IMG/VR virus record: IMGVR_UViG_2698536339_000014 | Location: 1 to 26,988 of that record | From: a virus | Lineage: Duplodnaviria; Heunggongvirae; Uroviricota; Caudoviricetes | Strand: one strand, 5' to 3' | Length of the DNA stretch: 26,988 nt | Part shown: positions 1 to 26,988 of the stretch, one piece after another | Layout of the letters: each line of letters begins with the position of its first letter | Numbering within the stretch: the first letter of the stretch is position 1 | The notes under the pieces: generated by a model | The model's input: only the letters and a program-made list of their open reading frames with translations | Databases searched by the model: none | Told to the model about the DNA's origin: nothing | Position numbers and translations under genes: made by a program

Positions 1-216
1 ATGAGTACGATAGCTGAACTTGTCAGGGCTAATTTTCGTGAAGAGTTGGTGCGTTGGTATCGGTATCGTTCATCGTCCAGTTTGCCGCTTGATGAGTTGT
101 ATGAGCATTCACCTGCTGCACGACGCTATCCGCGTGACCGTGTTCTTCGACGGTTGTCCAAACTCAACAATGAGTTTCAGCGCAACAGAATTATTCGGAG
201 TCTGGATTTAAAGTAA
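1..216 (+). CDS. hypothetical nin-region protein (71 aa); may be the 3' part of a longer gene cut by the window edge
   Basis: ORF begins at the window edge and ends at TAA 214-216; arginine-rich; no family recognised. Confidence 0.35.
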   Translation: MSTIAELVRANFREELVRWYRYRSSSSLPLDELYEHSPAARRYPRDRVLRRLSKLNNEFQRNRIIRSLDLK

Positions 217-226
217 AGGAGTGAGC

Positions 227-382
227 ATGACAAATCAGCAGCAAATAGAGTTCATCCTTGAGCAGATTCGAAAAATGCGAGAAAAGAACCAGCCAGACAT
301 GATGGAACTATGGAGACGGCAGCGGGAAGAATGGCACAGGCATATTTTTGGTGAGAGAAAATGGGATGGATGGAGCCTATAA
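227..382 (+). CDS. small hypothetical protein (51 aa), not in the supplied ORF track
   Basis: ATG at 227 preceded by AAGGAG (216-221); in-frame to TAA 380-382; tightly packed with neighbours. Confidence 0.45.
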   Translation: MTNQQQIEFILEQIRKMREKNQPDMMELWRRQREEWHRHIFGERKWDGWSL

Positions 383-424
383 AATGGCGTGGCGTTTTGT
401 GAGTTGAACTGAGGGTAAGTATCG

Positions 425-697
425 ATGGACGAATCAAGAAAGCAGTTTGAAGAATGGTTTAAAAACAAATATCACGTTTCAAGTGACGTGATGAAGATTA
501 TGCACATCAAGGTCGAGATTGCATGGGAGGCGTGGCAGGCATCGCGAGCAGATATTGAAATAACCGCGCCAAAGTTTATCGACAGCAGAGAAGCATTAGC
601 CAAAGGGTTTACTGTTGATTATTCCAATGGCTTCGGTGATGCAATGGATGCTTATGAGGAAAACATCCGCGCTGCTGGAATCAAAGTGAAGGAGTGA
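425..697 (+). CDS. hypothetical nin-region protein (90 aa)
   Basis: ORF with GAGGG upstream; stop 2 nt before the next start; same-strand compact operon. Confidence 0.55.
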   Translation: MDESRKQFEEWFKNKYHVSSDVMKIMHIKVEIAWEAWQASRADIEITAPKFIDSREALAKGFTVDYSNGFGDAMDAYEENIRAAGIKVKE

Positions 698-699
698 GC

Positions 700-885
700 A
701 TGAGTCGACGAAGTAGCTTTTTGGGGTTTGTAATATTCCTGTCCTGCACTGGTTACATCGTAATCTGGTCAATTTCGAACATTGACCGTGGCGGGGAATA
801 TCTCATTGTAATGTTCTTTCCTTTGTTTCTTGGGTGGTACGCCGCAAGGTTGCTGGAAGAATGGGGTTACAGGCATAAAAAATAA
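700..885 (+). CDS. small hydrophobic (putative membrane) protein, 61 aa
   Basis: ATG 700 with AAGGAG at 688-693; hydrophobic stretch FLGFVIFLSCTGYIVIW; the ORF track start at 694 is a GTG two codons upstream. Confidence 0.5.
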   Translation: MSRRSSFLGFVIFLSCTGYIVIWSISNIDRGGEYLIVMFFPLFLGWYAARLLEEWGYRHKK

Positions 886-896
886 AGGAGTGTTCA

Positions 897-1307
897 GTGA
901 AGCAAACAATCTTCCTCCGAAGTAAGCAACAACAGCAAGCCGCAATCAACGCCATCCTCGCAACACCACTCGATAAAGACAAGCCAGTTACCATCCGCAT
1001 TACTGACTACAAGCGCAACCTTGACCAGAACGCAAAATTTCACGCGATGCTGGCGGATATCGCACGTCAGGTTCAATGGTGCGGAAAATGGTTAAAACCG
1101 GAACAATGGAAGGTTTTGTTGATCAGCGGTCATGCAGTGGCAACAAAACAGGAAGCTGATGTTTTGCCCGGGCTTGAAGGCGAATACGTCAACATTCGCG
1201 AAAGTAGCGCGCAGATGAGTGTGAAGCGTATGGCAAGTCTGATTGAGTACACGACAGCATGGGCTATTGGTCAGGGTGTCAGATTTACCGACAGGAGGTA
1301 CGAATGA
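897..1307 (+). CDS. ninB: NinB-family recombination protein (Orf-like)
   Basis: 136 aa; recalled similarity to lambda NinB over length; GTG start with AAGGAG 8 nt upstream; position ahead of ninE-ninH. Confidence 0.8.
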
Positions 1308-1480
1308 GACGACAGCGACGAAGTTTCACCGACATAATCTGTGAAAACTGCAAATACCTTCCAACGAAACGCTCCAGAAATAAACGCAAGCCAATCCCAA
1401 AAGAATCTGACGTAAAAACCTTCAATTACACGGCTCACCTGTGGGATATCCGGTGGCTAAGACATCGTGCGAGGAAATGA
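1304..1480 (+). CDS. ninE: NinE-like small protein (58 aa)
   Basis: ATG 1304 overlaps the ninB stop (ATGA); GGAGG upstream; [23 protein letters not shown] matches my recollection of lambda NinE; the ORF track start at 1259 is an upstream extension. Confidence 0.6.
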
Positions 1481-1860
1481 CAATGGATTATTCACAGTTA
1501 AGTGATTTTGAAATTAACAAGCGAGTGGCAATCGCAAATGGACTTTTGGTTCAGGGCATTGATGATAGTAAAGCCACTGGAATGACTAGCAAATATCACG
1601 AACTCCGGCCGCACACTGTTTGGGTGAGTGATGGTAAAAACCCATGGGTGCAATATGCACCAACTCTTTGCTGGGAGGATGCTGGACCTGTCATCTTGAA
1701 GAATCGCATCAGTCTTGTTTGGGATTGCGCTGAAGATGGCAGTTCTGAATGGTGGAATTCTGTTGATCAGTTCGATTCTTGCCGAGTTCAGTACCAGTCT
1801 AATCCCCTCCGCGCCGCCATGATTGTCTTCCTCATGATGCAGGACGCCAATAATGCTTAG
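1477..1860 (+). CDS. hypothetical nin-region protein (127 aa)
   Basis: ATG 1477 overlaps the ninE stop; occupies a position where lambda has no gene between ninE and ninF; start could also be 1441 or 1483. Confidence 0.5.
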
Positions 1861-2029
1861 CCCATCCCAAACCCTTCAATACCAGAAAGAAAGCGTCGAG
1901 CGGGCTTTAACGTGCGCTAACTGCGGTCAGAAGCTACATGTGCTGGAAGTTCACGTGTGCTCCGATTGCTGCGCAGAACTGATGAGCGATCCGAATAGCT
2001 CAATGTACGAGGAAGAAGACGATGGCTAA
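1853..2029 (+). CDS. ninF: NinF-like small Cys-rich protein (58 aa), not in the supplied ORF track
   Basis: Hand translation [58 protein letters not shown]; CxxC...CxxC-like Cys spacing; overlaps the ninG start. Confidence 0.55.
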
Positions 2030-2633
2030 ACCAGCGCGAAGACGATGTAAAAACGATGAATGTCGGGAATGGTTTCACCCTGCATTCGCCAATCAGTGGT
2101 GGTGCTCTCCAGAGTGTGGAACCAAGATAGCACTCGAACGACGAAGTAAAGAACGCGAAAAAGCGGAAAAAGCAGCAGAGAAGAAACGACGACGAGAGGA
2201 GCAGAAACAGAAAGATAAACTTAAGATTCGAAAACTCGCCTTAAAGCCCCGCAGTTACTGGATTAAACAAGCCCAACAAGCCGTAAACGCCTTCATCAGA
2301 GAAAGAGACCGCGACTTACCATGTATCTCGTGCGGAACGCTCACGTCTGCTCAGTGGGATGCCGGACATTACCGGACAACTGCTGCGGCACCTCAACTCC
2401 GATTTGATGAACGCAATATTCACAAGCAATGCGTGGTGTGCAACCAGCACAAAAGCGGAAATCTCGTTCCGTATCGCGTCGAACTGATTAATCGCATCGG
2501 GCAGGAAGCAGTAGACGAAATCGAATCAAACCATAACCGCCATCGCTGGACTGTCGAAGAGTGCAGGGCCATCAAGGCGGAGTATCAGCAGAAACTCAAA
2601 GACCTGCGAAATAGCAGAAGTGAGGCCGCATGA
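2022..2633 (+). CDS. ninG: NinG (Rap-like) recombination protein
   Basis: 203 aa; N-terminal Cys cluster, basic KR-rich coiled segment and C-terminal HNH-like motif typical of NinG; synteny. Confidence 0.8.
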
Positions 2634-2836
2634 CGTTCTCAGTAAAAACCATTCCAGACATGCTCGTTGAAGCATACGGAAACCAGACAGAAGTAGCACG
2701 CAGACTGAAATGTAGTCGCGGTACGGTCAGAAAATACGTTGATGATAAAGACGGGAAAATGCACGCCATCGTCAACGACGTTCTCATGGTTCATCGCGGA
2801 TGGAGTGAAAGAGATGCGCTATTACGAAAAAATTGA
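2630..2836 (+). CDS. ninH: NinH
   Basis: 68 aa matching my recollection of lambda NinH ([37 protein letters not shown]...); start overlaps the ninG stop. Confidence 0.8.
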
Positions 2837-3479
2837 TGGCAGCAAATACCGAAATATTTGGGTAGTTGGCGATCTGCACGGATGCTACACGAACCTGATG
2901 AAAAAACTGGAGACGATAGGATTCGACACCAAAAAAGACCTGCTTATCTCGGTTGGCGATTTGGTCGATCGCGGTACAGAGAACGTCGAATGCCTGGAAT
3001 TAATCACATTCCCCTGGTTCAGAGCTGTACGTGGAAGCCATGAGCAAATGATGATTGATGGCTTATCAGAGCGCGGAAACGTCAATCACTGGATGCTTAA
3101 TGGCGGTGGCTGGTTCTTTAATCTCGATTACGACAAAGAAATTCTGGCTAAAGCTCTTGCCCATAAAGCAGATGAACTTCCGTTAATCATCGAACTGGTG
3201 AGCAAAGATAAAAAATATGTCATCTGCCACGCCGATTATCCTTGTGACGAATACGAGTTTGGAAAGCCAGTTGATCATCAGCAGGTAATCTGGAACCGCG
3301 AACGAATCAGCAACTCACAAGACGGGATCGTGAAAGAAATCAAAGGCGCGGACACGTTCATCTTTGGTCATACGCCAGCAGTGAAACCACTCAAGTTTGC
3401 CAACCAGATGTATATCGATACCGGCGCAGTGTTCTGCGGAAACCTCACATTGATTCAAGTACAGGGAGAAGGCGCATGA
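2814..3479 (+). CDS. Ser/Thr protein phosphatase (lambda PPase / NinI-like, calcineurin-like metallophosphatase)
   Basis: 221 aa from ATG 2814 ([28 protein letters not shown]...); GDLHG and GDLVDRG metallophosphatase motifs; the ORF track start at 2739 is an in-frame extension overlapping ninH. Confidence 0.9.
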
Positions 3480-4099
3480 GACTCGAAAGCGTGGCTAAAT
3501 TTCATTCGCCAAAAAGCCCGATGATGAGTGACTCACCACGGGCCACGGCTTCTGACTCTCTTTCTGGTACTGATGTGATGGCTGCTATGGGGATGGCGCA
3601 ATCACAAGCCGGATTCGGAATGGCTGCATTCTGCGGTAAGCATGAACTCAGCCAGAACGACAAACAAAAGGCTATCAACTATCTGATGCAATTTGCACAC
3701 AAGGTATCGGGGAAATACCGTGGTGTGGCAAAGCTTGAAGGAAATACTAAGGCAAAGGTACTGCAAGTGCTTGCAACATTCGCTTATGCGGATTATTGCC
3801 GTAGTGCCGCGACGCCGGGCGCAAGATGCAGAGATTGTCACGGTACAGGCCGTGCGGTTGATATAGCAAAAACAGAGCAGTGGGGGAGAGTTGTTGAGAA
3901 AGAATGCGGAAGATGCAAAGGCGTCGGCTATTCAAGGATGCCAGCAAGCGCCGCATATCGCGCTGTAACGATGCTAATCCCAAATCTTACTCAACCCACC
4001 TGGTCACGCACTGTTAAGCCGCTGTATGACGCTCTGGTGGTGCAATGCCACAAAGAAGAGTCAATCGCAGACAACATTTTGAATGCGGTCACACGTTAG
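3476..4099 (+). CDS. Q: late-gene antiterminator Q (lambda Q family)
   Basis: 207 aa; CRDCHGTG...CGRCKG zinc-binding motif; lies directly upstream of a pR'-like promoter and terminator. Confidence 0.9.
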
Positions 4100-4141
4100 C
4101 AGCATGATTGCCACGGATGGCAACATATTAACGGCATGATA

Positions 4142-4170
4142 TTGACTTTTTGAATAAAGTTGGGTAAATT
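4142..4170 (+). promoter_or_regulatory. late promoter pR'-like (-35 TTGACT 4142-4147, 17-bp spacer, -10 TAAATT 4165-4170), with the qut region expected to overlap
   Basis: Consensus-like sigma70 hexamers with 17-bp spacing immediately downstream of Q, as in lambda. Confidence 0.6.
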
Positions 4171-4205
4171 TGACTCAACGATGGATAAATGCACTCGTTA
4201 AATAA

Positions 4206-4234
4206 AGCCCTGAGTTAATAGCTCGGGGCTTTTT
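4206..4234 (+). terminator. tR'-like intrinsic terminator ending a short leader RNA (lambda 6S RNA analogue)
   Basis: 8-bp stem (4207-4214 / 4222-4229, one G-U pair), 7-nt loop, T5 tract 4230-4234, about 50 nt downstream of the predicted start. Confidence 0.55.
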
Positions 4235-4532
4235 GCGTTTTAAGCACGGCCTTTCTGAAAGCACATCAAACCAAATACCAGACAGACCAAAATAATCACC
4301 TTATCCGCTGTGGCTACGGTGCGGTGTGCTTTGCATAAAAGAAAACCAGCTCAATGGCTGGCTTCGTGAAATCGGGTGGCAGGAGGTTGCGCTAACAACC
4401 TCATGCCGTTTTGCCCGTGCATATCGGTCACGAACAAATCTGATTACTAAACACAGTAGCCTGGATTTGTTCTATCAGTAATCGACCTTATTCCTAATTA
4501 AATAGAGCAAATCCCCTTATTGGGGGTAAGAC

Positions 4533-4856
4533 ATGAAGATGCCAGAAAAACATGACCTGTTAGCCGCCATTCTCGCGGCAAAGGAACAAGGCATCGGGGC
4601 AATCCTTGCGTTTGCAATGGCGTACCTTCGCGGCAGATATAATGGCGGTGCGTTTACAAAAACAGTAATCGACGCAACGATGTGCGCCATTATCGCCTGG
4701 TTCATTCGTGACCTTCTCGACTTCGCCGGACTAAGTAGCAATCTCGCTTATATAACGAGCGTGTTCATCGGCTACATCGGTACTGACTCGATTGGTTCGC
4801 TTATCAAACGCTTCGCTGCTAAAAAAGCCGGAGTAGAAGATGGTGGAAATCAATAA
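4533..4856 (+). CDS. S: holin S (lambda class I holin, dual-start MKM motif)
   Basis: 107 aa; [20 protein letters not shown]... with three hydrophobic segments; first gene of the lysis cassette. Confidence 0.9.
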
Positions 4857-5316
4857 TCAACGTAAGGCGTTCCTCGATATGCTGGCGTGGTCAGAGGGAA
4901 CTGATAACGGACGGCAGAAAACCAGAAATCATGGTTATGACGTCATTGTAGGCGGAGAGCTATTCACTGATTACTCAGATCACCCTCGCAAACTTGTCAC
5001 GCTAAACCCCAAACTCAAATCAACAGCAGCCGGACGTTACCAGCTTCTTTCCCGTTGGTGGGATGTCTATCGTAAGCAGCTTGGCCTGAAAGACTTCTCT
5101 CCCAAAAGCCAGGACGCTGTGGCATTGCAGCAGATTAAAGAGCGTGGCGCTTTACCGATGATTGATCGCGGTGATATTCGTCAGGCTATCGACCGTTGCA
5201 GCAATATCTGGGCTTCACTGCCGGGCGCTGGTTATGGTCAGTTCGAGCATAAGGCTGACAGCCTGATTGCAAAATTCAAAGAAGCTGGAGGAACGGTCAG
5301 AGAGATTGAGGTATGA
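4840..5316 (+). CDS. R: endolysin R (lambda-type lytic transglycosylase)
   Basis: 158 aa; [21 protein letters not shown] with the catalytic Glu context; overlaps S and Rz. Confidence 0.9.
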
Positions 5317-5750
5317 GCAGAGTAACCGCGATTATCTCCGCTCTGATTATCTGCATCATCGTCTGTCTGTCATGGGCTGTTAATCATTACCGTGATAACG
5401 CCATCGCCTACAAAGACCAGCGCGATAAAGCCACATCCATCATCGCTGATATGCAGAAGCGTCAACGTGATGTAGCTGAACTCGATGCCAGATACACAAA
5501 GGAGCTTGCTGATGCTAACGCGACTATCGAAAGTCTCCGCGCTGATGTTTCTGCTGGGCGTAAGCGCCTGCAGGTCGCCGCCACCTGTGCAAAGTCAACG
5601 ACCGGAGCCAGCGGCATGGGCGATGGAGAAAGCCCAAGACTTACAGCAGATGCTGAACTCAATTATTACCGTCTCCGAAGTGGAATCGACAGGATAACCG
5701 CGCAGGTTAACTACCTGCAGGAGTACATCAGGACGCAATGCCTTCGATGA
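5313..5750 (+). CDS. Rz: i-spanin Rz
   Basis: 145 aa; N-terminal TM segment then coiled-coil periplasmic domain; ATGA overlap with R. Confidence 0.85.
5512..5697 (+). CDS. Rz1: o-spanin Rz1 (lipoprotein), embedded in the +1 frame of Rz
   Basis: [20 protein letters not shown]: signal peptide with lipobox-like VSAC, then a Pro-rich mature part; GGAG upstream; the ORF track start at 5485 is an extension. Confidence 0.7.
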
Positions 5751-5925
5751 TAGCGATAATTTTACTCATCATCCTTCACATCTGGCTCTGTAGACAGGGT
5801 GGTGATCACTTCTGGAGTGAATCCAGATTAAACATCTCATTGCTGATGCTTGATATTGAGCATCTGGCGCGCAGTAAGGGGCTGCGTTGAGATAAGAGCC
5901 AGTTCATTACAAATACCAGGATTTA

Positions 5926-5949
5926 GCCTCGCATTTGCGGGGCTTTTTT
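5926..5949 (+). terminator. intrinsic terminator downstream of the lysis cassette
   Basis: GCCTCGC-ATTT-GCGGGGC hairpin followed by T6 (5944-5949). Confidence 0.5.
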
Positions 5950-6093
5950 ATATCTGAATTTCACAGCGCATCTCACGCGCATATTAACGAGAGCCTTTCA
6001 GTAAGCGAGCCTGAGAAATGCCGTTATAGGTGGCGACCTCTCTCGGGCGGCTTTTCTGTGAGACAGGCTCACTTTCTAAAAGGTAAAGACGCT

Positions 6094-6618
6094 ATGAATA
6101 ATCATTCAGTTATTCCAGCCTTCGACTTCCGAGAAATGGTGCAAGCCAAAAACGGAGAGGTCGTTACCACATCCAGAAAAATTGCCAAGTACTTCGGCAA
6201 GCGACACGGTGATGTTCTCAGGAAAATCGAGCAGGTTAAGGCTGATTGCTCGCGTGAGTTTAGCCAACGCAATTTTGCGTCGGCTGATTATATCGATGAA
6301 CAGGGCAAGGTTCGCCCGATGTACAGCCTGACGAAAGATGGCTGGATCATGGTTGTAATGGGGTTCACCGGGAAAGCTGCTGCAGCAATCAAGGAGAGCT
6401 ATATAGCAGCATTCAATTGGATGGCAGAGCAACTGAGCCGCCGCATGGCAATTGGCGAAGAAATGCAGCACCGCTACGCCATCAAAGAAACACGCTCAAA
6501 GCTGAAAGGTACGATCGGCAGTCGATTAATGAACGAACGGAAGAAAGAGAAGCGTGTCCTGGCTGTCGAGCATGAATACATCTTGCAGGTGACACAGCCT
6601 GAACTGCTGATTAATTGA
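6094..6618 (+). CDS. rha: Rha-family phage regulatory protein (P22 orf201-like position)
   Basis: 174 aa from ATG 6094; KIAKYFGKRHGDVLRKI motif typical of the Rha domain; the ORF track start at 5935 runs through the upstream terminator and is rejected. Confidence 0.7.
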   Translation: MNNHSVIPAFDFREMVQAKNGEVVTTSRKIAKYFGKRHGDVLRKIEQVKADCSREFSQRNFASADYIDEQGKVRPMYSLTKDGWIMVVMGFTGKAAAAIKESYIAAFNWMAEQLSRRMAIGEEMQHRYAIKETRSKLKGTIGSRLMNERKKEKRVLAVEHEYILQVTQPELLIN

Positions 6619-6657
6619 AGATGTCATTACAAAGCCTATCTACGGGTGGGCTTGATA

Positions 6658-6750
6658 ATGAAACCGGAATTTATTCTGGGTAACCAGTTACGGCAGTACC
6701 GCGAAACAACCCAAGCCAGTAAGTGGGGAAATAACACTGGCAGCCACTGA
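6658..6750 (+). pseudogene. possible remnant of an XRE-family HTH regulator (30-codon ORF)
   Basis: MKPEFILGNQLRQYRETTQAS resembles the N-terminus of Cro/CI-type HTH proteins but stops at TGA 6748-6750. Confidence 0.2.
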
Positions 6751-6909
6751 AAGATGAACCTCCTGCCTTATGGCAAAAAAGATTCTTTGTGGTGGCGGAC
6801 TGATGGAAAGACATCGGATAGAATAAAACAGTGGCTAGGGTAGCTCCCGAAAAGCGGAATCGTCACCGCCAGCCACTGAATCTATGACGAACAACTAGAC
6901 GAGGTTGAT

Positions 6910-7152
6910 ATGAGTGAAATTGATAAAATAATAAATGGTACATGTAACTTTCAATCAATGCCGCCAGGTAGTTATGTAAAACAATGTAGTGAAATAGTTA
7001 ATGGTCAGCTTGTAATGTCAAATGCAGGACGCGGAGTTTCTACGGATGAAAAAAAATCAATAAATGAAGCCCTGTTAAGCATCAATGTTTTTGACTTGTT
7101 TCGCCCATCTTGGGTTATCTTGCAAAATAGTAACCAATTCCCACATTATTGA
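6910..7152 (+). CDS. hypothetical protein (80 aa) encoded by an AT-rich moron
   Basis: GAGGT upstream; markedly AT-rich codon usage compared with flanking genes; followed by a weak hairpin plus T-tract. Confidence 0.5.
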   Translation: MSEIDKIINGTCNFQSMPPGSYVKQCSEIVNGQLVMSNAGRGVSTDEKKSINEALLSINVFDLFRPSWVILQNSNQFPHY

Positions 7153-7169
7153 TAATTAATTATTAAATT

Positions 7170-7191
7170 GGTCGCTAAGTCGGCCTTTTTT
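7170..7191 (+). terminator. weak candidate terminator after the moron ORF
   Basis: GGTCG-CTAAGT-CGGCC hairpin (one G-U) followed by T6. Confidence 0.3.
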
Positions 7192-7298
7192 ATTGCCATC
7201 ACAAAAGCCATTCCCTACAGAGTGGCTTTGATAATGGCTTATACCCTACACGGGATAACTTAACTGATATCCCTTTTAACGGATAAATGGAGCCAACA

Positions 7299-7541
7299 AT
7301 GGCAGAGATTATTCCCATGACTGAAGAACAGAAATTCCAGTTAGAGATTTACAAACTGGTCATGAACCAGAACGCAGCCGCAGAGGAAGCATTTCAGTTC
7401 ATTGGCACTGACGAGCTGAAGCTTGAGCTATTCAAAATTCACTTCCAGTCAGGCGGCGCTAATTCGGATATCACGATCCGCACATTTGAAGCGGTGCGTA
7501 AATCTAAGGAAGCGTTAGACCTGTTCACTACCGGAGCATGA
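7299..7541 (+). CDS. hypothetical protein (80 aa), position of P22 orf80 upstream of the small terminase
   Basis: ATG 7299 with GGAG 6 nt upstream; the ORF track start at 7287 is an alternative. Confidence 0.5.
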   Translation: MAEIIPMTEEQKFQLEIYKLVMNQNAAAEEAFQFIGTDELKLELFKIHFQSGGANSDITIRTFEAVRKSKEALDLFTTGA

Positions 7542-7576
7542 TGCTCAACCTGAAATAACAACTAAGTGAGATGAAT

Positions 7577-8065
7577 ATGGCAGCACCAAAGGGCAACCGA
7601 TTTTGGGAGGCCCGCAGTAGTCATGGGCGAAATCCTAAATTCGAATCGCCTGATGCGCTGTGGGCTGCTTGTTGTGAATACTTCGAGTGGGCTGATGATA
7701 ACCCGCTATGGGAGGGTAAGGTATTTTCATATCAGGGAGAAATAATTAAGGCTAATGTCCCTAAGATGCGAGCCATGACTATTTCAGGATTGTGTACCTT
7801 CCTTGATATCACCAGGCAAACATGGGGAACCTTCCGGTCAATGGAAGGTTTTTCTGACGTCACATCACGAGCGGAAGACATCATCTACGACCAGAAATTC
7901 TCTGGCGCAGCCGCTGACCTTCTCAACGCTAACATCATCGCCCGTGATTTGGGCCTCAAAGAGCAGTCGCAAGTTGAAGACGTGACACCTGATAAGGGAG
8001 ATCGCGATAAGCGACGCTCTCGTATCAAGGAGCTATTCAACCGTGGAACTGGACGCGATTCTTGA
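7577..8065 (+). CDS. terS: terminase small subunit (P22 gp3-like)
   Basis: [25 protein letters not shown]... and the C-terminal [25 protein letters not shown] match my recollection of P22 gp3; alternative start 7571. Confidence 0.85.
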
Positions 8066-9542
8066 TAACCTGAGCGACGAAGAGCAAATCGAATTGCTCG
8101 AGCTACTCGAAGAAGAAGAGAACTACCGGAACACACACCTGCTATATGAATTTACGCCATACAGCAAACAGCGTGAGTTCATCGACGCCGGGCATGACTA
8201 TCCAGAGCGATGTTTTATGGCTGGTAACCAGCTTGGTAAGTCATTTACTGGTGCTGCTGAAGTCGCGTTTCACCTTACCGGGCGTTATCCGGGCACAAAA
8301 GGCTATCCTGCTGATGGTAAATATGGCGGTGAGTGGAAAGGTAAGCGTTTCTATGAGCCTGTTGTCTTCTGGATTGGCGGCGAGACAAACGAGACTGTAA
8401 CCAAAACGACTCAACGCATCCTGTGCGGTCGTATCGAAGAGAATGATGAGCCTGGCTACGGTTCCATACCGAAAGAAGACATCATTAGCTGGAAGAAGTC
8501 TCCTTTCTTTCCGAACCTTGTTGATCATCTTCTGGTTAAGCATCACACGGCTGATGGCGTTGAAGATGGCATTTCAATCTGCTACTTCAAGCCATACTCG
8601 CAAGGCCGTGCTCGCTGGCAGGGTGACACAATCCATGGCGTGTGGTTTGACGAAGAACCACCATACAGCATTTATGGCGAAGGTCTTACCCGTACCAACA
8701 AATACGGGCAATTCTCAATTCTGACGTTTACCCCGCTGATGGGGATGTCTGACGTTGTTACCAAGTTCCTGAAGAATCCCAGCAGGTCGCAGAAAGTGGT
8801 CAACATGACCATCTACGACGCTGAGCACTACACAGACGAACAGAAAGAGCAAATCATCGCATCTTATCCTGAGCATGAGAGAGAGGCGCGTGCTCGCGGT
8901 ATTCCTACGATGGGTAGTGGTCGAATCTTCCAGATACCGGAAGAGACTATTAAGTGTCAGCCGTTCGAGTGTCCTGATCACTTCTACGTAATTGGTGGGA
9001 TGGATTTCGGATGGGATCACCCACAGGCGCAGGTTCAGCTTTGGTGGGATAAGGACGCAGACACAATCTACGTTTCACGCGTGTGGAAGGCGAAAGAAAA
9101 AACAGCTGTTCAGGCATGGGGAGCTGTTAAATCATGGGCGCATAAAGTGCCAACCGCATGGCCTCATGACGGAAACCAGCATGAGAAGGGCGGCGGTGAG
9201 CAGCTTAAAGGGCAGTACGCGGACGCTGGTTTTATGATGTTGCAGGAGCATGCGACATGGCCTGATGGCGGTAATGCTGTTGAGCCTGGCATCACTGAAT
9301 TGCGCGACATGATGCTCGATGGTCGCTTCAAAGTATTCAACACCTGTGAGCCATTCTTTGAGGAGTTCCGCCTCTATCACCGTGATGAAAACGGGAAAAT
9401 CGTCAAGCTTAACGACGACGTTCTCTCAGCCGTTCGCTATGCATACATGATGCGCCGCTTCGCCAAAATGATGCGCGACATCAAAAAACCAAAAGAGAAA
9501 AAGATACCAGCCCCAATCAGGCCCATCGCACGGAGAACTTAA
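8043..9542 (+). CDS. terL: terminase large subunit (P22 gp2-like)
   Basis: 499 aa, same length as P22 gp2; [38 protein letters not shown]-terminus; overlaps the terS 3' end. Confidence 0.92.
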
Positions 9543-11708
9543 ATGGCCGACGAAAACAGACTCAATTCCATTCTGTGTAAGTTTGACGCGGACTGGATGG
9601 CGAGCGATGAAGCCAGAACCGAGGCGACAAATGACCTGTATTTTAGCCGAGTGTCGCAATGGGATGACTGGCTATCAAACTACACCACCCTGCAATATCG
9701 CGGACAATTCGATGTTGTTCGCCCGGTGGTCAGGAAACTAGTCGCAGAGATGCGCCGGAACCCTATCGACGTTCTATTCAGACCAAAAGACGGCGCTAAT
9801 CCTGATGCTGCCGATGTGCTGATGGGGATGTATCGTACTGATATGCGCCATAACACGGCAAAAATTGCCGTTAACGTTGGCGTTCGTGAGCAGATAGAGT
9901 CCGGCGTTGGTGCATGGCGTCTGGTCACACAGTACGAAGACAACGACCCAACAAGCAACAATCAGGTAATCAGACGCCTGCCAATCCATGAGGCCTGCTC
10001 ACACGTCATATGGGACGCCAACAGCAAGCAGATGGATAAGAGCGACGCTAAGCACTGCACGGTGATTAACGCCTTGTCGCGCAATGGTTGGAAAGAGTTC
10101 GCAGAGGATTACGGTATTGATCCGGATACCTTGCCATCTTTCCAGAATCCGAACGATACATGGCTGTTTCCGTGGGTATCGAATGATGTCGTCTACGTCG
10201 CTGAGTATTACGAGGTCGAAGAGAAGAAAGAGAAAGTCTTCATCTACCGCGACCCGCTGACAGGTGAGCCGGTCAGCTATTACCAGCAGGATATCAAAGA
10301 CGTCATCGACGACCTGGCTAATCGTGGATTTATTAAGGTAGCAGAGCGTAAGGTCAAGCGTCGGCGTGTGTATAAGTCGATCATCACCTGCACGCAGATA
10401 CTGAAAGACCGCGAGAAGATAGCCGGAGAGCATATTCCAATCGTTCCAGTGTATGGCGAATGGTCATTCGCTGGTGACAAGGAGTGCTACGAAGGAGTGG
10501 TAAGGCTGACGAAAGACGGTCAGCGCCTTCGTAACATGATCATGTCATTCAACGCCGATATTGTTGCTCGTTCACCGAAGAAGAAACCGACCTTCTTCCC
10601 TGAGCAAATCGAAGGCTACGAATACATGTACGGTGGAAATGATGACTATCCGTACTATCTGCAGAACAAGACCGATGAAAACGGTAACGACCTGCCGATT
10701 GGTCCAATCTCCTACATGGAAAACCCTGAAGTGCCGCAAGCCAACGCTTACATGCTTGAGGCTGCCACCAACGCAGTGAAAGAGGTGGCTAGTCTTGGCG
10801 TGGATGCACAGGCAGCAAACTCTCAGGTCGCTTTCGATACCGTCAATCAACTGAACATGCGGGCAGACCTTGAGACATACGTGTTTCAGGATAACCTGGC
10901 TACCGCAATGCGACGTGATGGCGAGATTTATGCCTCAATGGTCAATGATATTTATGACGTTCCTCGTCATGTAACGCTGACACTTGAAGATGGAAGCGAG
11001 AAAGACGTTCAACTCTATGCGCAAGTTGTCGATTACCAGTCCGGTAATGTGGTCACACTCAACGACATTCGTGGTCGCTATGAGTGCTATACAGACGTTG
11101 GTCCATCCTTCCAGAGCATGAAGGAACAGAACCGCGCAGAGATTCAGGAATTGCTCACTAAGGTTCCGCAAGGTACTCCAGAGTTCCAGATGCTGATGCT
11201 GCAATACTTCACGCTGCTTGATGGTAAAGGCGTCGAGATGATGCGAGAGTACGCTAACAAGCAACTGGTGATGATGGGGCTGAAGAAACCAGAAACACCT
11301 GAAGAGATGGAGATGGTACAGCAGGCACAACAACAGCCGCAGCAGCCATCAGCAGAGCAAATTCAGGCGCAGGGTATCCTTCTGCAAGGTCAGGCTGAAT
11401 TGCTCAAGGCAGAGAACCAACAGGCGCAGATTCAGGTTGAAGCTGCCAAGGTTGAAGCCCAAAACCAACTCAACGCCGCGAAGATTGCAGAAATCTTCAA
11501 CAATATGGACCTCGACAAGCAGGCAGAACTGCGTGAGTACCTCAAGCTCGTAGGTCAATTCCAGCAACAGCGCAGCAAAGATGCTCGTGCTAACGCTGAG
11601 CTGCTTCTTAAAGATGCAGACCAGACTCATTCACAACGCATGGATTTCGCGAATCTTATGCGTCAAGTTCAAATCCCCTCCGGCGGAGTAGCCGAGACAC
11701 CTCAATAA
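9543..11708 (+). CDS. portal protein (P22 gp1-like)
   Basis: 721 aa (P22 gp1 is about 725 aa); immediately follows terL; Q-rich C-terminal barrel segment. Confidence 0.9.
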
Positions 11709-11721
11709 GAGAGAGTTAATC

Positions 11722-12633
11722 ATGGACCAAACCACCGACATTCAGGCTTCTGAAGAATTAACCCTGCCCGGCAATCATGCAGCGGCATCTGCTGATGGCT
11801 TAGTTGTCGATAATGCCAACGACAACGCAGGTCAGGAAGAAGGCTTCGAGATTGTCCTGAAAGACGATGAGAAACCAAAACAAGACCCGGCAACTAATGC
11901 TGAATTTGCCCGTCGCCGCATCGAACGCAAACGCCAGCGTGAGCTTGAGCAGCAGATGGAAGCGGTTAAGCGTGGAGAGTTGCCGGAGCACCTGCGGGTG
12001 AACCCTGAGTTACCAAAACAACCAGACCCTAACGATTATCTTTCCGAAGATGCACTGGCTAAGTACGACTATGACCAGAGCCGCGCACTGGCTGCCTTCC
12101 AGCAGGCAAACAGTGAATGGCAGATCAAGGCTATGGACGCACGAAGCCAGGCTGTCGCCGAGCAGGGTCGCAAAACTCAGGAGTTCACCCAGCAATCAGC
12201 GCAATACGTCGAGGCTGCCCGTAAGCACTACGACGCAGCGGAAAAGCTCAATATCCCTGACTATCAGGAGAAAGAGGATGCATTCATGCAACTGGTGCCG
12301 CCAGCAGTCGGTGCCGACATCATGCGCCTCTTCCCGGAGAAATCCGCTGCTCTCATGTATCACCTTGGTGCTAATCCTGAGAAAACACGCCAGTTGCTGG
12401 CGATGGACGGGCAATCCGCGCTGATTGAACTCACTCGACTGTCAGAACGTTTAACTCTCAAGCCTCGAGCCAAACCTGTTTCAGAAGCCCCGTTACCTGA
12501 TGAACCCATTCAGGGACACGCTGTTGCTGCAAATATCTCTGCGATTGAAAAGCAGATGGAAGCGGCAGCAAACAAAGGGGATGTAGAGACATACCGCAAG
12601 CTTAAGGCGCAACTGAATAAAGGAATTCGATAA
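11722..12633 (+). CDS. scaffolding protein (P22 gp8-like)
   Basis: 303 aa, same as P22 gp8; acidic, helix-rich; lies between portal and coat. Confidence 0.85.
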
Positions 12634-13155
12634 TTATTTCGATATCGTGATGTTGTTTTCCTCGTCAAACTTTCTGATTACTTCTTTCGCCTCTTCGAAT
12701 GAAGAACATACTTTTTGCACTCTTGCATTAAGCAGTCGCTTATGAGCGATCCATCTTTTCCGCGTGTTGCAAAAGTAAACTCCAGATATTCCGCTGGAGT
12801 TATTTTTAGATAGTTTGATTCTATTCCTTTGGTTTGCTGATTTTTTCACAAGACGAAGATTTTCAATTCTGTTGTCGTGGCGAATCCCATTTATATGGTC
12901 AATTTCCATGCCTTCTGGAATATCTCCGTTAAACATCACCCATACGATGCGGTGTGCTAGCCACTTAATGCCGTTAATTCTTATGCGGATATATCCATTG
13001 CTTTCTAAAAGACCAGCAACTTTCCCAGCGTGTTTTGCATTCCAAACGTTGTGATAGTTGCGATTCTTTTTGTTGTTGAAAAATTCAGAGCTTCTGGCTT
13101 TCCAAACCAAAGAGCCATCGCGGTATTCGAAGTATTCATTCAGTTCCATGCTCAT
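12634..13155 (-). mobile_element. free-standing HNH homing endonuclease with C-terminal AP2 DNA-binding domain
   Basis: 173 aa on the opposite strand; HNH motif EIDHINGIRHDNRIENLRLV; AP2-like SGISGVYFCNTRKRWIAHKRL...FEEAKEV; AT-rich; inserted exactly between the scaffold stop and the coat start. Confidence 0.85.
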
Positions 13156-13222
13156 AACCCTAATGCGCTATATGTTGATATAACAATAGTATAGCACATA
13201 AAGAAAGTAAGGTATTCAATAT

Positions 13223-14518
13223 ATGACTCTCAAAGAAGGGCAGTTAGTTACTTACGCTATCGATGAAATCATCGAAACCGTCCAGAACCTGACGCCAATG
13301 GCGTCCAAAGTGACAAAATACACCCCTCCGGCAGAATCCATGCAGCGTTCAAGCAACACCGTGTGGATGCCTGTTGAGCAGGAAGCGCCAACTCAGACTG
13401 GCTGGGATTTAACTGGCAACGCAACCGGGATTCTGGAGCTGTCCGTGAAATGCAACATGGGCGATCCGGATAACGATTTCTTCGAGCTTCGTGCAGATGA
13501 CCTGCGTGATGAGCGTTCTTACCGTCGCCGAATCCAGGCATCTGCCAAAAAACTGGCGAATAACATTGAGTCAGCGATTGCCAAACAGGCAACTGAAATG
13601 GGCTCGCTTGTTGTTCACGATACCCGCGCAATTGGTCCATCTACTGGCCTGTCTGGCTGGGATTTTGTGTCTGATGCAGAGCGCCTGATGTTCTCCCGAG
13701 AACTCAACCGCGACATGGGAATCAGTTACTTCCTGAACCCTGACGATTACCGCAAAGCAGGCCGCAACCTGGTAGATGGTGACATCTTCGGGCGCGTTCC
13801 TGAAGACACGTATCGCAACGGTACTATTCAGCGTCAGATTGCTGGCTTTGATGAAATTCTTCGCTCACCGAAACTTCCGGCAGTTACCAAGTCAACCGCT
13901 ACTGGTGTAACTGTTTCTGGTGCGCAGAAGTTTAAGCCGCAGGCATACACTCTTGATACCGATGGTAACAAAGAGAACGTCGACAACCGTGTTGCAACGG
14001 TGACCGTATCCTCCACCACCGGGTTTAAGCGCGGCGACAAAATCAGCTTCACTGGTGTGAAATTCCTGTCTCAGATGGCGAAGAACGTGCTGACTGATGA
14101 TGCTACTTTCTCAATCACCCGTGTGATCGATGGTACTCACATCGAAATCACGCCGAAGCCGATTGCACTGGATGACGCGTCACTGACAAAAGAAGAGAAG
14201 GCTTACGCTAACGTAAACACCTCTCTTGCTGATACCACTCCGGTAAACGTTCTGAACGTGGCAACAACCACCGCTAACGTGTTCTGGGCTGATGACTCAA
14301 TCCGTCTGCTGTCTCAGCCGATCCCGGTAACCCATGAACTGTTTGCTGGTATGAAAACGTCTTCCTTCAGCATTCCTGGCATTGGTGTTAACGGCATCTT
14401 CGCAACGCAGGGTGATATCAACACTCTGTCTGGTAAGTGCCGTATTGCTGTGTGGTATTCAGCATGTGCTGTACGACCAGAGGCAATTGGTGTTGGTCTG
14501 CCTAACCAGACTGCGTGA
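13223..14518 (+). CDS. major capsid (coat) protein, P22 gp5 family
   Basis: 431 aa; collinear with P22 coat as I recall it (…QRSSNT.WMPVEQE…, …[21 protein letters not shown]…, …[18 protein letters not shown]… motifs). Confidence 0.95.
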
Positions 14519-14525
14519 TAACCAG

Positions 14526-14548
14526 AGGGAGCTTCGGCTCCCTTTTTT
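14526..14548 (+). terminator. intrinsic terminator or attenuator immediately after the coat gene
   Basis: AGGGAGC-TTCG-GCTCCCT perfect 7-bp stem with a tetraloop, then T6. Confidence 0.65.
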
Positions 14549-14562
14549 ATCTGGAGACAAGC

Positions 14563-14824
<262 letters not shown>

Positions 14825-14847
<23 letters not shown>

Positions 14848-15325
14848 TTTAGTTCTTGCGGCATTACGTAAGCTCGGTGTGGCATCAAATGCCACGTTAA
14901 CCGATGTCGAACCGCAGTCTATGGAAGATGGCGTCAACGACCTTGAAATGATGATGGCTGAATGGCTTGGCGGTGATGTGTCACCTGGCATCAACGTTGG
15001 CTACATTTTTGCTGATGCAGATATCGCTCCGGATCCGGGAGATGAGCACGGCTTATCAAATAACGCTATCAATGCCGTCATTTTCAACCTTGCCTGCCGC
15101 ATTGCTCCAGATTATGCGCTGGAAGCGTCTGCAAAACTTATAACCACTGCCAGATACGGGAAAGAGCGACTCGTCAAACTGTCTGCAATGGACAGAGCAA
15201 AAGCCGCTAAATGTAAGTCCGGTTATCCAAACCGTATGCCTGTTGGTAGCGGTAACCAGTTGGCGAAGTGGAACGGTTGGAGTTACTTCCACCGGAAGGA
15301 ACCTTGCGATAACGGGAGCGAATAA
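14825..15325 (+). CDS. tail accessory / portal-closure protein (P22 gp4-like)
   Basis: 166 aa, same as P22 gp4; [33 protein letters not shown] matches the recalled gp4 N-terminus; the ORF track start at 14702 is an extension through the repeat. Confidence 0.85.
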
Positions 15326-16744
15326 ATGCCGATTCAGCAACTTCCGCTCATGAAAGGCGTCGGCAAAGACTTTCGAAACGCCGACTATATCGACTATCTG
15401 CCAGTGAATATGCTGGCTACACCCAAAGAAATCCTGAACAGCAGCGGATATCTTCGCTCATTCCCGGGCATTGCCAAACGTTCTGATGTGAACGGTGTAT
15501 CTCGAGGCGTCGAGTACAACATGGCGCAGAATGCTGTCTATCGTGTGTGTGGCGGCAAGCTCTACAAAGGCGAAAGCGAAGTCGGTGATGTTGCCGGAAG
15601 TGGTCGCGTATCAATGGCGCATGGGCGGACATCACAGGCGGTAGGCGTTAATGGTCAACTGGTCGAATACCGCTATGATGGCACGGTTAAAATCATCTCA
15701 AACTGGCCTACAGATAGCGGATTCACTCAGTATGAGCTAGGTTCGGTTCGTGACATTACGCGCTTACGTGGGCGTTATGCGTGGTCAAAAGACGGTACTG
15801 ATTCATGGTTTATCACTGACCTTGAAGACGAATCACACCCTGACCGCTACAGCGCACAATATCGCGCAGAATCGCAGCCTGACGGCATCATCGGCATCGG
15901 AACATGGCGAGACTTCATCGTCTGTTTTGGTTCATCGACGATTGAGTATTTTTCCCTGACTGGTGCAACCACCGTTGGTGCTGCTTTGTATGTCGCACAG
16001 CCATCGCTGATGGTGCAGAAAGGTATTGCTGGGACTTACTGCAAAACGCCATTCGCTGATTCTTATGCGTTCATCAGCAATCCGGCAACAGGTGCGCCGT
16101 CTGTATACATCATCGGCTCCGGTCAGGTGTCACCAATCGCCAGCGCGAGCATTGAGAAAATCCTCCGCTCCTACACTGCTGATGAACTGGCTGATGGCGT
16201 GATGGAATCGTTGCGGTTTGATGCGCATGATTTGCTGATTATCCATCTTCCTCGCCATGTTCTCGTGTACGACGCATCTTCAAGCGCCAATGGTCCGCAA
16301 TGGTGTGTGTTGAAAACAGGCTTGTATGACGATGTGTACCGCGCTATCGACTTCATTTACGAAGGCAATCAGATAACGTGCGGCGATAAGCTGGAATCTG
16401 TCACCGGGAAACTGCAGTTCGATATCAGCAGCCAGTACGACAAGCAGCAGGAACACCTGCTGTTTACTCCACTCTTCAAAGCAGATAACGCCAGATGCTT
16501 TGATCTGGAGGTGGAATCATCGACGGGTGTTGCTCAGTACGCTGACCGCCTTTTTCTCTCTGCAACCACTGACAGCATAAATTACGGTCGTGAGCAGATG
16601 ATTGAGCAGAATGAACCGTTCGTTTACGACAAACGCGTTTTGTGGAAGAAAGTAGGGCGCATCAGGAAAAACATTGGTTTCAAATTGCGCGTTATCACGA
16701 AGTCACCTGTCACTCTGTCTGGCGCTCAGATAAGGATTGAGTAA
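15326..16744 (+). CDS. tail accessory protein (P22 gp10-like)
   Basis: 472 aa, same as P22 gp10; synteny after gp4. Confidence 0.85.
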
Positions 16745-17592
16745 TGGCGGATTCGAATCTCAATGTGCCGGTAATCATTCAGGCTACACGGCTCGATACA
16801 TCAATCCTTCCACGCAATATCTTCTCGCAGTCGTATTTGCTTTACGTTATCGCACAGGGTACTGATGTTGGTAACGTGGCGAACAAGGCCAACGAGGCCG
16901 GACAGGGCGCTTATGACGCACAAGTCAGGAACGATGAGCAGGATGTGATTCTCGCTGACCATGAGCAGCGAATTTCTGCTGCGGAAGCAACGCTTGTTAA
17001 TCATGAGGAGCGAATCAGCCAGGCAGAATCAACTCTTCAGGAACATGAAACGCGAATCGCTCAGAATGAAAGCGATATTGCGTCGCTTGATACCAGAGTT
17101 CAGTCGCTGGAATCGCAGGTTTCAGACCATGAAACGCGCATTGATGCTCTGGAGTATGCCACTACTCGCAAGAAGTCAGAGGTTGTTTACTCTGGCGTAT
17201 CTGTAACCATCCCGACAGCGCCGACCAACCTTGTTAGCCTGCTGAAAACGCTCACGCCGTCATCCGGCACGTTGGCACCATTCTTCGACACCGTTAACAA
17301 CAAGATGGTTGTGTTCAACGAGAACAAAACCTTGTTCTTCAAGCTGTCTATTGTCGGGACGTGGCCCAGCGGAACCACCAACAGGTCAATGCAGCTAACA
17401 TTTTCCGGCTCTGTTCCTGACACGTTGGTCAGCAGTCGTAATGCGGCGACAACAACCGACAACATCCTGTTAGCTACGTTCTTCAGCGTGGATAAAGACG
17501 GCTTTCTTGCCACAAATGGCAGCACGTTAACCATTCAGTCGAATGGTGCGGCGTTTACTGCCACAACCATCAAGATAATCGCGGAGCAGTGA
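16744..17592 (+). CDS. tail needle (P22 gp26 family) with extended coiled coil and C-terminal knob
   Basis: N-terminus [43 protein letters not shown] matches the gp26 family; 282 aa is longer than the 233 aa of P22 gp26, as in knob-bearing needles. Confidence 0.85.
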
Positions 17593-18047
17593 TGATTCAG
17601 TTCAAACCAACGCGAAACATCGACCTGATCGAAGCAGTCGGAAATCACCCTGACATTATTGCCGGAAGCAACAACGGTGATGGATACGACTACAAGCCTG
17701 AATGCCGTTACTTTGAGGTTAACGTGTACGGTCAGTTTGGCGGCATTGTTTACTATCAGGAGATTCAGCCTCTGACATTCGATTGCCACGCCATGTACCT
17801 GCCAGAGGTTCGTGGATTCAGCAAGGAAATCGGGCTGGCGTTCTGGCGATACATTCTGACTAACACCACCGTTCAGTGCGTCACATCGTTCGCCGCACGC
17901 AAATTCCGCCACGGGCAGATTTACTGCGCAATGATTGGCCTTAAGCGTGTCGGAACCATCAAGAAATACTTTAAAGGCGTGGATGACGTGACTTTTTACA
18001 GCGCCACACGCGAAGAACTAATCGACTTCCTGAATCACGGGAGATAG
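17589..18047 (+). CDS. virion protein at the P22 gp14 position (function unassigned)
   Basis: 152 aa between the needle and ejection-protein genes; assigned by synteny only. Confidence 0.45.
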
Positions 18048-18049
18048 CC

Positions 18050-18742
18050 ATGTTATATGCATTTAAGCTGGGCAGAAAACTGCGCGGCGAGGAACCTTAT
18101 TACCCTGAAAAAGGCGGGAAAGGTGGCAGTTCTGATAAAAGCGCAAAGTATGCAGCAGAAGCTCAGAAGTATGCCGCAGACCTGCAAAATCAGCAGTGGC
18201 AGACGATCATGAAAAACCTTGCTCCGTTCACGCCGCTTGCGGAGCAGTATGTTAACCAGCTTCAGAATCTTTCCAGTTTAGAAGGTCAGGGGCAGGCACT
18301 TAATCAGTATTACAATTCTCAGCAGTATAAAGACCTTGCAGGTCAGGCTCGTTACCAGAGTCTTGCTGCTGCGGAGGCGACTGGCGGACTTGGTTCGACA
18401 GCCACAAGCAATCAACTGGCTACGATTGCTCCGACTCTCGGTCAGTCGTGGTTATCAAACCAGATGAGCAATTACAACAATCTGGCAAACGTTGGGCTTG
18501 GTGCGCTGCAAGGTCAGGCAAACGCTGGGCAGACATACGCCAACAACATGAGCAGCATTGCACAGCAAAGTGCAGCACTTGCCGCTGCTAATGCCAATAA
18601 ACCATCAAGTCTTCAGACTGCAATTAGCGGTGGCACGTCCGGTGCGATTGCCGGTGCAGGTCTTGCCAGTCTTTTGGGAACATCAACGCCTTGGGGCGCT
18701 GGCATTGGTGCTGGTATCGGATTGCTTGGCTCGTTGTTTTAA
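18050..18742 (+). CDS. ejection protein (P22 gp7-like)
   Basis: 230 aa (P22 gp7 is 229 aa); low-complexity Q/A/G-rich sequence with a Gly-rich hydrophobic C-terminus. Confidence 0.75.
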   Translation: MLYAFKLGRKLRGEEPYYPEKGGKGGSSDKSAKYAAEAQKYAADLQNQQWQTIMKNLAPFTPLAEQYVNQLQNLSSLEGQGQALNQYYNSQQYKDLAGQARYQSLAAAEATGGLGSTATSNQLATIAPTLGQSWLSNQMSNYNNLANVGLGALQGQANAGQTYANNMSSIAQQSAALAAANANKPSSLQTAISGGTSGAIAGAGLASLLGTSTPWGAGIGAGIGLLGSLF

Positions 18743-18751
18743 GGGGTAATC

Positions 18752-20083
18752 ATGGCTACTTGGCAAGGAACAAACGGCGGATTGTTGGCTGGTATCGGCG
18801 GCGTCAACTCAAACGCTCCGAGCGTAAATGACATCGGCAATACGCTTCAGCTTATCAGGCAGAACAATGATATTGAGCGTTCAGGCGCTAACAATGTTGG
18901 GCTGACTGCTTTGCAAGGCCTTTCAGGTATTGCGGGGGTGTTTCAGCAGGAAAAGCAGGCTCAGCGGCAGAAAGAATTTCAGCAGGCGTACGCTAATGCT
19001 TATGCGTCTGGTGATCGCGGTGCTTTGCGTCAGTTGGCTACTCAATATCCAGACCAGATTGAATCCGTTCGTAAAGGCATGGGATTCATTGATGAAGAGC
19101 AGCGTAATTCTATCGGCACCTTAGCGGCTGGCGCACGCCTTGCGTCATCGTCTCCAGAAGCAATGCAATCATGGCTGCAAAACAACGCCGGTGAGTTAGC
19201 TCGTGTTGGCGTTAATCCTCATGACGTCGCTCAGATGTACCAACAGAACCCGCGGCAGTTCGGCGAATTTGTCGATCACCTGGGGATGAACAGTCTCGGG
19301 CCCGAAAAATACTTTGACCTACAGGATAAAATGCAGGGTCGCCAGGTTACCATGCGCGGTCAGGATCTGGATTCGCAAACCGCCGCTCGGAATCAGGCAA
19401 TCACAATGCGCGGACAAGATATCCAGGCGAATTTAGGTCAGCAGCGCATTAATCTGGACGCAGAAACAAACCGCATTAACAACGAAAATAAGCGCCTTGA
19501 CCGGATGCTATCAGCAGAAACTAACGACCTGAAGCGCCAGGAAATACAGAGCCGCATAGCAGCCAACAACCAGCAGTTGCAGCAGAAGCAACAAGCGCTA
19601 AATGATGGCTACAAAGACGGCATCAACACCCTCACAACCAGCATGTTCACTCTGAACGATATCGTTAGTTCTCCTTCACTTAAGAGCATTACAGGCTTAC
19701 GTGGAGTAATCCCCAACGTTCCAGGCTCACAGGCTGCAGACACTCAGGCACGACTTGATACCTTTAAATCACAAGCATACCTGACAGCGGTTCAGGCCAT
19801 GCGAGGCATGGGCGCACTTTCTGATGCCGAGGGCAAAAAGCTCGACCAGGCTGTTGGTTCGCTGCAGAACTCGCAGAGCGAGGAGTCCTTTCGTCGCAAC
19901 GCTGGCGTCATCCTGAACACGCTCAACCAGAAGCGTAATGAGGCGGTTGGTAAGTACGTTCAGCAAAACGGTATCAAGCGAGTGGAAGCGCCTCAGGCTT
20001 CTATAGATTACCTGAAGCAGCACCCCGAGCTGTCAATCGACTTCATTAATCGCTACGGATATCTTCCATCTTTGGGGCAGTAA
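18752..20083 (+). CDS. ejection protein (P22 gp20-like)
   Basis: 443 aa; position and composition. Confidence 0.7.
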   Translation: MATWQGTNGGLLAGIGGVNSNAPSVNDIGNTLQLIRQNNDIERSGANNVGLTALQGLSGIAGVFQQEKQAQRQKEFQQAYANAYASGDRGALRQLATQYPDQIESVRKGMGFIDEEQRNSIGTLAAGARLASSSPEAMQSWLQNNAGELARVGVNPHDVAQMYQQNPRQFGEFVDHLGMNSLGPEKYFDLQDKMQGRQVTMRGQDLDSQTAARNQAITMRGQDIQANLGQQRINLDAETNRINNENKRLDRMLSAETNDLKRQEIQSRIAANNQQLQQKQQALNDGYKDGINTLTTSMFTLNDIVSSPSLKSITGLRGVIPNVPGSQAADTQARLDTFKSQAYLTAVQAMRGMGALSDAEGKKLDQAVGSLQNSQSEESFRRNAGVILNTLNQKRNEAVGKYVQQNGIKRVEAPQASIDYLKQHPELSIDFINRYGYLPSLGQ

Positions 20084-22477
20084 ATGGCTAATTACCGTGA
20101 TTTGTTAGAGCAGGCTGGCGCACGTTACGGTGTGCCAGAAGGGTTGATGACTGCACTGGGTGCCAAGGAGTCTTCTTACAACCCTGCCGCAGTAAGCTCC
20201 GCCGGGGCTGTAGGATTGACTCAGGTCATGCCTGGGACATGGCGTGATATGGGTTATACCGATGAGCAAATGCAAAACCCCGAATATCAGGCTGACGCTG
20301 GCGCGCGCTATCTGGCAAAGATGTACCAGCAGTTTGGTAACTGGCGTGACGCTCTTCAGGCTTATCACGACGGTCCCGGCAACGTTATGAAGGCAAAGCG
20401 TGGTGAATATACGCCAGGACCTGAAGGCCGCGGTTACGTTGATGATCGCTTTGCTCAATGGGCGGGTGACCCGGTGACAGACTCAACAGTCGAACAGCGC
20501 GCCACCTCTGCAAAGGTACATCCTCAGCAAGACCCTAACAACCCGTTTGCACAACTGGAAGCACAGTCATCCGAACAAGTATCGGCATCAGGCGTGCAGT
20601 CAGACCCAAATAATCCATTTGCTCAGATTGAGCAGCAGGCAGCCAGTCAGCAGCCACCTCAACCCGTAAGTTCTGTCGCACCGAAACCTGTTCAGCAGCA
20701 AGGCGGAATAATGTCTGACCTTGGTAATGGACTTGCTGAAACCGGGCGCGGCTTACTACAGGCAGGAATCAACGTAGCGAACATACCTGCTGAACTCACT
20801 GATGCTGTAACAAGCGCGGCGGCTTGGGCTGGCGGTAAACTCGGCATTGGCGATGGTACATATCAACCAGCACCACGAGTAACAACGCAGGGATTAGAGC
20901 AGGACTTTGGCCTTCAGCAAGGCGCGCTGACTCCACAAACGACAGAGGGAAGGGTATTTGCTGAAGCATTGCCTTACCTCACTCCTGCTGGCGTTGAGAG
21001 AGCGGCGGTACAGGCACCAACACTTGCTGGTCGAATTGCTCAGGGGGCAACTCGCCTTCTCGCAGAAAACGCAGTTGGATCACTTGCTGCAAACAGTGCG
21101 AAAGATGATGCGGAAGCACTCGCCACCGATTTAGGCGTTGGTGTGCTGGCTGGCGGTGCTATTAACGCTGCCGGACGTGGATTAGGTGCTGCTTATCGTG
21201 GTGTTCGTGGTGCTATCGCGCCAGAAGCGCAGCAGGCTATCAGATTTGCAGAGCGTGAAGGAGTTCCTCTGCACACCACAGACCTGTTACAACCAACTTC
21301 CCGCGTCGGAAAAATGGCGCAGACTACAGCAGAAAATATCCCTCTGGCTGGCACAAGCGGAATGAGAGCAACGCAACAGGAAGCGAGAAGCCAGTTGGTT
21401 CAGAGATTTGCTGATAAATTCGGGGAGTATGATCCAGCGGTTGTTATTGACAGCCTTAAAGCGAAAACATCAGGAATTCGTCGTGCTGCCGGTAATCGAC
21501 TGGAGCAGGTTCAGAATGCTATGGCTGGAGTAAACATTCAACCTGCGCGAGCAATTCAGCAGATTGATACAGAAATATCTAACCTGCAGAAGCTTGGTAA
21601 GGTTGCTGATAACGAGACTATTTCAAAACTTCAGTCATATCGTGATGAGCTTGTTCGCAATGCTGGTCCTGATGGTCCGGTCAATCTGGATTTGAAGCAA
21701 TTAAGCGATCTGCGCAGCCAGTTCAGAATGGACGTGAAGGGTGAGCGACCAGTGTTACCAAACCGTTCCGATGCTGCCATTCAGCGAGTTTACAAGGCGA
21801 TGACCGACGATATCAATGGTGCCATTGGTCAGAATCTTGGCAATGATACTCTTCGTAAATATCAGCAGGCCAATGCCGTCTACGCTGACGAAGCGGCGAA
21901 ACTAAAGAATACCAGGCTGAAGAATGTTCTCATGAAAGGCGACCTGACACCGGAAGTTGTCAACAACATGCTATTCAGCAAGAACAAATCTGAAATTAAG
22001 ACTCTGTATAACTCAGTTGGTCGTGTTGGTAGGGCGCAAATGCGCAATGGCATCATTGGAAAGGCGATGGAGAAATCAGGTGGTTCCCCTGACCAGTTCC
22101 TTCGACAGCTTAACATCCTGCAAAACCAGACTGGAATAACATTTAAGGGGCAGGACGCTGCTTATCTGAAAGGATTGAAAAACTACCTGCAATCCACGCA
22201 GCAGGCTGCAAAAGCGGCAGTAACAACACCAACAGGGCAGCAAACCATCCCGTTCATTATCGGGTATGGGACGGCAATGAACCCGGCGACAACTGGCGCA
22301 GCGGTAAGCTACGGACTTCTTACTCGCGCCTATGAGAGTGAGCCATTCAGAAATGCAATGCTCCGAATGGCAAACACCCCACGCGGATCAACATCTTTTG
22401 AGAAAGCCATGCAGCAGGCACAAAAGGCTATTAACGCTATGACGCAGGGTGCCAAGTCTGATGCGTTGTCAGAATAG
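20084..22477 (+). CDS. ejection protein (P22 gp16 position) with N-terminal lytic transglycosylase (SLT) domain
   Basis: 797 aa; SLT motifs AKESSYNP, GLTQVMP, AYHDGPGN in the first ~120 aa; long Ala/Gln-rich remainder. Confidence 0.7.
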   Translation: MANYRDLLEQAGARYGVPEGLMTALGAKESSYNPAAVSSAGAVGLTQVMPGTWRDMGYTDEQMQNPEYQADAGARYLAKMYQQFGNWRDALQAYHDGPGNVMKAKRGEYTPGPEGRGYVDDRFAQWAGDPVTDSTVEQRATSAKVHPQQDPNNPFAQLEAQSSEQVSASGVQSDPNNPFAQIEQQAASQQPPQPVSSVAPKPVQQQGGIMSDLGNGLAETGRGLLQAGINVANIPAELTDAVTSAAAWAGGKLGIGDGTYQPAPRVTTQGLEQDFGLQQGALTPQTTEGRVFAEALPYLTPAGVERAAVQAPTLAGRIAQGATRLLAENAVGSLAANSAKDDAEALATDLGVGVLAGGAINAAGRGLGAAYRGVRGAIAPEAQQAIRFAEREGVPLHTTDLLQPTSRVGKMAQTTAENIPLAGTSGMRATQQEARSQLVQRFADKFGEYDPAVVIDSLKAKTSGIRRAAGNRLEQVQNAMAGVNIQPARAIQQIDTEISNLQKLGKVADNETISKLQSYRDELVRNAGPDGPVNLDLKQLSDLRSQFRMDVKGERPVLPNRSDAAIQRVYKAMTDDINGAIGQNLGNDTLRKYQQANAVYADEAAKLKNTRLKNVLMKGDLTPEVVNNMLFSKNKSEIKTLYNSVGRVGRAQMRNGIIGKAMEKSGGSPDQFLRQLNILQNQTGITFKGQDAAYLKGLKNYLQSTQQAAKAAVTTPTGQQTIPFIIGYGTAMNPATTGAAVSYGLLTRAYESEPFRNAMLRMANTPRGSTSFEKAMQQAQKAINAMTQGAKSDALSE

Positions 22478-22641
22478 CTTCGCAAACACCAGGAACGTGC
22501 AAAAACCAAATATGTAGAACGCAATATTCAACAGATCTCTTTGCATAGACTCATCTCATAATTAACAAACCATAACTGACATTAGTGCAATGCTTGGCAA
22601 GTTGCATCTTGTCCGGCATTGCTACGTCCGGAGCAAATTAA

Positions 22642-24552
22642 ATGACAGACATTACAGCCAATGTTGTAGTAAGCATGCCTTCGCAACTCTTCACTATGGC
22701 TCGTTCTTTTAAAGCCGTAGCCAATGGCAAAATTTATATCGGTAAAATTGACACGGACCCGGTAAATCCTGAAAACCAGATTCAGGTTTGTGTAGAGAAT
22801 GAAGACGGCTCTCACGTTCCTGTTTCGCAACCAATCATTATTAACGCTGCTGGTTATCCGGTATATAACGGACAGATTGCCAAGTTTGTAACCGTGCAAG
22901 GCCATTCTATGGCTGTTTATGATGCGTACGGTGCTCAGCAGTTCTATTTCCCTAATGTGCTTAAGTATGACCCTGACCAACTAAGGCCAGAGTTTGAACA
23001 GTTTAAAGCAGATCTCGCAGGAAGCGAAGGGGCAAAGAAAGTTGGCATTGGTGTGCGAACTGTTTATAACAACCTGGATGATATCAAGCACTCCGGTAAT
23101 TACGTAGACCTACAAGAGGCTATTGATATCACAAGATATCGCGACGATCTGTTAATTACTCCTGGTACATATACTGGAGAATACACTTCCGGAAACGCCA
23201 ATCTCATTGGTACCGGATATAATGTTATCTTTAAGCCAGACATTGGCAAGACAAGCATTACACTATCTGAATCATCGCGATTATGGCAATATCGCCACGC
23301 GCAGAACTTCCTTATTGAGGGAAATATTTCCACACCACAAGGAATTGGCATAGCTTTTGGATCGTCTAATCTTGATGGCCGATGGAACTTTAGGGATATT
23401 GCTTTTGACGGTCTTGATATTGGAGTTTTCAAGCCAAAAGGAAACATTGGTAATACATATAAGCATTGTAGCTATCTTGAATGCAATTACGGACACAAGG
23501 CGCAATCTGAAAATAATATGCACGCAGGTTCAGATTCATGGCAAAATTGCCACTTTGCTGGAATAAAAAAATATTGCATTTATATAAATGGAAAGATTGG
23601 AGGACCAGCACCAGGAGGTGGAATTGATGGAATAAAAATCAAGGACTGCATCATGGAACAATGCGAAGGTGGCGGTATATATTTGAATGGTAATGACCTC
23701 GCTCCTGTTGTTCCACCGGTAATTTCAAACGTTTGGTTTGAACTGGTAGCTAAAGACGAAACTGTTGATATTGATGGCGTGGTACAGAAGCCAAGGCAAC
23801 TTAAACTTGTTGATATGCCTTCTGTGGTGGCTGAGCAGTGCTATTTTAATAACATTGAACTAATAAATTCTACTTTAATAGCCAGAGGGTGCAGATTTGA
23901 TAGCGCTACTGGTATTTACGATATTCAGATTGATGATACAAGCAAGATTATTGCAAGGGATGTTGTCTGTGATGGTTACATTGGTCCTAGCATTCACGTT
24001 GAGTCGATAGCAATACAACACTTTGGAGCATTGCAGAACGTGGATATATCTTTAAGAGGCACTTCAATAAAAGGAAGGATTAAAAGGTTGCCAACTGGCG
24101 AAATTCTTAATTCAGAGTCATTTACAGGTGATGGTCCATGGCAGTTTTTAGGAACTGGCACCGTTGATGGCTCAAGCGTGTCTGACGGATCGTTATCTGA
24201 TAAATGTGCACAGGTAAACATTCCAGCCGGTTACACGATATCATTGAATATTTCACCAGCTAACATAGCTAAGTTTTACCATGTTGTTTGGGGATGTAGC
24301 ATTAAACTTGTATCAGGTGATGTTACAGGATCGTTCTCAGGTGATACAGATCAGCTTGGCAACATATACACCTCTACAGGTGAATGGGTACACACATTTG
24401 GAGTAGGGAGAGCAGTAAAATCAGGCGCAGTAAAGTTAACATTGAAAACAACATCTGGATGTGTAGTTAGGTTAAATGACTATTTTGTTTGTCAATTCAT
24501 TAAATCACAAGATGCTTATGATTTTGCAAATAGCAGAATGTCTATAGAATAA
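22642..24552 (+). CDS. tailspike: P22 gp9-type head-binding domain fused to a divergent receptor-binding domain
   Basis: First ~115 aa ([11 protein letters not shown]...KYDPDQ) match the recalled P22 gp9 N-terminal domain; the remainder is AT-rich, Gly/Asn-rich and beta-helix-like with no P22 similarity. Confidence 0.9.
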
Positions 24553-24559
24553 ATGATAT

Positions 24560-24592
24560 TTCGGCATCAGTGTATAAAATACCGATGCCGAA
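24560..24592. terminator. hairpin between the convergent tailspike and acyltransferase genes (candidate bidirectional terminator)
   Basis: 9-bp perfect stem TTCGGCATC / GATGCCGAA with a 15-nt loop; A/T-rich flanks on both sides. Confidence 0.45.
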
Positions 24593-24600
24593 CATATAAT

Positions 24601-25731
24601 TTATTTTACTGAATTTCTTAAAATAAAGCCTTCTCTGCAAGATTTTACTTTAAAACGAAGAAAAAAACTCTCAAATAAGTAAAATGATGCTATTGAAACT
24701 GCATATGATACAATAAATGAAGCAGCTATGTAAGTGAATCCATCAGTTGTGATTCCTACAAATGAAAACATTTTTCTTACTATTGAAAAACATAGCAAGT
24801 GCCACATGTAAAGGCCGTAACTTATATTTCCTGTAAATCTAAGGAATTTTAAGTTAAATATCTTGTTACAAGTCGTTATAAATAGTTGTAAAATATTGCT
24901 GTCTGTTGCTGTCTGTTGCTGTCTGTTGCTGTCTGTCATTTTTCCTGATGAATAATATAAGAACCAAATAATTGATGAGAATGTCATCCCTAATGATGTA
25001 AATAGGTATAATCCCTTGCCAACCCACTGCTCTGGATGCCAAAAATTATTAATCCCAATATTTATAACGCCATATGCAGTAACAATAGAACCAACTATAA
25101 ATGTCAACATGGCTATTTGTGGTGCTTTATTGCTATCCTTTATATGAGCAAAGATAGCGCCTAGGACAAGCATATCAACACAACTGATAAGAGTTACGTT
25201 AGTTATATACGGATTACCTCCAGACATATTGAATATAAAATATCTAGAAGCTAGTGAGATTATCACAAGAAATACAAAAAAACATACTTCCTTTGGTGGG
25301 CGAATAAAAAATATTACAATAGGCCAAATCCAATAGAATTGTTCTTCTATAGCTAGAGACCATGTGTGTCCAAGTATTCCTGGTGTTGTTATGTTATTAC
25401 CAATGTAATAGTTTTGTAAGTAGGTGACAAACCAAGAATAACCTTCCGTACTTCCTCCCATTGATTTAACTATTACAAAATTAACCGCAAGGTATAGATA
25501 GAATAGAGGAAATATTCTCAACGATCTATTTATTAGAAACTTTTTAATATACCAGGCAAATCTATACTTCCTGTCTTCCTCAAGAATTGATGTGATCAGG
25601 AACCCCGAAAGGCAAAAGAATAATGGAACACCAGCCCACCCCAAAGATGCCCAAGGTATATTAGAATGAAATAACATGACCATTATGACGGCAATTCCTC
25701 TAGCTCCATCAAGAGAAGTAACGTGTTTCAT
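24601..25731 (-). CDS. acyltransferase-3 family integral membrane protein (candidate O-antigen acetyltransferase, Oac/OafA-like)
   Basis: 376 aa; N-terminal LDGARGIAVIMVMLFH and C-terminal FTGNISYGLYMWH motifs; about 10 hydrophobic segments; strongly AT-rich; sits between tailspike and int, as oac does in Sf6. Confidence 0.8.
   Translation of the reverse strand: MKHVTSLDGARGIAVIMVMLFHSNIPWASLGWAGVPLFFCLSGFLITSILEEDRKYRFAWYIKKFLINRSLRIFPLFYLYLAVNFVIVKSMGGSTEGYSWFVTYLQNYYIGNNITTPGILGHTWSLAIEEQFYWIWPIVIFFIRPPKEVCFFVFLVIISLASRYFIFNMSGGNPYITNVTLISCVDMLVLGAIFAHIKDSNKAPQIAMLTFIVGSIVTAYGVINIGINNFWHPEQWVGKGLYLFTSLGMTFSSIIWFLYYSSGKMTDSNRQQQTATDSNILQLFITTCNKIFNLKFLRFTGNISYGLYMWHLLCFSIVRKMFSFVGITTDGFTYIAASFIVSYAVSIASFYLFESFFLRFKVKSCREGFILRNSVK
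24898..24937 (-). repeat. 10-bp tandem repeat x4 (GCTGTCTGTT on +; last unit GCTGTCTGTC) inside the acyltransferase coding sequence
   Basis: Counted directly in the sequence; encodes TDSNRQQQTATDS in the gene frame. Confidence 0.95.
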
Positions 25732-25821
25732 TGTATTTTCCGATTATTTTGTGTGATTGTTAATGAGAACCTTGACAGTATACACGTGATCTACTTATAC
25801 CATAAACTGGTATGTCATTTT

Positions 25822-26988
25822 TCATGAACTAACTTTAAACTTCTCATCAAGCCAGTCCGCCCACCACTGCATCATTTCTCTGCGCTTATCGAGATACTGA
25901 GCATGGTTGTAAATCCCGCGCACAGATCCGCCGTTGGCATGTGCCAGTTGCACTTCAATAGCATCAGCAGGCCATTCGTGCTCGTTCATAATCGTGCTGA
26001 ATTCATGCCTGAATCCGTGACCGCTTTCCAGACCCTCATAGCCGATTTGTTTGATCACAAGCAATACCGCGTTCTCGCAGATTGGCTTCTTCTTATCGTT
26101 GCGCCCGGCAAAAACAAACTCTGATACTGGTTTAGTGATTGAGCTTAGCGTAGTGAGAAGTTCAACTACCTGGTCTGACATAGGAACCACATGAATTTTG
26201 CGTCCCTTCATCACACTGGCGTCGATGGTGATAATCCTGTTTTCAAAATCGACGTTCTTCCATAGCATGGAACGAAGCTCTTTCGTTCTTAGGGCAGTGT
26301 AGCGTAAAACCTTGGTGGCAATGAGCGATACGATACTTCCTGAAAATGTTGCCAGTGCTTTATTGAATGCCGGGATCTGGTCTGCAGGAAGAAACGGGAA
26401 GTTCTTCTTGCGGTACCCCTTCATGGCGTCAGCAAGGTCAGGTGCCGGGTTATATTTAGCCCTACCAGTGACAATAGCGTAACGGAAAACCTCGCCGCAT
26501 CTTCTGCGGGCTTTGTTGGCTCGCTCCATTGCACCGCGATCTTCAAACCTGCGGATTACTTCCAGCAGTTGCATCGGCTCAATATCCTGAATTTCAAGGC
26601 CGCCAATGATAGGTAAAATGTCGTCGTCAAACATTTTGGCAAGTTCAGTCGCATATCCTACAGACCAGACTTGCTTCTTGTGCTCGTACCATTCCTTGTA
26701 AATGGCGCTAAAGGAATTGTTGTTAGACGAAGCCTTTTTCGCTTTTACCGGATCGATGCCAACCGAGATGTCTTTCCTCGCAGTCCATGCTTTATCCCTT
26801 GCCTCTTGCAAAGTCATAAGCGGATATTTTCCTACGGTCAGGATTTTCTCCTTACCGTCAATCTTGTAGCGAAGCTGCCATACCTTTTTCCCTGACACAG
26901 GGACATAAAGGTACAGGCCATTACCATCGAGTAGGCGGTATGGTTTTTCTTTCGGCTTTGCTGCTTCAATCTGCTTAACGGTGAGCAT
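25822..26988 (-). CDS. int: tyrosine integrase (P4/P22-type, N-terminal arm-binding domain)
   Basis: 388 aa; HGFRHEF...GIYNHAQYL catalytic region; start codon is the last 3 nt of the window (reverse strand). Confidence 0.9.
   Translation of the reverse strand: MLTVKQIEAAKPKEKPYRLLDGNGLYLYVPVSGKKVWQLRYKIDGKEKILTVGKYPLMTLQEARDKAWTARKDISVGIDPVKAKKASSNNNSFSAIYKEWYEHKKQVWSVGYATELAKMFDDDILPIIGGLEIQDIEPMQLLEVIRRFEDRGAMERANKARRRCGEVFRYAIVTGRAKYNPAPDLADAMKGYRKKNFPFLPADQIPAFNKALATFSGSIVSLIATKVLRYTALRTKELRSMLWKNVDFENRIITIDASVMKGRKIHVVPMSDQVVELLTTLSSITKPVSEFVFAGRNDKKKPICENAVLLVIKQIGYEGLESGHGFRHEFSTIMNEHEWPADAIEVQLAHANGGSVRGIYNHAQYLDKRREMMQWWADWLDEKFKVSS

What the first reader, a model, noticed from the sequence alone, without database searches (positions are those of the whole stretch)
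6910..7152. AT-rich moron ORF between rha and the packaging genes
This 80-codon ORF has a plausible ribosome-binding site, a downstream weak hairpin plus T-tract, and much lower GC than its neighbours. It sits in the rha-to-terminase interval, a region where lambdoid phages often carry lysogenic-conversion or anti-defence cargo. The protein has no motif I recognise.
Basis: inference. Interest (0 to 1): 0.5.

Follow-up and report, generated by a model that had tools for sequence, protein, structure and literature searches.

The report
Orphan phage gene behind int-alpA leader
The 80-codon ORF is a real but rare accessory gene of a P22-like E. coli prophage, and it sits in a ~372-bp swappable cassette whose conserved structured RNA leader (Rfam int-alpA) is shared by dozens of unrelated phage genes and appears built to control their translation.

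Summary
ORF 6910-7152 has GAGG 5 nt before its ATG, 34% GC against ~47-50% in its neighbours, and a weak hairpin plus T-run at 7170-7191. It lies between rha and DUF2560/gp3 in a P22-like prophage. It is a real gene: dN/dS is 0.16-0.21 against 75%-identical relatives. It is an orphan: no profile-library or credible fold match, and only 15 of 5,426 complete E. coli genomes carry it.

Window 6828-6890 is a full-length match to Rfam RF02996 (int-alpA; 42 bits, threshold 35.8). Compared with phage Kapi1, 6818-7189 is a discrete insertion holding a −10-like hexamer, the leader, the ORF and the terminator. The same leader precedes at least 25 unrelated small ORFs in enterobacterial phages and 69 cargo clusters family-wide.

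The loop of the leader's second hairpin is complementary to two downstream sites. The second site lies in the loop of a hairpin that carries the Shine-Dalgarno sequence. This holds across 80 distinct loops, far beyond permutation controls.

My reading is that this is a mobile accessory-gene ("moron") cassette whose translation is set by a self-complementary leader. That resembles the P1/P7 C4 and P4 CI antisense RNAs, but it is not a member of that family. The protein's function is unknown.

The parts
6818..7189 (+). Cassette: the insertion relative to the empty slot of phage Kapi1. It holds the -10-like hexamer, structured leader, ORF and terminator stem.
   Evidence: Kapi1 (L237) is identical to the window up to ...GACATCGG (6817) and resumes at TTATTGC (7190-7196). 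The same frame carries a different ORF in BIS08P22. The unit from the outer stem to the terminator is shared with relatives sitting in a different slot.
6819..6824 (+). -10-like hexamer TAGAAT (5/6 match). There is no TGn, and the best -35 is CGGACT at 6796-6801 (3/6).
   Evidence: A hexamer matching TATAAT at >=5/6 ends 10-16 nt before the motif's TAGG in 69 of 157 distinct leaders, against ~1% per position background. TGn is present in 22 of those 69. The consensus scan did not call it as a promoter.
6828..6890 (+). int-alpA RNA (Rfam RF02996): a three-way junction. P1 is 6828-6835/6872-6879. P2 is 6838-6840/6846-6848. P3 is 6854-6857/6866-6869 with loop L3 AAUCGUCA at 6858-6865.
   Evidence: 42.0 bits against a gathering score of 35.8, model positions 1-71 of 71, E = 1.1e-5 for the whole window; it is the only Rfam hit in the window. 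The core folds at -21.7 kcal/mol, z = -3.8.
6885..6890 (+). Site 1 (UGACGA): a perfect complement of the L3 bases UCGUCA.
   Evidence: Read from the sequence. Family-wide covariation of loop and site is shown.
6892..6907 (+). SD hairpin P4 (CAACU/GGUUG). Its loop AGACGA holds site 2 (GACGA, 6898-6902), which is complementary to L3. The SD GAGG at 6901-6904 lies half in the loop and half in the stem.
   Evidence: Fold results. Site 2 lies in the loop of a local hairpin of >=4 bp in 32 of 44 divergent leaders, against a flank-shuffled null of 12.5 +/- 2.7. The site-2 end is a median of 7 nt from the start codon.
6910..7152 (+). ORF80: coding sequence for an 80-aa orphan protein, predicted all-helical, with two invariant Cys (C12, C26).
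   Evidence: dN/dS 0.16-0.21. Only six protein clusters among 5.8 billion. Annotated as hypothetical protein WP_153781378.1 in RefSeq. AF2 mean pLDDT 64.8 with four helices.
7049..7056 (+). A8 run inside the ORF. It is the site of the frameshift that yields the truncated 52-aa alleles.
   Evidence: P0005 and P0006 and L063.
7170..7191 (+). Weak intrinsic terminator (5-bp stem with one G-U pair, 6-nt loop, T6).
   Evidence: The same terminator with a better 6-7 bp stem follows other cargo ORFs that sit behind the same leader.

Best explanation
ORF80 is a genuine protein-coding accessory gene. It is the cargo of a ~372-bp self-contained cassette (6818-7189) inserted in the late region of a P22-like prophage. 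The cassette has four parts: a weak -10-like element, an int-alpA-class structured 5' leader, the ORF, and a weak intrinsic terminator.

The leader and terminator form a conserved frame. That frame is reused for many unrelated small ORFs and moves between late-region slots, most simply by recombination within the conserved frame.

Inferred mechanism of expression: the mRNA is made either by read-through of the antiterminated late operon or from the weak cassette promoter. Translation is then set by the leader. The P3 loop (UCGUC[A]) can pair with site 1 (UGACGA) just after the junction. Alternatively it can pair with site 2 (GACGA) in the loop of the small hairpin that holds the Shine-Dalgarno sequence. 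These two pairings use the same loop bases, so they exclude each other. Pairing with site 2, in cis or by a second copy of the leader RNA in trans, would change ribosome access. Site 1, which is slightly longer, acts as the competing partner.

Shown here: the gene is under purifying selection; the leader is RF02996; the cassette edges; the cargo diversity; the fixed spacing from leader to start codon; and the covariation of the loop with two sites and with the SD hairpin.

Inferred: that the pairings regulate translation, and in which direction.

Guess only: the protein is a small cytoplasmic helical protein acting on a host or competitor target.
For: Coding: dN/dS 0.16-0.21, with differences concentrated at codon position 3. 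Leader identity: RF02996 at 42 bits, full length.

Cassette edges: the empty slot in Kapi1; the same frame carrying a different ORF in BIS08P22; and the same outer-stem-to-terminator unit sitting in the antiterminator-holin slot in relatives L003-L008.

Cis-leader geometry: the start codon lies 39-41 nt after the motif core in 105 of 111 loci.

Cargo diversity: 25 clusters behind an identical 23-nt core. Across the wider family there are 69 clusters, including DUF1376, DUF927, HTH_36, HNH and GIY-YIG proteins.

Loop pairings: of 80 distinct P3 loops, 72 have at least one perfect complement of >=5 nt downstream and 53 have at least two. Permuted loop/leader pairs give means of 17.6 (max 28) and 4.1 (max 10). 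Site 2 ends a median of 7 nt from the start codon and overlaps an SD-like tetramer in 31 of 44. It lies in a hairpin loop in 32 of 44 against a null of 12.5. Site 1 is longer than site 2 in 25 cases and shorter in 2 (p = 6e-6).

Ten of 20 divergent leaders pass Rfam's own threshold. Cassettes are always co-oriented with the flanking late genes.
Against: There are no expression data of any kind. The promoter is weak by consensus, and a start 7 nt after the hexamer would remove most of the 5' strand of P1. So it is unclear which transcript carries the full structure.

The two loop pairings have nearly equal predicted energies (-7.5 against -7.1 kcal/mol in the window), so the direction of any switch is undetermined. 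The L002 relative keeps an intact ORF behind a leader whose P1-P3 stems look damaged (by eye). So the leader is not indispensable for keeping the gene.

Frameshifted alleles exist, so the gene is dispensable in some hosts. The permutation controls preserve composition but not phylogeny. Many viral contigs are near-identical prophages, so counts are not independent. The protein model has low confidence.
Confidence: 0.6

Rival explanations
1. Classic Hendrix-type moron. The cassette is transcribed in the lysogen from its own sigma-70 promoter and stopped by its terminator. The structured leader only stabilises the 5' end of the mRNA, and the loop/site complementarity has no switching role. The protein is a lysogenic-conversion or exclusion factor.
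For: A -10 hexamer is positionally enriched, with TGn in 22 of 69. A terminator follows the ORF. The composition is deviant. Other phages have an empty slot here.
Against: The window's promoter is weak: 5/6 -10, 3/6 -35, no TGn. Only 44% of leaders have any -10. A purely stabilising hairpin does not explain why the loop covaries with two downstream sites, one of them at the SD.
Confidence: 0.2
2. The functional product is the int-alpA small RNA acting in trans on other targets, as Rfam's 'sRNA' type implies. On this view ORF80 is an incidental or decaying open frame.
For: Rfam classes RF02996 as Gene; sRNA. Truncated ORF80 alleles exist.
Against: ORF80 is under purifying selection. A start codon follows the motif at a fixed distance in 105 of 111 loci. 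The loop's complements lie in its own leader.
Confidence: 0.07
3. The leader is a ligand- or protein-sensing riboregulator: a riboswitch or an operator for a phage or host RNA-binding protein. The conserved junction (CUAGGGUAGCUCCCGAAAAG) binds the effector, and the effector shifts L3 between site 1 and site 2.
For: The junction and P2 nucleotides are nearly invariant while P1, P3, L3 and P4 vary freely. The layout is a three-way junction plus a pseudoknot reaching the SD.
Against: The cargo is functionally heterogeneous: replication proteins, nucleases and orphans. This argues against a metabolite tied to the function of the downstream gene. No candidate protein partner is conserved in the cassettes.
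Confidence: 0.1
4. The conserved frame is a DNA-level site, either an attC-like single-strand recombination site or operator repeats. On this view it drives cassette mobility or binds a DNA-binding regulator, and it is not an RNA element.
For: Cassettes occupy several slots and swap cargo. The discovery paper notes that such motif searches can pick up ssDNA sites such as attC (PMC5737381).
Against: The element has a strict orientation with, and fixed distance to, a start codon and SD. No recombinase or cognate DNA-binding protein travels with the cassettes, yet the loop and sites covary across 80 variants. It is single-copy per genome rather than arrayed.
Confidence: 0.03

Closest known systems
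int-alpA RNA motif (Rfam RF02996; found by comparative genomics in Weinberg et al. 2017, PMC5737381)
   Same: The window element is a full-length, above-threshold member with the same three-way junction and the same conserved junction nucleotides. Divergent copies used here also pass the threshold.
   Different: Rfam types it as an sRNA gene, and its name refers to integrase/alpA neighbourhoods. Here it lies in the late region, 19 nt before a start codon. The analysis adds parts outside the 71-nt model: a second complementary site and an SD hairpin. I could not read the discovery paper's supplement, so I cannot say whether the first pseudoknot was already drawn there.
Morons of lambdoid phages (Hendrix/Juhala concept: promoter, gene and terminator inserted between conserved genes, with deviant composition). 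Basis: my own knowledge.
   Same: It is extra DNA between genes that are adjacent in relatives. It has low GC and its own terminator, and it is co-oriented with the late operon.
   Different: The promoter is marginal. The unit is defined instead by a conserved structured leader shared by many unrelated cargos.
P1/P7 C4 antisense RNA (immI: c4-icd-ant) and satellite P4 CI RNA (seqB against seqA/seqC)
   Same: An RNA element embedded in the untranslated leader of the transcript it controls is complementary to two sites in that same transcript. P4 CI pairs with seqA and seqC (PMC4825925). C4 represses the downstream icd-ant genes of its own operon (PMC8198154). From my own knowledge, the C4 target overlaps the icd ribosome-binding site, and P1/P7 specificity rests on matched loop/target changes. 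That parallels the covariation seen here.
   Different: There is no similarity to the Rfam C4 model: no hit at E <= 10. Here both sites lie downstream. Processing and trans action are untested. The cargo is not an immunity function.
Pseudoknot activators of repZ/repA translation in IncI-alpha/IncB plasmids. Basis: my own knowledge.
   Same: A hairpin loop pairs with a sequence next to the RBS of the downstream gene to set translation.
   Different: In the plasmids the pairing activates translation and is blocked by a separate antisense RNA. No leader peptide or separate antisense gene is seen here.
Free-standing homing-endonuclease cassettes in phage genomes
   Same: In the wider leader family some cargos are HNH or GIY-YIG nucleases inserted between essential genes, for example between TerL and portal in Vibrio PS15B-5.
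   Different: ORF80 has no nuclease domain and no similarity to those cargos.

Membership tests
Rfam RF02996 int-alpA | Covariance-model score at or above the curated gathering score, over the full model | tested here: met
   42.0 bits against 35.8, positions 1-71 of 71.
Rfam RF02996 int-alpA | Three-way junction (closing stem plus two hairpins) with conserved junction nucleotides | tested here: met
   The cmscan alignment shows all three stems. The MFE of 6826-6882 reproduces them, z = -3.8.
Rfam RF02996 int-alpA | Neighbourhood of integrase / alpA genes, which gives the motif its name | tested here: not met
   In the window it lies between rha and DUF2560 in the late region. The integrase is ~19 kb away at 25822-26988. 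This is a contextual association, not a structural criterion.
Moron (Hendrix/Juhala) | Inserted between genes that are adjacent in related phages | tested here: met
   Kapi1 has an empty slot with flanks joined at 6817|7190.
Moron (Hendrix/Juhala) | Nucleotide composition different from the flanks | tested here: met
   GC 0.34 against 0.45-0.52.
Moron (Hendrix/Juhala) | Own terminator | tested here: met
   7170-7191, weak.
Moron (Hendrix/Juhala) | Own promoter active in the lysogen | tested here: inconclusive
   TAGAAT at 6819-6824 lies in a positionally enriched -10 peak. However, the -35 is 3/6, the consensus scan did not call it, and no expression data are available.
C4 / CI antisense RNA family (Rfam C4) | Match to the family covariance model | tested here: not met
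   C4 is not among the hits at E <= 10 for window 6500-7400.
C4 / CI antisense RNA family (Rfam C4) | Element in the leader that is complementary to two sites of its own transcript, one of them at the RBS | tested here: met
   L3 is complementary to site 1 (6885-6890) and site 2 (6898-6902), which overlaps SD 6901-6904.
C4 / CI antisense RNA family (Rfam C4) | Processing to a stable small RNA that acts in trans | not testable with these tools
   This needs Northern blots or RNA-seq and trans-complementation.
Homing-endonuclease cassette | Cargo encodes an HNH / GIY-YIG / LAGLIDADG nuclease | tested here: not met
   ORF80 has no Pfam, PHROG or NCBIfam hit and shows no BLAST link to the nuclease cargos.
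Known defence-system proteins | Match to a PADLOC profile | tested here: not met
   0 families at E <= 10. No dedicated anti-defence library was available.

The most novel reading that the evidence does not exclude
int-alpA leaders are a widespread, programmable 'self-addressed' antisense module of phages and satellites. A three-way-junction RNA carries a variable loop that encodes a private address, matched by two copies in its own leader. One copy is a decoy and the other sits in the SD hairpin. This gives dose-dependent or immunity-like control of whatever gene is plugged in behind it. The module would serve as a portable expression chassis for accessory genes, homing endonucleases and replication genes. 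ORF80 would be one such cargo with a new, possibly counter-defence, activity.
Probability: 0.3. Interest if true: 0.75.

Novelty: new variant of a known kind. Interest (0 to 1): 0.55.

Why it matters
Taken alone, ORF80 is one more orphan phage accessory gene. The context is more useful.

It links an uncharacterised Rfam motif to a concrete, testable role as a cis-acting leader with a fixed distance to the start codon. It also extends the motif's architecture with a second complementary site and an SD hairpin. And it shows that the same frame is reused for dozens of unrelated genes in phages of Escherichia, Salmonella, Klebsiella, Edwardsiella, Pantoea, Vibrio, Shewanella and Pseudomonas.

If the loop/site code does gate translation, it would be a simple, portable and orthogonal regulatory part. 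It could also be used to find accessory genes in phage genomes by searching for the leader rather than for the protein.

Tried and rejected
1. Remote homology of ORF80. Pfam, PHROGs, NCBIfam and PADLOC gave nothing. PDB sequence profiles gave nothing. The species-representative genomes gave nothing. tblastn against 50,697 phage records gave nothing.

2. The exhaustive phmmer search returned 37 giant repeat proteins with E-values down to 3e-20. I rejected these. They belong to three unrelated repeat types: a Big_12 Ig-like domain, a 41-aa Cys repeat, and a 'PPGSYxxC' repeat. Each single repeat scores only ~25-31 bits. The low E-values come from summing near-identical tandem copies. The structure model is all-helical, not beta-rich.

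3. AlphaFold2 on the 4-sequence alignment gave mean pLDDT 64.8 and pTM 0.47. Foldseek against BFVD and PDB gave nothing below E = 1. These results are uninformative.

4. Alignment-based pair counts for the pseudoknots. MAFFT did not keep the 3' half in structural register. The gap-free geometry classes are dominated by one invariant loop. I used alignment-free permutation and shuffle tests instead and did not run the count of structure pairs or build a covariance model.

5. ORF80 as a degraded homing endonuclease: no similarity to the nuclease cargos.

6. DNA operator or attC reading of the repeats: no cognate protein travels with the cassettes, and the element has strict orientation with and spacing to the SD.

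7. Function by association: the other small cargos are all of unknown function.

8. Literature: no functional study of int-alpA was found, and the discovery paper's supplement is not held.

Full report
**Observation.** The window is a mosaic P22-like (Lederbergvirus-type) E. coli prophage. Its order is: nin region; late antiterminator 3476-4099 (PF03589); holin 4533-4856; lysozyme 4840-5316; Rz 5313-5750; Rha 6094-6618; the ORF in question 6910-7152; DUF2560 7287-7541; gp3 small terminase 7571-8065; TerL; portal; head and ejection genes; tailspike; an acyltransferase; and an integrase. The ORF has 80 codons. GAGG lies 5 nt before the ATG. GC is 0.34 against 0.45-0.52 in the flanks. A 5-bp hairpin followed by six T lies at 7170-7191 and is indeed weak, at -6.5 kcal/mol and z = -1.3.

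**Is it a gene?** Yes. The exact DNA occurs in 15 of 5,426 complete E. coli genomes, always between a lysis/rha gene and DUF2560, and always annotated as a hypothetical protein. A search of 5.8 billion protein clusters finds only six. These are a 94%-identical cluster with 62 members, two 74-75%-identical relatives, and truncated forms. Against the 75% relatives, 27-29 of 45-48 nucleotide differences fall at third codon positions. dN/dS is 0.16-0.21 at dS 0.75-0.88. Some alleles are frameshifted at an A8 run (7049-7056), so the gene is dispensable in some hosts.

**What is the protein?** It is unknown. There is no hit in Pfam, PHROGs, NCBIfam, PADLOC, PDB sequences, 50,697 phage records or 185,579 species-representative genomes. 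The exhaustive phmmer search returned giant repeat proteins. These belong to three unrelated repeat families that each match at only ~25-31 bits per repeat, so the low E-values are an artefact of summing tandem copies. AlphaFold2 gives a low-confidence four-helix model (pLDDT 64.8), and it has no fold match below E = 1. By inspection of the sequence there is no signal peptide or hydrophobic segment. Two Cys residues are invariant.

**The leader.** The relatives sit in two different slots. P0002 lies between the lysis genes and DUF2560, as in the window. P0003 lies between the late antiterminator and the holin. Alignment shows that the shared unit runs from about 80 nt upstream of the ATG to just past the terminator. 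Salmonella phage BIS08P22 carries a completely different 89-aa ORF in the window's slot, framed by the same upstream segment and the same terminator. That upstream segment, window 6828-6890, is a full-length match to Rfam RF02996 (int-alpA RNA). It scores 42.0 bits against a gathering score of 35.8, and it is the only Rfam hit in the window. Phage Kapi1 has an empty slot. It is identical to the window up to 6817 and resumes at 7190. The insertion is therefore 6818-7189, starting one base before a TAGAAT hexamer and ending in the terminator T-run.

**The leader is a reused frame.** The 101-nt leader plus SD block is found at 75-89% identity in phages of Vibrio, Pseudomonas, Shewanella, Klebsiella, Edwardsiella, Pantoea and Enterobacter. 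It is typically wedged between essential genes, for example between TerL and portal, or between head or tail genes. An ORF always starts exactly at its end. Among 111 loci with an identical 23-nt core, the start codon lies 39-41 nt after the core in 105. The ORFs fall into 25 unrelated clusters of 52-158 aa, and ORF80 is the second most common. A looser pattern recovers 157 distinct leaders, and 155 distinct cargo proteins behind such leaders fall into 69 clusters. These include DUF1376, DUF927 primase-type and HTH_36 replication-module proteins, HNH and GIY-YIG nucleases, and many orphans. Ten of 20 divergent copies pass Rfam's own threshold. Where P22-type landmark genes are present, most cassettes lie in the Rz/Rha-to-DUF2560 slot, and all are co-oriented with the flanking genes. 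In E. coli the leader occurs in 57 of 5,426 genomes, almost always as a single copy. The other small cargos have no known function.

**Architecture beyond the Rfam model.**
- The P3 loop (AAUCGUCA, 6858-6865) is complementary to UGACGA at 6885-6890 (site 1).
- It is also complementary to GACGA at 6898-6902 (site 2).
- Site 2 forms the loop of a small hairpin, CAACU/GGUUG at 6892-6907, which also holds the SD.
- Both pairings covary across the family. Of 80 distinct loops, 72 have at least one perfect complement of >=5 nt in their own downstream 60 nt, and 53 have at least two. When loops are paired with other leaders, the means are 17.6 (max 28) and 4.1 (max 10) over 500 permutations.
- Site 2 ends a median of 7 nt from the start codon and overlaps an SD-like tetramer in 31 of 44 leaders.
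- Site 2 lies in the loop of a local hairpin of >=4 bp in 32 of 44 leaders, against 12.5 +/- 2.7 after flank shuffling.
- Site 1 is longer than site 2 in 25 cases and shorter in 2 (p = 6e-6), although the duplex energies are close.
- The two pairings use the same loop bases, so they are mutually exclusive.
- The 75%-diverged ORF80 relatives keep this layout with compensatory changes in P2 and P3, though they no longer score against the Rfam model. L002's copy looks partly decayed (by eye).

**Promoter question.** A hexamer matching TATAAT at >=5/6 ends 10-16 nt before the motif in 69 of 157 distinct leaders, against about 1% per position background. TGn is present in 22 of those 69, and -35 matches are modestly enriched. 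The window's version is TAGAAT with a 3/6 -35 and no TGn, and the consensus scan did not call it. The hexamer abuts the outer stem, so a start 7 nt downstream would leave only the inner ~5 bp of P1. I cannot say whether there are two transcript classes (cassette promoter and late read-through) or whether the hexamer has some other role. This remains unexplained.

**Interpretation.** The best-supported reading is a mobile accessory-gene cassette, a moron in the broad sense. Its expression is governed by an int-alpA-class leader that can pair its loop either with a decoy site or with the SD hairpin loop. The closest mechanistic precedents are the P1/P7 C4 antisense RNA and the P4 CI RNA. Both lie in the leader of the transcript they control, and both pair with two complementary sites in it (PMC8198154; PMC4825925). 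The element is not a member of that family, because the Rfam C4 model gives no hit. The direction of regulation, any processing or trans action, and the function of the protein are all inferences or unknown.

**Novelty and score.** The ORF is a new orphan family in a known category. The leader is a known Rfam motif seen here in a new role, with added parts. I rate it a new variant of a known kind, with interest 0.55. The ORF alone would deserve about 0.3. The leader analysis raises the score because it makes the function of an uncharacterised, widespread phage RNA motif directly testable.

Noticed in passing
L003 7760-7821; L004 7761-7821: Sub-threshold type III hammerhead hits (RF00008, 30.5 and 29.6 bits against a gathering score of 48.5, E 0.012-0.021) with an intact CUGAUGA...GAAAC core. 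They lie in the antiterminator-holin interval just upstream of the P0003 cassette. The window's equivalent interval has no such hit.
   Followed up: partly
L002 2807-2885: An above-threshold isrJ Hfq-binding sRNA (RF01393, 44.2 bits) lies directly after the Q antiterminator gene of a P22-like prophage. The window's equivalent region scores only 19 bits.
   Followed up: partly
window 6819-6835: The -10-like hexamer abuts the 8-9 bp outer stem of the leader, in the window and in most copies. Transcription from it would therefore delete most of that stem's 5' strand. This may mean two transcript classes with different leader folds.
   Followed up: partly
window 7049-7056: An A8 run inside ORF80 is the frameshift site of the truncated 52-aa alleles. 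P0005 has 15 member sequences and P0006 has 2. L063 also has a T insertion nearby.
   Followed up: yes
window 24601-25731 (-) and 25822-26988 (-): An acyltransferase_3 gene lies next to the tailspike and beside the integrase. It is probably an O-antigen acetylase and so a lysogenic-conversion gene, making it the more conventional conversion cargo of this prophage.
   Followed up: no
L004 10214-10276 and ~7925-8003; L220 3742-3814 and 4223-4305: Some phage contigs carry two int-alpA-type leaders. In L004 one precedes a DUF551 ORF in the window's slot and one precedes the ORF80 relative in the antiterminator-holin slot. Both have the same loop core (UCGUCA), so cross-talk between cassettes is conceivable.
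   Followed up: partly
L135 4332-4517; L122 4621-4676: Other structured RNAs lie near int-alpA copies in viral contigs: HEARO RNA (RF02033, 90 bits) and GP20-b (RF03003, 50.6 bits).
   Followed up: no
window 6625-6815: The ~190-nt non-coding stretch between rha and the cassette is conserved at 95-98% in many P22-like phages and over 2,000 E. coli genomes, whatever cargo follows it. Its role is unknown. It may supply the -35 region for cassette promoters.
   Followed up: no

What the first reader, a model, noticed from the sequence alone, without database searches (positions are those of the whole stretch)
12634..13155. HNH-AP2 homing endonuclease inserted antisense between scaffold and coat genes
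A 173-codon AT-rich ORF with an HNH nuclease motif and an AP2-type DNA-binding domain fills the scaffold-coat interval on the opposite strand. Its stop codon abuts the scaffold stop and its start lies 67 bp from the coat start. Free-standing homing endonucleases invade conserved structural genes to spread in mixed infections; this one marks a recent mobile insertion into an otherwise collinear P22-type operon and may cut cognate phages that lack it.
Basis: partly seen in the sequence, partly recalled or inferred. Interest (0 to 1): 0.5.

Follow-up and report, generated by a model that had tools for sequence, protein, structure and literature searches.

The report
Mobile HNH homing-endonuclease cassette in P22-like phage
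A selfish nuclease gene has inserted between the scaffold and coat genes of a P22-like E. coli phage, bringing its own signals and a rewritten start of the coat gene; it is a clear example of a known kind of element, not a new kind.

Summary
A 173-codon, AT-rich ORF (12634-13155, minus strand; 39% GC vs 51-53% in the flanks) abuts the scaffold stop and starts 67 nt from the coat start. It has an intact I-HmuI-type HNH_3 domain and a divergent AP2-fold C-terminus, which is seen in the family profile and the predicted structure but is below Pfam's own threshold.

The window matches phages Dewey and Louie, where the gene is already annotated "HNH endonuclease". About 90% of close relatives lack it (197 of 217 E. 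coli genomes with this junction); in all empty junctions read, scaffold stop and coat start overlap as TAATG.

The mobile unit is larger than the ORF, about 628 bp (12634-13261):
- the HNH gene
- a conserved extended -10 promoter candidate
- a new ribosome-binding site for coat
- 39 nt of recoded coat 5' end (14 changes in 36 nt against a 2-3% background)

The cassette is 4.4 times less diverse than its flanks. Insert-bearing genomes are interspersed with empty ones.

Diverged orthologues (59-82% aa) occupy the same slot in diverged P22-like phages, and two other HNH lineages also use it. So the insertion is recent in this lineage, but the association with the site is old.

Cleavage activity and target site are inferred, not shown. 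Verdict: a new member of a known kind, of moderate interest.

The parts
11722..12633 (+). Scaffolding protein gene (left flank). Its stop TAA is at 12631-12633, and the left boundary of the cassette lies immediately after it.
   Evidence: Pfam Phage-scaffold E=1.7e-179. The last 30 nt are identical to the empty-site phages.
12634..13261 (.). The whole mobile cassette (~628 bp): the HNH gene, the 67-nt regulatory gap and the recoded first 13 coat codons.
   Evidence: It is absent from APC_JM3.2, Bas106, IME10 and HZ41, whose flanks are 97-99% identical. Cassette diversity is 0.38% against 1.67% for the flanks.
12634..13155 (-). HNH-AP2 endonuclease ORF, 173 aa (171 aa if translation starts at 13149).
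   Evidence: Under purifying selection: dN/dS 0.059 against L009. All 11 IMG/VR copies are intact.
12961..13155 (-). N-terminal region (residues 1-65). Part of it aligns with the I-HmuI N-terminal DNA-binding region.
12826..12960 (-). HNH_3 catalytic domain (residues 66-110), with D86, H87, N99 and N108.
   Evidence: Pfam HNH_3, 78 bits. These residues are invariant in A2 and align to I-HmuI D74/H75/N87/N96.
12658..12795 (-). AP2-fold DNA-binding domain (residues ~121-166): three beta-strands and a helix.
13188..13196 (-). Candidate extended -10 promoter element for the HNH gene (TGCTATACT on the minus strand).
   Evidence: Conserved as TGCTATACT or TGCTATAAT in the window, L009 and L010 despite ~20-28% overall DNA divergence. 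The consensus scan did not flag it, because there is no good -35. Inferred only.
13158..13161 (-). Shine-Dalgarno-like AGGG for the HNH gene.
   Evidence: GAGG or AGGG is present upstream of the start in the window, L009 and L010. Inferred.
13208..13213 (+). A new Shine-Dalgarno sequence (TAAGGT) for coat, supplied by the cassette. It replaces the TAATG stop/start overlap found in empty sites.
   Evidence: Conserved as GTA(A/G)G(G/A) 9-11 nt upstream of the coat ATG in all four insert-bearing lineages. Empty sites have TAATG.
13223..13261 (+). Recoded 5' end of the coat gene (codons 1-13). It is donor-derived and is the candidate target-site immunity patch.
   Evidence: There are 14 mismatches at 13226-13261 against all four empty-site phages, with the next mismatch at 13345 or beyond and a background of 2-3%. 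It matches the L009 coat 5' end at 33/39 but allele A at only 25/39. G18+G21 occurs in all four insert-bearing lineages and in 0 of 52 distinct empty junctions.
13223..14518 (+). Coat protein gene (right flank).
   Evidence: Pfam P22_CoatProtein E=5.1e-163.

Best explanation
This is a free-standing homing-endonuclease cassette of the HNH(I-HmuI type)+AP2 family, sitting in the scaffold-coat junction of a P22-like (Lederbergvirus) E. coli phage or prophage.

Shown:
- The ~628-bp unit (12634-13261) is present in a minority of otherwise 97-99% identical genomes.
- Its boundaries are precise and its composition is foreign.
- It carries a donor-type recoded coat 5' end.
- It is much less diverse than its flanks and is scattered across flank backgrounds.
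- The encoded protein keeps all catalytic residues and is under strong purifying selection.

Inferred mechanism:
1. During mixed infection, or when an infecting phage meets a prophage, the enzyme is made from its own leftward promoter.
2. It binds the conserved junction of insert-free genomes (TTAAAGGAAT..ATAATGGC..GAAGGTCAA) through its AP2 and N-terminal DNA-binding parts.
3. Its His-Me finger nicks or cuts nearby.
4. Recombinational repair using the insert-bearing genome copies the cassette in.

The insert-bearing genome would be protected because the site is split by the insertion and because the adjacent coat codons are rewritten, mostly synonymously. The cassette limits harm to its host phage by supplying a new ribosome-binding site for coat in place of the lost TAATG translational coupling.
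For: Domains and active site.

Empty sites and exact junctions. Frequencies are 20 of 217 E. coli genomes and 10 of the 80 closest IMG/VR loci.

Recoded patch: 14 of 36 nt differ against a 2-3% background. It is closer to the coat of the diverged insert-bearing lineage L009 than to its own lineage's empty allele.

Independent replicate of flank co-conversion: L011 against its empty partner L258 shows 14% mismatch within ~160-230 nt of the insert and ~1-5% further out.

A third allele (B, 8 genomes) has no HNH gene but carries the insert-linked nt 12-39. This is what partial conversion or HEG loss would leave.

G18+G21 is seen in all four diverged insert-bearing lineages and in none of 52 distinct empty junctions.

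Population test: cassette pi 0.38% vs flanks 1.67%. 10 of 12 insert-bearing genomes have an empty genome as nearest flank neighbour. L023 differs from the empty Bas106 by 3 of 2163 nt.

Selection: dN/dS 0.059 and all 11 IMG/VR copies intact.

Conserved promoter and SD elements.

HNH+AP2 is a recognised HEG family, and HEGs cluster next to capsid genes (PMC10448857).
Against: There is no biochemical or genetic evidence of cleavage, of the target site, or of directional transfer.

Frequent homologous recombination among P22-like phages could by itself scatter a passive insert over flank backgrounds (cannot separate the two).

The G18+G21 association is not phylogenetically independent, because the patch may simply travel with the cassette.

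I-HmuI, the closest solved relative, is a nicking enzyme (my own knowledge), so double-strand cleavage is not assured.

Orthologues have diverged about as much as their flanks. That is also compatible with long vertical residence and little ongoing homing.

One N-terminally truncated variant exists (P0005).

The promoter was not picked up by the consensus scan.
Confidence: 0.75

Rival explanations
1. Its main role is prophage-encoded exclusion. The nuclease is expressed in lysogens and destroys the incoming DNA of related P22-like phages that carry the unprotected junction, so it is kept because it benefits the prophage and host rather than because it homes.
For: The carriers are temperate phages and prophages (integrase at 25822-26988; 20 E. 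coli chromosomes). A conserved extended -10 element could be constitutive. The gene runs antisense to the late operon, so it is transcribed independently of it. There is strong purifying selection.
Against: PADLOC matches only generic 'homing endonuclease' models and no defence system. The donor-type recoded flank, the co-conversion gradient and allele B are signatures of copying into the site, which exclusion alone does not predict. The two roles are not mutually exclusive.
Confidence: 0.1
2. It is a passive relic: an endonuclease gene that once homed but is no longer active. It would now be inherited vertically and shuffled by ordinary homologous recombination between P22-like phages.
For: Orthologues have diverged as much as their flanks in three other lineages. 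General recombination could explain the interspersion with empty genomes. One truncated copy exists.
Against: dN/dS is 0.059 with dS near saturation, all catalytic residues are invariant, and 11 of 11 IMG/VR copies are intact. An inactive gene would decay. The cassette is 4.4 times less diverse than its flanks, which indicates a recent spread.
Confidence: 0.1
3. It is a domesticated DNA-binding regulator. The AP2 domain would bind near the scaffold-coat junction and tune scaffold or coat expression, with the nuclease function secondary or lost.
For: An AP2 fold is present. The insertion removes the TAATG coupling between scaffold and coat and replaces it with a separate SD, so expression control of coat is altered. 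Some homing endonucleases also act as repressors (I-TevI; my own knowledge).
Against: The complete HNH catalytic set is invariant across 52 homologues. About 90% of close relatives assemble capsids without it. No regulatory target is identified.
Confidence: 0.04
4. It is a packaging-associated HNH nuclease that assists terminase, as in HK97-like cos phages.
For: It lies within the head/packaging gene block.
Against: It is not adjacent to terminase (gp3 at 7571-8065, TerL at 8043-9542). It belongs to the I-HmuI/HNH_3 type with an AP2 domain. It is absent from ~90% of close relatives, which nevertheless are viable phages (Bas106, IME10, APC_JM3.2). P22-type phages package by a headful mechanism (my own knowledge).
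Confidence: 0.01

Closest known systems
I-HmuI (Bacillus phage SPO1 intron-encoded HNH homing endonuclease; PDB 1u3e)
   Different: I-HmuI is encoded inside a group I intron and has a helix-turn-helix C-terminal domain (my own knowledge). This protein is free-standing and has an AP2-fold C-terminus. Identity is only ~22-23%. I-HmuI nicks one strand; what this enzyme does is unknown.
HNH-AP2 homing endonuclease family of phages, cyanobacteria and protists (Magnani et al. 2004, cited in PMC10448857)
   Same: The architecture is the same, with an N-terminal HNH and a C-terminal AP2. 21 of 52 homologues carry both Pfam domains.
   Different: This protein's AP2 copy is divergent and falls below Pfam's cut-off. 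I did not read the original paper, so the comparison rests on the description.
Free-standing homing endonucleases of T-even phages (Seg and Mob proteins)
   Same: The genes sit between conserved genes and are present or absent among close relatives. Flanking markers are co-converted. The carrier genome is protected by sequence differences at the target (my own knowledge of that literature). The recoded coat 5' end, the L011/L258 gradient and allele B are the analogous footprints here.
   Different: Seg proteins are GIY-YIG enzymes. The hosts there are virulent myoviruses, whereas this is a temperate podovirus or prophage. No cleavage or marker-exclusion data exist for this element.
IPA-HNH HEGs and 'HEG islands' next to essential genes in ICP1 and other phages (Barth, Dunham & Seed 2023, PMC10448857)
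   Same: Both are HNH+AP2 HEGs located beside capsid or other essential genes and sitting at boundaries of genetic exchange. Here the junction hosts three different HNH lineages.
   Different: IPA-HNH domains are described as too divergent for the Pfam HNH_3 profile. This protein matches HNH_3 strongly, so it is not an IPA-HNH member.

Membership tests
HNH_3 / I-HmuI-type His-Me finger endonuclease | Match to Pfam HNH_3 above the curated cut-off | tested here: met
   78 bits vs 24.8, E=3.9e-22, residues 66-110.
HNH_3 / I-HmuI-type His-Me finger endonuclease | Catalytic and metal-binding residues present (I-HmuI D74, H75, N96 and the structural N87) | tested here: met
   D86, H87, N99 and N108 align to them and are invariant in 52 homologues. 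The roles of the residues are from my own knowledge of I-HmuI.
HNH_3 / I-HmuI-type His-Me finger endonuclease | Beta-beta-alpha-metal fold | tested here: met
HNH_3 / I-HmuI-type His-Me finger endonuclease | Metal-dependent DNA nicking or cleavage | not testable with these tools
   Needs purified protein.
AP2 DNA-binding domain (PF00847) | Match to Pfam AP2 above the curated cut-off | tested here: not met
   17.6 bits vs 33.3, E=0.0049, only profile positions 1-19.
AP2 DNA-binding domain (PF00847) | Homology detectable at family level | tested here: met
   21 of 52 aligned homologues hit AP2 at E<=0.001, best 1.4e-11. The family profile hits WRI1 AP2 at 5.8e-5 and TEM1 AP2 at 0.0019.
AP2 DNA-binding domain (PF00847) | Three-stranded antiparallel sheet packed on one helix | tested here: met
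Free-standing homing endonuclease gene (functional class) | Presence/absence polymorphism at one precise site among close relatives | tested here: met
Free-standing homing endonuclease gene (functional class) | Donor-type sequence (co-conversion) in the flanks next to the insert | tested here: met
   A 39-nt recoded coat 5' end. A divergence gradient on both sides in L011 vs L258.
Free-standing homing endonuclease gene (functional class) | Horizontal spread independent of the flanking background | tested here: inconclusive
   The pattern fits: cassette pi 0.38% vs flanks 1.67%, and 10 of 12 nearest neighbours are empty. Ordinary recombination of the flanks could give the same interspersion.
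Free-standing homing endonuclease gene (functional class) | Enzyme cuts the insert-free allele and spares the insert-bearing allele | not testable with these tools
   There is only a comparative footprint: G18+G21 in all insert-bearing lineages and 0 of 52 empty junctions.
Free-standing homing endonuclease gene (functional class) | Super-Mendelian inheritance in mixed infection | not testable with these tools
   Needs a co-infection experiment.
IPA-HNH HEGs (Barth et al. 2023) | HNH domain too divergent to be found by the Pfam HNH_3 profile | tested here: not met
   There is a strong HNH_3 match.
Terminase-associated packaging HNH (HK97 gp74 type) | Adjacent to terminase genes and required in all relatives | tested here: not met
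   It is separated from gp3 and TerL by portal and scaffold and absent from ~90% of relatives.

The most novel reading that the evidence does not exclude
The rewritten coat codons would be a portable immunity patch that can travel without the nuclease gene. Allele B is an empty site carrying nt 12-39 of the patch. On this reading, P22-like phages are in a three-way contest between sensitive, endonuclease-bearing and resistant-but-empty alleles at a junction that at least three HNH lineages target. In lysogens the enzyme would double as an exclusion weapon that cuts the start of the incoming phage's coat gene.
Probability: 0.2. Interest if true: 0.55.

Novelty: new member of a known kind. Interest (0 to 1): 0.35.

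Why it matters
The gene is already annotated as an HNH endonuclease, so its existence is not news. The anatomy is what adds value: a compact cassette carrying its own promoter candidate, a replacement ribosome-binding site for the essential downstream gene and a rewritten target flank, plus three natural alleles (sensitive, occupied, empty with patch).

The system is unusually easy to test. Cultured phages with the cassette (Dewey, Louie) and without it (CurroJimenez/Bas106) infect the same E. coli K-12 O16 host and come from one laboratory. A metagenomic insert-bearing genome differs from Bas106 by only 3 of 2163 flank positions.

It could serve as a simple temperate-phage model for homing, co-conversion tracts and resistance alleles. 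Three HNH lineages sharing one junction adds a data point to the idea that nuclease genes mark hotspots of exchange next to capsid genes.

Tried and rejected
- **Species-representative genomes.** I scanned them with the four-member family alignment to learn the hosts of the diverged lineages. Only distant relatives (<=49%) turned up, and none of them was checked for this junction, so the hosts remain unknown.
- **Casjens & Thuman-Commike 2011.** I looked for prior mention of this gene in this P22-like comparative paper. It is not held in the library, so I cannot exclude that it was noted there.
- **Dewey/Louie and BASEL papers.** Neither discusses the gene.
- **Plus-strand hairpin with T-run at 12778-12801.** It could act as a terminator within the late operon, but it is not conserved in L010 or L015, so I treated it as incidental.
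- **mRNA structure at the new coat start.** An unusual structure might have explained the recoding as a translational adaptation. The fold gives z = -0.82, which is unremarkable. Allele B also keeps TAATG coupling yet carries most of the patch, which argues against a purely translational reason.
- **PADLOC and NCBIfam.** PADLOC gave only generic homing-endonuclease models and NCBIfam gave nothing.
- **Second HNH paralogue in the window.** None was found. The second place reported in Dewey and Louie was not followed.
- **Consensus promoter scan.** It found no minus-strand promoter in the gap. The extended -10 candidate rests on cross-lineage conservation only.
- **A scripting error** dropped most empty loci. 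It was corrected, and only one search is used.

Full report
**1. What is in the window.**
The region lies in the head-gene block of a P22-like temperate phage or prophage. In order, the window carries:
- NinG, a Q-type antiterminator and Rha
- small and large terminase
- portal (9543-11708)
- scaffold (11722-12633) and coat (13223-14518)
- gp4 and further tail genes
- an acyltransferase and an integrase at the right end

Between scaffold and coat, on the opposite strand, lies a 173-codon ORF at 12634-13155. Its stop codon directly abuts the scaffold stop. Its start is 67 nt from the coat start. It is 39.3% GC and the 67-nt gap is 28.4%, against 51-53% for the neighbouring genes. Every coordinate and description in the finding is correct.

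**2. What the protein is.**
- Pfam HNH_3 matches residues 66-110 at E=3.9e-22, and PHROG 99 'HNH endonuclease' at 1.3e-50.
- The best solved relative is the phage SPO1 homing endonuclease I-HmuI (E=6.9e-8 with a 52-sequence family profile).
- In the 52-sequence alignment H68, D86, H87, N89, D94, N95, R96, I97, N99, L100 and N108 are invariant. D86/H87/N99/N108 align with I-HmuI D74/H75/N87/N96. The active site is therefore intact.
- The AP2 claim is weaker on this sequence alone: 17.6 bits against a cut-off of 33.3.
- AP2 does hold at family level. 21 of 52 homologues pass Pfam AP2. The family profile reaches the plant WRI1 and TEM1 AP2 domains (5.8e-5 and 0.0019).
- HNH followed by AP2 is a recognised homing-endonuclease architecture (Magnani 2004, as described in PMC10448857).

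**3. Which genome, and who lacks the gene.**
The scaffold-to-coat segment is 98.7% identical to Escherichia phages Dewey and Louie, where the ORF is annotated 'HNH endonuclease'. The papers describing those phages do not discuss it.

Phages APC_JM3.2, CurroJimenez/Bas106, IME10 and HZ41 match both flanks at 97-98% but lack about 590 bp. In them the scaffold stop and coat start overlap as TAATG.

Among 5426 complete E. coli genomes, 217 carry this junction. Only 20 of these have the insert, all at >=98.9% identity. Among the 80 IMG/VR loci with the closest coat genes, 10 have it and 70 do not.

**4. The inserted unit is bigger than the ORF.**
Aligned base by base, insert-bearing and empty genomes are identical up to the scaffold TAA. 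On the right they become alike again only after coat nucleotide 39.

Positions 13226-13261 carry 14 differences against every empty-site phage. The next difference is at 13345 or beyond, and the background is 2-3%. Eleven of the 14 changes are synonymous; the protein changes are A2T, N4K and L13I.

This patch matches the coat 5' end of a diverged insert-bearing lineage (L009) at 33 of 39 positions. It matches its own lineage's empty allele at only 25 of 39. Yet the coat as a whole is 81% identical to L009 and 97% to the empty allele. The patch is therefore donor DNA that arrived with the gene. The cassette is about 628 bp, 12634-13261.

The 67-nt gap holds elements conserved across lineages that are otherwise 20-40% diverged:
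- on the minus strand, TGCTATACT (13196-13188), an extended -10-like element, about 32 nt upstream of the HNH start
- a GAGG/AGGG Shine-Dalgarno motif for the HNH gene
- on the plus strand, TAAGGT (13208-13213), 10 nt before the coat ATG

The cassette thus replaces the lost TAATG translational coupling with a separate ribosome-binding site for the essential coat gene. These roles are inferred from conservation. The consensus promoter scan did not flag the site.

**5. A third allele.**
Eight E. coli genomes (for example AVS0578) have no HNH gene and keep TAATG and codons 2-3 of the common allele. However, they carry coat nt 12-39 exactly as in the insert-bearing genomes. None of about 145 distinct empty junctions in the IMG/VR survey has this state.

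The simplest reading is that allele B descends from an encounter with an insert-bearing genome. That could be partial gene conversion without transfer of the gene, or loss of the gene by recombination with a switch point at nt 9-12. Either way it is the kind of 'empty but altered' allele that a homing cycle produces. Whether it is resistant to cleavage is unknown.

**6. The association with this site is old, and the site is a hotspot.**
Proteins 82%, 74% and 59-61% identical to this one are encoded in exactly the same slot and orientation in metagenomic P22-like contigs. The table compares each with the window protein.

| Locus | HNH aa identity | Coat aa identity | Scaffold aa identity |
|---|---|---|---|
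| L009 | 82% | 88% | 75% |
| L010-L014 | 74% | 72-74% | 73.5-73.8% |
| L015 | 59-61% | 68% | 51% |

The gene is under strong purifying selection: dN/dS is 0.059 against L009, and dS is saturated for the other pairs. All 11 near-identical IMG/VR copies are intact.

Two further, only distantly related HNH-AP2-like genes occupy the same junction in other P22-like genomes: L236 (178 aa, ~43% identity) and L249 (182 aa, ~36% identity). L236 again has rewritten coat codons relative to its empty partner L235. So 'recent insertion' is right for the E. coli IME10/Bas106-like lineage, but the relationship between this endonuclease lineage and the junction is ancient.

**7. Footprints of copying.**
In the L011 lineage, comparison with a near-identical empty partner (L258) gives the following.

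| Region | Mismatches |
|---|---|
| Last 160 nt of scaffold | 22 |
| Preceding 360 nt of scaffold | 3 |
| First 228 nt of coat | 33 (14%) |
| Remaining 1038 nt of coat | 49 (4.7%) |

This is a divergence gradient centred on the insert, as expected from co-conversion of donor flanks.

Across 52 distinct empty junctions the block TTAAAGGAAT..ATAATGGC..GAAGGTCA is conserved, even at synonymous positions. None of them combines G at coat positions 18 and 21. All four diverged insert-bearing lineages and allele B do (GAAGGGCAG). This marks coat codons 6-7 as candidate specificity or immunity positions. The caveat is that the patch may simply be inherited with the cassette, so the lineages are not independent.

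**8. Population test within the E. coli lineage.**
Using 12 distinct insert-bearing and 67 distinct empty genomes and 2163 nt of scaffold plus coat (nt 46 onward):
- Flank diversity is the same within insert-bearing genomes (1.67%), within empties (1.54%) and between the groups (1.61%).
- Insert-bearing genomes are no more alike than random subsets.
- 10 of 12 have an empty genome as their nearest neighbour. L023 differs from Bas106 by only 3 positions.
- The cassette and the patch show only 0.38% and 0.37% diversity.

A single young cassette is therefore distributed over a pre-existing, recombining population. Active homing explains this directly. Frequent general recombination of the flanks could contribute, and the data cannot separate the two.

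**9. Mechanism and rivals.**
The best explanation (confidence about 0.75) is an active free-standing HNH-AP2 homing-endonuclease cassette. It would recognise the conserved scaffold-stop/coat-start junction of insert-free genomes, nick or cut there, and be copied in by recombinational repair. Self-protection would come from the split site and the rewritten coat codons. Activity, cut site and directionality are inferred.

- **Prophage-borne exclusion.** Plausible as an added benefit, but it does not predict the conversion footprints. PADLOC gives only generic homing-endonuclease models.
- **Inactive relic.** Contradicted by the selection and intactness data.
- **Domesticated AP2 regulator.** Contradicted by the invariant catalytic residues.
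- **Terminase-helper HNH.** Contradicted by its position, its type and its absence from about 90% of viable relatives.

**10. Novelty and score.**
The gene is already annotated, and its class, architecture and habit of sitting next to capsid genes are all known. New here, as far as the searchable literature shows, are:
- the exact cassette anatomy
- the donor-type recoded coat start
- the three-allele system
- the sharing of one junction by three HNH lineages

I could not check the main P22-like comparative paper.

This is a new member of a known kind, of moderate interest (0.35). Its appeal lies mainly in how directly it can be tested with existing cultured phages that infect one host.

Noticed in passing
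window 14708-14777: A perfect hexanucleotide tandem repeat (CAGAGC x 11.7) lies just downstream of coat. It reads as (EP)n in ORF 14515-14847 and as (SQ)n in an N-terminal extension of the gp4 ORF (14702-15325). Relatives have hypothetical ORFs of different lengths here (231-339 nt), and APC_JM3.2 annotates a repeat_region, so the array length seems to vary between phages.
   Followed up: partly
L236:1892-2428 (-) and L249:1899-2447 (-): Two other HNH-AP2-like genes, only ~43% and ~36% identical to this one, sit antisense in the same scaffold-coat junction of other P22-like genomes. L236 is inserted after TAATG and its coat reads GAAGGACAG. L249 has an altered coat start (ATGCTTAAT...). The junction looks like a hotspot for several endonuclease lineages.
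   Followed up: partly
L006:2514-2553 (E. coli AVS0578, NZ_CP124374) and 7 other E. coli genomes (H101-H108): An empty-site allele keeps the TAATG overlap but carries the insert-linked coat nt 12-39. It is identical to the window from coat nt 10 to 196 and then diverges more than ordinary empty alleles do.
   Followed up: yes
window 13147-13155: The HNH start codon is ambiguous. Dewey annotates the first ATG (173 aa), whereas RefSeq annotates the E. coli copy from the third codon (171 aa, WP_029403254.1). The AGGG motif is 2 nt from the first ATG and 8 nt from the second.
   Followed up: partly
protein P0005 (E. coli, NCBI; 102 aa): This is an N-terminally truncated version of the endonuclease (MGDVYGDIPEG... 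in place of ...VWVMFNGDIPEG...), identical over the rest. It is either a frameshifted, decaying copy or an assembly error.
   Followed up: no
window 12778-12801 (+ strand): An 8-bp hairpin followed by ATTTTTAG lies inside the HNH gene and is oriented as a terminator for the late operon. It is partly kept in L009 but not in L010 or L015, so it is probably incidental.
   Followed up: yes
window 24601-26988 (- strand): An Acyl_transf_3 acyltransferase gene (24601-25731) lies next to the integrase (25822-26988, which reaches the window end). This looks like a lysogenic-conversion module of the kind P22-like phages carry for O-antigen modification. That function is my inference.
   Followed up: no
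Dewey PQ850600 and Louie PQ850616, outside the compared segment: tblastn with the HNH protein reported two matching places in each of these phage genomes. Within the window only one was found, so the second (weaker) match lies elsewhere or is marginal.
   Followed up: no

Follow-up and report, generated by a model that had tools for sequence, protein, structure and literature searches.

A candidate O109 receptor and lysogenic-conversion module with a frame-shifting repeat in an Sf6/HK620-like prophage at argW

Phage Sf6 of Shigella flexneri integrates at an argW-type attachment site and carries, in this order, the genes of a DNA-transfer protein and the tailspike (plus strand), a terminator, an acetyltransferase gene, oac (minus strand), a promoter, and an IntS-type integrase gene (minus strand). 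The acetyltransferase Oac (OacA) features an AT3-only architecture with an RXXR motif. The acetylation of the O-antigen blocks the phage's own endorhamnosidase (AT3 review). A repeat-based switch is found neither in the genome annotation of oac nor in the AT3 review. In the Salmonella prophage BTP1, the acetyltransferase GtrC(BTP1) adjoins a P22-type tailspike, protects the O-antigen of the lysogen from the BTP1 spike, and confers superinfection resistance; it is reported not to be phase variable. Phase-variable AT3 acetylation of LPS or LOS is known from tetranucleotide repeats in Haemophilus influenzae (oafA) and from epigenetic control upstream of Salmonella oafB (AT3 review). The oafA and oafB/gtr systems either belong to the chromosomes of other species or are under Dam/OxyR control.

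CUS-3 of Escherichia coli K1 is a P22-like prophage at argW with the O-acetyltransferase gene neuO between its endosialidase tailspike and its integrase, neuO being co-directional with the tailspike. NeuO is a soluble left-handed β-helix acetyl-CoA transferase and acts on the spike's own receptor polysaccharide, the capsule polysialic acid. The gene contains a 7-nt repeat, located 2 nt after the start codon and occurring in 2 to 93 copies. As 7 is not divisible by 3, the full-length enzyme is made at one in three copy numbers only, and the peptide encoded by in-frame repeats is tolerated. The switching of neuO is experimentally proven, and the allele of the deposited CUS-3 genome is out of frame, with 19 copies. 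Haemophilus, Neisseria, and Campylobacter are the genera in which contingency genes driven by repeats typically occur. To our knowledge, they are very rare in E. coli, with neuO as the standard example. In the open-access literature, the capsule gene neuO was the only repeat-based on/off surface-sugar switch found described for E. coli, and no earlier account of a prophage-borne, phase-variable O-antigen acetyltransferase was found for this species.

The locus described here was analyzed as part of a 26,988-nt stretch of phage DNA, hereafter the window. Its gene order is gp16, tailspike, acyltransferase, and integrase, as in Sf6 (tailspike/oac/int), with the tailspike on the plus strand (22642..24552) and the acyltransferase on the minus strand (24601..25731). 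These two convergent ORFs lie as given in an earlier note on this DNA. The locus ends in an IntS-type tyrosine integrase (25822..26988, minus strand; Pfam Phage_integrase and Arm-DNA-bind_3), which marks the prophage end at the tRNA-Arg gene argW; in loci identical to the window, the integrase is followed by tRNA-Arg, yfdC, mlaA, and fadL. A terminator-like hairpin, TTCGGCATC-N15-GATGCCGAA, lies between the convergent stop codons (24560..24592). The RNA fold of 24553–24600 has a free energy of −18.1 kcal/mol (z −5.15; 0 of 200 shuffles as good), and the hairpin could act as a terminator in both directions. The 90-nt gap from the integrase stop to the acyltransferase start (25732..25821, minus strand) contains weak promoter-like hexamers: two 9/12 sigma-70-like matches at 25763–25735 and 25757–25730, which are consensus matches only. 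Sf6 has its annotated terminator and its putative oac promoter at the positions equivalent to this hairpin and this gap. The gap has a single GATC and lacks the paired GATC in OxyR half-sites, which rules out epigenetic (Dam/OxyR) control of the gtr/oafB type.

The tailspike comprises 636 residues and is P22-like (Lederbergvirus-type) as judged by an N-terminal PF09008 domain and a right-handed parallel β-helix body. The head-binding, or virion attachment, domain covers residues 1 to 115 (22642..22986, plus strand). The Pfam family Head_binding (PF09008) matches residues 1 to 113 over its full profile with an E value of 3e-66, and PHROG 27367, "tail fiber protein", matches residues 121 to 635 (E 2e-134). 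The N-domain is near-identical to residues 1 to 120 of the solved Sf6 gp14 structure 7sg7 (phmmer E 2.6e-65), and the solved N-domains of Sf6, P22, and HK620 all match it in a PDB sequence search. The head-binding DNA is 89 to 94% identical to Sf6 (about 90%), HK620, and CUS-3. Known P22-like phage DNA matches the gene over the first ~340 nt only (HK620 93.8%, Sf6 89.6%), and the remainder has no megablast match among 50,697 phage records. The PDB sequence search matched the head-binding domain alone and returned nothing for the receptor-binding part; NCBIfam has no model for the tailspike. The chimeric tailspike of the earlier note, with a conserved P22-type head-binding domain and a receptor-binding portion unlike P22 in sequence, is borne out by these separate searches, and no well-characterized tailspike matches the receptor-binding part in PDB sequence searches, structure searches, or among the phage relatives.

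The receptor-binding part consists of two stretches. The linker and the first β-helix coils (residues 116–280; 22987..23481, plus strand) form the best-conserved stretch of the receptor-binding family in the alignment and are 92 to 100% identical to the 635-residue variant tailspikes of the O109 strains P393-F10 and 19AR0254. Across 16 homologues (alignment A3), 84 of the 85 invariant columns fall at residues 130 to 296, the remaining one being residue 317. The carboxylates E210, D245, D256, and D259 are invariant in all 16 and are candidate catalytic residues only. The second stretch (residues 281–636; 23482..24552, plus strand) comprises the AT-rich, divergent part of the β-helix and a C-terminal β-sandwich and is presumably the determinant of specificity. 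The receptor-binding part was modeled with moderate confidence (pLDDT 72) as the β-helix that the earlier note had suggested looking for. Its best structural neighbors include the O-antigen-specific spikes CBA120 TSP2, Sf6, and HK620—a match of fold class only, with no close relative among them. A deacetylase spike of the SGNH type, known from N4-like phages, is ruled out, since Pfam and structure searches yielded no esterase fold. Receptor-binding domains of lytic coliphages are homologous along the full receptor-binding part: Bp4/PD38 (72 kb) at 66% identity, vB-EcoS-XT34 at 58%, the Golestan group at 40%, and LM33_P1 at 39%. These relatives belong to PHROG 27367 too but have other N-terminal adaptors, and their homology shows that spike modules pass between podo- and siphoviruses, as they commonly do. 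For the domains of Bp4, XT34, Golestan, and LM33_P1, no solved structure or biochemistry was found in PDB and literature searches.

Both genes differ from the backbone in composition. The backbone (1–22641) has a GC content of 0.492, and its 1131-nt windows have a mean of 0.493, a standard deviation of 0.024, and a minimum of 0.426. Residues 116 to 280 of the tailspike are encoded at 0.41, residues 281 to 636 at 0.391, the acyltransferase at 0.332, and the integrase at 0.476. The two values of 0.391 and 0.332 are hence under the lowest backbone window, in agreement with the view of the tailspike and the acyltransferase as AT-rich and compositionally foreign against a backbone of ~50% GC, the acyltransferase being lower still. 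The compositional break of the earlier note exists, but not at its proposed start near 23000: the AT-rich block begins inside the β-helix, and a comparison with a sister tailspike places the sequence break at the same site, around residue 280 (~23,480), ~480 nt further in.

A probable receptor can be named from the host distribution. Complete E. coli genomes whose match to the tailspike extends past the head-binding domain are without exception O109 (4/4), and the O109 wzy gene is present in 18 of 5,426 complete genomes. Because of this restriction to O109 hosts, we infer O109 to be the receptor: the β-helix is predicted to bind the O109 O-antigen of E. coli and would probably cleave it. The earlier proposal of an uncharacterized serotype specificity thus stands in that the pair appears to define a specificity, but this specificity can tentatively be named O109. 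A prior description of an O109 tailspike was not found in the open-access literature. The O109 gene cluster has a small acetyltransferase gene of its own, and O109 strains also have a 75 to 79% identical tailspike variant without the acyltransferase, so conversion is not obligatory in this phage group. The O109 serogroup occurs in poultry, cattle, and some Shiga-toxin strains.

The acyltransferase is an AT3-only membrane protein of 376 residues and a candidate O-antigen O-acetyltransferase, the window carrying an in-frame allele. Acyl_transf_3 (PF01757) covers residues 5 to 348 (E 1e-23) with no other domain and no fused SGNH, and the PHROG matches are 3333, O-acetyltransferase (7e-40), and 6705, O-antigen acetylase (1e-31). 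The AlphaFold2 model is all-helical (pLDDT 80, pTM 0.84). The AT3 review defines two motifs, R/K-X10-H in TM1 and RXXR in the first cytoplasmic loop; these are represented here by R11-X10-H22 and R69-S-L-R72, and H22, R69, and R72 are invariant in nine orthologues. The best phage-encoded relatives are GtrC of BTP1 at ~26% identity and Oac of Sf6 at 25% over 184 aligned positions (query residues 1–161). Compared with Sf6, the module shares its layout but features a receptor-binding domain unrelated in sequence, a distant acyltransferase, and an inferred E. coli O109 antigen instead of that of S. flexneri; GtrC of BTP1 is likewise distant in sequence. A scan of genome contigs gave, among the matches listed, relatives with 31 to 45% identity in the best aligned segment, none of them enterobacterial. 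Some ~135 assemblies carry the acyltransferase. In 26 retrieved loci besides the window, it invariably lies between a P22-type tailspike and the end of the prophage, and it adjoins the same receptor-binding domain in all 24 loci with a visible flank—on different backbones and at three integration sites. The enzyme most likely O-acetylates the same O-antigen that serves as receptor of the spike.

Within the acyltransferase gene lies a 10-nt tandem repeat, CAGACAGCAA on the coding strand, which encodes TDSNRQQQTATDSN (24896..24936, minus strand; TRF). It features 4.1 perfect copies (score 82, 100% matches) and is situated around codon ~266 of 376, where the model has a connector of low confidence joining the helices 242–261 and 279–292. 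The encoded insert is absent from orthologues at 42 to 58% identity. This frame-shifting repeat, in our judgment the most interesting feature of the locus, was absent from the earlier note. A change by one 10-nt unit shifts the reading frame, so the full-length enzyme is produced at one in three copy numbers only. Copy numbers from 2 to 9 are all represented among isolates, with products of 373, 376, 383, or 393 residues in frame and 278, 288, or 298 residues out of frame. Loci with identical flanks (0/4,500 differences) carry 9 or 6 copies, in frame, or 4, out of frame, and flanks with 2/4,500 differences carry 6 versus 4. Between isolates, the copy number has thus changed at least twice on identical or nearly identical flanks, crossing the frame, and the repeat mutates much faster than the surrounding DNA. 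The window allele has 4 units with a first unit of 10 nt and is in frame (ON); this type was seen with 4 units only, but the loci concerned were found through identity of the protein sequence, a route that would miss other copy numbers. Out-of-frame (OFF) alleles account for 18 of 129 contigs among the matches listed (~14%), a share that could be read as decay too, and are also found beside intact tailspikes. Automated annotation labels such switched-off alleles "acyltransferase" without any flag. A scan of IMG/VR with the repeat-flank pattern gave one match, with 3 units in frame, on one further viral contig whose acyltransferase was identified by this sequence only; the same scan of metagenomes gave no match. 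A text search of the open-access literature for the repeat unit returned unrelated primers only. An assembly artifact is ruled out, as the same alleles recur in independent assemblies and, by reasoning, arrays of 24 to 94 nt are below typical short-read length.

By its sequence features, the repeat bears the marks of a contingency locus and has its parallel in neuO of CUS-3. The two differ in most particulars. The repeat of neuO is a heptanucleotide next to the start codon, whereas the one described here is a decanucleotide two-thirds into the gene with far fewer copies; neuO runs with the tailspike, whereas the acyltransferase converges on it; and NeuO is a soluble capsule-modifying enzyme, whereas the acyltransferase is a polytopic AT3 membrane protein that presumably modifies the O-antigen. 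The switching of neuO is proven by experiment; that of the acyltransferase gene is proposed. Unlike oafA and oafB, the gene is phage-borne in E. coli, has a decanucleotide repeat, and has one GATC upstream.

The locus is probably the receptor and lysogenic-conversion module of an Sf6/HK620-like prophage at argW, combining an O109 spike, O-antigen acetylation, and a repeat-driven ON/OFF switch. In this mechanism, the conserved N-terminal domain would plug the tailspike into the tail, and the β-helix would bind, and probably cleave, the O109 O-antigen. The acyltransferase would O-acetylate the same O-antigen during or after export, and the acetylated O-antigen would no longer be usable by the tailspike—resulting in superinfection exclusion and serotype conversion. 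Repeat units would be gained or lost by strand slippage in the loop-coding part of the gene, in-frame copy numbers giving the full-length enzyme (ON) and the others a protein truncated after about 265 residues (OFF). Such switching would be reversible and frequent within a clone, though the short arrays (2–9 units) mean that it may be slow. The number of in-frame repeats (11–31 extra loop residues) might in addition tune enzyme activity, as in NeuO.

Several parts of this mechanism have competing explanations. Instead of being an O-antigen endoglycosidase, the tailspike could act as a lyase, bind without cleaving, or recognize a capsule or colanic acid that happens to co-occur with O109. This is improbable: an O-antigen-specific spike predicts restriction to one O-serogroup of ~180, as seen, whereas colanic acid is present in nearly all E. 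coli; O-antigen-specific spikes are among the structural neighbors; and the 39%-identical LM33_P1 fiber comes from a phage reported against O25b strains, so specificity differs at this level of identity. The acyltransferase, for its part, could modify another glycan (enterobacterial common antigen, colanic acid, capsule, or peptidoglycan) and lie beside the tailspike as cargo, considering that AT3 proteins act on many substrates (review), that its characterized relatives, GtrC and Oac, are distant, and that NCBIfam has no specific model for it. Its strict pairing with a single receptor-binding domain, whatever the backbone or integration site, its confinement to O109 hosts among complete genomes, its place in the exact oac/gtr slot, and PHROG families annotated as O-antigen acetylase give this explanation a low probability as well. 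That the AT-rich genes came from the host or from an insertion and have nothing to do with the phage would fit their strongly deviant GC content but is hardly credible, given that the tailspike ORF runs unbroken across the compositional break and that the acyltransferase is confined to its slot before the prophage end; its gene is no ordinary host gene, since P22-like prophages and remnants of them were the only places where it was found.

The locus could also be a conversion module of the usual sort that lacks a functional switch: the loop would simply tolerate changes in length, the copy-number differences being neutral, and the out-of-frame alleles would be pseudogenes on their way out. Several carriers are indeed degraded, the tailspike being IS-disrupted or truncated in L002, L007, L012, and L018-20; the 2-unit OFF allele occurs in degraded prophage remnants only; the 373- and 376-residue alleles look stable across many contigs; and the arrays are short. 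On the other hand, the changes of copy number across the frame on near-identical flanks, the full series from 2 to 9 copies, and the intact tailspikes next to OFF alleles speak for a switch, and the degraded prophages L002, L007, and L012 keep the acyltransferase intact and in frame, which argues for retention rather than decay. A module without a functional switch is therefore regarded as unlikely. The chances are put at about even that E. coli has here, besides neuO, another "mobile contingency locus": a phage-borne, repeat-driven O109 acetylation switch of independent origin that occupies the position of neuO in this prophage family but uses an enzyme and a repeat unrelated to those of neuO.

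The spike assignment gives a probable receptor, O109, to a spike family common to lytic phages. If the proposed mechanism is true, lysogen populations would be mixtures of acetylated and nonacetylated cells, and heterogeneous O109 serology and phage sensitivity are predicted. A mixed population would hedge against phages with the same receptor-binding domain and against antibody, and perhaps also against the variant spike of other O109 prophages at 75 to 79% identity. A second case beside neuO, in the same prophage slot but with a different enzyme family and target polysaccharide, would suggest that switchable modification of the receptor, as opposed to constitutive exclusion, has evolved repeatedly in P22-like phages.

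The window comprises the late part of a P22-like prophage, where terminase, portal, coat, tail needle and ejection proteins precede the spike region. The tailspike gene (22642–24552, plus strand) encodes 636 aa with a Pfam Head_binding domain at aa 1–113 (E 3e-66), and the convergent acyltransferase gene ACYLTRANSFERASE (24601–25731, minus strand) encodes 376 aa with an Acyl_transf_3 domain at aa 5–348 (E 1e-23); both ORFs agree with the earlier note. A strong hairpin (−18.1 kcal/mol, z −5.2) lies between the two stop codons, and an IntS-type integrase gene (25822–26988, minus strand) lies beyond the acyltransferase gene. The backbone (22.6 kb) has a GC content of 0.492, and its 1131-nt windows have a mean of 0.493, an sd of 0.024 and a minimum of 0.426. 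The values of spike aa 281–636 (0.391) and of the acyltransferase gene (0.332) are far outside this variation—the integrase gene has 0.476—and the claim of an AT-rich pair in a backbone of ~50% GC is borne out. Ahead of the spike, the gp16-type ejection protein (20084–22477, plus strand; 797 aa) has an SLT lytic transglycosylase domain at its N-terminus (aa 7–110, E 3e-25), possibly a murein-cutting domain fused to the ejection protein; in sister prophages that share this spike module, gp16 has 665 aa and only the gp16 family is recorded.

The tailspike features the conserved P22-type head-binding domain and a remainder unlike P22, as had been proposed: DNA matches to known phages are confined to the first ~340 nt of the gene (HK620 93.8%, CUS-3 91.7%, Sf6 89.6%), and among solved structures this domain is the sole sequence match. 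The receptor-binding part is assigned to PHROG 27367 (E 2e-134), and lytic coliphages of several morphotypes carry full-length relatives of it, namely Bp4, Uz-1 and PD38 (72 kb) at 66% identity, vB-EcoS-XT34 at 58%, the Golestan group at 40%, and LM33_P1 and other Kayfunavirus phages at 39%. Spike relatives in a large protein database form only 22 clusters, most of them 635-aa P22-type spikes with 72–75% identity, some carrying PF13229 Beta_helix. Protein records P0166 and P0167 (Salmonella enterica, 772 aa) and P0164/P0165 (905 aa), from Salmonella enterica assemblies and ~73-kb contigs, combine a 66% identical receptor-binding part with different, longer N-termini. This suggests that the family is not confined to one genus or one type of adaptor.

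A 635-aa variant, the sister spike, occurs in P393-F10 and 19AR0254 (loci L003 and L032 of those fetched for comparison). It is 92–100% identical to the window spike up to aa ~280 and 45–75% beyond, and the GC content of the C-terminal part is 0.41–0.53 in the sister spike versus 0.37–0.42, dropping to 0.28, in the window spike. Because identity and GC both break at aa ~280, the AT-rich block is placed at ~23,482–25,731, spanning the acyltransferase gene and all but the proximal third of the receptor-binding part. The receptor-binding part is AT-rich as described earlier, with the break at ~23,480 instead of ~23000, and the window spike is a mosaic of three parts rather than two. The sister spike is 75–79% identical overall, has ordinary GC and is never adjoined by the acyltransferase in the P393-F10 and 19AR0254 loci; P393-F10 bears a 90-nt remnant, an "incomplete hypothetical protein", at the acyltransferase position. 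The intervals concerned are L003 7966–8055 and L032 5909–5965.

The convergent gene encodes an AT3-only protein with the motifs R-X10-H (R11, H22) and RXXR (R69-S-L-R72), which a review of AT3 proteins lists as essential in Oac/OafA; of their residues, H22, R69 and R72 are invariant in 9 orthologues. The predicted model is all-helical (pLDDT 80, pTM 0.84), and PHROG matches are 3333 (O-acetyltransferase) and 6705 (O-antigen acetylase). Identity to characterised enzymes is low (BTP1 GtrC ~26%; Sf6 Oac 25% over 184 aligned positions, query aa 1–161); the nearest orthologues, at 50–58%, are from Trabulsiella, Rouxiella, Enterobacter and other E. coli. Motifs, PHROG matches and an oac position as in Sf6 support the earlier assignment as a putative O-antigen-type acyltransferase. 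No gtr-type Dam/OxyR signature was found upstream of the gene.

Within this gene lies a perfect 10-nt tandem repeat (24896–24936) of 4.1 copies with the coding-strand unit CAGACAGCAA. It translates to TDSNRQQQTATDSN, part of an 18-residue insertion absent from eight orthologues (42–58% identity), located in a hydrophilic connector, modelled with low confidence, that links helices 242–261 and 279–292. Across the window and 26 loci (27 sequences), the arrays read from DNA measure 24, 34, 43, 44, 64, 74 or 94 nt, and only lengths equal to 1 mod 3 are in frame; DNA arrays and protein alleles together represent all copy numbers from 2 through 9. With an 11-nt first unit, as in the common allele type, the gene is in frame only at 3, 6 and 9 units; 47-1826 has 9. 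The first unit of the window allele is 1 nt shorter, which shifts the copy numbers that are in frame; every locus of this type, whose first unit is 10 nt, had 4 units, which is in frame; these loci were fetched by exact protein match, a selection that would hide other copy numbers. The same 90% clusters hold full-length products of 373, 376, 383 and 393 aa and, on long contigs, truncated products of 278, 288 and 298 aa that end with the repeat and an out-of-frame tail, HFTTIYNDL* or PATFYNYL*.

Copy number was compared between isolates. The 4,500 nt of flanks are identical in three loci: L001 carries 9 units and L023 carries 6, both in frame, and L014 carries 4, which puts it out of frame. A further haplotype, separated from this one by about 87 substitutions, includes L025 with 6 units in frame and L015 with 4 units out of frame, and their flanks differ at 2 positions out of 4,500. 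Since copy numbers differ on identical or near-identical flanks, the repeat number changes far faster than point substitution, and shifts into or out of frame have happened repeatedly. Alleles that are out of frame are found beside intact spikes and, among the members listed, on 18 of 129 contigs. The arrays vary in unit sequence too: L021 and L022 have six identical CAGCCAGCAA units after the first, and L001 has CAGACAGCAA units with a lone CAGCCAGCAA last. These differences indicate that single variant units have expanded.

Linkage was assessed in 26 further loci and one IMG/VR contig recognised by its repeat-flank sequence. The same receptor-binding domain adjoins the acyltransferase in all 24 of 24 loci with downstream DNA visible (identity at least 98% in 21 and 95.9–99.2% in the other three), on differing backbones (gp16 of 665 or 797 aa; with or without immI genes) and at three chromosomal sites: ybhB-bioA (L026), next to dacD (L022) and argW (most others). 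Because of this constancy across backbones and sites, spike and acyltransferase are taken to travel as one cassette. At the two non-argW sites, the acyltransferase has no called integrase beside it, and the 2.2 kb upstream, with about 940 differences, are unrelated. Three degraded prophages (L002, L007, L012) have a broken spike and an intact, in-frame acyltransferase. The IS630-like ISEc33 splits the tailspike at the same point, between aa 449 and 450, in L002 (LF4-1; 5254–8014) and L012 (7180–8877); in LF4-1, IS1 additionally removes the N-terminal part, with no match before aa 354. The intact acyltransferase beside these split spikes looks like a conversion gene retained after phage death. 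In L018–L020 and L007, genes with Psu and Ogr/Delta domains (P4/P2-type) take the place of the prophage's left part and directly abut the truncated spike; L007 has an in-frame 4-unit allele, and the 2-unit out-of-frame allele is restricted to L018–L020.

The query is matched in 1,147 of 5,426 complete E. coli genomes, nearly all by the head-binding domain alone. Matches reach past this domain in four: 47-1826 has the whole module (99.3% identity), LF4-1 combines a spike disrupted by an IS with an intact acyltransferase, and P393-F10 and 19AR0254 have the sister spike. O109 wzx/wzy are annotated in the O-antigen clusters of 47-1826 and LF4-1, and a search for O109 wzy returned 18 of the 5,426 genomes, all four spike carriers among them; assuming independence of the four, the probability of such an outcome is ~(18/5426)^4, roughly 1e-10. 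They come from chicken (USA), deer (China) and humans (Philippines, New Zealand), with prophages at argW or ybhB-bioA. From this host distribution, we infer that the spike family recognises the O109 O-antigen. The open-access literature yielded no publication tying O109 to a tailspike. The suggestion of an uncharacterised serotype specificity is supported, and the four of four hosts sharpen it to a presumptive O109.

A spike with a conversion gene is a known kind of module (Sf6 spike/oac, BTP1 spike/gtrC). Sf6 oac has exactly the same position and orientation, in the order spike, terminator, oac, promoter, int. For BTP1, tests showed that the acetyltransferase shields the O-antigen of the lysogen against the spike encoded by the same prophage and prevents superinfection—a precedent for what such a pairing may do here, by analogy. 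The one close precedent for the switch is neuO of CUS-3, likewise in a P22-like prophage, at argW and in the same slot; its 7-nt repeat gives full-length enzyme only at copy numbers in multiples of three. However, the enzyme here is a polytopic AT3 protein, whereas NeuO is a soluble left-handed β-helix; the presumed target is O-antigen instead of K1 capsule; the repeat is a decanucleotide in an internal loop with 2–9 copies instead of a heptanucleotide at the 5′ end with 2–93; and gene orientation differs. The CUS-3 reference genome (L030, CP000711.1) holds 19 neuO heptanucleotide copies at 9105–9237, an out-of-frame allele, and the deposit annotates neuO as a repeat region only, not as a CDS. 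The AT3 review describes H. influenzae AT3 genes with tetranucleotide repeats and epigenetic switching in Salmonella; for E. coli, the open-access literature gave no account of an O-antigen acetyltransferase that is both phage-borne and switched by a repeat. As judged from the repeat alleles, the conversion gene probably carries a contingency switch. The composite mechanism, an O109-targeting spike with a repeat-switched O-antigen acetyltransferase, is put forward with fair confidence, which is greatest as regards the identities and the hypermutable repeat and weaker as regards what would follow biochemically. Owing to the probable switch, this region is more than the usual combination of a mosaic spike and a conversion gene.

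What the first reader, a model, noticed from the sequence alone, without database searches (positions are those of the whole stretch)
24898..24937. Decanucleotide tandem repeat inside the acyltransferase ORF: candidate slipped-strand phase switch
Four copies of a 10-bp unit (40 bp, not a multiple of 3) lie in-frame in a predicted loop between the membrane core and the conserved C-terminal GNISYGLYMWH motif. Gaining or losing one unit would shift the frame and remove the last ~100 residues; only 1, 4 or 7 copies keep the frame. Repeats of this kind are the classic mechanism of stochastic ON/OFF switching of surface-modification genes, which would make the phage-conferred O-antigen modification heterogeneous in a lysogen population. 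I do not know of this being described for a tailspike-linked acyltransferase in a P22-like phage.
Basis: partly seen in the sequence, partly recalled or inferred. Interest (0 to 1): 0.75.

Follow-up and report, generated by a model that had tools for sequence, protein, structure and literature searches.

The report
Repeat-driven on/off switch in prophage acyltransferase
A 10-base repeat inside a prophage gene for a membrane sugar-acylating enzyme gains and loses copies in natural E. coli, giving intact and truncated versions of the gene on otherwise identical DNA; this is a second example, with an unrelated enzyme, of the repeat switch known from the K1 capsule gene neuO.

Summary
Window 24896-24936 holds 4.1 perfect copies of TTGCTGTCTG (CAGACAGCAA on the gene strand). 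They lie inside a 376-aa AT3 acyltransferase gene (24601-25731, minus strand), between the integrase and the tailspike of a P22-like prophage at argW.

On the window's exact protein backbone, public E. coli assemblies hold alleles with 3, 5, 6 and 8 copies (truncated) and 4 and 7 copies (intact). Three further allele series (2-9 units) mix intact and truncated forms in the same way. At DNA level, 3-, 6- and 8-unit alleles show no substitutions in about 4.4 kb outside the tract. So do a 3-unit and a 4-unit allele. Truncated alleles carry no other lesion.

The tract is an insertion absent from all homologues. It sits in the loop before the last two helices, which hold 8 of 33 invariant residues.

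Switching rate, reversibility within a culture, the acceptor sugar and expression were not measured.

It is not without precedent. neuO of prophage CUS-3 occupies the same slot, next to a 100% identical integrase, and switches through a 7-base repeat. This is a new member of a known kind: a different enzyme family, a 10-base unit, mid-gene, and few copies.

The parts
24896..24936 (-). Decanucleotide tract: (CAGACAGCAA)x4 on the gene strand, plus one extra matching base. This is the hypermutable element.
   Evidence: TRF; sequence. Copy number is 2-9 units in relatives.
24601..25731 (-). AT3-family membrane acyltransferase gene (376 aa) that carries the tract at codons 266-279.
   Evidence: Pfam PF01757, E 1.4e-23, residues 5-348. 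AlphaFold model with mean pLDDT 94.4. GC 0.30-0.35, against 0.46-0.55 in the phage structural genes.
24601..24895 (-). Coding part downstream of the tract (last 96 residues plus stop codon, the last two transmembrane helices), read only when the tract length is 1 mod 3. It holds the SxxxY motif (S304...Y308), H311, S349 and E354.
   Evidence: 8 of 33 invariant columns among 55 homologues lie here. The AT3 literature places SxxxY in TMH9 and the acetyl-CoA entrance at TMH9/10. This DNA is identical in truncated and intact alleles.
24876..24878 (-). TAA stop reached when tract length is 0 mod 3 (for example 3 or 6 copies on the window backbone); tail ...IFYNYL*.
   Evidence: Simulation. Natural proteins P0150 and P0153 end this way.
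24866..24868 (-). TAA stop reached when tract length is 2 mod 3 (for example 5 or 8 copies); tail ...YFTTIYNDL*.
   Evidence: Simulation. Natural proteins P0149 and P0152 end this way. It is also the end of the 58-aa alternative-frame ORF listed.
22642..24552 (+). Tailspike (636 aa, P22 head-binding domain at the N-terminus), convergent with the acyltransferase; it forms the linked receptor module.
   Evidence: Pfam PF09008, E 3e-66. Always adjacent in related loci.
25822..26988 (-). Integrase (IntS/CUS-3 type), directly upstream of the acyltransferase and co-oriented with it.
   Evidence: Pfam integrase domains. 383/383 residues identical to the CUS-3 integrase. Next to tRNA-Arg argW in genomes.

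Best explanation
The tract is a mutational on/off switch (a contingency locus) in a cargo gene of a P22-like prophage. Shown: the decamer array gains and loses whole units much faster than the surrounding DNA accumulates point changes. Because 10 is not a multiple of 3, only one unit number in three keeps the reading frame. All other numbers stop translation 6 or 9 codons after the tract and delete the last two transmembrane helices, which hold invariant residues. Both kinds of allele occur in natural E. coli, and the truncated ones carry no other damage, so a further change in unit number can restore the gene. Inferred: the changes arise by slipped-strand mispairing during replication. A lysogen population is therefore mixed for the enzyme. 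The enzyme acylates the same surface polysaccharide, probably the O antigen, that the neighbouring tailspike recognises. On that view switching trades protection against related phages for a different antigenic or phage-receptor surface.
For: (1) Window backbone, exact-sequence look-ups: 3 copies (281 aa), 5 and 6 (291 aa) and 8 (301 aa) are truncated; 7 (386 aa) is intact. All exist in public E. coli assemblies beside the 4-copy allele. Contig counts are 3, 23-24, 6, 1, 2 and 1 for 3 to 8 copies, a distribution centred on 4 with single-step neighbours the commonest.
(2) A second backbone has 3 and 6 units intact and 4, 5 and 8 truncated. Two more series use the C-variant unit and run from 2 to 9 units.
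(3) In the 265 residues before the tract, only 4 positions vary across 28 proteins, while one identical backbone carries 11 tract alleles.
(4) DNA: L056, L058 and L061 (3, 6 and 8 units) have 0 substitutions in about 4.43 kb outside the tract. L057 (3 units, truncated) against L059/L060 (4 units) has 0 in 4468 nt, and 2 in 7.87 kb over the longer loci.
(5) Truncated alleles have N- and C-terminal coding DNA identical to intact alleles. The listed cluster members show no other kind of truncation apart from contig-end partials.
(6) All 12 homologues at 40-58% identity lack the tract.
(7) 8 of 33 invariant columns lie after the tract, including the TMH9 SxxxY motif that lines the AT3 cavity.
(8) The same cargo slot in CUS-3 holds the experimentally established repeat-switched neuO.
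Against: No switching rate and no within-culture heterogeneity were measured. With only 2-9 units the rate may be far below that of neuO (up to 93 copies). The 4-copy allele is shared by prophages whose integrase region differs by about 30 substitutions, so it can persist for a long time. About 113 of roughly 145 contigs tallied are in frame, and the 3-unit alleles with variant flanking units look stable, so many lineages may be effectively locked on. Contig counts are not independent isolates, and only about 38 of 135 cluster members were seen. Acceptor substrate, expression in lysogens and the inactivity of the truncated protein are all inferred; no convincing promoter was found.
Confidence: 0.8

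Rival explanations
1. Neutral, degenerative microsatellite. The tract is merely slippage-prone DNA in a dispensable cargo gene. Frameshifted alleles are pseudogenes on the way to loss, and nothing selects for switching.
For: Some carriers are decaying prophage remnants with IS elements and disrupted tailspikes (L001, L007, L010). Among distinct alleles with 4 or more units, about 9 are in frame and 13 out of frame, close to the one-in-three expected without selection (my tally).
Against: In frame-restorable form, the gene is intact even in the decayed remnants. By contig count, in-frame alleles dominate (about 45 to 29 for arrays of 4 or more units). Truncated alleles carry no secondary lesions. 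In-frame alleles at 3, 4, 6, 7 and 9 units on the same backbones imply the frame was either kept or regained repeatedly. The established neuO switch shows the same genomic signature, with 65.6% of complete genomes off.
Confidence: 0.15
2. In-frame length tuning. The main role of the repeat is to vary the length of a cytoplasmic loop (10-30 residues) and so modulate enzyme activity, as repeat number does for NeuO; frameshifts are a by-product.
For: In-frame alleles with 3, 4, 6, 7 and 9 units all exist. The loop is the least confident internal segment of the model (pLDDT 77-82). neuO repeat-region length is reported to raise NeuO catalytic activity.
Against: Homologues work with a short loop and no tract. 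A 10-nt unit makes two of every three single-unit steps destructive, a poor design for length tuning. No activity data exist. This reading does not exclude the on/off switch.
Confidence: 0.1
3. Assembly or sequencing artefact. The different copy numbers come from mis-assembled short reads, not from real alleles.
For: Logan (k=31) contigs break inside the array after three units (L050-L055, L062-L064), so the tract does disturb some assemblers. One allele (P0155) is known from Logan only.
Against: The Logan assembler breaks at the array rather than collapsing it. Every other truncated allele has NCBI assembly sources, several on 2-6 contigs. Expansions to 6-9 units cannot come from collapse. 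The 9-unit allele is in a complete genome. Arrays are at most 94 nt, shorter than typical reads. Differences are always whole units.
Confidence: 0.02

Closest known systems
neuO of prophage CUS-3 (E. coli K1 polysialic acid O-acetyltransferase, heptanucleotide 'poly-psi' repeat)
   Same: A cargo gene of a P22-like (Lederbergvirus) prophage at argW, in the slot between integrase and tailspike. The integrase is 100% identical to the window's. An acetyl/acyl-transferase for a surface polysaccharide. An intragenic tandem repeat whose unit is not a multiple of 3, so one copy number in three is ON. ON and OFF alleles both occur in sequenced genomes. The repeat codes for a polar peptide of variable length.
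   Different: NeuO is a soluble left-handed beta-helix enzyme, not an AT3 membrane protein. Its unit is 7 nt (AAGACTC) rather than 10 nt. Its repeat starts 2 nt after the start codon rather than at codon 266. It has 2-93 copies against 2-9 here. neuO is co-oriented with the tailspike, whereas this gene is co-oriented with int. Its acceptor is the K1 capsule; the acceptor here is unknown.
Haemophilus influenzae oafA (AT3 LOS O-acetyltransferase with tetranucleotide repeats)
   Same: An AT3-family enzyme that modifies LPS/LOS and is switched on and off by an intragenic simple-sequence repeat.
   Different: A chromosomal gene of a naturally repeat-rich species, with a 4-nt unit, and not phage-borne. 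E. coli has few known repeat-switched genes (my own knowledge).
Salmonella Typhimurium oafA (O:5 abequose acetylase) 7-bp repeat contraction
   Same: An enterobacterial AT3 O-antigen acetyltransferase with a low-copy, non-triplet tandem repeat inside the ORF. Loss of one unit gives a premature stop. Such alleles arise quickly under IgA selection and are found in deposited genomes.
   Different: A 7-bp unit in an AT3-SGNH fusion protein, not in the int-tailspike slot of a P22-like prophage. The source describes contraction; it gives no allele series comparable to 2-9 units.
Phage O-antigen acetyltransferases Oac (Sf6) and GtrC (BTP1), and Salmonella OafB
   Same: AT3 enzymes carried by P22-like phages beside the tailspike that modify the phage's own O-antigen receptor. 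OafB/GtrC-family expression is phase variable.
   Different: Only about 26% identity to BTP1 GtrC. Phase variation there is epigenetic (Dam methylation of the promoter), not repeat slippage. No tract is present in any homologue aligned.

Membership tests
Simple-sequence-repeat contingency locus (slipped-strand phase variation) | Perfect tandem repeat inside the ORF, or in its promoter | tested here: met
   4.1 perfect copies at codons 266-279.
Simple-sequence-repeat contingency locus (slipped-strand phase variation) | Unit length not divisible by 3, so unit gain or loss shifts the frame and truncates the product | tested here: met
   10-nt unit. Simulated alleles stop 6 or 9 codons after the tract unless n = 1, 4, 7 or 10.
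Simple-sequence-repeat contingency locus (slipped-strand phase variation) | Copy number polymorphic among near-identical strains, changing faster than point substitution | tested here: met
   3, 6 and 8 units, and 3 against 4 units, with 0 substitutions in about 4.4 kb. 11 tract alleles on one 265-aa backbone. Exact-backbone look-ups.
Simple-sequence-repeat contingency locus (slipped-strand phase variation) | Both ON and OFF alleles in nature, with OFF alleles otherwise intact and so reversible in principle | tested here: met
   Truncated proteins of 278, 281, 288, 291, 298 and 301 aa beside intact ones of 373, 376, 383, 386 and 393 aa. Coding DNA outside the tract is identical.
Simple-sequence-repeat contingency locus (slipped-strand phase variation) | High-frequency, reversible switching within a clonal culture | not testable with these tools
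   Needs fragment analysis, deep amplicon sequencing or a fluctuation assay; no read-level data were available.
Simple-sequence-repeat contingency locus (slipped-strand phase variation) | The switch changes a phenotype (surface structure, phage or antibody sensitivity) | not testable with these tools
   Only inferred, from loss of the last two helices and 8 invariant residues.
AT3 acyltransferase family (Pfam PF01757) | Significant match to the family profile | tested here: met
   83.9 bits against a cut-off of 31, residues 5-348.
AT3 acyltransferase family (Pfam PF01757) | Ten-helix membrane fold with the conserved catalytic His in helix 1 and SxxxY in helix 9 | tested here: met
   The model (pLDDT 94.4) has helices in the expected order. 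H22, S304 and Y308 are invariant among 55 homologues. The motifs are as described for OafB. No solved structure exists to compare with.
AT3 acyltransferase family (Pfam PF01757) | Acylates the O antigen specifically | not tested
   Inferred only from linkage to an O-antigen-type tailspike and from analogy with Oac and GtrC.
neuO / CUS-3 system | P22-like prophage at argW with the gene in the int-tailspike slot | tested here: met
   yfdC, tRNA-Arg, intS, acyltransferase, tailspike. CUS-3 map. Integrase 383/383 identical.
neuO / CUS-3 system | NeuO-type left-handed beta-helix O-acetyltransferase | tested here: not met
   The protein is AT3; it has no other Pfam family hit.
neuO / CUS-3 system | Heptanucleotide AAGACTC repeat at the 5' end of the gene | tested here: not met
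   The unit is CAGACAGCAA, at gene nucleotides 797-836.

The most novel reading that the evidence does not exclude
The int-tailspike cargo slot of argW-integrating P22-like prophages repeatedly gives rise to phage-borne contingency loci. Two unrelated acetyl/acyl-transferases (NeuO, and this AT3 enzyme) next to identical integrases have each acquired their own frame-shifting repeat. On this reading the phage makes modification of its own receptor stochastic. This would be the first repeat-switched AT3 surface-polysaccharide modification in E. coli and an unusually long (10-nt) contingency unit. In-frame loop length might additionally tune activity.
Probability: 0.45. Interest if true: 0.7.

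Novelty: new member of a known kind. Interest (0 to 1): 0.6.

Why it matters
E. coli is usually regarded as poor in repeat-based contingency genes, and neuO is the textbook exception. A second example in the same prophage slot, with an unrelated enzyme, suggests that temperate phages themselves evolve stochastic control of receptor-modifying cargo. It also has practical consequences:
- In carriers of this prophage, surface acylation, and with it serological typing, phage susceptibility and immune recognition, may differ between sister cells and between near-identical isolates.
- Annotation pipelines will report the gene as truncated, or possibly as a pseudogene, in roughly a fifth of carriers, although it is one slippage event away from function.
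- k=31 assemblies break at this site.
The allele series found here (3-8 copies on one backbone) gives ready-made natural material for testing.

Tried and rejected
1. Megablast of the gene against 50,697 phage records gave no match. tblastn found only distant AT3 genes at or below 31% identity. No cultured phage carries this gene.
2. Flank-pattern scans of one-genome-per-species contigs and of JGI metagenomes found nothing. IMG/VR gave one contig.
3. Only 2 of 5,426 complete E. coli genomes carry the gene, so complete genomes alone could not give an allele survey.
I worked around this by looking up the window's own tailspike.
5. Foldseek of the model against the PDB gave no significant match (best E 0.07), so no solved AT3 structure was available to fix the sidedness of the loop. 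The cytoplasmic assignment rests on helix order, the published 10-helix topology and my reading of the positive-inside rule.
6. The promoter scan gave only weak consensus matches, too close to the start codon to be convincing, and no terminator between the convergent genes. Expression is unresolved.
7. Scans for the decamer elsewhere found unrelated arrays, none linked to a related acyltransferase, so a shared origin of tract and gene elsewhere was rejected.
8. Literature searches for the unit sequence, for 'decanucleotide' with phase variation, and for an E. coli P22-like/argW O-antigen acetyltransferase found no description of this gene or switch. King et al. 2007 on CUS-3 was not held.
9. 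The host O serogroup was not determined.

Full report
**1. The observation**

Tandem Repeats Finder reports one array at 24896-24936: period 10, 4.1 copies, 100% identity, consensus TTGCTGTCTG. The raw sequence shows the same. Four exact tandem decamers need 30 matching bases, so by my own estimate about 1e-12 such arrays are expected in a 27-kb AT-rich window.

The array lies in a minus-strand ORF, 24601-25731, of 376 aa. On the gene strand the unit is CAGACAGCAA, at gene nucleotides 797-836, coding for TDSNRQQQTATDSN.

I rebuilt the gene with 0 to 12 copies. Only 1, 4, 7 and 10 copies stay in frame. All other numbers stop 6 or 9 codons after the tract, at TAA 24876-24878 (tail IFYNYL*) or TAA 24866-24868 (tail YFTTIYNDL*). 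Either stop removes the last 96 residues.

**2. The gene and its setting**

The protein matches Pfam Acyl_transf_3 (PF01757) over residues 5-348, with 83.9 bits against a cut-off of 31. Its neighbours are a 636-aa tailspike with a P22 head-binding domain (22642-24552, convergent) and a tyrosine integrase (25822-26988, upstream and co-oriented).

In E. coli genomes the order is always yfdC, tRNA-Arg (argW), intS, acyltransferase, tailspike, then the P22-type ejection proteins. The rest of the prophage is mosaic.

Over 81% of the window upstream of the tailspike (window 1-22600), the sequence is 97% identical to Enterobacteria phage IME10. The acyltransferase gene has 30-35% GC against 46-55% in the phage structural genes, so it is foreign cargo. 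The window is identical to GCA_001285445.1 contig CYEZ01000001.1 over the stretches compared.

**3. Comparative test of the switch hypothesis**

Only two complete E. coli genomes carry the gene:
- One has 4 copies.
- The other has an 11-nt variant unit, 7 perfect units and one C-variant unit. That is +51 nt, still in frame, giving 393 aa.
- An IMG/VR contig has 3 units.

A search of 5.8 billion proteins found two clusters at 97-98% identity, with 70 and 65 member sequences. Their listed members have these lengths:
- In frame: 373, 376, 383 and 393 aa.
- Truncated: 278, 288 and 298 aa.

Every truncated protein ends in one of the two out-of-frame tails predicted from the window, or its H-for-Y or T-for-I variant on the other backbones.

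Decoding the tracts gave these results:
- One 265-residue N-terminal backbone carries 11 different tract alleles.
- Another backbone carries at least 10.
- The whole 265-residue stretch varies at only four positions across 28 proteins.

I then built the proteins expected from the window's own backbone with 0 to 10 copies and looked them up by exact sequence:

| Copies | Protein | State | Contigs |
|---|---|---|---|
| 3 | 281 aa | truncated | 3 |
| 4 | 376 aa | in frame | 23-24 |
| 5 | 291 aa | truncated | 6 |
| 6 | 291 aa | truncated | 1 |
| 7 | 386 aa | in frame | 2 |
| 8 | 301 aa | truncated | 1 |

Alleles with 0, 1, 2, 9 or 10 copies were not found. The single-step neighbours of the modal allele are the commonest variants, as expected for stepwise slippage.

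The same test on a second backbone found 4, 5 and 8 units (truncated) beside 3 and 6 units (in frame).

**4. DNA-level confirmation and artefact control**

Contigs carrying the identical tailspike have acyltransferase genes of 373, 376, 383, 281 and 298 codons.

Outside the tract, the DNA compares as follows:
- L056 (3 units), L058 (6 units) and L061 (8 units, truncated, NCBI assembly GCA_965256345.1) differ at 0 of about 4,430 positions.
- L057 (3 units, truncated) differs from L059 and L060 (4 units) at 0 of 4,468 positions, and at 2 of 7,868 over the longer loci.
- The coding DNA before and after the tract is identical in truncated and intact alleles, so the truncated alleles have no second lesion.

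Logan contigs (k=31) end inside the array after three units. That assembler breaks at longer arrays rather than collapsing them. All truncated alleles but one also have NCBI assembly sources. Expansions cannot be collapse artefacts, and the 9-unit allele is in a complete genome.

**5. Why a frameshift should inactivate the enzyme**

- The tract is an insertion. All 12 homologues at 40-58% identity have a short loop with no such sequence.
- Among 55 homologues down to 29% identity, 33 columns are invariant. Eight of them lie after the tract: G301, S304, Y305, G306, Y308, H311, S349 and E354.
- An AlphaFold model (mean pLDDT 94.4, pTM 0.92) places residues 266-280 between helix 243-261 and helices 279-292, 295-302 and 304-325. 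This is the least confident internal segment, at pLDDT 77-82.
- Published work on the AT3 fold describes ten helices, a catalytic His in helix 1, an SxxxY motif in helix 9 lining the cavity, and an acetyl-CoA entrance bounded by the N-terminus and helices 9 and 10.
- Here S304...Y308 is that motif, so truncated products lack it.
- From the helix order, the published topology and the basic residues in the loop, I infer that the loop is cytoplasmic. This is not shown; no solved AT3 structure exists for comparison.

**6. Most likely mechanism**

Shown:
- A hypermutable decamer tract.
- Whole-unit changes only.
- Frame-dependent truncation.
- Intact and truncated alleles on identical DNA backgrounds.
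- Recurrence on at least three backbones.

Inferred:
- The changes arise by replication slippage. From my own knowledge, loops of 10 nt are poorly corrected by mismatch repair.
- Cultures of a lysogen are mixed for the enzyme.
- The enzyme acylates the polysaccharide that the linked tailspike binds.
- Switching balances exclusion of related phages against antigenic or receptor change.

In my tally, about 113 contigs are in frame and 32 are out of frame. For arrays of 4 or more units the figures are 45 and 29. By distinct alleles with 4 or more units, about 9 are in frame and 13 are out of frame. These counts are not independent isolates, and only about 38 of the 135 cluster members were seen.

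The pattern fits frequent excursions to OFF with longer-lived ON alleles. It does not exclude a neutral microsatellite in a dispensable gene. The 4-copy allele also occurs with integrase regions that differ by about 30 substitutions, so the tract is not changing every few generations.

**7. Comparison with what is known**

*neuO of prophage CUS-3.* This is the closest system.
- CUS-3 is P22-like and lies between dsdC and argW.
- Its record shows attL, int, neuO (19 heptanucleotide copies, so no CDS is annotated), then tailspike. That is the same slot.
- Its integrase is identical to the window's at 383 of 383 aligned residues.
- neuO switches through AAGACTC repeats placed two nucleotides after the start codon, with 2-93 copies, and is ON only at multiples of three.
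- 65.6% of 64 complete genomes are OFF.

The present gene differs in four ways:
- Enzyme family: AT3 membrane protein rather than a soluble beta-helix enzyme.
- Unit length: 10 nt rather than 7.
- Position: codon 266 rather than the 5' end.
- Copy number: 2-9, and the opposite orientation in the slot.

It therefore works like neuO but is not a member of that family.

*Other relatives in mechanism or family:*
- H. influenzae oafA is an AT3 enzyme switched by a tetranucleotide repeat.
- Salmonella oafA has a 7-bp in-ORF repeat whose contraction is selected by IgA.
- Salmonella OafB and GtrC enzymes are switched epigenetically.
- BTP1 GtrC, the nearest phage protein, is only about 26% identical.

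Searches of 8 million papers found no description of this gene, this unit, or a bacterial decanucleotide contingency repeat.

**8. Verdict**

The slipped-strand switch reading is supported by natural allele series, although rate, reversibility within a culture, substrate and phenotype remain untested. It is a new member of a known kind, not a new kind. Its main interest is the convergence with neuO in the same prophage slot and the rarity of such loci in E. coli.

Noticed in passing
window 14708-14777: Perfect hexanucleotide repeat CAGAGC x11.7, just after the P22-like coat gene (13223-14518). It reads as (EP)n at the C-terminus of a 110-aa ORF (14515-14847), or as (SQ)n at the N-terminus of a 207-aa ORF (14702-15325). 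The unit is a multiple of 3, so copy changes would alter length, not frame.
   Followed up: partly
L019 5125-5163 (Moraxella osloensis plasmid CP069435.1); also L023, L026, L031, L040 and L022: The identical decamer CAGACAGCAA forms a copy-number-variable array (2 to 6 full units plus a partial one) at one conserved Moraxella/Enhydrobacter locus. The array lies at the end of a 226-aa ORF, upstream of a 183-aa ORF; each ORF matches the Type I restriction specificity domain (Methylase_S). This looks like a repeat-switched split hsdS gene. It is unrelated to the acyltransferase. The 'Streptomyces cinereus' contig with the same flanks is probably contamination.
   Followed up: partly
L050-L055 and L062-L064 (Logan contigs), ends of contigs: k=31 Logan assemblies of strains carrying this module all terminate inside the array after three units. 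Arrays of 4 or more units therefore split the gene across contigs and produce 'partial' proteins such as P0147.
   Followed up: yes
L001 (E. coli LF4-1), L007, L010: In decayed prophage remnants, where the tailspike is disrupted (by ISEc33 and IS1 insertions in L001) or shortened (L007, L010), the acyltransferase gene is still intact and in frame with 4 copies. This parallels the retention of neuO in decaying CUS-3-like prophages.
   Followed up: partly
window 22642-24552 (residues 128-635 of the tailspike): The receptor-binding part of the tailspike is 66% identical to a tail fibre of the 72-kb lytic Escherichia phages Bp4, PD38 and vB_EcoS_Uz-1, and 39-40% identical to fibres of several other coliphages including LM33_P1. 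Receptor modules appear to be shared between temperate and lytic phages that may meet the same acylated surface.
   Followed up: no
window 24601-25731 against 20000-22400: The acyltransferase gene has 30-35% GC against 46-55% in the neighbouring phage genes, typical of imported polysaccharide-modification cargo.
   Followed up: no
window 25732-25821: The 90-nt spacer between the integrase stop and the acyltransferase start has only weak promoter-like matches that end 0-4 nt from the ATG, and a weak ribosome-binding site. There is no terminator-like site between the convergent acyltransferase and tailspike genes. How the gene is transcribed in a lysogen is unclear.
   Followed up: partly
protein accessions: The 6-copy truncated allele WP_089529979.1 has an accession number adjacent to WP_089529980.1, the IntS protein of strain LF4-1, which carries 4 copies. 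This hints that a genome with the same integrase carried the OFF allele.
   Followed up: no
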